Part shown: positions 1 to 32,000 of the stretch, piece by piece
How the letters are laid out: each line of letters begins with the position of its first letter
Numbering within the stretch: position 1 is the first letter of the stretch
Assembly: GCA_029269845.2 (NCBI GenBank)
Contig: CP149973.1
Coordinates: 330,001 to 362,000, forward strand
Length of the DNA: 32,000 nt
Source: Opitutia bacterium KCR 482
Lineage (GTDB): Bacteria > Verrucomicrobiota > Verrucomicrobiia > Opitutales > Intestinicryptomonadaceae
Direction of reading: 5' to 3'
The notes under the pieces: model-generated
Databases searched by the model: none
Told to the model about the DNA's origin: nothing
What the model saw: only the letters and a program-made list of their open reading frames with translations
Translations under genes and position numbers: made by a program

Positions 1-408
1 CACGCCGCCCTGCAAGTCGAGACCCTTTTTGAGCGCGCCCTTGCTCTGGCGGTAGAGTTCCTTCAAAAGAATGTCGTTTTTCTTTTTGAGGACTTTTATG
101 TCCGAAACGTTGATGTCGGAGAAATATTTGGAGAGGTCAAGCTCTTTTGCCTCGGCATAGTCGCGCAGAGCGATGTACAAAGTGGGCGACTTCGACTTGT
201 CCGTCCTGTAATTGTTTGCGTCGACGCGCTTGCCCGCCTCTTCGAGAACCTGCGCAAATTCGGACTGATTTGCCGTCGCGCGGGTTTTAATGTAGTCTTC
301 GAACGGAGTGTCGCCGAACGGGAACATGGACGATACCGCCCATATTACCACGAGTGCCGTGATGACGAGTTTCCATACTATTCCGCTGTTCGAGGTGTTT
401 CCCGACAT
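1..408 (-). CDS. secD: Protein translocase subunit SecD (or SecDF), N-terminal part; the gene runs off the left edge of the window
   Basis: Not in the ORF track because it is open at the window edge. Hand translation of the minus strand from the ATG at 408 gives MSGNTSNSGIVWKLVITALVVIWAVSSMFPFGD...LYRQSKGALKKGLDLQGGV, with no stop down to position 1. It has an N-terminal TM helix and then the GLDLxGGV motif typical of SecD. It lies directly downstream of yajC, the conserved yajC-secD order. Confidence 0.7.
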   Translation of the reverse strand, partial: MSGNTSNSGIVWKLVITALVVIWAVSSMFPFGDTPFEDYIKTRATANQSEFAQVLEEAGKRVDANNYRTDKSKSPTLYIALRDYAEAKELDLSKYFSDINVSDIKVLKKKNDILLKELYRQSKGALKKGLDLQGGV

Positions 409-489
409 ATTCGTATCTTTCCTGTATAGTTGTATATTATAAATATGCAAAACGCGCCCGCCTACGGGTGGACGCGTCGAGTTGAAAAT

Positions 490-840
490 TTAGTTTTTGC
501 GCTCTTCGGGAACTTCGTCGGGCGAATCCGCCTTGCTCTGGATTGCCGATTTGATGAATTCCACTTTGTTGTTGTCGCCCAAACGGACAATGAACGTCTT
601 TTCCTTGACGTTTGCGATTGTGCCAATCATGCCGCCGATTGTGAGAATGCGGTCTCCCGTTTTGAGTTCCGAAAGCATTTTAGCGTGCGCCTTCTGGCGT
701 TTGCGCTGGGGGGCAATCATCAAAAAGTACATTGCCGCGAACATGAGAACCACGAAAATGAGCATGGACGAACCGCCGCCCTGCTGCGCGTTTTCGGCGG
801 GAGCAGCCGCCTGTGCGAAAAAGGATATAAAATTATTCAT
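490..840 (-). CDS. yajC: Preprotein translocase subunit YajC
   Basis: 116-aa ORF with one TM helix (MLIFVVLMFAAMYFLMI). This is followed by APQRKRQK...LKTGDRILTIGGMIGTI, the YajC family signature. It lies upstream of secD. Confidence 0.85.
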   Translation of the reverse strand: MNNFISFFAQAAAPAENAQQGGGSSMLIFVVLMFAAMYFLMIAPQRKRQKAHAKMLSELKTGDRILTIGGMIGTIANVKEKTFIVRLGDNNKVEFIKSAIQSKADSPDEVPEERKN

Positions 841-960
841 ACTGATACTTTCGATTTTTGGAAATTAAGCATTAAATTCACACTCTTTCCGACTTGCAAG
901 AAAAAAAGCTCTTTTTTTAAGCCCAATCGCCACTCAAAGGCGGAGCGCGGGTAGCGCGGA

Positions 961-990
961 CAAAAAAGACGCCGACACGAAGTCGGCGTC
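961..990 (-). terminator. Rho-independent terminator downstream of the RHH gene
   Basis: Perfect 9-bp stem GACGCCGAC (968-976) / GTCGGCGTC (982-990) with a 5-nt loop. On the minus strand it is followed by TTTTTT (962-967). Confidence 0.6.
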
Positions 991-1021
991 CAAGCGTCCA
1001 AAAATGAAAAAAACGATTAAA

Positions 1022-1219
1022 TTACTTAATCTTTTTCTTGGCTTCTGCAACCGTGAGCTGCTCTCTTGCCAAGTTCTGCAACGTGTTCGCGATGAAGTTC
1101 GAACGGTTGCGGTTGTCCATTTTTGCAAGCTCGTCAATCTGCTGGACGAGGCTTTCGGGGAGGCTGATCGAAATTTGAGTCATTCCAACCATTTTACCAG
1201 AACCTTTTTTGCGTGCCAT
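1022..1219 (-). CDS. Ribbon-helix-helix (CopG/Arc/MetJ-type) DNA-binding protein, orphan
   Basis: The ORF track gives 1022..1339. I prefer the internal ATG at 1219 (MARKKGSGKMVGMTQISISLPESLVQQIDELAKMDNRNRSNFIANTLQNLAREQL...), which is preceded by AAAGGAAAA. The ISISLPxxLxxxID...RSxFI pattern is the RHH beta-strand/helix/helix fold. No toxin-like partner gene is adjacent. Confidence 0.7.
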   Translation of the reverse strand: MARKKGSGKMVGMTQISISLPESLVQQIDELAKMDNRNRSNFIANTLQNLAREQLTVAEAKKKIK

Positions 1220-1565
1220 TGTTATTTTCCTTTTGGGTTTGTTTGATATTATAATTGTTAATTCCCTTGTCTTCCTCCGCCCGCTATCCGACGTTTCATT
1301 TTTATCGGACGGAACTTCGGTTGATTTAGAAATATACACTATATTCTCTATAACTAAACCGTATAATCAACGCGTTTTACATAATGTCAACTTTTTTTCG
1401 CCGTTTTTAGCTAAAAAGTCAAAATTCTTCGATTTTAACAATATGATATTCAATTGAATTCAACTCACCGCATTATATTTTAACGCCAAGCGTACTAATA
1501 GTTATGAACAAATAAATTTTTACAACATCCTAAATGCGATACACATAAGCAAAACAATCCGCACC

Positions 1566-1605
1566 AAAAAAACAAAAAGCGGATTCGCAGCAAGGGCGAA
1601 TCCGC
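1566..1605 (-). terminator. Rho-independent terminator downstream of the 1632..2477 gene
   Basis: 10-bp stem GCGGATTCGC (1579-1588) / GCGAATCCGC (1596-1605) with a 7-nt loop. On the minus strand it is followed by TTTTTGTTTTTT. Confidence 0.6.
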
Positions 1606-1631
1606 CGGCGCAGGGGGTTGCGCCTACAAAA

Positions 1632-2477
1632 TCAACGCGGCATCAAATATCTGAAAAATATTTTACAATACGTCTCTTTGCCGATTGTGGCGAAAAGATA
1701 GTCATAGGGAATCATTCCCATCTCCGTCGCGTTTTTCGTGCTGCTGTTTGTGCTCTTCCAGTCGGCGAGCCTCTGCACGTTTTTGACGCGGGTTGTCGCC
1801 TTGCAAATGGCGTCGGCATAGGCGCGTTCCTTCGACTTCCCGAAGCCCGTTACCATTTCGGTTTCGAGAAACCACGTTTCGGGCATTTCGTCGGAATAGT
1901 TGAAGCGCACCATGCAGATGAATTTGGGAGAGTCGGAAACGAAAACCGAATCCTTGACCCTGAAATTCGCCTTGCGGCCGACGAATTTGCGGATAGCCTC
2001 CGACGCGTACATTTCGGCGTCCTCGGCAGTGCGCCCCCAAACGCAGACCTTGCCGTCGATAACCTGCTTGCGCATTCTGACGGGCTTTTTCTTTTTCGAC
2101 TGGTTCTTGCCCTTTTCAAGCTCTTTGAGCTGCTCTGAAAACGACTTCGCGGAAGCTATGGACTTCCCCTTGTCGGGAGTTTTTATGGCTTTAGAATCGG
2201 GCGAAACAACGTCTCTTACGCCCGCCATGGCGGGGGCGGTAAGCTCCAACGGCTTCGTCGGTTTCGGCGGAGCCTTCTTTTGCGGAGCGGCTGGCTTTGA
2301 GGCGGCATTCTTCTTCGCGCCGACAGCACCCGCAGGAGCGGCTTTCGCGGCGGCGGTTTTGCTCGCCACCTTGTCGGGCGCGGCAAAAGACTCCGTACAT
2401 AAAACCGAAACCGAGCATACGGCAAACACCGACGCAACAAACAAACGCAAACCAGAGGACAGACAAACGCCCATCAT
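1632..2477 (-). CDS. Hypothetical secreted protein with an Ala/Lys/Pro-rich linker
   Basis: The ORF track gives 1632..2693. The start is chosen at ATGATG (2477), which gives a signal-peptide-like N-terminus MMGVCLSSGLRLFVASVFAVCSVSVLCTESFAAP. A low-complexity AKP-rich region follows, then a C-terminal globular part that I cannot assign. The start is uncertain; in-frame upstream starts exist. Confidence 0.5.
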   Translation of the reverse strand: MMGVCLSSGLRLFVASVFAVCSVSVLCTESFAAPDKVASKTAAAKAAPAGAVGAKKNAASKPAAPQKKAPPKPTKPLELTAPAMAGVRDVVSPDSKAIKTPDKGKSIASAKSFSEQLKELEKGKNQSKKKKPVRMRKQVIDGKVCVWGRTAEDAEMYASEAIRKFVGRKANFRVKDSVFVSDSPKFICMVRFNYSDEMPETWFLETEMVTGFGKSKERAYADAICKATTRVKNVQRLADWKSTNSSTKNATEMGMIPYDYLFATIGKETYCKIFFRYLMPR

Positions 2478-2854
2478 TTTTGATTCACCCGAAAAACAGC
2501 CCGCAAGCCGACGGGACATTGCGGACAACGACCGCCGCAAGCCCATGGAGAACGATTCGCCGAGCTTGCAAAAACTCCGCCCGCCCTCCTTATTAAAACA
2601 GTCGGAGCCGCCGAACAACACGCGCCCGCGCTTCGGGCGACAGCGTTTTCCGCTTCCCCTTAAAAAACAATTTGTTAGACCCTCCCTGAACATGTTCCTA
2701 CCTCCAAAGTCATATAGAAGGATATAAGTATAATAATGTCAATGAAAAAATTTGTACTTTTTTAGAGTTTTTTTGTTTATAGGCAAATTTTATATTGCCT
2801 TGACGAAAACATAAAAAATGCAATCATACCGCACTTTAACGCATTAAATTTTTT

Positions 2855-5599
2855 ATGGCTACCAAGAACGCAGAATACAATTTTTCCGAAATAGAAAAAT
2901 ACTGGCAAAAGAAATGGGACGACGAAAAAACATTCCACGCCGAAACCGCGGCCGCCGCTCCCAAATACTACATTTTGGACATGTTCCCCTACCCGTCGGG
3001 CGCGGGTCTGCACATCGGACACCCCGAAGGCTACACGGCGTCGGACATCTTGGCGCGCTATAAATGGGCAAACGGCTTCAACGTCCTGCACCCGATGGGC
3101 TGGGACGCTTTCGGACTTCCCGCCGAACAGTACGCGGTAAAAACGGGCACACACCCATCGATTACGACCGCCGCAAATATCGACAACTTCCGCAAACAGA
3201 TAAAGTCGATAGGCTTCGCAATAGACTGGCAGAGGGAAATAAACACGACAGACCCGTCGTACTTCAAATGGACGCAGTGGATTTTCCTGCAACTCTTCAA
3301 AATGGGGCTTGCGTATGTGGACGAAAAACCCGTGTGGTGGTGTCCGCAACTCGGAACGGTGCTCGCAAACGAGGAAGTCATAGACGGCAAGAGCGAGGTG
3401 GGCAAATTCCCCGTGGAACGCAGAAAGCTCCGCCAGTGGGTGCTGAAAATCACGGCATACGCCGACAAACTCATCAAGGGGCTGGACAAGCTCGACTGGC
3501 CCGACTCTACAAAACGCCTGCAACGCAACTGGATTGGACGCTCGGAAGGCGCGGAAGTCGATTTCGAAATAGCCGACTCCTACGCAAAGGGTCAAAAACT
3601 GCGCGTGTTCACAACCCGCCCCGACACGCTCTACGGCGCAACCTACATGGTCGTAGCCCCCGAACACCCGCTTGTGGATAAACTCGTTTCGCCCGACCAA
3701 AATGCGGCGGTGGAAGCCTACCGCAAGGCGATAGCCTCAAAGAGCGACCTCGACAGAACAGACCTCGCAAAGGAAAAGACGGGCGTGGCGACGGGCGCAC
3801 ACGCAATCAACCCCGTCAACGGAAAACTCATTCCGATTTGGGTTGCCGACTACGTTCTGATGAGCTACGGCACGGGCGCAATCATGGCGGTTCCCGCGCA
3901 CGACGACCGCGACTTCGACTTCGCAAAACAGTTCGACCTGCCCATTATCCGCGTGATTGAAAAGAAGGACGCCGACGGCAACGACGTTCCCCTGCCCTTC
4001 ACCGACGTAGGCAAAATGGTAAATTCGGGCGAATTTACGGGCATGGATTCGGCGGAGGTAAAACGCGCGATTATCGGAATGCTCGAAGAGAAAAAGCTCG
4101 GCAAAAAATCCGTAAACTACAAACTGCGCGACTGGCTGTTCTCGCGCCAACGCTACTGGGGCGAACCCTTCCCGATTCTCTGGGTATCGAAAGACGCCTA
4201 CGACGCCGCGTCGAAAAGCAAAGTCTGGGAGGGCAAACTGCCGCCCGAACCCGTGTCTTTCAAGGACGACTCCGGCGAAACGCGCTACGCGCTTCCGCTT
4301 CCCGAAAACCAGCTGCCGCTCACATTGCCGCAGGTCGAAAACTACAAGCCGTCGGGCACGGGCGAAAGCCCGCTCGCGCACGCGACGGAATGGCTGAACG
4401 TCAAGGTGAACGTCGAAACGGGCGAAGTCAAAAACGCGCCGGAAGCATCGGGCGAAAACTGGTTCGACGCCCGCCGCGAAACAAATACAATGCCCCAGTG
4501 GGCTGGCTCGTGCTGGTACTACCTGCGCTACTGCGACCCCCACAACGACTCCGCCCCGATTGGCGAAGAAGCCGAACGCTACTGGCAGTACCCCGATTTC
4601 TACATCGGCGGCGCGGAACATGCGGTGCTCCACCTGCTCTACGCCCGCTTCTGGCACAAAGTGCTCTTCGACTGCGGCGTGGTCAAGGGCGACGAACCTT
4701 TCAAAAAACTGTTCCACCAAGGGATAATCCTCGGACAGCTCGAATACACAGGCTATAAAAAGGACGGCAAGTGGGTGCCCGCAAGCCAAGCTTCTGAAAA
4801 CGGAGCCGAGGCAGTGAAACTCGCCGAAAGCGACGTCGAAAAAGTCGGCGCGGCGTACGTGCTCAAAGCCGACAAGTCGATTACCGTAGACGCCCGCAGC
4901 TTCAAGATGAGCAAGAGCCGCGGCAATGTCGTCAACCCCGACGACATCATCAAACAGTACGGCGCGGACTCGCTGAGACTCTACGAAATGTTCCTCGGAC
5001 CGCTCGAAGACCAAAAACCGTGGAATACAAACGGAATCGAGGGCGTGTCGCGCTTCCTCAAAAAGATTTGGCGCGAGTTCGTCGGCAAGGACGGCGGCAT
5101 AGCCGAAAAAATCGCCGACGGCGCGCAGGACGACCCCGCCCTGCTGAAATCCCTCAACGAGACAATCAAAAAAGTCTCCGCCGACATCGAAACACTGCGC
5201 TTCAACACGGCGATTTCGCAGATGATGATTTTCCTCTCGACTTTCCAGAAGACCGAAAAAGTCTCGAAGGAAAGCGCGGAAAAATTCGTCAAACTGCTCG
5301 CGCCCTTCGCCCCGCACATCGCGGAGGAACTCTGGGAACGCCTCGGCAATTTTTCGACCGTCGCAAAGGCGGCGTGGCCGAAGCCCGACGAATCGAAAAT
5401 CGGCGGCGACACCGTGAAAATGGGCGTACAGGTCAACGGCAAACTGCGCGGCGAACTCTCGATTGCAAAAACCGCGTCGAAAGACGAAATGCTCGCGGCG
5501 GCGAAAGCCCTGCCCAACGTGCTCGCATTCATCGACGGCAAGACAATCGTCAAGGAAATCTGCGTGCCCGCAAAGATAATCAACATCGTCGTAAAATAA
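2855..5599 (+). CDS. leuS: Leucine--tRNA ligase
   Basis: 914 aa. It carries the class I HIGH motif ([10 protein letters not shown]) and the KMSKS motif (FKMSKSRGN). Length and overall pattern are typical of bacterial LeuRS. Confidence 0.97.
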
Positions 5600-6324
5600 T
5601 GAAACGAACCGGAATCGCGCTTGCGCTGGCGTTTGCGGCGGCGAACCTGCACGCCGCGGGCGGGCTGCTGTATGTCCACACGGCGCGGGGCGCGTCCGAA
5701 ATCGGATTCGGCGGAGCGAAAACGGCGGCGGTTGCGGGAACGTCGGGCGCGGCGAAAGACGCAAAAATTTCGGGCGGCAAAGGCGTGTTCGCCGTGCTCT
5801 CGAACAAAACGGCGTTTTTGCTCGCCGAAGATTCCGAGCTTGAAATCGGAAAATTCGAGCAGGTTGCGCCGTTTAAAGACGACCTCTCCAACGACTCCGA
5901 ATCAACAACGTCGGCATGCGAAATGACGCTAAAAAAAGGCGCGTTGCACGTCCGCGCGCCCCAACTTCGCCCGACAAGCTCGCTGAAAATAAAGACGCCA
6001 GAAGCCGAACTCGAAGCCGAAAGCCGCGGATTTTCGGTATCGACCAACGGCGGAAAAACCGAAGTTCTGCCCGTCGAAGGCGCGCTGGTCGTAAAAACAA
6101 AAAACGGCAAAACCGACATCGTAAAAACGGGGCAACGCGCGGTTGTATGCGGCGGAAAAATAACGATAGACTACGCGCGGGTCTCGGAAGTCGAAGCCGC
6201 AAAAAAGAAAATCGCCCAATGCAAATTCGCCGCAGATACAACGCTGTTTAAGTGCGGCGAAAAAATTTCGGCCGAACGCTCCGTGAAAAAATCGTTCTTC
6301 GGCTACGGTCAAAATTTCGACTAA
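5599..6324 (+). CDS. Secreted protein, FecR-domain-like (tentative)
   Basis: The real start was taken at ATG 5599, overlapping the leuS stop as TAATG. This gives [21 protein letters not shown], a signal peptide. The central region (LKIKTPEAELEAESRGFSVSTNGGKTEVLPVEGALVVKT) resembles the FecR beta-sandwich pattern. The functional call has low certainty. Confidence 0.55.
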   Translation: MKRTGIALALAFAAANLHAAGGLLYVHTARGASEIGFGGAKTAAVAGTSGAAKDAKISGGKGVFAVLSNKTAFLLAEDSELEIGKFEQVAPFKDDLSNDSESTTSACEMTLKKGALHVRAPQLRPTSSLKIKTPEAELEAESRGFSVSTNGGKTEVLPVEGALVVKTKNGKTDIVKTGQRAVVCGGKITIDYARVSEVEAAKKKIAQCKFAADTTLFKCGEKISAERSVKKSFFGYGQNFD

Positions 6325-6325
6325 C

Positions 6326-7168
6326 ATGATTTCAAAATTCCTGCCAACCGACTTCGACAAATCCGCGAAAATCGCAATCCTCGCCGGCAAGGGCGCATAC
6401 CCGTCGCTCCTGAAAGACAGACTCGACGCGGCGGGAATCCCCAACGCGCTAATGGCGTTCGAAGGCGAAACCGCTCCCGAACTGTGGGAGAGGTTCGACG
6501 ACTCCCAACGCGCGTGCGCAAACGTCGGACAGCTCGGACACCTGCTGAAAAACCTCAAAAAAGTCGGGGCGCGGTACGCAATAATGGCTGGGCAAATCAC
6601 GCCCAAAAAGCTCTTTAAGGGTATGAAGCCCGACCTCAAAGCAATTCTCGTGCTCGCAACCCTCAAACGCAAAAACGCCGAAACCATCTTCGGGGCTATC
6701 GCCGACCAACTGCAAAAAATCGGCGTAGACATGCTCGACGCACGCGCTTTCCTCGACGACTCCCTCGCGCCGAAAGGCTTTTTCTGCGGGGCGAACATGA
6801 AAAACATTCTGCCCGAACACATCGAACACGCAATGCACATCGCCCGCGAATGCGCAAGGCTCGACATCGGACAGGGCTGCGTGGTCTCGCGCGGAACGGT
6901 GCTTGCCGTCGAAGCTTTCGAGGGCACCGACGCAATGCTCGAACGCGCCGCGACATTCGGGGCAAAAGACTGCATTTTCGCAAAAACCGTAAAACCGAAT
7001 CAGGACTACCGCTTCGACGTGCCCGTAATCGGCGAACGCACAATGCGCAAACTCGCGGCGGCGGACATAAAAAACGTGGTCGTCGAGGCAGACAAAGTCA
7101 TAGTGCTCGAAAAGGACAAAGTAAAGAAACTCGCCGAGGAAAACGGAATAAGAATTTTGGGAATATAA
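6326..7168 (+). CDS. lpxI: UDP-2,3-diacylglucosamine pyrophosphatase LpxI (DUF1009 family)
   Basis: 280 aa. The N-terminus is IAILAGKGAYP. The C-terminal part is LDIGQGCVVSRGTVLAVEAFEGTDAMLERA, characteristic of LpxI. lpxA is also present in the window. Confidence 0.8.
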   Translation: MISKFLPTDFDKSAKIAILAGKGAYPSLLKDRLDAAGIPNALMAFEGETAPELWERFDDSQRACANVGQLGHLLKNLKKVGARYAIMAGQITPKKLFKGMKPDLKAILVLATLKRKNAETIFGAIADQLQKIGVDMLDARAFLDDSLAPKGFFCGANMKNILPEHIEHAMHIARECARLDIGQGCVVSRGTVLAVEAFEGTDAMLERAATFGAKDCIFAKTVKPNQDYRFDVPVIGERTMRKLAAADIKNVVVEADKVIVLEKDKVKKLAEENGIRILGI

Positions 7169-7169
7169 A

Positions 7170-7595
7170 ATGGGTATCATAGACGACAGAAAAAACGCCG
7201 TGCGCGAAGAATACGGATATTTCGGAACGCCGCAGGAATTGTTCGAATACATCGTGCTGAAAAACAAGTCGGCAACTCCGCTCGACAAGGAGCTGAAAAT
7301 CGACGAATTTCTCGTGAAGGGCTGCGTGTCGAGCCTGTGGCTCGTGCCGACTTTCTCGGACGGCAAATGCCATTTCAAGTCGGACGCAGACTCCGTGATT
7401 ACGCGCGGAATAGCGTCGCTTGTGTGCTCAATGTACGACGGACTTACCCCCGAAGAGGTGCTGCAATTCGACCCGTCGTTCCTCGAAGAGCTTGGCATCA
7501 CCGCGCACCTGACGCCCAACCGCCGCAACGGGCTGAGCCAGCTCTGCAAGAAAATCGCCGAATTCGCCGAATTCCACAAAGCGCAATCCCGATAA
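7170..7595 (+). CDS. sufE: Cysteine desulfuration / sulfur acceptor protein SufE
   Basis: 141 aa with the SufE active-site context VKGCVSSLWLV, then HFKSDADSVITRGIASL, and a C-terminal RRNGL motif. Confidence 0.85.
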   Translation: MGIIDDRKNAVREEYGYFGTPQELFEYIVLKNKSATPLDKELKIDEFLVKGCVSSLWLVPTFSDGKCHFKSDADSVITRGIASLVCSMYDGLTPEEVLQFDPSFLEELGITAHLTPNRRNGLSQLCKKIAEFAEFHKAQSR

Positions 7596-7735
7596 AAACC
7601 GCCCTAAAAAAAAATCATAATATGCTTGAAAAGCGCGTTGAATGCGGACAATATTCAATCCCGAAAACGCGCTGTATACCCAACGCAACGCATAAACTTT
7701 TTTTACAAAAAACAACACCCTAACATTATAACTAA

Positions 7736-8578
7736 ATGAAAAGAAAAGCACTCTCGATAATGTCAATCGCAGTCCTTCTGCTCGCCGGAGCGGGAGTTTC
7801 GTTCGCGCAGGCAGACGCCCCCGCGGCGGACGCCCCCAAAAAGCCCGACGCGCCCCAAGTCGTGGAAAAATCCTTCGCCGACATATGGCGCGCCGGCGGT
7901 TGGACAATGTATCCACTCGGCTTCTTCGGCATTTTTGCGACAACGCTTATCGTTTACAATGCAATCGCGCTCCGCAAAAAGAAGTTCCTCAATCCCGACG
8001 GCGTAAAGGAAGTGGAAAAGCTTGTAAACCAGCTCAAAATCAGCGACGCTATCGACTATTGCGAAAAACACCCCTCGCCGATTACAAACATCATCGGTTG
8101 CGGTCTTTCCCGCGCGGACGAACGCGAAATCGACGTTTCGTCTGTAGAGTCGGCAATGGAGGAAGCTTCGGTGGAAGAATTCGCCTCGCCCTATGTTTTG
8201 ATTAACTACCTTTCGGTTACGGCATCTCTTGCTCCTATGCTTGGTCTGTACGGTACGGTTTCCGGTATGGTCAAGGCGTTCAACACAATCGCCGCGGAAG
8301 GCGCGGGCAGCGCGTCGAAACTTGCCGACAACATCGCCGAAGCCCTCATCACAACTGCAACGGGCATGATTGTAGGTATCCCCTCAATGTTCTTCTTCTT
8401 CATGTTCAAGAACAAATACGGCGCGATTATTTCCAGCTCATCGCGCATCATCGGCGACATCATCTACACGATGAAGCTCTCCATCAAGTACGGCCCGCAA
8501 GACATCGAAGAAATCGTGGCAGACGCTGCGGAGGCACCCGTCGAACAAGCTCCCGAAACGCCCGAAGAAAACAAGTAA
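7736..8578 (+). CDS. exbB: MotA/TolQ/ExbB proton-channel family protein
   Basis: 280 aa with a signal peptide plus 3 TM helices. It has the family motif LAPMLGLYGTVSGMVKAF...IAEALITTATGMIVGIP. Two ExbD genes follow it. Confidence 0.85.
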   Translation: MKRKALSIMSIAVLLLAGAGVSFAQADAPAADAPKKPDAPQVVEKSFADIWRAGGWTMYPLGFFGIFATTLIVYNAIALRKKKFLNPDGVKEVEKLVNQLKISDAIDYCEKHPSPITNIIGCGLSRADEREIDVSSVESAMEEASVEEFASPYVLINYLSVTASLAPMLGLYGTVSGMVKAFNTIAAEGAGSASKLADNIAEALITTATGMIVGIPSMFFFFMFKNKYGAIISSSSRIIGDIIYTMKLSIKYGPQDIEEIVADAAEAPVEQAPETPEENK

Positions 8579-8602
8579 TCAAGCCGTTCGGAAAAACTTT
8601 TT

Positions 8603-9007
8603 ATGAAAGTTTGGAAACCATCGGAAGATGACGGGAAGTTCGAAATGACGCCAATGATTGACGTCGTGTTCCTTCTCATCACTTTCTTCATGACCGTAAC
8701 CAGCTACGCTTCGGCGGAGTTGGTGCAGGTTGCCATGCCGATTGCCCCGGAAGCGAAAGTTCCCGAAGACGTCGGCGACAGGCAATTTCTGTCGGTTTCG
8801 GAAAACGGAACATTCTTCCTCGGAGCGTTCGCGTCCGACCTGCCCACCATCAAAGAGACACTCATGGCGCGCAACCAACGCGAAGGGTTCAAGGGCGCGT
8901 ATATCCGCGCCGACGCGCACACGCCGTTCAGGTACGTCAACGACTTGATGAAAACCTGCGCGGAAGCGGGCGTCTACAACATTCTATTCGGAACTTTGAA
9001 GGACTAA
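8603..9007 (+). CDS. exbD: Biopolymer transport protein ExbD/TolR
   Basis: 134 aa with the N-terminal motif EMTPMIDVVFLLITFFM and a periplasmic domain typical of ExbD/TolR. Confidence 0.85.
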   Translation: MKVWKPSEDDGKFEMTPMIDVVFLLITFFMTVTSYASAELVQVAMPIAPEAKVPEDVGDRQFLSVSENGTFFLGAFASDLPTIKETLMARNQREGFKGAYIRADAHTPFRYVNDLMKTCAEAGVYNILFGTLKD

Positions 9008-9010
9008 GCC

Positions 9011-9445
9011 ATGGCGAAAAATTCGGATATTTTGCAATCGGAAGACTCTTTCGACTTGACCTCGATGATTGACGTCGTATTCCTTCTTCTGATTTACTTC
9101 ATGTACCTGCCGATTCAACAGGAAGCCGACCTGCTTTTCTCGCTTCCCGCCGAATCCGCGCCGCAGGAAAAGAACGTCGCCCTCCCCAGCGAGCAGATTG
9201 TCGAAATCGCGCCCGACGGAAGCATATTCCTCAACGGCTCGCCAATCGACCACGCCGGCGAAATCGAACTCAACGAACTTGCCTCCACCCTCCGCAGACT
9301 GCGCACAAGCGCGGACAAAAGCGGAATCTCGACGATCGTCACAATTTACCCCGACGCCGACGCTCCGCACCAAGCGGCAATCGCAGTGCTCAACGCCTGC
9401 GCGAAATCGGGCGTAAAGCAGGTTTCGTTCGCCGAGGCGGACTAA
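9011..9445 (+). CDS. exbD: Biopolymer transport protein ExbD/TolR (second copy)
   Basis: 144 aa with the motif DLTSMIDVVFLLLIYFM. It is a paralog of the preceding gene. Confidence 0.85.
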   Translation: MAKNSDILQSEDSFDLTSMIDVVFLLLIYFMYLPIQQEADLLFSLPAESAPQEKNVALPSEQIVEIAPDGSIFLNGSPIDHAGEIELNELASTLRRLRTSADKSGISTIVTIYPDADAPHQAAIAVLNACAKSGVKQVSFAEAD

Positions 9446-9457
9446 TATTTGAAACCG

Positions 9458-9489
9458 AAGCGCGGCGTTTTGCACGCCGCGCTTTTTTT
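9458..9489 (+). terminator. Rho-independent terminator of the exbB-exbD-exbD operon
   Basis: 10-bp stem AAGCGCGGCG (9458-9467) / CGCCGCGCTT (9475-9484) with a 7-nt loop. The stem runs into a T7 tract (9483-9489). Confidence 0.65.
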
Positions 9490-9554
9490 GTGCTTAAAAA
9501 CCGAAAATTTTAATTGTAATAAAATCGGTTTGGAGTAATCTCGACCCCCATAAA

Positions 9555-10244
9555 ATGAAAGCAAGCGACCTCTTCGACCTGCCCAAATCCCTCGAAAGAT
9601 TTTCCGGATTCTTCACGCCCGACATGGCTCCGTGGGAATGGGTAAAAAATATCAAAAACGCACTCGCAAGCGTGGACTTCTCCTCGCTCGAATCAAAAAA
9701 AGACATTCCCGCGGGCGTGTGTATCGAAGGCGACGTGTATATCCACCCGACCGTCTCCTTGCCCCCCTACGCGCATATCAAAGGCCCCGCGTGGATTGGC
9801 GCAAATACGGAAATCCGCATAGGCTGCTTCGTCCGCGGAAACGTGATTGTCGGCGAGGGCTGCGTGATGGGAAATTCGTGCGAATACAAAAACAGCATGC
9901 TCATGGACAAGGTCGAAACCCCCCACTATAATTACGTGGGAGACTCCGTTCTGGGAACGCGCGCACACCTCGGCGCGGGCGTAATCTGCGCAAACCTCAG
10001 GCTCGACCGCAAGAACGTGATTCTTTCGCTCCCCGAAGGCAGGATAGACTCGAACATGCGCAAGCTCGGCGCAATGGTCGCCGAACACGCCGAAGCGGGC
10101 TGCAACTCGGTTCTCCAACCGGGGGCGATTCTAATGAAACGCGCAATCGTGCTGTCGTGCGTAGCGTTCAAGGGCTGCCTCGAAGAAAACACGATGACCG
10201 GCCCGAAGCTCCAAATGCGCAACCTGCCCAGATTCGGCTTCTAA
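9555..10244 (+). CDS. Left-handed beta-helix (hexapeptide-repeat) transferase, GlmU C-terminal-like
   Basis: 229 aa. Imperfect hexapeptide repeats run through IEGDVYIHPTV...IGANTEIRIGCFVRGNVIVGEGCVMGNSCE...VGDSVLGTRAHLGAGVICAN. The substrate is unknown. Confidence 0.65.
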   Translation: MKASDLFDLPKSLERFSGFFTPDMAPWEWVKNIKNALASVDFSSLESKKDIPAGVCIEGDVYIHPTVSLPPYAHIKGPAWIGANTEIRIGCFVRGNVIVGEGCVMGNSCEYKNSMLMDKVETPHYNYVGDSVLGTRAHLGAGVICANLRLDRKNVILSLPEGRIDSNMRKLGAMVAEHAEAGCNSVLQPGAILMKRAIVLSCVAFKGCLEENTMTGPKLQMRNLPRFGF

Positions 10245-10286
10245 TATCCCCTCCTAATTTACCCCCCTAAAACAAACAAAAATATC

Positions 10287-11228
10287 ATGGACGTATCAGT
10301 CGTAATCCCCGTATACAACGAAGAGGGAAACCTCGACCACCTCTTTACCAGACTCTGCAAGGCGATGGACGCGCTCGGCAGGTCGTGGGAAGTAATTTTC
10401 GTAAACGACGGCAGCAAGGACAGGTCGGGCGAAATGCTCAGGGGCTTTTGCATGCAGCGCCCCGAAACCGTCAAACTCATAGACTTTAACGGCAACTACG
10501 GACAGCACACGGCAATCATCGCCGCGTTCGAACGAGCGCAGGGCGACGTTATCGTAACGCTCGACGCCGACCTCCAAAATCCGCCCGAAGAAATCGGCAA
10601 ACTGCTCGCGAAAATCGACGAGGGTTGCGACAGCGTCGGCGGCTACCGCAAACAGCGCGAGGACACCGCCCTGCGCCGCTACTGCTCGAAAATCGTGAAC
10701 TTCGCGCGGGACAAAATGACGAACATCAGAATGAAAGACCAAGGCTGCATGCTCCGCGCGTATAGACGCAACGTGGTCGAGGCGATTCTCAAAACAAACG
10801 AACGCTCGCTGTTCATTCCCGCGCTCGCGTACACGTTCTCTTCGAAGCCCGCGGAAATAGAGGTCGAGCACGCCGCGCGCGAGGCGGGAGAATCAAAATA
10901 CAGCATGTACAAGCTCATCAGGCTGAATTTCGACCTCATCACGGGCTTCACAATCATGCCCCTGCAACTGTTCACGATTTTCGGATTTTTGTCGAGCATA
11001 GGCTCGCTCGGTCTTGTCGTGATTCTCCTCTTCCGCAGAATTTTCCTCTTCTCCGAGGGCGAGGCGGAGGGCGTTTTCACCCTCTTTGCAATCCTCTTCT
11101 TCCTCATCAGCGTGACGATTGTCGGCATCGGGCTTATCGGCGAATACATCGGGCGAATCTACCAGATTGTGCAGTCGCGCCCGAAGTACGTCATCAAGGA
11201 AACAATCGGGTTCGGCGATGGAAAATAA
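10287..11228 (+). CDS. Family 2 glycosyltransferase, polyprenyl-phosphate sugar transferase (ArnC/DPM1-like)
   Basis: 313 aa. The GT2 signature is VVIPVYNEEGNL...FVNDGSKDRS...DADLQNPPEEI. Two C-terminal TM helices match the ArnC-type topology. Confidence 0.8.
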   Translation: MDVSVVIPVYNEEGNLDHLFTRLCKAMDALGRSWEVIFVNDGSKDRSGEMLRGFCMQRPETVKLIDFNGNYGQHTAIIAAFERAQGDVIVTLDADLQNPPEEIGKLLAKIDEGCDSVGGYRKQREDTALRRYCSKIVNFARDKMTNIRMKDQGCMLRAYRRNVVEAILKTNERSLFIPALAYTFSSKPAEIEVEHAAREAGESKYSMYKLIRLNFDLITGFTIMPLQLFTIFGFLSSIGSLGLVVILLFRRIFLFSEGEAEGVFTLFAILFFLISVTIVGIGLIGEYIGRIYQIVQSRPKYVIKETIGFGDGK

Positions 11229-12087
11229 GGACAAGAAAATCCTGTTTTTCGGGTTCAGCGACGTCGGCTACCGCTGCCTGAAATACATGCTCGACGAGGG
11301 CTACAACGTAATCGGCGTCTTCACCCACGACACCGACCCGCACGAAGCGCACTGGTTCAAAACGCCGGAATCGCTCGCAAAGGAAAACTTTATCCCCGTC
11401 TTCAAGCCCGAAACGCTCAAAACGGAAAAGTGGTACCGCAAAGTCAAATACATGCAGCCCGATTTGATTTTGTCGCTCTACTACCGCAATATTATCCCCG
11501 AAGAAATTTTCTCGCAGGCAAAGCTTGGCGCGTACAACATGCACGGCTCCTACCTGCCCGCCTACCGCGGCCGCGCCCCGCTTAACTGGGCGATTATAAA
11601 CGGCGAATCCTACGGCGGCGTCTCCCTCCACGTGCTCGAAAAAAAGTTCGACACGGGCGCAGTCGTGGACCAAGAAAAAGTCGATTTCGGCGAAAACGAA
11701 TATGTCGGCGACATTCAGCCGCGCATTTCCGACGCCGCCCTACGCGTCTTCACCCGCTCGCTCGAATCGCTACTCGACGGCAACCCGAAAACCGTCCCGC
11801 AAGACTTGTCGAAAGCCTCGTATTTCGGCAAACGCACCCCCGAAGACGGACGCATCGACTTCTCGAAAACCGCCCGCGAAGTCTTCAACCTAATCCGCGG
11901 CGTGAGCAAGCCTTTCCCCGGGGCATTCACCGAAATCGACGGACAGAAGACCGTCATTTGGCGAGCGAAAATCGGCGAACCTGCAAACGGAATCCCTGCG
12001 GGAACTGTCGCCTCGCGCAATCCACTTAAAATCGCCTGCGCCGACAATTTCATCGAGGCGGAGGAAACGGAGTTCGCGAAAAGCTAG
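11218..12087 (+). CDS. Formyltransferase (Fmt / ArnA N-terminal domain-like)
   Basis: The start was taken at ATG 11218 (MENKDKKILFFGFSDVGY...), in frame within track ORF 11119..12087. It overlaps the GT2 gene by 11 nt. The catalytic motif is NMHGSYLPAYRGRAPLNWAIING. Confidence 0.8.
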   Translation: MENKDKKILFFGFSDVGYRCLKYMLDEGYNVIGVFTHDTDPHEAHWFKTPESLAKENFIPVFKPETLKTEKWYRKVKYMQPDLILSLYYRNIIPEEIFSQAKLGAYNMHGSYLPAYRGRAPLNWAIINGESYGGVSLHVLEKKFDTGAVVDQEKVDFGENEYVGDIQPRISDAALRVFTRSLESLLDGNPKTVPQDLSKASYFGKRTPEDGRIDFSKTAREVFNLIRGVSKPFPGAFTEIDGQKTVIWRAKIGEPANGIPAGTVASRNPLKIACADNFIEAEETEFAKS

Positions 12088-12107
12088 AAAAAACATACAA
12101 TTAAGTG

Positions 12108-13265
12108 GTTTTGACTTTACAGCAAAGTGTTCTTTCTTAGATTTAATGTCGCCCGTTGGGTGTTATCTGTCGGGTTTTGACTTTACAGCAAAGTGTTCTT
12201 TCTTAGATTTCGCGGTCGTCTATCTGATAGCGCGGAGGCGTTTTGACTTTACAGCAAAGTGTTCTTTCTTAGATTATTTTCGCCACAGACACCAAAGGCG
12301 CGTTGGTTTTGACTTTACAGCAAAGTGTTCTTTCTTAGATTCCGCCGTCTGCTACATCGTAAAACGCTACGGTTTTGACTTTACAGCAAAGTGTTCTTTC
12401 TTAGATTGAAGTTCGCCGAATACGTCGTAAACGGCGCGTTTTGACTTTACAGCAAAGTGTTCTTTCTTAGATTAAAATATGAAATTATCAAAAAATGCGC
12501 TTGGTTTTGACTTTACAGCAAAGTGTTCTTTTTTAGATTAATCTGCATAACGAGGGTACGTTCAAACTTGTTTTGACTTTACAGCAAAGTGTTCTTTCTT
12601 AGATTGCATATTCAACAGAGCTTGCCCGAAGACTTGTTTTGACTTTACTGCAAAGTGTTCTTTCTTAGATTTTTTTCTAAAATGGGCTGTAAGCCGTCTC
12701 TGTTTTGACTTTACAGCAAAGTGTTCTTTCTTAGATTATGTCTATTCGACGTCCTCGTTTGGTATAAGTTTTGACTTTACAGCAAAGTGTTCTTTCTTAG
12801 ATTAGGACTGAAATGAAAATAAAGAGCACAAACGTTTTGACTTTACAGCAAAGTGTTCTTTCTTAGATTTGGATTGAGCGGGAAGCCAAGAAACTCGGTG
12901 TTTTGACTTTACAGCAAAGTGTTCTTTCTTAGATTTTGCGAATATGCAAGGGCTTTAATCGTTGAGTTTTGACTTTACAGCAAAGTGTTCTTTCTTAGAT
13001 TCATTGAAGCATATGTGCGATTGCTTGTCAAGTTTTGACTTTACAGCAAAGTGTTCTTTCTTAGATTCACGGTAGAAGTAAGCTATACCGCAGGATTGTT
13101 TTGACTTTACAGCAAAGTGTTCTTTCTTAGATTAACCTCGACGCAAAACTTCGGGTGAAAGCAGTTTTGACTTTACAGCAAAGTGTTCTTTCTTAGATTA
13201 TTATTGGCGACGTATTGTCCGTTCTCGAAGTTTTGACTTTACAGCAAAGTGTTCTTTCTTAGATT
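12108..13265 (+). CRISPR. CRISPR array with 18 repeats of 36 nt and 17 spacers of exactly 30 nt
   Basis: The repeat is GTTTTGACTTTACAGCAAAGTGTTCTTTCTTAGATT. I checked every unit by hand and found an exact 66-nt period from 12108 to 13230. There are two single-base repeat variants: repeat 7 (12504) has C29T at 12532, and repeat 9 (12636) has A14T at 12649. Both terminal repeats are perfect. Plus orientation is assigned from the GTTTT start typical of type II repeats and from the plus-strand anti-repeat. Confidence 0.97.
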
Positions 13266-13269
13266 ATAC

Positions 13270-13298
13270 TTGACATAATTTATGGCGTGCCAAATAAT
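13270..13298 (+). promoter_or_regulatory. Candidate sigma70-like promoter for the tracrRNA
   Basis: TTGACA (13270-13275), then a 17-nt spacer, then AATAAT (13293-13298). This predicts a start near 13305, just upstream of the anti-repeat. The call rests on the hexamer match only. Confidence 0.4.
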
Positions 13299-13304
13299 TA
13301 GTCC

Positions 13305-13382
13305 ATAATTTTGCTATAAAGTCTTAACTGATTATGCCGAATTTTAAGCTCTACATAGTACCTTAAAATTCGGCATTTTTTT
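13305..13382 (+). ncRNA. tracrRNA: Predicted tracrRNA (~78 nt)
   Basis: The anti-repeat at 13308-13328 (AATTTTGCTATAAAGTCTTAAC) pairs with repeat positions 1-21. That gives 17 Watson-Crick pairs and 1 G-U pair, with a 2-nt U.U internal loop at repeat positions 4-5 and a C.A mismatch at position 13. A perfect 15-bp hairpin follows: ATGCCGAATTTTAAG (13334-13348) / CTTAAAATTCGGCAT (13362-13376). The hairpin's final T (13376) begins a T7 tract that ends at 13382. The 5' end is inferred from the promoter guess. Confidence 0.7.
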
Positions 13383-13390
13383 ATTCACAC

Positions 13391-13813
13391 CTAAAACAGC
13401 AGAAAATTATTATCCGTCTTGTCCAATTCGTACTGTGGCGACGGTTTTGCGAAAAACTCTTCCGCCCCCTCCGAAAAAAATTCAATCTGCTCGGGGACTT
13501 TTTCAAGTCGCTTCGGTCGACGGCAAACCAGTTTGCTCGTCGCCCACTGCTTATCCGTAAAAAACAAAAGCCTTATGTCTCCCGTCGTAGGAGCGTAGGA
13601 TTTAACACGTTCATAATATTTTTTCATGCGCTCCATTGATACGCACGGACGCGAATACACGGAGTATTGAATCATGATAAATCCGTCGTCGAGCAAAGCG
13701 TTTCGGAATCGGGTCGCCTCTTTGCGCTCTTCGTCGAGCAACACGGGCAAGTCGAACATCGCCATCAGCCACCCCATTCTATACGGACTCCTTTTTTCGA
13801 TTTTGCATGCCAT
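13391..13813 (-). CDS. cas2: CRISPR-associated endoribonuclease Cas2
   Basis: 140 aa with the core WLMAMFDLPV...RKEATRFRNALLDDGFIMIQYSVYSRPC, as in type II Cas2. It starts 6 nt after the cas1 stop. An alternative start at ATG 13777 (MGWLMAMFDLP) is preceded by AAGGAG. Confidence 0.9.
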   Translation of the reverse strand: MACKIEKRSPYRMGWLMAMFDLPVLLDEERKEATRFRNALLDDGFIMIQYSVYSRPCVSMERMKKYYERVKSYAPTTGDIRLLFFTDKQWATSKLVCRRPKRLEKVPEQIEFFSEGAEEFFAKPSPQYELDKTDNNFLLF

Positions 13814-13819
13814 TGAAAT

Positions 13820-14710
13820 TTATAATTTCGGCGTCCACAATTCACCAGAATCTTTGCGCCGATATGCGTTTGCAAGTGTTTCGCAAAGATAGTCGGCGGC
13901 GTCGCACAATTTCATCGAAACCGAAGCTTTTTTTACGCGCCTGTCGCGCAAAAACTTGCCGAAATACACCGACCAAGCCGCAATCGAAGCCCCGCTTTCG
14001 GCAACGAGAAATTGGTAGAGCGCAAAATCCACAAACGCCCTAAACGGTTCAATCACGTCGTGGACAAGCGGCGTATTTTTGTAATACGTTTTGTGGTTTA
14101 CTCCGAGCAGAAAATTCAAGCCCGCTACGATAACCGCGCGGTGGATTATCGCCGACATAATTCCGTATCCGTAGTTTAGCAGAACGTTTATTTTAGAGTC
14201 GCCGTTTTTCGGATCGCGCCCTACTCCGTACTCTCCAAGTTGCGGAAAATAATGTTTCCAATATTCCCGCGCGCAAAGCGATTCGTTCAACAATGCGTTT
14301 TGCGATTGCGCCATTGAAAACAGCCGGCATTTTTTGATTCCGATTTGCCTGAGGCACTCGGCGTTGTTGCGGATTTTTGCGGCAAGCAGGCGACGCCAGA
14401 TTGCTCCGTTCAGATTCTTGTTTCCGGCGGACTGGTTTAAAACCACTTTTGCGTCGTATGTGCGGTTGTTCGGAACGGTGATGCCGACGGGCTTAAAATC
14501 CCTGCAATGAACTATCACGGCGTCGAATTCCGACAGCGCGGCAATGACGTCTCCGCTAATCGAAACCGCGCCGTTGAGAAGAATCACCGCGCGCAAATCC
14601 TCCAATGCTATTTTGCCCAATATTTTGCCGTCTTTTTTGCATACCAGCAGACCGCGCTCGCGCACGAGCCTGCACCCGTAATCCATGACGTGCAAAATAT
14701 GATAGCTCAT
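13820..14710 (-). CDS. cas1: CRISPR-associated integrase Cas1 (type II)
   Basis: 296 aa. It has the N-terminal beta-domain, then the Cas1 acidic/His residues in context (NESLCAREYW; GVNHKTYYKNTPLVHDVIEPFR). Its start ATG overlaps the cas9 stop as TAATG. Confidence 0.95.
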   Translation of the reverse strand: MSYHILHVMDYGCRLVRERGLLVCKKDGKILGKIALEDLRAVILLNGAVSISGDVIAALSEFDAVIVHCRDFKPVGITVPNNRTYDAKVVLNQSAGNKNLNGAIWRRLLAAKIRNNAECLRQIGIKKCRLFSMAQSQNALLNESLCAREYWKHYFPQLGEYGVGRDPKNGDSKINVLLNYGYGIMSAIIHRAVIVAGLNFLLGVNHKTYYKNTPLVHDVIEPFRAFVDFALYQFLVAESGASIAAWSVYFGKFLRDRRVKKASVSMKLCDAADYLCETLANAYRRKDSGELWTPKL

Positions 14711-17700
14711 TATATTATATCCAATTTTATGCGTTTCATTCCCGCGGGCATTAGGTACTGAATGGAAATGGGCTTAGACGAAATTCCGTCCGAATTTTCC
14801 AAATACCCATACCCATCCGCCCGAATCGAATTAGACTTGTAAATACCCGACTTTAAGAGCATTTTTCCCGATTTATCGACGACATCGTTCGGAATTTCGA
14901 CAAGGCAGTTCTGTCTAAAAAATCCGCAAACTTCGGCGCAATCGGGATTGTTTTTCAATGAGGCTAAAACTTTCGCCTTCGAGGCGTGCGCATAAACGGG
15001 CGCAACCATATACTTACCCTTTTGAGTTTTCCAGATGAACTGCCCTTTGTGTGAATCACCCTTGCGGTACGCGCCGCAGCCGTCCTTCGACAAATCCTTG
15101 TATTCTTCGGGACTGCCGACTTCGCACAGCACCCGCAGCAACTTTGTTGGCGCACCGTTTTTGGAGGGAATTGCTGCTTCATATTTGCACCAATCCTCCC
15201 ATTCGGATTCTTTTAAATCGGGATTAGACAATACAAAATCGGAAATTATGCGTTTTGAAACATCTCCAACGATACTTTCTATGCGTTTAACCAATTTCGT
15301 ATAATTGTATTTGGGATTTATTCCTTCGTATGCCAAATCGCGGACATTGCACTTTTTCACAATGCGTCCCTTGCGCAAAGAGTAAATCGTCTGTTCAAGT
15401 TTTGACTTTTCCACCGCAACCTTATTCGGAATTACTGTTGCCAGATACCTGCCGAAAAACTTGCGGGCTTCGTCGCTTTCAGGGTTGCGCGTGATTTCTT
15501 CGGGAAGAATATTTTTGTAGGCGGAGGCTTTCTTTGCGTTCGAAGTCGGCGCAAAGCAAAGACACATGGCGTCGAGCGCGTGGTGCTTTTTGTTTTTGCG
15601 GTTCTTTTCCTCGAATTTCTTTTCCATGCAAATTCGGTCGAACAAAGACAAATCCTCCGCAGACTCTTCGTCGTGGAGAAGCCTGTTCAAGCCGTAGCGC
15701 CCGCGAATCATGGCGGTGGTATTGCCCGAAACCGTCCAAACCTTTTTTGCGCCCGCAAGTCCGCCGAATTGGAAACCGAAATGCAGGCAGCAAATCCGCT
15801 GCGCAAGCTTTGAAATCCATGCGGTTTCGGCAAGAGCCGTGTATTTTTCCACAAGCTCCGCCGCGTTCGGTGAAAGCAAAAGTTTGCAACGTTTTGCGCC
15901 GAGTTCTTTTGTCAACTTGCGGACGCGCTCGCAATAGCTCTCCCACTCCGCACCCATTGTCGAACGCCATTCGAAGGGCGTTCGGTCGCCCTTCTCCTTG
16001 TTCGTTTTCTCGTCGGTCAATACGTAATTGTACATCGCGTCTGGGCCGCCGCGGCTGCGCGGAACAATGTGCTCAATCTCCAAACTTTCAAGCTCCGAAA
16101 GCGGCAGCGCATTTCCCGTGTAAACGCATTCTCCGCCCTGTTTTTTGTACAATTCGAATTTTAACAGCATTTTTTTCGAGGCGTATTTGAAACCGAACTC
16201 CTCCCGCTTTGAATCAAGATCTTCGGCAAGCTTTTTCTTCTCATCGAAGCGCGTTTTGATTGCCTTGTTCAGATCGCTTTTTGCCTTTTTGCCGAGAAAA
16301 TCGTCGCGCACAAATTCGAGCACGATTTTATCGGGAACGCCGAACTTTGCTTCGAGCGATTTTATGCGCTCGTAAAAGAACGAAAGCCTGTGGCGCACAA
16401 TGGGGTCGTTTTGGCTTCCGATAAGCTTGTTGATTTGCGCCTCGCGGGCGGCTGCGGAAGCATCGGCAAAGTCGGACAAACCGACATCCGGAATGAAAAT
16501 TCCGCTCCACGGCGCGTCCCCCATGAGTTTCAGAAAGTCCAAATCCCCAGCGACAAGCCCCTTGTTCTTGTCAGTGTTTGCAATATTTTCGATTGCCGTC
16601 GCGTAAAATTCCGCGGGCGACTTGCCCGAAAAAATCAGGTCGCGCAATATCCGCATTGCGGGGCGTGAAAACGCCGCCCTGCCTCCGTTCCTCGGCTGTT
16701 CGATTTCCGACTGGCTCTCGTCCATCACCTCCGCGCCGATTGTTTTGAAAAACTTTTTCAAAGCCGCCTTGCCCAATTTGAATTTCGAGTTTTTGGCAAG
16801 TTCGAAAGCCCGTAAAAATTCGTCGAACGAAAGAGAATCCACACCCGCGCCACGGAAAAAACGCAGATTTAACAATTTTAACGACAATGTAATTGTGTAT
16901 GACAGAAAGTCGTCGTCGGTTTTGCATTCGTCAAGCGGCTTGATTTTGCAAACGTTTAGCCGCGGAATCAGTTTGCATTTGTCGATTACGCGGTTGTCGA
17001 AGCGCGGCGTTTTCTGCCCCAGCGCGGTCCAGTCGGTCGCCGCGCCGCGTTTAAGCCCGAACCGCTTGCGAAGCTCTGGATTGTACGAAGCGTACGGCTC
17101 ACAAGCCCTGCCGAACATGATGAAATCCGCCTTGCCTTTCAGATTCGGATACTGCAACGCGGCGGCGTTTACGAGCGCGCGGAATTCGCGGACAACCGCC
17201 TCTCGCGGCACGACATATCCTTTTGCCTTTTCGGCGGTATTGTCGATTCTGACGCCGACAAAATCGGGATTTTCGGGCGACCACAAGCCCATTTTCGCCG
17301 CTTTGAAAAAGCACGGAAATTCGTATTTTTCGCGATTGTCAAGCTCCGCGAGAATACCGTCAAATTCGCGCTCATAGTGAGCAAGCTTTTCGGCATAAGA
17401 CTCGCCGTCTCCGCTTGCGTCGGAATCGGAAGATTTCCGCGAGATGCCGTCTCCGCCGTCCGCCGCGTCTTCGTCCCCCCACGGAATGTTTGCGTCATAG
17501 CCGCGGTTTTGAATCGCCGAATTCAGAGCTTTGAAGACCTGCCAACTTTCGAGTTTTTCGCCGAGCAGTAATTTACAGCGCAAAGCGATTGAATTATAAC
17601 AGAGATCTTCGCCCGCAGGCGGAAATTCGCGCTCCAAACGCACATCGCCTTTCGAGACAAGCTTCCACGCACCGTCAACAACGCCGACCTTTCTCCGCAA

Positions 17701-17931
17701 AAGAACCTCAATTCCCGCTTCGGAAAGACATTTTTCAAGCCACAATTCGCGCGCCTTATGGGCTTCGCGCGTGCGCCACGCGCGGCGGGCGGCTGCGGTG
17801 GTTTTTGTTTCGGCAAAGTCGGGCGCAATTTCGAGCGACTGCACATGTTTAAATTCGTTCCCCACTCTTACAGCCTCGCCAAGAGAACCCTTGCCAATAT
17901 CAAAACCCCAAATAATTTCTTTCGTGTACAT
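14710..17931 (-). CDS. cas9: Cas9 (type II-C-like, 1073 aa)
   Basis: RuvC-I is WGFDIGKGSLGEAV (Asp11). The Arg-rich bridge helix is AAARRAWRTREAHKAR. RuvC-II is KIVLEFVRD (Glu539). The HNH region is ECVYTG...LEIEHIVPRSRGG...NYVLTDEKTNKEKGDRTP (His621, Asn644). RuvC-III is KKHHALDAM (His784, Asp787). I checked the codons for Asp11, Glu539, His621, His783/784 and Asp787 directly in the nucleotide sequence. cas1 and cas2 follow it, with no csn2 or cas4. Confidence 0.95.
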   Translation of the reverse strand: MYTKEIIWGFDIGKGSLGEAVRVGNEFKHVQSLEIAPDFAETKTTAAARRAWRTREAHKARELWLEKCLSEAGIEVLLRRKVGVVDGAWKLVSKGDVRLEREFPPAGEDLCYNSIALRCKLLLGEKLESWQVFKALNSAIQNRGYDANIPWGDEDAADGGDGISRKSSDSDASGDGESYAEKLAHYEREFDGILAELDNREKYEFPCFFKAAKMGLWSPENPDFVGVRIDNTAEKAKGYVVPREAVVREFRALVNAAALQYPNLKGKADFIMFGRACEPYASYNPELRKRFGLKRGAATDWTALGQKTPRFDNRVIDKCKLIPRLNVCKIKPLDECKTDDDFLSYTITLSLKLLNLRFFRGAGVDSLSFDEFLRAFELAKNSKFKLGKAALKKFFKTIGAEVMDESQSEIEQPRNGGRAAFSRPAMRILRDLIFSGKSPAEFYATAIENIANTDKNKGLVAGDLDFLKLMGDAPWSGIFIPDVGLSDFADASAAAREAQINKLIGSQNDPIVRHRLSFFYERIKSLEAKFGVPDKIVLEFVRDDFLGKKAKSDLNKAIKTRFDEKKKLAEDLDSKREEFGFKYASKKMLLKFELYKKQGGECVYTGNALPLSELESLEIEHIVPRSRGGPDAMYNYVLTDEKTNKEKGDRTPFEWRSTMGAEWESYCERVRKLTKELGAKRCKLLLSPNAAELVEKYTALAETAWISKLAQRICCLHFGFQFGGLAGAKKVWTVSGNTTAMIRGRYGLNRLLHDEESAEDLSLFDRICMEKKFEEKNRKNKKHHALDAMCLCFAPTSNAKKASAYKNILPEEITRNPESDEARKFFGRYLATVIPNKVAVEKSKLEQTIYSLRKGRIVKKCNVRDLAYEGINPKYNYTKLVKRIESIVGDVSKRIISDFVLSNPDLKESEWEDWCKYEAAIPSKNGAPTKLLRVLCEVGSPEEYKDLSKDGCGAYRKGDSHKGQFIWKTQKGKYMVAPVYAHASKAKVLASLKNNPDCAEVCGFFRQNCLVEIPNDVVDKSGKMLLKSGIYKSNSIRADGYGYLENSDGISSKPISIQYLMPAGMKRIKLDII

Positions 17932-17961
17932 ATTAAATAAAAAACATGTTTATCAGTTAAA

Positions 17962-17997
17962 ACAAAATTATATTATTAGTATAAATACAACAATCAA
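17962..17997 (-). promoter_or_regulatory. Candidate promoter region of the cas9-cas1-cas2 operon
   Basis: The stretch just upstream of the cas9 ATG is very AT-rich. On the minus strand, TTGATT (17997-17992) is followed after 16 nt by TAATAT (17975-17970), or after 19 nt by TATAAT (17972-17967). The call rests on the hexamer match only. Confidence 0.3.
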
Positions 17998-18584
17998 GCT
18001 TTTTTAACGCAAATAAAATCCGCGCGGCACCTCAGAAACCCGCAAAAAGCGAAAATTCCGGCGCGAATTTTACCCTATTCCTGCAGCGAAGCCTGCGCAT
18101 AATACATTGAAAAATACGATAGCCCCAGCAACAGACGGCCGGGATAAAAAGGAACGCAAAATATTAAGCGCATAATCATGCAACGGAAAAAAGACGATAT
18201 GAGCTCCGTCGTCTTTGCCCGCTCTTTCGAGTCGTTTTCGTTTGCGCTCGATTGATATTCAATCCTACGGAAGGATAATAATCAGCAAAATGACTATGAT
18301 TGCGCCGATGATTGTCAAGGCGTCATCGCAGCACTTCATGTCGGTATAGTCGTCTATGCCGATTTTTCCGTCATCAAAGTCGTCGTTTAGCTTGTTTTTG
18401 CGTTTCATTGTCTTGCGGGATTGCCCAGCAACCAAAGCCCTAAAAAACGCTTCGGCCGCGGAATGTGTGGCATTGTTTGGAAGGCGGCATTATCCGTTTT
18501 CTCGCGCAATAGTACAGATTTGACGGGGAAACGCAAGATTTTTCGATTTGGCGGGCGGTTTTAAGTGAGAAAAAGAGAAATGAC

Positions 18585-18615
18585 AAAAAAACCCGCAAGG
18601 GTGAAAATTTGCGGG
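18585..18615 (-). terminator. Rho-independent terminator downstream of tRNA-Gly
   Basis: 7-bp stem CCCGCAA (18592-18598) / TTGCGGG (18609-18615). On the minus strand it is followed by a T7 tract (complement of 18585-18591). Confidence 0.55.
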
Positions 18616-18626
18616 CTTTTTAAAAC

Positions 18627-18699
18627 AGCGGGCGGTGGGGGTCGAACCCATAACCTCAAGCTTGGGAAGCTCGCGCTCTGCCAATTGAGCTACGCCCGC
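18627..18699 (-). tRNA. tRNA-Gly (anticodon CCC)
   Basis: The minus strand reads GCGGGCG-TA-GCTC-AATTGGCA-GAGC-G-CGAGC-TTCCCAA-GCTTG-AGGTT-ATGGG-TTCGACC-CCCAC-CGCCCGC plus a discriminator T. This folds by hand into a 72-nt cloverleaf with a 7-bp acceptor stem and a TTCGA T-loop. There is one A.C mismatch at the top of the T stem. CCA is not encoded. Confidence 0.9.
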
Positions 18700-18892
18700 G
18701 ATTGTTTTTTAGCAAACACCTTTTACTGCCGTTTGTAAAGTTTTTTATCCGAATTTTTATTGTCGGTGTTTTTGGAGTTGAGCTGCTCTTATTGTTATAT
18801 TCCGACATGCTCTTTCGATGTTTGGCTTGTTCGTTTGCGCCATGTTCGCAGCGCTGATTGTTTTGCGTCCGCCCTGTTTCAGCACGGTTGGG

Positions 18893-20146
18893 CTACAATT
18901 TCATTTGCATTTGCACGCGGATTGACGAAGAGTCTGCGAAGCCGCCGCCCGAATATTGCAAATAATCGTAGCCGAGTTGGAATTTCAAATTATCGCCGCG
19001 CAGATACCAATTAAGTCCGACGTAGAATTCCTGCACGCTATTATACAGTTTGCCTATGTTTTTCGACTGCCGCTGTGCGTCGACTATCCGCAAGCCCCTG
19101 CCGTCGGTATTGCCCCACGAGTATCTGAATGTCGGCGCGATTTCCCCGAATTCGCCCGTGGCGAAGCGGTATTCGACCGAAAAGTTCAGTCCGTACGGAT
19201 TTGCCTGAGTATAGTTGCCGCCGACTTTTTTGCCGTCGGCTACCCCCGATGCAAGGAAGTCGCCCCACAGCCGCAATCCGCCGCACTCTGCGACGAAGTA
19301 CGGGTTGAGCGAGAGAATCGATGCAGAGCCTGTCGCGCCCATGTTGTAATTTGCGTCGCTCGAATAAGCGGTGTAAACGCCCGTTTTGAAGCTCCAATCG
19401 TCGCCCGAAGTCTTATAATGGACGCTTGCCCAATATGCGAAGTGGTTGTCGGTATACTGGTATGAAAGTTCGTCGAGTTCGGTCGGCGAGAGCTGGTAGG
19501 CGTTGGTGATTGCGAGCATATACGAGAGTCCGCCGCCGATGTCGCCGTTCCAGCGCACGCCCATGTAGCGGTTGCCGACGCCGAGCCTGCGGTTGTTCGC
19601 AGCTCCCGTCCAGTACATTGTTGCCGCGGAGCGTTCGATTGCGTTCAGCCCGAACGACGAAAACATGTCCTCGACCGAAAACCCCGGTTTCATGTAGCCG
19701 AGGAAAATGCGGCCGTCGAGCGCGTCGATTTTTTTCGAAACGTATGTGTCGGTCAGAATGCTGTTCATGCGCGAGCGCGCCATATCGACGGAAACGCGGG
19801 CGTCCCAGCCTCCGCCGAGGTCGGCGTCCGCCTGAATGAAGAACCTGCGCACGATGAAGCCCTGCGAGCATGCGTAGTCGCGGAATGGATTGTACGATTC
19901 GGCGTCAATCCACTCGTATTGAAGCTGGAAGCGCGCGCTCAATTTCAGCGATTTTGTCGATTCAACGGAGCGGACGACTTCCGCCGATTCCTTTGCAAGC
20001 ACGGACGCCTCCTGCGGCGTCAAAAGCCCTTTTGCGACGAACGCGTCGAGCATTGCCTTGTCGGAGGCATGCGAGACTGAGATGGAAAATGCGGCAAGAA
20101 GCGCGCATGCTGCGCATTTTACGAATCTGTGCGGTGCGGAAATCAT
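18893..20146 (-). CDS. Putative outer-membrane beta-barrel porin
   Basis: 417 aa with a signal peptide (CAACALLAAFSISVSHA). Alternating aromatic/Gly-rich beta-strand patterns run throughout (YEWIDAESYNP, GWDARVSVDM, LGVGNRYMGVRWNG, YVGLNWYLRGDNLKFQLGYDY). It resembles porin O/P-type proteins. The family assignment is tentative. Confidence 0.6.
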   Translation of the reverse strand: MISAPHRFVKCAACALLAAFSISVSHASDKAMLDAFVAKGLLTPQEASVLAKESAEVVRSVESTKSLKLSARFQLQYEWIDAESYNPFRDYACSQGFIVRRFFIQADADLGGGWDARVSVDMARSRMNSILTDTYVSKKIDALDGRIFLGYMKPGFSVEDMFSSFGLNAIERSAATMYWTGAANNRRLGVGNRYMGVRWNGDIGGGLSYMLAITNAYQLSPTELDELSYQYTDNHFAYWASVHYKTSGDDWSFKTGVYTAYSSDANYNMGATGSASILSLNPYFVAECGGLRLWGDFLASGVADGKKVGGNYTQANPYGLNFSVEYRFATGEFGEIAPTFRYSWGNTDGRGLRIVDAQRQSKNIGKLYNSVQEFYVGLNWYLRGDNLKFQLGYDYLQYSGGGFADSSSIRVQMQMKL

Positions 20147-20278
20147 ATTAGTATTTTTGATTTAATAAAAACTAAAATACAAAAAAAATTTTTGCAATCA
20201 TAAAAGCGGGCGCGACGATTCTTCTTGCGAAAGCGCAAAGCCGCATTTTAATTTCTTCCTAAATTTTCAGGAGGAAAA

Positions 20279-21601
20279 ATGGCAAATATCGACAGACGCA
20301 AATTTTTGAAGCTTACCGCAACCGCAGCCGCCGCGACTGCGGTTTCCAACACCTACGCCGCGCCGAAAAGCGGCGCGAAGGCGAAGGTTGTGGTAATCGG
20401 CGCGGGTGCTGCGGGAATCGACATTTCGGCGAGACTGCTGCGCATGCTCGAATCGCCAGACATCACGATTATCGACCCAGCCGAAACGCACTACTACCAG
20501 CCGGGATTCACGCTAATCGCGGGCGGCGTCTACAAGCCCGACGAAGTGTACAAGCCGCAGAAAGACTGCATTCCCGACGGCGCGAAATGGGTGAAAGACT
20601 CGGTCGTTGCGGTTGACCCCGACGCGAAAACGGTTGCGACTCTCGGCGGGCAGAAAATCGGCTACGACTTCCTTGTGCTCACACCCGGCCTTGTCCTGCG
20701 TTGGGACTTGATTGACGGCATCGACGAAAAGTCGCTCGGCGTCGGAAACGCGCACTGCATCTACTGCCATTCGGGCGCAATCAAGACGCGGGACGCCGTG
20801 CAAAAATTCGCCGAGAAGGGCGGAAAGGGAATTTTCACCGACACCTACACAAAGCACAAATGCGGCGGCGCGCCGAAAAAAATCTGCCTGCTTACGGAGC
20901 ATTTGTCGCGAAAGAAAAACCGCCGCGACGCGCTCGACATCAACTTCTACACGGCGTCGAAGCAGCTCTACGACGTCCCCTACTTCACGCCGCGCCTGCT
21001 CGAAATCTACGCAGAGCGCAACGTAAAGCTGAATCTCTCGACGCGCGTGAAGGCAATCGACACGGCGGCGAAAAAAGTCTGGCTCGACACCGTAAAGGAC
21101 GGGAAAGTCGTGAAGTCGGTCGCGGAAGACTACGACTTCCTCCACTTCCTGCCGCCGATGACCGCCCCCGTCTTCGTCCCGCAGTCGGGGCTGTCGAAGA
21201 CCTCGGGCAAGAACGCGGCGGAGGGCTGGGTTGACGCCGACAAATTCACGCTTCTCCACAAAAAATATCCGAACATAATTTCGTGCGGAGACGTCGCGGG
21301 AATCCCCACAAGCAAGACTTCCGCCGCGATAAGAAAACAGGCGCCGATTGCCGCCGAGAACCTCGTTTCCCTCATGGAGGGCAAAACGCCGACGCGCCAG
21401 TACGACGGCTACGCCGCGTGCCCCATCATCACCGACTACGGGCACATTCTCATGTGCGAGTTCGACTATCGGAAAAACCGCAAAAGCTCGTTCCCGCTTT
21501 CGCTCATGGACATGTCGAAAGAAAGCCGCCTTGCGTGGCTGCTTAAAGTGTACGCGCTCAAACCGATGTATTTTTACGGAATGCTCAACGGACTCGTGTA
21601 A
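20279..21601 (+). CDS. FAD-dependent pyridine-nucleotide-disulfide oxidoreductase with a Tat signal, sulfide:quinone oxidoreductase / FccB-like
   Basis: 440 aa. It has a twin-arginine motif (DRRKFLKLTATAAAA) and a Rossmann FAD motif (VVVIGAGAAGI). A second dinucleotide-site region is GDVAGIPTSKT. AGGAGG lies upstream of the ATG. The exact substrate is not certain. Confidence 0.7.
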   Translation: MANIDRRKFLKLTATAAAATAVSNTYAAPKSGAKAKVVVIGAGAAGIDISARLLRMLESPDITIIDPAETHYYQPGFTLIAGGVYKPDEVYKPQKDCIPDGAKWVKDSVVAVDPDAKTVATLGGQKIGYDFLVLTPGLVLRWDLIDGIDEKSLGVGNAHCIYCHSGAIKTRDAVQKFAEKGGKGIFTDTYTKHKCGGAPKKICLLTEHLSRKKNRRDALDINFYTASKQLYDVPYFTPRLLEIYAERNVKLNLSTRVKAIDTAAKKVWLDTVKDGKVVKSVAEDYDFLHFLPPMTAPVFVPQSGLSKTSGKNAAEGWVDADKFTLLHKKYPNIISCGDVAGIPTSKTSAAIRKQAPIAAENLVSLMEGKTPTRQYDGYAACPIITDYGHILMCEFDYRKNRKSSFPLSLMDMSKESRLAWLLKVYALKPMYFYGMLNGLV

Positions 21602-21642
21602 TACTCTTGACCGAACGCGTCCGCGCGTCCATGCTCGCAGAT

Positions 21643-22212
21643 ATGAAAAACGCCCTAAAACTTTTTCCGCTTTCGCTGCTCGCGCTGCTCTGCGCGTGCG
21701 CGGGAGACGACAAGACGACGGAATCCGCGGAGCAGTCGTATATAATCGGCGCGGGAATGAAGAACGAGCCGAAAATCACATACTGCCTGCCGCGCTACCT
21801 GACCGACGCCGAAACACGGACAATTGCGGAAGTATTTTCGGGAGACGAGTTCGCGCACGGACACCTGATTATGCGCAGCCAGCCGAAAAAACGCGCGGGC
21901 ATGTACTTCTTTGTGATGTTCGGCTTCGAGCCAGACGACATCTCCCTCGCCTGCCGCTTCATTTTGGAAGTCGATTCAACAAAGCACCCGCATGTGCGCA
22001 AGTTCGTATTCGACGTGCCCGAAACAAGCTCGGTGCTGCGCGAAGTAAAGCTCGGTCTGACAGGTTCGGACTGGCTTGGGCGCGACGAAAAAGTCAACGC
22101 GTGGCGTCTGACGCTCCTTTCGCCGTCGGGGAAAATCCTCACGCAAAAACAGTCGTGGCTGTGGTCGGTAAAACACGGCGATTCAAAAATCAAAAAAAAT
22201 GCGGTGGACTGA
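21643..22212 (+). CDS. Hypothetical lipoprotein
   Basis: The start was taken at ATG 21643; the track ORF starts at TTG 21607. The N-terminus MKNALKLFPLSLLALLCACAGDD has a lipobox-like L-C-A-C. I recognise no domain. Confidence 0.5.
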   Translation: MKNALKLFPLSLLALLCACAGDDKTTESAEQSYIIGAGMKNEPKITYCLPRYLTDAETRTIAEVFSGDEFAHGHLIMRSQPKKRAGMYFFVMFGFEPDDISLACRFILEVDSTKHPHVRKFVFDVPETSSVLREVKLGLTGSDWLGRDEKVNAWRLTLLSPSGKILTQKQSWLWSVKHGDSKIKKNAVD

Positions 22213-23071
22213 TTTTCGCCCGCTCGGCGTGCCGAAATTTACGCCGTCCGACTTCGCCGAAACGCTCGACGGCGGACAGTCGTTCCGCTGGTATGCCGAC
22301 GCGAACTCCGACGCGCCCCAATTCACGGGGGCATTCGGGAACACCGCGGCAAAGCTGAGGCTCGACGGCGCGGGAGAGGTGCTGTACTCAGTGCCCGAAA
22401 ACGCAAACCCCGACGCCGCGCGGAAAATCGCCGAATACCTCGACGCCGACCGCGACTACGCCGCGCTCAGACAATCGCTTTTCGATACCGCAGACGCCCA
22501 CATGCGAGCCGCGCTCAGAATCTACCCGACCCTGCGCATACTCCGCCAGCCGCCAGCCGAAGCGCTGATGTGCTTTATTTGCAGTTCGAGCAAGCGCATT
22601 GTGCAGATAAAGCAGTGCGTAAAACTGCTGTCGGAAAATTTCGGGGAAGAGATTGCCGACGGAATCCGCGCGCTGCCGAGCTTCGAAAAAATCGCCGACG
22701 CCGACATTTCGAAAATCAGGAAATGCAAGCTCGGATTCCGCGCGGAATACCTGAAAAAATCCGCGCAGAAAATCGTCGCCGACTCTTTCGACCCGAACGG
22801 ACTTCGCGAAATGCCGTACCGCGAGGCGAAGAAATATTTGACGTCGCTTAGCGGCGTGGGCGAGAAAGTCGCCGACTGCATTCTGCTTTTCGGCGCGGCG
22901 AAAATGGACGCCTTCCCCGTCGACACATGGATTCGAAAGGCGATGTCCGAGCTATACGGCACGCCCGACAACCCCGACAAAATCAGGGAATTTGCCGCGC
23001 AAAAATTCGGCGCGCACGCGGGATTCGCCCAGCAGCTGATTTTTGCGGCAAAGCGCAAAAACCTGCTCTGA
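22199..23071 (+). CDS. ogg: 8-oxoguanine DNA glycosylase / AP lyase (Ogg, HhH-GPD superfamily)
   Basis: 290 aa. The N-terminus is LDGGQSFRW. The HhH-GPD segment is LTSLSGVGEKVADCILLFGAAKMDAFPVDTWIRKA, with the catalytic Lys/Asp context of Ogg enzymes. Confidence 0.8.
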   Translation: MRWTDFRPLGVPKFTPSDFAETLDGGQSFRWYADANSDAPQFTGAFGNTAAKLRLDGAGEVLYSVPENANPDAARKIAEYLDADRDYAALRQSLFDTADAHMRAALRIYPTLRILRQPPAEALMCFICSSSKRIVQIKQCVKLLSENFGEEIADGIRALPSFEKIADADISKIRKCKLGFRAEYLKKSAQKIVADSFDPNGLREMPYREAKKYLTSLSGVGEKVADCILLFGAAKMDAFPVDTWIRKAMSELYGTPDNPDKIREFAAQKFGAHAGFAQQLIFAAKRKNLL

Positions 23072-23156
23072 CCGCAAAGAAAAGCGCAAACACGCAAAAC
23101 CGCCTTAAAACACAAAAAGATAAAAACCGCCGCTTTTTATCAAATAAGGATAAAAA

Positions 23157-23192
23157 CAAAAGAGCCGACCGAACGGGACGGCTCTTTTGTTT
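23157..23192. terminator. Bidirectional terminator between convergent ogg and tex
   Basis: 10-bp stem AAAAGAGCCG (23158-23167) / CGGCTCTTTT (23179-23188). T-rich tracts follow the hairpin on both strands. Confidence 0.5.
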
Positions 23193-23226
23193 TGCGCCGC
23201 GCAAACCCGCGCGGGCGGCGGGAAAA

Positions 23227-25509
23227 CTACTTTTTTGAAAGCTTCGAAAACGCGTCTCCGAACGAGTTTCCGAAAGGCTCGGACGAACGGCGCGGCGCGA
23301 ATCCGCCTCCCGAACGCGGCGCGCGCGGACGCCCCTGATTTGCGGCGTCGCCCGCGCTCTTGACGCGCTTCTGGGGGTTCGTCTTCATCGAAAGCCCTAT
23401 CCGCTTGCGGGCGATGTCCACTTCCATGACGCACACGTTCACCTTCTGTTGCGGCTTCACGACGTCGTTGGGATCTTTCACAAAAGTGTCGGAAAGCTCG
23501 CTGATGTGCACAAGCCCGTCCTGATGGACGCCTATATCGACAAACGCGCCGAACGCGGTTACGTTTGTGACGATTCCTGGGAGGCGCATGCCCTCGCGCA
23601 AGTCCTCTATTTTGTTGACGCCCTCGGCGAACGAGAAGACCTCGAATTTTTCGCGCGGGTCGCGGCCGGGCTTGCCGAGCTCCTGCATGATGTCTTTGAG
23701 GGTCGGCATGCCGAGCTCGCCGTCGACGTATTTTTTGAGGTCGATTTTCGCGCGGACTGCGGGGTCGCGAAGAAGCGTAGCAACGTCCGCGCCGATGTCG
23801 GAAGCCATGCGCTCTACGACGGCGTAGCGTTCGGGGTGAACCGCGCTTGCGTCGAGCGGGTTGTCGCCGCCGCGAATGCGCAGAAAGCCCGCCGCCTGCT
23901 CGTAGGTTTTTGCGCCAAGCCCCTTGACTTTCAGCAAATCGCGGCGCGACTTGAACGGCCCGTTCGCGTTGCGGTACTCCACGATGTTCGCGGCGGTCGT
24001 CGCGTTAAGCCCCGAAACGTAGGAGAGCAGCTGTTTGCTCGCGGTGTTGACCTCTACGCCAACGCTGTTTACGCAGCTGATGACGGTGTCGTCGAGCGAG
24101 CGTTTGAGCATGGTCTGGTTGACGTCGTGCTGGTACTGCCCGACGCCGATTGACTGCGGGTCGATTTTCACAAGCTCCGCGAGCGGGTCCATCAGCCTGC
24201 GCCCGATGGACACCGCGCCGCGCACGGTGATGTCGAAGTTCGGGAACTCCTCGCGCGCGACTTCCGACGCCGAATAAATCGACGCCCCGCTTTCGTTTAC
24301 CATCACCACGGGAATCGACGCGGGCAGCCCGAGCGAGCGCACAAACGCCTCGGTTTCGCGCCCCGCCGTGCCGTTGCCGATTGCAATCGCCTCTATTTCG
24401 AAACGCTTGCAGAAGGCAAGAACCTTGTTCCGCGCCTCCTCGGCTTTCATCGCGCCCTGTTCGGGATAGATTACGTCGTTGTGGAGGAGGTCGCCCTGAC
24501 GGTTCAGGCAGACGACTTTGCAGCCCGTGCGGAAGCCTGGGTCTATCGCAAGAACGTTTCGGCGGCCGAGCGGCGACGCCATGAGAAGCTCGCGCAGGTT
24601 GTTTGCGAAAATTTTAACGGCGTCCTCGTCGGCGCGTTTCTTGACCTCCAAGCGCATGTAGGTTTCGGAAGTGGAGGCAAGCAGGCGGTTGTACGAGTCC
24701 TCCGCGGCGAGCGCAACCTGCTTCGCCGCCTCTCCGCCGCCCTTTACGAACAGCTTTTTAAGAATCGACACCGCCCCCGACGCGTCCTCCGGAATTATGC
24801 GCATTATGAGAAAGCCCTCCGCCTCGCCGCGGCGGACTGCGAGGATTCTATGGCTGGGGGCGTCCTTGGCGCGTTCAGTCCACTGGAAGTAGTCGCGGTA
24901 TTTCGCGCCCTCCTCCTCCTTGCCGAACATGACTTTCGACGACATGTTAGACTCTTTCTCGAAGTACGCGCGGACCGCCGCGCGGGCTTCGGCATCGTCG
25001 GCGATGTTCTCGGCGATGATGTCGCGCGCGCCCGCGAGCGCGGCTTCGGCGTCGGGAACTTCCTTTTCCGCTGAGACGTATTCGGCGGCTTTCGACGAGC
25101 AGTCGGCGTCCTGATTTTCAAGCAGGAACTGCGCAAGCGGCTCAAGCCCGCGCTCTTTCGCGATTGTCGCGCGGGTGCGGCGTTTGGGTTTGAAAGGCTG
25201 GTAGATGTCCTCAATCCGCGCGAGCGTCTCGGCGGCGTCGAGCGACGCGGAGATTTCGGGGGTAAGCAGCTTGCGCTCGTCGAGCGATTTCCTGACGGCG
25301 GCGCGGCGTTCGTCGAGCGCGGCAAGGCGTTCGATGTCGTCGCGGATTTTCGTGACGGCTACTTCGTCGAGCGAACCTGTCGCCTCTTTTCTGTACCGCG
25401 CGATGAACGGAACGGTCGCGCCCTCCTCCAAAAGTTTTGCGACAGCTCCGACGCCCATAACGGGCAGGTTGAGGTCGCTTGCGATTTTAATGATGTGGTC
25501 TTGATTCAT
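23227..25509 (-). CDS. tex: Tex-like transcription accessory protein (YqgF/HhH/S1 domains)
   Basis: 760 aa. The N-terminus is VAKLLEEGATVPFIARYRKEATG. The YqgF-like region is VLAIDPGFRTGCKVV. The C-terminal S1 domain is GIVTNVTAFGAFVDIGVHQDGLVHISEL. Confidence 0.93.
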   Translation of the reverse strand: MNQDHIIKIASDLNLPVMGVGAVAKLLEEGATVPFIARYRKEATGSLDEVAVTKIRDDIERLAALDERRAAVRKSLDERKLLTPEISASLDAAETLARIEDIYQPFKPKRRTRATIAKERGLEPLAQFLLENQDADCSSKAAEYVSAEKEVPDAEAALAGARDIIAENIADDAEARAAVRAYFEKESNMSSKVMFGKEEEGAKYRDYFQWTERAKDAPSHRILAVRRGEAEGFLIMRIIPEDASGAVSILKKLFVKGGGEAAKQVALAAEDSYNRLLASTSETYMRLEVKKRADEDAVKIFANNLRELLMASPLGRRNVLAIDPGFRTGCKVVCLNRQGDLLHNDVIYPEQGAMKAEEARNKVLAFCKRFEIEAIAIGNGTAGRETEAFVRSLGLPASIPVVMVNESGASIYSASEVAREEFPNFDITVRGAVSIGRRLMDPLAELVKIDPQSIGVGQYQHDVNQTMLKRSLDDTVISCVNSVGVEVNTASKQLLSYVSGLNATTAANIVEYRNANGPFKSRRDLLKVKGLGAKTYEQAAGFLRIRGGDNPLDASAVHPERYAVVERMASDIGADVATLLRDPAVRAKIDLKKYVDGELGMPTLKDIMQELGKPGRDPREKFEVFSFAEGVNKIEDLREGMRLPGIVTNVTAFGAFVDIGVHQDGLVHISELSDTFVKDPNDVVKPQQKVNVCVMEVDIARKRIGLSMKTNPQKRVKSAGDAANQGRPRAPRSGGGFAPRRSSEPFGNSFGDAFSKLSKK

Positions 25510-25677
25510 TGAAAAATTCTTCGGTTTTAAAGATTCGGATTATCGCAAAAACGCCCCCGATTGCAAAGACATTTCGCAAAATATTATCCGCACAAAACGG
25601 CGCGCGCCCGCGGCGGAACGCCCCGATATAATGTTGACATTCGCGCCGCCCGCGCAAATTATTAGAGGATTATACGC

Positions 25678-26667
25678 ATGATGAAAAAACCGATTAAAAT
25701 TACCGTCACAGGCTCTACGGGGCACATAGGATACTCCCTTTTGTTCAAAATCGCAAACGGCGGAATGTTCGGGCCCGACCAGCCCGTCGATTTGATGATG
25801 CTCGGCGTCTACCCAGGGGCTGGCTCGATGCGCGTGGGGCTTGCCATGGAGCTTGAAGACTGCGCCTACCCCACCCTCAATTCGATGTCGTCAACGACCG
25901 ACCTCGACGAGGGCTTTTCGGGCGCGAACTGGATTATCATGCTCGGCTGCGCCCCGCGCAAAAAGGGAATGGAACGCGCCGACCTCCTTGAAATGAACGG
26001 CAGAATGTTCATCGGGCAGGGACACAGCATTGCAAAAAACGCCGACGACGACGTGCGGATTCTCGTTGTCGGCAACCCGTGCAACACAAACGCATGGATT
26101 GCCATGAACAACGCCGAGGGCGTGCCCGCCGACAGGTGGTTCGCCCTCACGCGACTCGACGAAAACCGCGCAAAGGCGCAGCTTGCAAAAAAGGCCGGCG
26201 TGCATGTCGGCGACGTGAGCAACATGTGCGTTTGGGGCAACCATTCCAACACGCAGTTCCCGGACTTCTTCAACGCGAAAATCTGCGGCAAACCCGCAAC
26301 CGAAGTTATCGCCGACAGACACTGGCTTGAAAACGACTTCGTGCACATCGTCCGAAACAGGGGCGCGGCGGTGATTGAGGAGCGCGGGGCGTCGAGCGCG
26401 GCGAGTGCGGCAAGCGCGATTGTCGATACCGTGCAGTCAATCATCAATCCCACGCCCGACGGCGATTTCCACAGCATAGGCGTCTGCTCCGACGGCTCGT
26501 ACGGAACGCAAAAAGGGCTGATTACCTCAATGCCTATTCGCAGCGACGGCAAAAACGTGGAAATCGTGCAGGGGCTTGAAATCAACGATTTTTCGCGCAA
26601 GGCAATCGACGCGTCGGTGGCGGAACTCGCCGACGAAGCCGAAACATTCAAAAAGCTCGCATTCTAA
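25678..26667 (+). CDS. mdh: Malate dehydrogenase (NAD-dependent, LDH-like MDH family)
   Basis: 329 aa with ITVTGSTGHIGYSLLF, VVGNPCNTNA and VWGNHSNTQFPD, which are typical of this MDH family. Confidence 0.92.
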   Translation: MMKKPIKITVTGSTGHIGYSLLFKIANGGMFGPDQPVDLMMLGVYPGAGSMRVGLAMELEDCAYPTLNSMSSTTDLDEGFSGANWIIMLGCAPRKKGMERADLLEMNGRMFIGQGHSIAKNADDDVRILVVGNPCNTNAWIAMNNAEGVPADRWFALTRLDENRAKAQLAKKAGVHVGDVSNMCVWGNHSNTQFPDFFNAKICGKPATEVIADRHWLENDFVHIVRNRGAAVIEERGASSAASAASAIVDTVQSIINPTPDGDFHSIGVCSDGSYGTQKGLITSMPIRSDGKNVEIVQGLEINDFSRKAIDASVAELADEAETFKKLAF

Positions 26668-26781
26668 AAGAATGCGAGCAGACGCAATAACGCGGCATAC
26701 GGCATAAAAAAGCAGCAGCAACGCGTTTCACCCGCCTTGTACGCGCCGCACAGTTAAGCCCGACTTTCGGACTTGCAACAC

Positions 26782-26815
26782 AAAAAAACGCTTCGGATTT
26801 CTCCGAAGCGTTTTT
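26782..26815 (-). terminator. Terminator downstream of PEP-CTERM paralog A (hairpin symmetrical, possibly bidirectional)
   Basis: Perfect 12-bp stem AAACGCTTCGGA (26786-26797) / TCCGAAGCGTTT (26802-26813) with a TTTC loop. It is flanked by an A-run and a T-run. Confidence 0.6.
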
Positions 26816-26893
26816 GCGTGCCGAATTTGCTTTTTTACTTGCGGCGGCGGTAAACTGCCAAGCCGAGCGCGATTGCCCCGAAAATCGCCGCCC
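26797..26893. repeat. 97-nt direct repeat, copy 1 (terminator half plus the last 19 codons of PEP-CTERM paralog A)
   Basis: It is base-for-base identical to 29077-29173 (offset 2280 nt), compared by eye. Similarity extends with 3 mismatches back to about 26782/29062. Confidence 0.85.
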
Positions 26894-27791
26894 ATGTCGC
26901 GGGTTCGGGAATCGACGTCACAGTTGCGAAAATGTAATCTTTGCCGTCGATTGTCGTTTCGCCGATTTCAAAGTTCGAATAAGATTCGTTATTAACCGCG
27001 TTTCCGTCCTTGTCTACAAAAGAAAGAAGTTGGAATTTGCCATTCGCAACAAGGGTAATTGTTTTGGCGTCATTGTCGAATGAATCTACCAAAGATTTGA
27101 TGAAATATATGGAGCCGTCCATGAGGTTTTCGCCAGTAAGCTTCACGATAGAGGTTGGGTATGAAGCAAAACCAGCACCACCCCATCCCTGCACAAACAA
27201 GGCAGCGTCATTCGTAATGTTGATTTGGAAAACCGCGGAATTGGGATTGCGAACGTCCCATATTATGCTCTGGTCTGCGCTCATATTGAGCTTGCATACA
27301 TTCGAGACATAAACGCGCGTGTTGTTGAGAGCATACGCATTATGGAGGTTCATTTCAATGTTACCACGAACCACGCCGATTACGGGAAGTTTTATTGTAC
27401 CCGCATAGCCCTTTTCAACGTTAAGAACTACATAGCCCGCTGTTGTGCCAGCGTCAGCGGAAGTGGCAAGACCTTTTGATGTAATCAGGCTTGCAGTGGA
27501 ACCGCTCTTGAAGTTGAGAACAACATTGCCTTTTGTGCCGATTGAATATTTTGCGAACTGGAACATTGCGCCATCGCCGACATTAATTGTAGCGTCGCCC
27601 GTGGTATCGAAATCAACCGTCGCGTTATCGAACAAAAGCGCGGTAGTGTCTTGACTTTGTATTTCGGAAGCGGAGCCGCTGCCAGAAATTGTCCAGCCGT
27701 TTACGCCATTGAAGTCTGTATCGACTTCGGTAAACGCCGCAAAAGCGCAGCTTGCGGCGAAAAGAGAGAGTATTGTTGCTGTTTTTCTCAT
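26835..27791 (-). CDS. PEP-CTERM sorting-domain secreted protein (paralog A)
   Basis: The start was taken at ATG 27791 inside track ORF 26835..28022. This gives the signal peptide MRKTATILSLFAASCAFAAF. The C-terminus is IPEPATWAAIFGAIALGLAVYRRRK, the PEP motif plus TM helix plus Arg cluster. Confidence 0.8.
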   Translation of the reverse strand: MRKTATILSLFAASCAFAAFTEVDTDFNGVNGWTISGSGSASEIQSQDTTALLFDNATVDFDTTGDATINVGDGAMFQFAKYSIGTKGNVVLNFKSGSTASLITSKGLATSADAGTTAGYVVLNVEKGYAGTIKLPVIGVVRGNIEMNLHNAYALNNTRVYVSNVCKLNMSADQSIIWDVRNPNSAVFQINITNDAALFVQGWGGAGFASYPTSIVKLTGENLMDGSIYFIKSLVDSFDNDAKTITLVANGKFQLLSFVDKDGNAVNNESYSNFEIGETTIDGKDYIFATVTSIPEPATWAAIFGAIALGLAVYRRRK

Positions 27792-27898
27792 GATGGATTT
27801 TTGGGGTTGATAAAATATTAAAATGGAAAGGAAGTTTGAATAGTCAACAGAAAATTGTGAAAAAAAATCTCCCCCACCTATCGCAAGCCTCTGGGGCG

Positions 27899-27938
27899 CA
27901 AAAAAAAAGACGCCTCGGATACCCGTCCGAAGCGTCTT
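27899..27938 (-). terminator. Terminator downstream of PEP-CTERM paralog B
   Basis: Hairpin GACGCCTCGGA (27909-27919) / TCCGAAGCGTC (27926-27936) with one mismatch. On the minus strand it is followed by a T-run (complement of 27901-27908). Confidence 0.5.
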
Positions 27939-27961
27939 GAAAAACAACCTTCCGAATTGCA

Positions 27962-28948
27962 CTATTTGCGGCGGCGGTAGACTGCCAAGCCCAGCGCGAT
28001 TGCCCCGAAAATCGCCGCCCATGTCGCGGGTTCGGGAATCGACGTCATAGTCGCATAGGTGTATTTAACGCCGTCGATTGTCTTTTCGCCGATTTCAAAA
28101 TTTGCGTAGGAGTCGCCGTTAACCGCATTGCCGTCCTTGTCTACAAACGAGACTGTGTGCAGGTTTTCAACGCCGTTGTTCATGCCCTTCAATGTGATGG
28201 TCTTGGCGTCGTTGTCGAAGCTTGCAACCATGGAGCTTACAAAGTAAATGTAGCCGTCCATGAGGTCGTCGCCCATGAGCATCACGGACGAACCCGACGC
28301 ATAGTTAATTGCGTAATCGCCCCCAACTACAAAGAGCGACGCGCCGTCGGTAATATTCAGGCCTAAAATGCCTTTATCCTTGGAATTGCGGACGTCCCAC
28401 CTAATGCTCTGGTCGGCGCTCATGCTGACTGTTGTCTGTTTGCTAACGAACATACGCGTCTGATTGAGTGCGTATGCGCTGTGCAGGTTCATAGTGAGCT
28501 TGGCGAAAGTCTGACCGCCATTGTAGGCGCAGCCAAAAACGGGAACGCTCAATTTTCCGAGGTAGCCTTTTTCGACGTTGACTGTCAAATTGCCGCCGAT
28601 ATTGCCGCCGTCGTAGGAGGTCGCAATGCCTTTGCTTGCGGTAAGGCTGGCGTTCGAGCCGCTCTTGAAATTGAGGACTACATCGCCCTTAATGCCGATT
28701 GAATATTTTGCGTACTGGAACGCAGCACCGCTGCCGACCTTGATTTCCAAGCCGTCTGTCGAATCGAAATCGATTGTGGCGTTGTCGAGCAAAAGCGCGG
28801 TTGTGTTCTGCGCTCCGAGTTCGGAAGCCGAGCCGCTGCCAGAAATTGTCCAGCCGTTTACGCCATTGAAGTCGGTTTCGGTTTCGGTGAATGCCGCAAA
28901 AGCGCAGCTTGCGGCAAAAAGAGAGACTATTGTTGCTGTTTTTCTCAT
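27962..28948 (-). CDS. PEP-CTERM sorting-domain secreted protein (paralog B)
   Basis: 328 aa. The N-terminus is MRKTATIVSLFAASCAFAAFTETETDFNGVNGWTISGSGSASE. The C-terminus IPEPATWAAIFGAIALGLAVYRRRK is identical to that of paralog A at protein level. The two proteins align along their whole length. Confidence 0.85.
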   Translation of the reverse strand: MRKTATIVSLFAASCAFAAFTETETDFNGVNGWTISGSGSASELGAQNTTALLLDNATIDFDSTDGLEIKVGSGAAFQYAKYSIGIKGDVVLNFKSGSNASLTASKGIATSYDGGNIGGNLTVNVEKGYLGKLSVPVFGCAYNGGQTFAKLTMNLHSAYALNQTRMFVSKQTTVSMSADQSIRWDVRNSKDKGILGLNITDGASLFVVGGDYAINYASGSSVMLMGDDLMDGYIYFVSSMVASFDNDAKTITLKGMNNGVENLHTVSFVDKDGNAVNGDSYANFEIGEKTIDGVKYTYATMTSIPEPATWAAIFGAIALGLAVYRRRK

Positions 28949-29076
28949 GGATGGTTTATTGTTTAGTATAATGAAAAAATGAAGAAGGAGTTTGTAATGT
29001 CAATAGAATAAAGCGCGAATTTTAATTTTCCTTCGCCCCTGCCCTACCATTGCGCGCGCAAAAAAAGGCGCTTCGA

Positions 29077-29173
29077 ATTTCTCCGAAGCGTTTTTGCGTG
29101 CCGAATTTGCTTTTTTACTTGCGGCGGCGGTAAACTGCCAAGCCGAGCGCGATTGCCCCGAAAATCGCCGCCC
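29077..29173. repeat. 97-nt direct repeat, copy 2
   Basis: Identical to 26797-26893. It contains a slightly degenerate copy of the paralog A terminator hairpin (29068-29091) and the PEP-CTERM tail remnant. Confidence 0.85.
29115..29173 (-). pseudogene. Remnant of a third PEP-CTERM gene (last 18 codons plus stop only)
   Basis: It encodes ...AAIFGAIALGLAVYRRRK* with nucleotide identity to the paralog A 3' end. Similarity stops inside the Trp codon of PATW, 6 nt from the pdxA stop codon (29180-29182). No PEP motif, body or start is left. Confidence 0.6.
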
Positions 29174-29179
29174 GCGCCC

Positions 29180-30106
29180 CTACTTTTCCGAAAGTTTGAA
29201 CGCAAGCTCGACCGCCGCCCCGAAGCTCGAAGCCGACGCTATCGACTTGCCAGCAATCGAAAACCCCGTGCCGTGGTCGGGGCTTGTGCGCACCCATTTC
29301 AGGTTCATTGAGACGTTTACTGCTTTGTCGAACTCCAAGGCTTTCAGCGGAGCAAGCCCCTGGTCGTGGTACATGGACACAATGCAGTCGAACTCGCCTT
29401 TTAGCGCGCGCTCGAAGACGGTATCGGGAGGGAGCGCAACCGACAAATTCGGGTATTTTTCCGAGCGGAGCCTGTCGAGCGCGGGATTGATTACGCGGAT
29501 TTCCTCTACGCCCAGAATGCCGCCCTCGCCCGCGTGCGGGTTGAGTCCGCAAACGGCAATGCGGGGGTGTTCGATTCCGCGCACTTTACGCGCAAGCGAG
29601 CACGCCGCCCCGACCGCGCGGGAGATTTTTTTCGCGTCGAGCGAGTCGGGCACGTCTCGCAGAGGTTCGTGCCAAGTTGCGAGCGCAAGCAGAAGTTTTT
29701 CGCCCGCGAACGCCATTACGGGAGTTCCGCCCCAGCGCGACGCAAAAAATTCCGTCTGCCCCGCGAAGTCGAAGCCCACTTTGCGCATTTCGAATTTCGA
29801 AATCGGGGCAGTCGCAACCGCCCTGTAAAGCCCGTCGGCGCAGCCTTTCGCCGCCGCTTCGAGAGACTCGAACGCGACCATCGCGCCCTCCGCGCAGGGT
29901 TCGCCCGCAACGGCTTCGAACTCAGGCGAGCCTACGGCGCGTTTCGAAACGGTATCGGGCAGCGTTTCGAGAAATTTTGCGTGCGCAATAACCTCCGTCT
30001 TCCGCGCCAAATCGGGGTTTTCCACAGCCCACTTGCGGATTATTTCCGCGCCGACCCCCGACGGGTCGCCGATTGTGATTGCAAGTTTTTTTTCGGAAAA
30101 ATCCAT
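29180..30106 (-). CDS. pdxA: 4-hydroxythreonine-4-phosphate dehydrogenase PdxA
   Basis: 308 aa with LAITIGDPSGVGAEII, GLNPHAGEGG, SMYHDQGL and VRTSPDHGTGF, the PdxA family motifs. Confidence 0.9.
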   Translation of the reverse strand: MDFSEKKLAITIGDPSGVGAEIIRKWAVENPDLARKTEVIAHAKFLETLPDTVSKRAVGSPEFEAVAGEPCAEGAMVAFESLEAAAKGCADGLYRAVATAPISKFEMRKVGFDFAGQTEFFASRWGGTPVMAFAGEKLLLALATWHEPLRDVPDSLDAKKISRAVGAACSLARKVRGIEHPRIAVCGLNPHAGEGGILGVEEIRVINPALDRLRSEKYPNLSVALPPDTVFERALKGEFDCIVSMYHDQGLAPLKALEFDKAVNVSMNLKWVRTSPDHGTGFSIAGKSIASASSFGAAVELAFKLSEK

Positions 30107-30111
30107 AATTT

Positions 30112-30906
30112 TTACTTCTCCCTGCCCGTGAACGGCGAGAGGTAATGGCGGCCTTCCGCCGCAAAGAAGTTCAGGAAGTTTTCGCCCGCGGGGGTTTTCG
30201 CCGCGCCCGATTCAATCAGCGCAAGGGCGTTTTTGCGGGCGGAGGGGTTGGCGTAGACGCCCGCGTAGAGCGACTTCACCTCCGCGATTTCCGCGCGGGG
30301 CATTTTGCGGCGCGTCATGCCGATTAGGTTCAGCCCGCTCAGCCTGTTGCGCGAGTGCGCAATCGTGTACGGGGGAATATCCATCGACGACGCCGAGTTT
30401 CCGCTTACAATCACGCCGTCGCCTATTCTCACGCGCTGGTGAATCATTACGCCGCCGCTTACGAAAACGTCTTTGCCCACGTGAACGTGCCCCGCGAGGG
30501 CGGAGAAGCAGCCCGCGATGTAATTGTCGCCAACAACGCAGTCGTGCCCGACGTGCGACGACGCCATCATGAGGGCGCATTTGCCGATTTTCGTCGCCGA
30601 TTCCGCGAAGGTCGCCCTGTGCACCGTCGCGCTTTCGCGTATGACGGAGCCTGCGCCGATTTCGACGTAGGACGGCACGGAGCTGTCGAAATGCAGGTCC
30701 TGCGGTTCGCCGCCGACTACCGCAAACGAGCCTATCTTGCAGTTTTCCGCGATTCTCGCCCAGCCGCAGACCCGCGCGTGCGGCTCTATCACGCAGCCGT
30801 CGCCTATTTGCGCGCCGCCCTCTATTATTGCGTACGCGCCCACTACGACATTTTCGCCGAGCAGGACGTTTTCTCCCAAAATTGCCGTGGGGTGTATTGT
30901 GCTCAT
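30112..30906 (-). CDS. lpxA: Acyl-ACP--UDP-N-acetylglucosamine O-acyltransferase LpxA
   Basis: 264 aa. The N-terminus is IHPTAILGENVLLGENVVVGAYAIIEG. Hexapeptide repeats follow, with HVGHDCVVGD (catalytic His region) and a C-terminal helical domain. Confidence 0.92.
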   Translation of the reverse strand: MSTIHPTAILGENVLLGENVVVGAYAIIEGGAQIGDGCVIEPHARVCGWARIAENCKIGSFAVVGGEPQDLHFDSSVPSYVEIGAGSVIRESATVHRATFAESATKIGKCALMMASSHVGHDCVVGDNYIAGCFSALAGHVHVGKDVFVSGGVMIHQRVRIGDGVIVSGNSASSMDIPPYTIAHSRNRLSGLNLIGMTRRKMPRAEIAEVKSLYAGVYANPSARKNALALIESGAAKTPAGENFLNFFAAEGRHYLSPFTGREK

Positions 30907-30907
30907 A

Positions 30908-32000
30908 TTAGTCCTCGTTTTCCGCCTCTATCAAGAGCTTTCGCCTGTATCCTCTGACGTGCCCGATTTTTATTGTGGCGGTGAAAAGAATGCCGAAAAG
31001 CGTCGAGGCGTACGCCGCCATGAGGCTCGCCGTGACGATGCCCATCGTAAGCAGCACCAGCGAAACCACCGTGCCCGCCAAGCCGATGTACAGGCCGAGG
31101 TCGAAAAGGTTGTCCTCGTTTTCGAGCAGTTTGAGTTTGAGTTTTGCTGGCGCGACCGTCCGCTTGATTGCCGCAAGGCGAATCAGGCTGACGAGATAGA
31201 CTGTGAACTGCATGACAAAAAACAGTCCCACCGCCGCCAATGTTGCCGAATCAGATTCGAATTTCATAGTCTCCTCTCCGATTGTGTTTACTACTTTTTC
31301 AAATGCAAATTTTAATTCGGGCGCGGGCGTATTTTCCGCGCTCTCGATTTTTATTTTGAACGCGTCGGGCTCGAACGCCAAAAATACGAAAAGCGACACC
31401 ATTGCGCCCTCCAAAAGTCCGCGTCCGAGCGCGAGCGTCGAGCGCCACGACGGCGTGTCGCGGCGGCGAGAGAATATCCGCACAGCCCCCCTCACCGCCA
31501 TATATCCGCCTATTATGCTCAGGAAAATTTTTAGCGAAAGCAGCGCAGCTCCGTGCCGCGCCGCAACGCCGCCCAGAAATTCGCGTATCGGCGACAGCGC
31601 GGGCGAGAAAATCTTCGCCGCGTACGAATCGCGGTAAATGGGTTTGTCGGCGGACAGCAGGAATTTCGCCGCGCCCTCGCCGTGCATGTAGGCAAAGGCG
31701 AAGTCGCGCCTGCGGTCGGGGTCGGAAAGATATTTAATGCTGTCGGCAACTCCGCAGCCCGAAATCGCCGCCGCCGCAAGCAGTTTGAAATCGTCGGGAG
31801 AGTCTCCGCAGAGCTTGGCGAAATCGTAGACTTCGCCGATTTCCGAAAACCTCGCGAAAATCGAGCGCAGCAAAACCCAGTCGCACTTTTTCGAAAGCAC
31901 CAAGACGCCGAGGCAGTATTTTTCAAGGCGTTCCTTTTCGGCAGTGTCGGTCTGCGAGGCGTTGAGGGTTGCCGAAAAGCTTTTGAGGAAGTCGGGCGGA
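30908..32000 (-). CDS. Membrane protein with a MotA/TolQ/ExbB-like C-terminal channel domain; the 5' end lies outside the window
   Basis: The track lists 30908..31903 from a TTG. By hand the frame stays open up to the window edge (...PPDFLKSFSATLNASQTDTAEKERLEKYCLGVLVLSKK...). The C-terminus LGLYIGLAGTVVSLVLL...LMAAYASTLFGILFTATI resembles the LGLxGTV / TTxxG helices of MotA/ExbB. The stop lies 1 nt from the lpxA start. Confidence 0.55.
   Translation of the reverse strand, partial: PPDFLKSFSATLNASQTDTAEKERLEKYCLGVLVLSKKCDWVLLRSIFARFSEIGEVYDFAKLCGDSPDDFKLLAAAAISGCGVADSIKYLSDPDRRRDFAFAYMHGEGAAKFLLSADKPIYRDSYAAKIFSPALSPIREFLGGVAARHGAALLSLKIFLSIIGGYMAVRGAVRIFSRRRDTPSWRSTLALGRGLLEGAMVSLFVFLAFEPDAFKIKIESAENTPAPELKFAFEKVVNTIGEETMKFESDSATLAAVGLFFVMQFTVYLVSLIRLAAIKRTVAPAKLKLKLLENEDNLFDLGLYIGLAGTVVSLVLLTMGIVTASLMAAYASTLFGILFTATIKIGHVRGYRRKLLIEAENED

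Follow-up and report, generated by a model that had tools for sequence, protein, structure and literature searches.

The window analysed here, the whole of a 32 kb stretch of DNA, contains a compact type II locus in which cas9, cas1 and cas2 lie on the minus strand and are separated from a CRISPR array by a gap of 124 nt, with a porin-family gene and a formyltransferase gene flanking the locus (Table 1). The adaptation genes there are cas1 and cas2 only, neither csn2 nor cas4 having been found at the locus, and the 124-nt gap between cas2 and the array holds the predicted tracrRNA gene with which we are concerned. We infer that the plus strand is the crRNA sense and that the array is read towards cas2, since the anti-repeat, the terminator and the strand of the promoter point this way, as does the repeat 5' end (GTTTTGAC), which is conserved in relatives. 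Protospacers that would allow the strand and the PAM to be checked were sought with the whole array among INPHARED phages and with the 3' 22 nt of spacers 15–17 in IMG/VR, and neither search returned a match.

Table 1. Features of the CRISPR locus and of the predicted tracrRNA gene, with positions in the window
Feature	Position	Strand	Remarks
CRISPR array	12108–13265	+	18 repeats of 36 nt (GTTTTGACTTTACAGCAAAGTGTTCTTTCTTAGATT on the plus strand), 17 spacers of 30 nt
Promoter-like site in repeat 1, TTTACA-N16-TAGATT	12116–12143	+	Repeat positions 9–36; recurs in every repeat except repeat 9
Last repeat	13230–13265	+	Ends at 13265; carries internal promoter-like site
tracrRNA promoter-like site	13270–13298	+	−35 TTGACA 13270–13275, N17, −10 AATAAT 13293–13298
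Predicted tracrRNA, ~78 nt	13305–13382	+	5' end inferred from −10 box, 3' end from U-tract
Anti-repeat, ATTTTGCTATAAAGTCTTAAC	13308–13328	+	Pairs with repeat positions 1–21
Linker UGAUU (DNA TGATT)	13329–13333	+	U13329 and A13331 invariant in 52 sequences
Composite hairpin	13334–13376	+	Perfect 15-bp lower stem, 13334–13348/13362–13376
Hairpin internal loop	CUC 13349–13351 opposite C 13361	+	3×1
Hairpin apical stem UAC/GUA, loop AUA	13352–13354/13358–13360	+	3 bp, RNAfold
Terminator U-tract	13377–13382	+	8 nt short of the cas2 stop codon of the other strand
cas2, 140 aa	13391–13813	−	Convergent with predicted tracrRNA gene
cas1, 296 aa	13820–14710	−	Type II (NMENI) family; TIGR03639, 122.6 bits
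cas9, 1073 aa	14710–17931	−	Divergent Verrucomicrobiota clade

The anti-repeat reported in a preliminary description of this DNA is present exactly as stated there: it pairs without gaps with the first 21 nt of the repeat through 17 Watson–Crick pairs and one G–U pair (position 20), leaving a U.U/U.U 2×2 internal loop opposite repeat positions 4–5 and a C.A mismatch opposite position 13. The accompanying statement that the locus has no other anti-repeat also held, and for the entire window, in searches for inverted copies, for mismatched copies and with the covariance model R1 described below: the reverse complement of repeat positions 1–19, with up to three mismatches allowed, occurs in the window only at the 18 repeats and at 13310–13328 on the plus strand (0.00 in shuffles), and a repeat search of 12000–18600 showed no other inverted copies of the repeat. 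The repeat:anti-repeat duplex is A/U-rich and weak (−19.8 kcal/mol), and when duplex energy was scanned across the whole window in both repeat orientations with the array masked, G/C-rich chance sites inside genes ranked top and the anti-repeat was absent from the top ten. Energy alone is a poor anti-repeat detector here; it is contiguity, position and conservation that mark out the site.

Beyond the anti-repeat, the 5-nt linker and the perfect 15-bp hairpin that follows it were confirmed, and RNAfold assigns the hairpin a minimum free energy of −20.4 kcal/mol (z = −4.56), a stability reached in none of 200 shuffles. Two details of the earlier account have been revised. The tract of seven T said to follow the hairpin exists (13376–13382), but its first T closes the stem and so six T follow; and the 13 nt described as a loop do span the distance between the stem arms but are structured, forming a 3×1 internal loop and an apical stem of 3 bp with a covarying middle pair. 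The minus-strand reading has no U-tract after the hairpin, where AAUCAGUUAAG stands instead. The proposed TTGACA-N17-AATAAT element is also present, and is the best promoter-like site in 12000–13900, agreeing with 11 of the 12 consensus positions (a consensus match only). When the predicted RNA was cofolded with the repeat, a check suggested in the preliminary description, it adopted the designed architecture.

Relatives of the Cas9 are many and come nearly all from Verrucomicrobiota; at least 187 stretches encoding them were confirmed among species-representative genomes, and one near-identical Cas9 fragment (99%) belongs to an Opitutia MAG. We retrieved 79 related Verrucomicrobiota cas9 loci from the species-representative genomes, with Cas9 identities of 32–76%. 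Where these loci have an array, it lies ~1.4 kb beyond the end of cas9, and the repeats, read on the strand opposite to cas9, all start GTTTTGAC/GTTTTGCC. The stretch between array and cas2 follows one plan in the relatives: the last repeat, a TTGACA-like box, a −10-like box ~17 nt further on (NANNNT), an anti-repeat ending in ...GTCTTAAC, a linker TGA(T/A)(T/A) and one long hairpin, which in most of them is followed by a T-rich tail abutting or overlapping the cas2 stop codon; some G+C-rich relatives have a short or an interrupted T-tract. A second sample (L080), whose Cas9 is 97% identical, has an identical RNA gene, the C.A mismatch included.

An alignment of 52 distinct sequences (A2) served as the basis for pair counts and for R1. 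With the proposed structure, 88.9% of cells in this alignment are paired, against 32–39% when the 3' partners are slid by 1–3 columns; all 15 pairs of the lower stem have changed on both sides, and the covariation score of 0.744 (0.225 in shuffles) was reached by none of 500 shuffles. The covarying middle pair of the apical stem is G–C in 43 sequences and A–U in eight. Cells with G–U or U–G outnumber those with A–C or C–A by 49 to 12 on the plus-strand reading, and the transcribed strand is therefore fixed. While the stem sequence drifts, the junction AACUNA is invariant (alignment columns A8, A9, C10, T11 and A13), as are the apical bases C31, C33, U34, A42 and C43 of the alignment, and the conserved apical motif reads C-N-C/U-G-C; such an invariant junction and apical motif beside a drifting stem would be unexpected in a plain terminator. 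R1 matches the window once, at 13319–13381 (80.4 bits, E = 3e-13; next best 9.9 bits), and it matches 65 of the 79 related loci, at the junction of cas2 and array and on the strand opposite to cas9. Apart from an extra copy in one locus (L013), these matches sit ~55–75 nt from the array and adjoin the cas2 stop codon. Among the 14 loci that gave no match, 12 end less than 1.1 kb past cas9, short of the expected site.

Repeat and anti-repeat also change together from locus to locus. The repeats of the loci compared range from A/T-rich (ACAACAAA...) to G/C-rich (CACCCCCCGGAGAAG...), and each of the other 38 loci compared has an anti-repeat that fits its own repeat, though the repeat middles are unrelated between clades. 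The 2×2 internal loop at repeat positions 4–5 is kept in 39 of 39 loci (the window included), even where the bases differ, and these mismatched positions correspond to the ‘bulge’ module in other guides. Private to the lineage of the window, in contrast, is the C.A mismatch at position 13, where the relatives have G. Duplexes are 24–32 bp long in the G/C-rich clades and 19–21 bp in the gut Opitutales subclade to which the window belongs, and in this subclade the −10 box now occupies the former distal half of the anti-repeat. We therefore regard the short imperfect anti-repeat, rightly so called in the preliminary description, as a derived state.

Considering the conservation of the element, its covariation and the locus-by-locus co-variation of repeat and anti-repeat in about 65 related loci, we consider it very likely, with a probability of roughly 85%, that 13305–13382 on the plus strand encodes the tracrRNA of this cas9–cas1–cas2 system; the gene had been placed there at the outset, immediately behind the last repeat and on the strand of the array. 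A sigma-70-type promoter of its own, situated immediately past the last repeat, would drive the RNA, which would start near 13305, ~7 nt past the −10 box, and end in the U-tract, where an intrinsic terminator adjoining the cas2 stop codon would halt transcription. Within its first ~24 nt lies the 21-nt anti-repeat, which would pair with nt 1–21 of each repeat in the crRNAs; these would come from the same strand and probably from repeat-internal promoters. Cas9 would then read three features, namely the duplex with its 2×2 loop, the invariant AACUNA junction and the one long hairpin, the top of which is formed by the conserved 3×1 internal loop, where C-N-C faces a single base, and a stem reading U-G/A-C : G-C/U-A. 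The hairpin may thus be both the Cas9-binding scaffold and the stem of the terminator: it would suffice to do the job performed in other tracrRNAs by a nexus together with terminal hairpins, and it would terminate the tracrRNA as well as read-through from the array before this runs antisense into cas2.

The 3' scaffold had been described as consisting entirely of one long hairpin, and a single unbranched hairpin is indeed conserved in the 52 aligned relatives, with no nexus stem–loop plus further hairpin in them or in the window. A further expectation, that the guide might be unusually short, is not borne out, since the predicted tracrRNA has 78 nt and its 3' scaffold 54 nt, against 47 nt for Sau, 49 nt for Cje, 53 nt for Spy, 60 nt for St1 and 69 nt for Nme in published sequences (PMC8038530). 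The window scaffold is minimal in hairpin number and lies within the published range in length, and the single-hairpin tracrRNA is a structural variant that is simpler than the textbook versions, not shorter. The suggested sgRNA scaffold has 96 nt and folds as designed.

With respect to topology, the reference tracrRNAs fold with at least two hairpins after the duplex, and among the biochemically characterised Cas9 guides that we found described none has fewer than two. The shortest catalogued sgRNA class has two hairpins (PMC7606464), and a recent II-C study gives the duplex plus two stem–loops as the canonical II-C architecture; non-canonical tracrRNA folds have been reported in bulk for metagenomic Cas9 proteins (PMC10278012). 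We found no description of a single-hairpin scaffold in Rfam or in searchable papers, nor, in a literature search, a described guide of a Verrucomicrobial Cas9; Akkermansia muciniphila is listed among the loci with weak anti-repeats only (Chylinski 2013). A covariance search of 11000–19500 against Rfam gave no match even at E ≤ 10, and at the gathering score the whole window yielded tRNA only; the Rfam tracrRNA family represents the same functional class as the window RNA, but its covariance model does not match.

The system of Neisseria meningitidis (Nme, II-C) resembles the window in its cas9–cas1–cas2 gene set, in an array that runs opposite to the cas operon and in repeats that each end in a −10-like box (here a consensus match only). 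In RNAfold predictions, the base of Nme stem–loop 2 shows the same 5' CUC bulge, the same U-G-C : G-C-A pairs and the same 1-nt 3' bulge as the window hairpin, which may be the counterpart of this stem–loop (SL2) in a scaffold from which SL1 is missing. The two differ in that Nme has two stem–loops after the duplex (a nexus-type SL1 and SL2) in a 3' scaffold of 69 nt, whereas the window has one hairpin in 54 nt, and in that the window hairpin combines a long lower stem (15 bp) with a short upper stem (3 bp), Nme SL2 being the reverse. The tracrRNA of Campylobacter jejuni (Cje) is of similar size (74 nt against 78 nt), and its array likewise runs opposite to the cas genes; it contains CUCUGC, but in another predicted pairing context than that of the window hairpin, and has two hairpin elements after the duplex against the one found here. 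These two elements reportedly form a triple helix in the crystal structure. Compactness of the guide is shared with the Sau-like ‘clade V’ sgRNAs, which the catalogue of Gasiunas 2020 gives as its shortest class, and the Sau 3' scaffold (47 nt) is shorter than that of the window (54 nt).

The occurrence of two or more hairpins in characterised guides speaks for the first alternative, namely that the RNA is a genuine tracrRNA with an incomplete scaffold, and that Cas9 depends on something further: another RNA, an extended tracrRNA whose start lies in the last repeat, or tertiary contacts made with the 3' half of the repeat, which is left unpaired. The internal promoter of the last repeat could give a form of ~110 nt, and repeat positions 22–36 are conserved yet unpaired in the subclade of the window. 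Their conservation is, however, accounted for by the embedded promoter, and the cas2 stop codon follows directly after the hairpin. Nor is there another conserved element at the locus: R1 shows no second copy in the window, neither an anti-repeat nor an R1 match lies upstream of cas9, and homology to relatives at 76% identity stops there ~75 nt before the start codon. We consider an incomplete scaffold improbable, if the most serious of the alternatives.

Less probable still is that the hairpin is a mere terminator between the convergent array and cas2, and the inverted partial repeat a decaying by-product of rearrangement. A hairpin with a U-tract is the textbook form of an intrinsic terminator, and this one is placed exactly where array transcripts must end before cas2. 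A decaying by-product would hardly co-vary with the repeat in dozens of loci while keeping positions 4–5 mismatched, however, and both the loop-proximal motif and the AACUNA junction are invariant down to 34% Cas9 identity. The dedicated promoter is conserved as well, and a type II system needs a tracrRNA, for which the window offers no other candidate. That array and cas operon are instead transcribed together on the minus strand, with the element acting there or the true tracrRNA lying outside a window that spans only 32 kb, is very unlikely: CRISPR tools usually assume a common direction for array and cas genes, but opposite directions are documented in N. meningitidis, C. jejuni and F. novicida (Chylinski 2013), and the minus-strand reading has AAUCAGUUAAG in place of a U-tract, runs against the G–U excess and the strand of the promoter, and leaves aside that the conserved repeat end GTTTTGAC is the pairing end and that −10-like repeat 3' ends occur on the plus strand only.

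The Cas9 itself is divergent. Its matches to solved structures by sequence are confined to RuvC-III/HNH, with Nme1Cas9 first, and the N-terminal 506 aa gave no match in a sequence search against the PDB. By fold, an AlphaFold model (pLDDT 76.5) is matched best by SaCas9, with Nme1Cas9, ThermoCas9, St1Cas9, HpaCas9, AceCas9 and GeoCas9 also among its best matches, and the sole compact Cas9 in the list of fold matches (733 residues) stands at rank 34. The assignment to II-C in the preliminary description agrees with the gene content and with these fold neighbours; against it stands the NCBIfam name, as NF049971 (‘Cas9d’) matches the protein with 1171 bits (cut-off 375) over profile positions 2–985 of 986. 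Cas9d is marked by a REC domain of less than 300 aa, zinc ribbons and an RRXRR domain, and its tracrRNA scaffold is larger; the II-D adaptation module includes cas4 (PMC12669027), and the Cas9d scaffold measures 135 nt and comprises a nexus stem, a central stem of 17 bp, a second stem–loop and a pseudoknot (PMC11903963). Here the region between bridge helix and RuvC-II measures ~430 aa, RRXRR (PF14239) gave no match in the protein, and the 54-nt 3' scaffold with its one hairpin contrasts with the 135-nt pseudoknotted scaffold of Cas9d guides (MG34-1, MG102-like). Type II-D was considered in earnest because of the NCBIfam name but not adopted, in view of the absence of cas4 and RRXRR, a REC region of ~430 aa, the small scaffold and fold neighbours that are not Cas9d; the locus resembles II-C in gene content and in the fold neighbours of its Cas9.

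Judged from the aligned relatives, the single-hairpin scaffold is real and conserved across the whole Cas9 clade. Far more tentatively, and with doubt outweighing confidence, we suggest that this Verrucomicrobiota clade, whose REC lobe is unlike that of any solved Cas9 by sequence, might work with a tracrRNA of two modules, an anti-repeat and a hairpin that would be nexus, Cas9 handle and terminator in one. If this is true, not every Cas9 would require a separate nexus, and trimming of the 15-bp lower stem and of the duplex could bring an sgRNA scaffold well below 60 nt; by itself, the window guide is no shorter than guides already in use. If one hairpin suffices, the scaffold would have the simplest topology that we found described for a Cas9, and it would put the need for a nexus-plus-hairpin architecture to the test. 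Since tracrRNAs are often hard to find and structurally diverse, a guide model supported by covariation is also of use for an uncharacterised Cas9 clade that includes gut Opitutales: it supplies the strand, the predicted ends and a design for an sgRNA, and it points to the 2×2 loop, the apical C-N-C/UGC motif and the AACUNA junction as the places that the protein is likely to read.

Finally, the repeats themselves carry sites that resemble promoters. A scan found 25 promoter-like sites, where 3.3 were expected, with one per repeat and none at repeat 9; the 3' ends of the repeats resemble −10 boxes on the plus strand only, and in G+C-rich relatives they read TATAAT, TACAAT or TAGAAT. These sites are putative crRNA promoters, and since the repeats carry them, as those of N. 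meningitidis reportedly do, crRNAs would be expected to start inside each spacer. The internal promoter of the last repeat could yield a longer form of the tracrRNA or a transcript carrying crRNA and tracrRNA in cis, and a cis fold of such a transcript retains the repeat:anti-repeat pairing. Because the array runs into the tracrRNA gene with no terminator between them, we speculate that transcripts from the last repeats could fold in cis as a natural single guide, and, if the two-module reading is true, the last spacer may be expressed as such a single-guide RNA.

Repeat 9 departs from the other repeats by A14T at 12649, a change noted in the preliminary description, in which weaker pairing of the crRNA for spacer 8 was anticipated. 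The variant is present, but in the duplex A14U costs only ~1.1 kcal/mol; overlooked at that stage was that the same change turns TTTACA into TTTACT and thereby destroys the promoter-like site, so that repeat 9 is lost from the promoter scan. If the variant matters at all, it may affect the crRNA of the following spacer more than that of spacer 8.

By sequence comparison, the CRISPR-cas system of the window behaves as a self-contained cassette close to a tRNA gene, since homology with the corresponding loci in more distant relatives extends only to about 18006 on one side and to the array end on the other. The short ORF upstream of cas9 is present as a gene call in two other assemblies (L080 and L082); its DNA shows no conservation in relatives at 76% identity.

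Features of the CRISPR-cas region (window coordinates)
Feature	Position	Strand	Remarks
CRISPR-cas cassette	12088-18006		Flanked by a formyltransferase gene (end at 12087) and, on the other side, by tRNA-Gly(CCC), 18627-18699 (-)
Sigma-70-like promoter match, TTTACA-N16-TAGATT	12116-13265		Promoter scan; one per repeat (repeat positions 9-36)
Repeat 7 variant, C29T	12504-12539		Second repeat variant; in promoter spacer
47-aa ORF	18265-18408	-	334 nt upstream of cas9; hydrophobic C-terminal tail

The Cas9 encoded within this cassette (14710-17931, minus strand) is named 'Cas9d' by NCBIfam, with a score of 1171 bits, and this label conflicts with the remaining evidence: the locus lacks cas4, the protein has neither an RRXRR domain nor a small REC, and the neighbours of its predicted fold are II-C and small II-A Cas9s.

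Within the array region the promoter scan returned 25 promoter-like sites, against 3.3 expected, and the only repeat without a match is repeat 9, which carries A14T. The substitution in repeat 7, which falls in the 3' half, where the repeat is unpaired, still leaves the promoter-like match in place.

In the related locus L024 (76–78% DNA identity) about 1.8 kb, corresponding to window 16376 to 14583, is missing at about 1392-1396. It looks like a decayed locus, to judge from its sequence, because this segment, which takes in the 3' half of cas9 together with the beginning of cas1, is absent while cas2, the tracrRNA and one repeat are retained.

Additional tracrRNA-like copies were seen in two relatives. 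L050, a single lake MAG doubtfully labelled Akkermansia muciniphila, carries two tracrRNA copies between cas2 and the array (4756-4819 and 5045-5108, minus strand), about 290 nt apart. In L013 the canonical copy (10512-10573, minus strand) is accompanied by a second tracrRNA-like gene (5828-5889, plus strand; 61.6 bits with the covariance model), which lies about 110 nt upstream of cas9 and on the same strand, and has its own TTGACA-N17-TATAAT and its own anti-repeat. The two L013 copies differ in stem sequence and are identical in the apical motif.

What the first reader, a model, noticed from the sequence alone, without database searches (positions are those of the whole stretch)
14710..17931. 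Compact, sequence-divergent Cas9 (1073 aa) with a full set of nuclease residues, an atypical RuvC-I motif and an acidic low-complexity insert
Seen in the sequence: a 3222-nt ORF, TAATG-coupled to cas1. The mapped residues are Asp11 (nt 17899-17901), Glu539 (16315-16317), His621 (16069-16071), Asn644, and His784/Asp787 (15571-15582). An Arg-rich bridge helix spans aa 46-61. On this basis it should be an active double-strand nuclease. Three features are unusual. First, RuvC-I reads FDIGKGSLGEAV, whereas well-known Cas9s read DIGTNSVGWAV (Lys-Gly replaces Thr-Asn/Ser, and Glu replaces Trp/Phe). Second, aa ~150-180 (PWGDEDAADGGDGISRKSSDSDASGDGESYAE) is an Asp/Gly/Ser-rich stretch inside the expected REC lobe. 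Third, the size is in the compact Nme/Cje range. Gene content (cas9-cas1-cas2, no csn2 or cas4) places it in II-C. I do not recognise it as any characterised ortholog. The PAM, temperature range and activity are unknown.
Basis: partly seen in the sequence, partly recalled or inferred. Interest (0 to 1): 0.8.

Follow-up and report, generated by a model that had tools for sequence, protein, structure and literature searches.

The report
Ordinary, already-annotated Cas9 from Opitutia
This is a real and apparently intact Cas9 gene with its guide-RNA genes, but the identical protein is already in GenBank as Cas9, and its "odd" features are normal for its large, biochemically untested Cas9 lineage.

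Summary
The 1073-aa ORF (14710-17931, minus strand) is real and is a Cas9. They are invariant in 57 relatives and align with the corresponding NmeCas9 residues. The gene sits in a complete locus: cas9-cas1-cas2, an antisense tracrRNA, and 18 repeats of 36 nt. One spacer matches phage-like contigs.

The three "unusual" features are not unusual. The FDxGKGSxGEAV RuvC-I motif is shared across the lineage, which is found mainly in Verrucomicrobiota and also in Elusimicrobia and other phyla. The acidic stretch is a disordered, hypervariable REC loop. The ~1050-aa size is typical of the lineage.

The exact protein is already in GenBank (WYJ07790.1, Opitutia bacterium KCR 482), annotated as Cas9. Lineage members were labelled II-C in the sequence list for a 2020 Cas9 tree.

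One twist concerns subtype. NCBI's curated model NF049971 names the family "Cas9d" (1171 bits, cut-off 375). Yet the locus has no cas4, a II/NMENI-type Cas1, promoter-like boxes in every repeat and a short tracrRNA, all II-C-like. It also lacks the published compact-Cas9d hallmarks.

I found no characterised member in the sources I could search. The PAM remains unknown. Interest is low.

The parts
14710..17931 (-). cas9, 1073 aa
   Evidence: ORF confirmed. NCBIfam NF049971 scores 1171 bits over the full length, and TIGR01865 scores 196.9 bits. Pfam finds HNH_4 and RuvC_III. The AF2 model has pLDDT 85.9 and best matches SaCas9 and Nme1Cas9.
17869..17904 (-). RuvC-I motif FDIGKGSLGEAV (aa 10-21), containing catalytic D11
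   Evidence: The motif is conserved across 97 relatives. D11, G13, S16 and G18 are invariant. D11 aligns with Nme D16.
17719..17805 (-). Arg-rich bridge helix (aa 43-71)
   Evidence: Predicted helix H43-71. H58 and R61 are invariant; R50, R53, T54 and R55 are at least 90% conserved.
17398..17478 (-). Acidic D/G/S-rich loop (aa 152-178) in the REC lobe, directly after the conserved WQVFKALNSAIQNRGYD..PW motif
   Evidence: pLDDT is below 50 for aa 155-176. The loop is hypervariable in length and composition among relatives.
16315..16317 (-). RuvC-II catalytic Glu539
   Evidence: Invariant. Aligns with Nme E504 in IHIETARE.
15973..16128 (-). HNH domain core (aa 602-653) with H621 and N644
   Evidence: Pfam HNH_4, E = 5e-13. 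H621 aligns with Nme H588 and N644 with Nme N611. There is no Cys4 zinc finger.
15568..15585 (-). RuvC-III HHALDA motif (aa 783-788) with H784 and D787
   Evidence: Invariant. Aligns with Nme H723 and D726.
13820..14710 (-). cas1, 296 aa, type II (NMENI) kind
   Evidence: TIGR03639 scores 122.6 bits against a cut-off of 120. PADLOC Cas1_II scores 153.9 bits.
13391..13813 (-). cas2, 140 aa
   Evidence: Pfam CRISPR_Cas2 and TIGR01573. PADLOC Cas2_II scores 148 bits.
13270..13298 (+). Promoter-like site for the tracrRNA (TTGACA-17-AATAAT, 11 of 12 matches)
13305..13382 (+). Predicted tracrRNA: anti-repeat (~13309-13329), hairpin (13336-13374) and a U7 tract. Ends are inferred.
   Evidence: This is the only anti-repeat in the window. 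The repeat:anti-repeat fusion folds at -37.7 kcal/mol, z = -8.35. The same element, with compensatory changes, lies in the cas2-array gap in 12 of 13 related loci examined; L079 has only a weaker, divergent match.
12108..13265 (+). CRISPR array: 18 repeats of 36 nt (GTTTTGACTTTACAGCAAAGTGTTCTTTCTTAGATT) and 17 spacers of 30 nt. It is read on the strand opposite the cas genes.
   Evidence: Every repeat except the variant at 12636 carries TTTACA-16-TAGATT ending at its last base.
12408..12437 (+). Spacer 5, with matching protospacers in phage-like contigs
   Evidence: 29/30 match in IMG/VR contig L081; 30/30 matches in metagenome contigs L082 and L083.

Best explanation
This is the effector gene of an intact chromosomal type II CRISPR-Cas system of Opitutia bacterium KCR 482 (Verrucomicrobiota).

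**Shown from sequence and comparison.** The gene encodes a Cas9 with a complete RuvC triad/tetrad (D11, E539, H784, D787) and HNH residues (H621, N644). It has an Arg-rich bridge helix and a compact bilobed Cas9 fold. It is translationally coupled to a type II Cas1 and Cas2. Next to it lie a unique anti-repeat/tracrRNA gene and an 18-repeat array.

**Inferred mechanism.** crRNAs are transcribed on the strand opposite the cas genes. They probably start from promoter-like boxes embedded in each repeat, as in Neisseria and Campylobacter II-C systems. Each crRNA pairs through the first ~21 nt of its repeat with a ~78-nt tracrRNA. The dual RNA loads Cas9, which recognises a still unknown 3' PAM. 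HNH then cuts the target strand and RuvC cuts the non-target strand.

**The flagged features.** The K-G/E RuvC-I motif is a lineage signature. The acidic stretch is a disordered surface loop in the REC lobe with no evidence of constraint.

**Family placement.** The protein belongs to a populous, deep-branching Cas9 lineage. That lineage has a II-C-type locus architecture, but NCBI's model NF049971 names it Cas9d.
For: - **Identity as Cas9:**
- **Catalytic residues:** invariant, and aligned to the NmeCas9 residues.
- **Fold:** pLDDT 85.9; best matches are SaCas9 and Nme1Cas9 at TM 0.55-0.6.
- **Adaptation genes:** type II kind.
- **Array and spacers:**
- **tracrRNA:** single anti-repeat, strong promoter match, stable duplex plus terminator. 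The element is conserved with co-varying anti-repeats in 12 of 13 related loci examined.
- **Repeat-embedded -10-like box:** found here, and the repeat ends in a TAnAAT-type hexamer in most of the 26 related arrays examined.
- **Locus architecture:** the same cas9-cas1-cas2-array order in every related locus whose contig extends far enough, among 80 fetched, with no fourth conserved gene.
- **Natural targeting:** spacer 5 matches three homologous phage-like contigs.
- **Organism and annotation:** the identical protein is annotated as Cas9 in GenBank.
Against: - No biochemical data exist for this protein or, as far as I could find, for any member of its lineage.
- The PAM is unknown. The only protospacer hits come from homologous contigs and are not independent.
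- The promoter and tracrRNA ends are consensus and fold predictions only.
- The subtype is ambiguous. NF049971 (Cas9d) scores 1171 bits, whereas the general Cas9 model covers only the core at 197 bits.
- The Cas1 score is barely above the II/NMENI cut-off (122.6 against 120).
Confidence: 0.85

Rival explanations
1. It is a true subtype II-D Cas9d in mechanism as well as in name. That would mean it behaves like MG34-1, MG102 or NsCas9d, with staggered cuts and dependence on a large structured guide RNA, rather than like a II-C enzyme.
For: - NF049971 'Cas9d' scores 1171 bits against a cut-off of 375, over the full length.
- Fragments of published Cas9c2 (MG33) and Cas9d (MG34) hit the same model at 210-280 bits per ~400 aa. 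NmeCas9 scores only 155 bits and fails the cut-off.
- The N-terminal half aligns further with MG33-1 (330 columns, E = 2.3e-5) than with NmeCas9 (119 columns, E = 2e-3).
- The PRFDNR motif is shared with MG33 and MG102.
Against: - There is no cas4, here or in any of 80 related loci, whereas the 2025 classification describes II-D with cas1-cas2-cas4.
- There is no RRxRR motif and no HNH zinc finger, and the protein is 1073 aa.
- The predicted sgRNA is only ~105 nt, with a single hairpin.
- A profile of this lineage does not detect the MG34 C-terminal fragment at all, and scores the 736-aa NbaCas9 chain (9k32_A) at only 55.8 bits against 120 bits for NmeCas9.
- The C-terminal half aligns with NmeCas9 over 406 columns into the PI domain, but with MG33-11 over only 183 columns.
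- The repeats carry II-C-style -10 boxes.
Confidence: 0.1
2. The gene is an inactive or repurposed Cas9, for example one used for regulation or left as a decaying remnant, rather than an active double-strand nuclease.
For: No experimental activity data exist. Only one of the eight spacers searched in IMG/VR has a detectable target.
Against: - All catalytic residues are invariant.
- The ORF is full length, and the cas1 and cas2 ORFs are full length and match their family models.
- The 18 repeats are nearly identical, with only 2 single-base variants.
- A 90%-identity cluster of 168 sequences is almost entirely full length at 1069-1073 aa.
- One spacer has a perfect protospacer in phage-like contigs.
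Confidence: 0.04
3. The acidic low-complexity insert is a functional module, for example a DNA-mimicking autoinhibitory or partner-binding segment, that sets this ortholog apart.
For: The stretch is 78% D/E/G/S over 27 residues. It is ~15-20 residues longer than in relatives below 62% identity.
Against: - Relatives at 74-86% identity replace the acidic residues with Lys/Ser-rich sequence of different length.
- The region is predicted to be disordered (pLDDT 36-54).
- It sits at a position that is a variable linker in the whole lineage.
Confidence: 0.03

Closest known systems
Type II-C Cas9 systems, e.g. Neisseria meningitidis Nme1Cas9 (PDB 6JDQ, 8JA0)
   Same: - Similar size (1073 against 1082 aa).
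- cas9-cas1-cas2 with no csn2 or cas4.
- II/NMENI-type Cas1.
- 36-nt repeats with 30-nt spacers.
- Repeats end in a -10-like box, and the array is read on the strand opposite the cas genes.
- All catalytic residues align.
- The C-terminal half aligns over 406 columns, including the YxVPIY-type PI motif.
- Lineage members were labelled subtype C in the 2020 catalogue's tree list.
   Different: - Only 26% identity over 307 aa, and 14-15% over the Foldseek structural alignment.
- The N-terminal half is barely alignable.
- The general Cas9 model TIGR01865 covers only the core (197 bits against 798 bits for Nme).
- The RuvC-I motif reads GKGSxGEAV rather than GIASVGWAM.
- The tracrRNA lies between cas2 and the array.
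Cas9c2 / MG33 family (ARMAN-type; former variant II-C2, moved to II-D in the 2025 classification; PMC9755519, PMC12669027)
   Same: - Same NCBIfam family NF049971.
- Similar length (900-1050 aa).
- The N-terminal half is collinear over 330 columns.
- The HNH region is 31% identical (E = 9e-23), with shared SRGGPD and NKEKGDRTPWEW-like motifs.
- Shared (P/A)RF(D/E)NR...C motif.
   Different: - Pairwise similarity is no greater than to NmeCas9.
- The WED/PI region does not align.
- MG33 proteins are Arg/Lys-rich with Zn-ribbon motifs and a 128-154-nt sgRNA. This protein has none of these.
Compact Cas9d (MG34-1, MG102-2, NsCas9d; type II-D)
   Same: Same NCBIfam name, Cas9d. An MG34 C-terminal fragment scores 247 bits on NF049971. 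Same RuvC/HNH chemistry.
   Different: - Those enzymes are 750-950 aa, often lack cas1/cas2, and carry an RRXRR domain, Zn ribbons and a long structured sgRNA. Several make staggered cuts.
- A profile of the present lineage does not detect the MG34 C-terminus.

Membership tests
Cas9 (type II effector) | Split RuvC domain (motifs I, II, III) with an inserted HNH domain and all catalytic residues | tested here: met
   Pfam HNH_4 and RuvC_III. TIGR01865 scores 196.9 bits against a cut-off of 100. D11, E539, H621, N644, H784 and D787 are invariant and align with the Nme residues.
Cas9 (type II effector) | Arg-rich bridge helix and a bilobed REC/NUC fold | tested here: met
   Predicted helix at aa 43-71 with conserved Arg residues. 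Foldseek best hits are SaCas9 and Nme1Cas9, E ~1e-25, TM 0.55-0.6.
Cas9 (type II effector) | Adjacent CRISPR array plus a tracrRNA with an anti-repeat | tested here: met
   Array at 12108-13265. Unique anti-repeat at 13310-13323. Duplex and terminator fold. Conserved in 12 of 13 related loci examined.
Cas9 (type II effector) | RNA-guided, PAM-dependent double-strand DNA cleavage | not testable with these tools
   This needs biochemistry. The only indirect support is a spacer matching phage-like contigs.
Subtype II-C | Locus of cas9, cas1 and cas2 only (no csn2, no cas4) | tested here: met
   ORF and family scans of the window. No conserved fourth gene in 80 related loci.
Subtype II-C | Cas1 of the type II (NMENI) kind | tested here: met
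   TIGR03639 scores 122.6 bits against a cut-off of 120, so the margin is thin. PADLOC Cas1_II scores 153.9 bits.
Subtype II-C | Cas9 falls in the II-C branch of the Cas9 tree | tested here: inconclusive
   Lineage members are labelled 'C' in the sequence list for the 2020 tree. The lineage profile scores II-C structures best. But NCBIfam assigns Cas9d, and the N-terminus is nearer to MG33. No labelled maximum-likelihood tree could be built here.
Subtype II-C | Promoters embedded in the repeats (as in the Nme and Cje systems) | tested here: inconclusive
   TTTACA-16-TAGATT is present in every repeat except the variant at 12636. Most of the 26 related arrays examined have a repeat ending in a TAnAAT-type hexamer. 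These are consensus matches only; transcription starts were not measured.
Subtype II-D / Cas9d | Match to the curated NCBIfam model NF049971 above its cut-off | tested here: met
   1171.1 bits against a cut-off of 375, covering model positions 2-985 of 986. NmeCas9 fails at 155 bits.
Subtype II-D / Cas9d | Adaptation module containing cas4 (2025 classification, PMC12669027) | tested here: not met
   No cas4 in the window or in the related loci.
Subtype II-D / Cas9d | Published Cas9d hallmarks: compact size, RRXRR domain, Zn-ribbon motifs including an HNH zinc finger | tested here: not met
   1073 aa. No RRxRR motif, no PF14239 hit, and no Cx2-4C pairs in the HNH domain.
Subtype II-D / Cas9d | Cas9 and Cas1 fall in the monophyletic II-D branches | not tested
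   The reference II-D Cas9 and Cas1 sets (the Zenodo data of PMC12669027) were not available. Only truncated MG33, MG34 and MG102 sequences could be obtained.

The most novel reading that the evidence does not exclude
The Verrucomicrobiota-centred lineage to which this protein belongs may be a biochemically unexplored Cas9 branch lying between classical II-C and the II-D (Cas9d/Cas9c2) enzymes. It combines a Cas9d-family effector, by NCBI's model, with a II-C-type adaptation module, repeat-embedded promoters and an unusually short (~78-nt) single-hairpin tracrRNA. If so, it could inform how II-C and II-D are related. It could also yield a ~1070-aa editor with a ~100-nt sgRNA and a new PAM.
Probability: 0.3. 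Interest if true: 0.4.

Novelty: already known. Interest (0 to 1): 0.2.

Why it matters
It matters little as a discovery. The gene, its Cas9 annotation and its family model are already public, and the features flagged as unusual are normal for the family.

The residual value is practical and taxonomic:
- No member of this well-populated lineage appears to have been characterised. A PAM screen using the sgRNA predicted here would open a new compact Cas9 branch.
- The lineage is a clear case where the effector-based label (Cas9d) and the locus-based label (II-C) disagree.

Tried and rejected
**PAM inference.**
- A megablast of the whole array against INPHARED phages found nothing.
- Eight exact 24-nt spacer scans of IMG/VR gave one hit, for spacer 5.
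- One metagenome scan gave two further copies of the same phage locus.
- The three 3' flanks (AATCAAGG, AATAAAGG, GATAAAGG) are homologous rather than independent, so no PAM can be claimed.
- A partial 21/30 match of spacer 1 in the same phage was judged unreliable.

**Searches for characterised members.** None of these found a relevant paper:
- Full-text search for lineage peptide motifs found no relevant paper.
- 'Cas9 ortholog' + Verrucomicrobi + PAM returned two papers, neither about a Cas9 from this lineage.
- 'KCR 482'.

**ARMAN/MG33 hypothesis.** I considered that the lineage is simply the ARMAN/MG33 (II-C2) clade, because one related locus (L045) comes from a 'Micrarchaeaceae' MAG. I rejected this. 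MG33 fragments are only as close as NmeCas9, and the L045 protein is 53% identical to an Endomicrobium-type bacterial protein.

**Other checks.**
- Rfam has no family matching the tracrRNA or the repeats.
- The supplements of the 2025 classification held as text name no bacterial II-D members.
- A proper labelled phylogeny was not possible, because the reference sequences in the paper supplements are truncated at about 400 aa.

Full report
**1. Observation**

The ORF at 14710..17931 on the minus strand is real. It encodes 1073 aa and starts with ATG. Its stop codon overlaps the cas1 start as TAATG.

Pfam finds HNH_4 (aa 602-653) and RuvC_III (aa 700-805).
- D11 at 17899-17901
- E539 at 16315-16317
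- H621 at 16069-16071
- N644 at 16000-16002
- H784 at 15580-15582
- D787 at 15571-15573

In a 57-sequence alignment of relatives (A1), all six residues are invariant. I recalled the NmeCas9 sequence from memory and then verified it as identical to PDB chains 6KC8/8JA0. In an alignment with it, the six residues pair with D16, E504, H588, N611, H723 and D726.

The Arg-rich segment at aa 46-61 lies in a predicted long helix spanning aa 43-71.

**2. Surroundings**

Downstream on the same strand are two adaptation genes:
- cas1 (13820-14710) scores 122.6 bits on TIGR03639, the II/NMENI model, against a cut-off of 120. It scores 153.9 bits on PADLOC Cas1_II.
- cas2 (13391-13813) scores 148 bits on PADLOC Cas2_II.

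There is no csn2 or cas4. The flanking genes are ordinary chromosomal genes. On one side are ExbB/ExbD, transferases and a formyltransferase. On the other are tRNA-Gly(CCC), a porin, an oxidoreductase, OGG and Tex.

The CRISPR array (12108-13265) has 18 repeats of 36 nt and 17 spacers of 30 nt. Only two repeats carry a single-base variant.

The single anti-repeat in the window lies on the plus strand at 13310-13323, between the array and cas2. A TTGACA-17-AATAAT promoter match (11 of 12) precedes it. A hairpin and a U7 tract follow it. A repeat-GAAA-tracrRNA fusion folds at -37.7 kcal/mol, with z = -8.35.

So the guide RNAs are read on the strand opposite the cas genes. The repeat begins GUUUUGAC.

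Every repeat except the variant at 12636 also carries TTTACA-16-TAGATT, ending at its last base.

**3. The lineage**

A database search returned 129 relatives, from 97% down to about 29% identity.

A scan of species-representative genomes gave 80 loci, each encoding a relative of the protein at 30% identity or more. Most come from Verrucomicrobiota, including Opitutales gut MAGs. Others come from Elusimicrobia/Endomicrobium, Lentisphaeria, Kiritimatiellia, Nitrospirales and Gastranaerophilales.

Every locus whose contig extends far enough has the order cas9-cas1-cas2, followed by an array where the contig continues. No other gene is conserved in the neighbourhood.

Twenty-six arrays in related loci were examined. 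All have 36-nt repeats, nearly all beginning GTTTTGAC or GTTCTGAC in crRNA sense. Most end in a TAnAAT-type -10-like hexamer such as TATAAT, TAGAAT or TACAAT.

In 12 of 13 loci examined, the cas2-array gap holds an anti-repeat that co-varies with the local repeat. It keeps a conserved GUCUUAAC end, which gives a U.U/U.U internal loop. A terminator hairpin with a conserved loop follows it. The thirteenth locus, L079, has only a weaker, divergent match. The effector therefore has a conserved, short dual-RNA partner.

**4. The three "unusual" features**

- **RuvC-I motif.** FDxGKGSxGEAV(R) is present in essentially all 97 full-length relatives. It is a lineage signature, not an oddity of this protein. 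Other deep Cas9 lineages also vary at these positions, for example DLGERAVGIAV in MG33 and DYGGKYTGLAV in MG34.
- **Acidic stretch.** It directly follows the strongly conserved WQVFKALNSAIQNRGYD..PW motif. That position is a variable linker in the whole lineage. The long version exists only in relatives at 74% identity or more, and even there the composition drifts to Lys/Ser-rich. The AlphaFold model (pLDDT 85.9, pTM 0.73) has pLDDT below 50 for aa 155-176. It is best read as a disordered surface loop.
- **Size.** About 1040-1100 aa is the lineage norm.

**5. Is it new?**

No. The exact sequence is in NCBI as WYJ07790.1 and MDF3286256.1. It is annotated [quoted passage not shown] and lies on a 2.30-Mb contig. 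Its 90%-identity cluster has 168 members. The organism is in Verrucomicrobiota, class Opitutia.

Gasiunas et al. 2020 (PMC7606464) list the sequences used to build their Cas9 tree. That list contains seven sequences with the lineage motif PRFDNRI, and the two I displayed are labelled subtype C:
- WP_082083265 is 40% identical to this protein over its N-terminal 400 aa.
- WP_052571014 is 72% identical to an Endomicrobium locus.

The motif is absent from that paper's table of the 79 characterised enzymes. My literature searches found no characterised member.

The nearest solved structure is Nme1Cas9, at 26% identity over 307 aa. The best Foldseek hits are SaCas9 and Nme1Cas9, at 14-15% identity and TM 0.55-0.6.

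**6. Subtype: the one real twist**

NCBIfam model NF049971, named "type II CRISPR RNA-guided endonuclease Cas9d", matches the whole protein at 1171 bits against a cut-off of 375. The general Cas9 model TIGR01865 covers only the core, at 197 bits.

The model is discriminating. NmeCas9 scores 155 bits on NF049971 and 798 bits on TIGR01865.

I took truncated fragments of published Cas9c2 (MG33) and Cas9d (MG34) from the supplement of PMC9755519. They also hit NF049971, at 210-280 bits per ~400 aa. NCBI therefore groups this lineage with the enzymes that the 2025 classification calls II-D.

Direct comparisons, however, are equivocal.

| Comparison with a profile of this lineage | Result |
|---|---|
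| NmeCas9 core, hmmsearch | 113-120 bits |
| MG33-11 C-terminal fragment, hmmsearch | 101 bits |
| MG34 C-terminal fragment, hmmsearch | not detected |
| 736-aa NbaCas9 chain (9k32_A), hmmsearch | 55.8 bits |
| MG33-1 N-terminal half, hhalign | 330 columns, E = 2.3e-5 |
| NmeCas9 N-terminal half, hhalign | 119 columns, E = 2e-3 |
| NmeCas9 C-terminal half, hhalign | 406 columns, into the PI domain, E = 6.7e-28 |
| MG33-11 C-terminal fragment, hhalign | 183 columns, E = 9e-23 |

The published Cas9d hallmarks are absent: no RRxRR motif, no HNH zinc finger, no cas4 and no long sgRNA.

By locus architecture, Cas1 type, repeat design and tracrRNA size, the system works like II-C. By NCBI's effector model, it is named Cas9d. 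I could not build the labelled phylogeny that would settle this.

**7. Mechanism**

Shown:
- A complete nuclease apparatus.
- Adaptation genes.
- An array and a tracrRNA gene.

Supporting evidence: one spacer (S5, 12408-12437) matches an IMG/VR viral contig at 29/30 and two homologous metagenome contigs at 30/30.

Inferred:
- crRNAs start from promoters embedded in the repeats.
- Each crRNA pairs through about 21 nt with a ~78-nt tracrRNA.
- Cas9 recognises a 3' PAM, and HNH and RuvC cut the two strands.

The PAM is not determined. The three protospacer flanks (AATCAAGG, AATAAAGG, GATAAAGG) come from homologous contigs and count as one observation.

**8. Verdict**

The novelty claim fails at the level of sequence and family. 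It holds only in the sense that nobody appears to have characterised this lineage biochemically. Interest is low (0.2).

Noticed in passing
window 12108-13265 (each repeat); related loci L001-L080: Every repeat except the variant at 12636 carries a sigma-70-like TTTACA-16-TAGATT site ending at its last base. Most of the 26 related arrays examined have a 36-nt repeat ending in a TAnAAT-type hexamer. This suggests II-C-style repeat-embedded crRNA promoters across the whole lineage.
   Followed up: partly
window 12408-12437; L081 5085-5114 (-), L082 5511-5540 (+), L083 1814-1843 (-): Spacer 5 matches an IMG/VR viral contig (29/30) and two homologous metagenome contigs (30/30). In crRNA orientation the 3' flanks are AATCAAGG, AATAAAGG and GATAAAGG. 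This is one independent protospacer, so it is only a lead for the PAM.
   Followed up: partly
window 13305-13382 (+); cas2-array gaps of 13 related loci: A short (~78-nt) single-hairpin tracrRNA is conserved across phyla. Its anti-repeat always ends GUCUUAAC opposite the repeat start GUUUUGAC, which gives a conserved U.U/U.U internal loop. No Rfam family matches it.
   Followed up: partly
L045 (contig JAVYRW010000041.1, 'Candidatus Micrarchaeaceae archaeon' MAG): A 6-kb contig binned to a DPANN archaeon carries cas9-cas1-cas2 of this bacterial lineage. Its Cas9 N-terminus is 53% identical to an Endomicrobium-type RefSeq protein and is not ARMAN/MG33-like. This could be mis-binning or horizontal transfer.
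   Followed up: partly
window 18627-18699 (-): tRNA-Gly(CCC) lies ~700 nt upstream of cas9, between cas9 and a phosphate-selective-porin-like gene (18893-20146).
   Followed up: no
window ~18264-18407 (-): A small ORF of ~47 aa (MKRKNKLNDDFDDGKIGIDDYTDMKCCDDALTIIGAIIVILLIIILP) with a hydrophobic C-terminal tail lies between the tRNA and cas9. It was read by eye from the sequence and not analysed.
   Followed up: no
window 12504-12539 and 12636-12671: Two internal repeats each carry a single-base variant (C to T at 12532; A to T at 12649). The terminal repeats are perfect, so there is no degenerate end repeat to mark the old end of the array.
   Followed up: no
NCBIfam NF049971 versus published Cas9d: The curated 'Cas9d' model scores this ~1050-aa, cas4-less bacterial lineage at about 1.1 bits per residue. 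Published MG33 and MG34 fragments score 0.5-0.7 bits per residue, and an MG102 N-terminus scores only 37 bits. The model therefore seems centred on this lineage rather than on the compact enzymes that gave Cas9d its name.
   Followed up: partly
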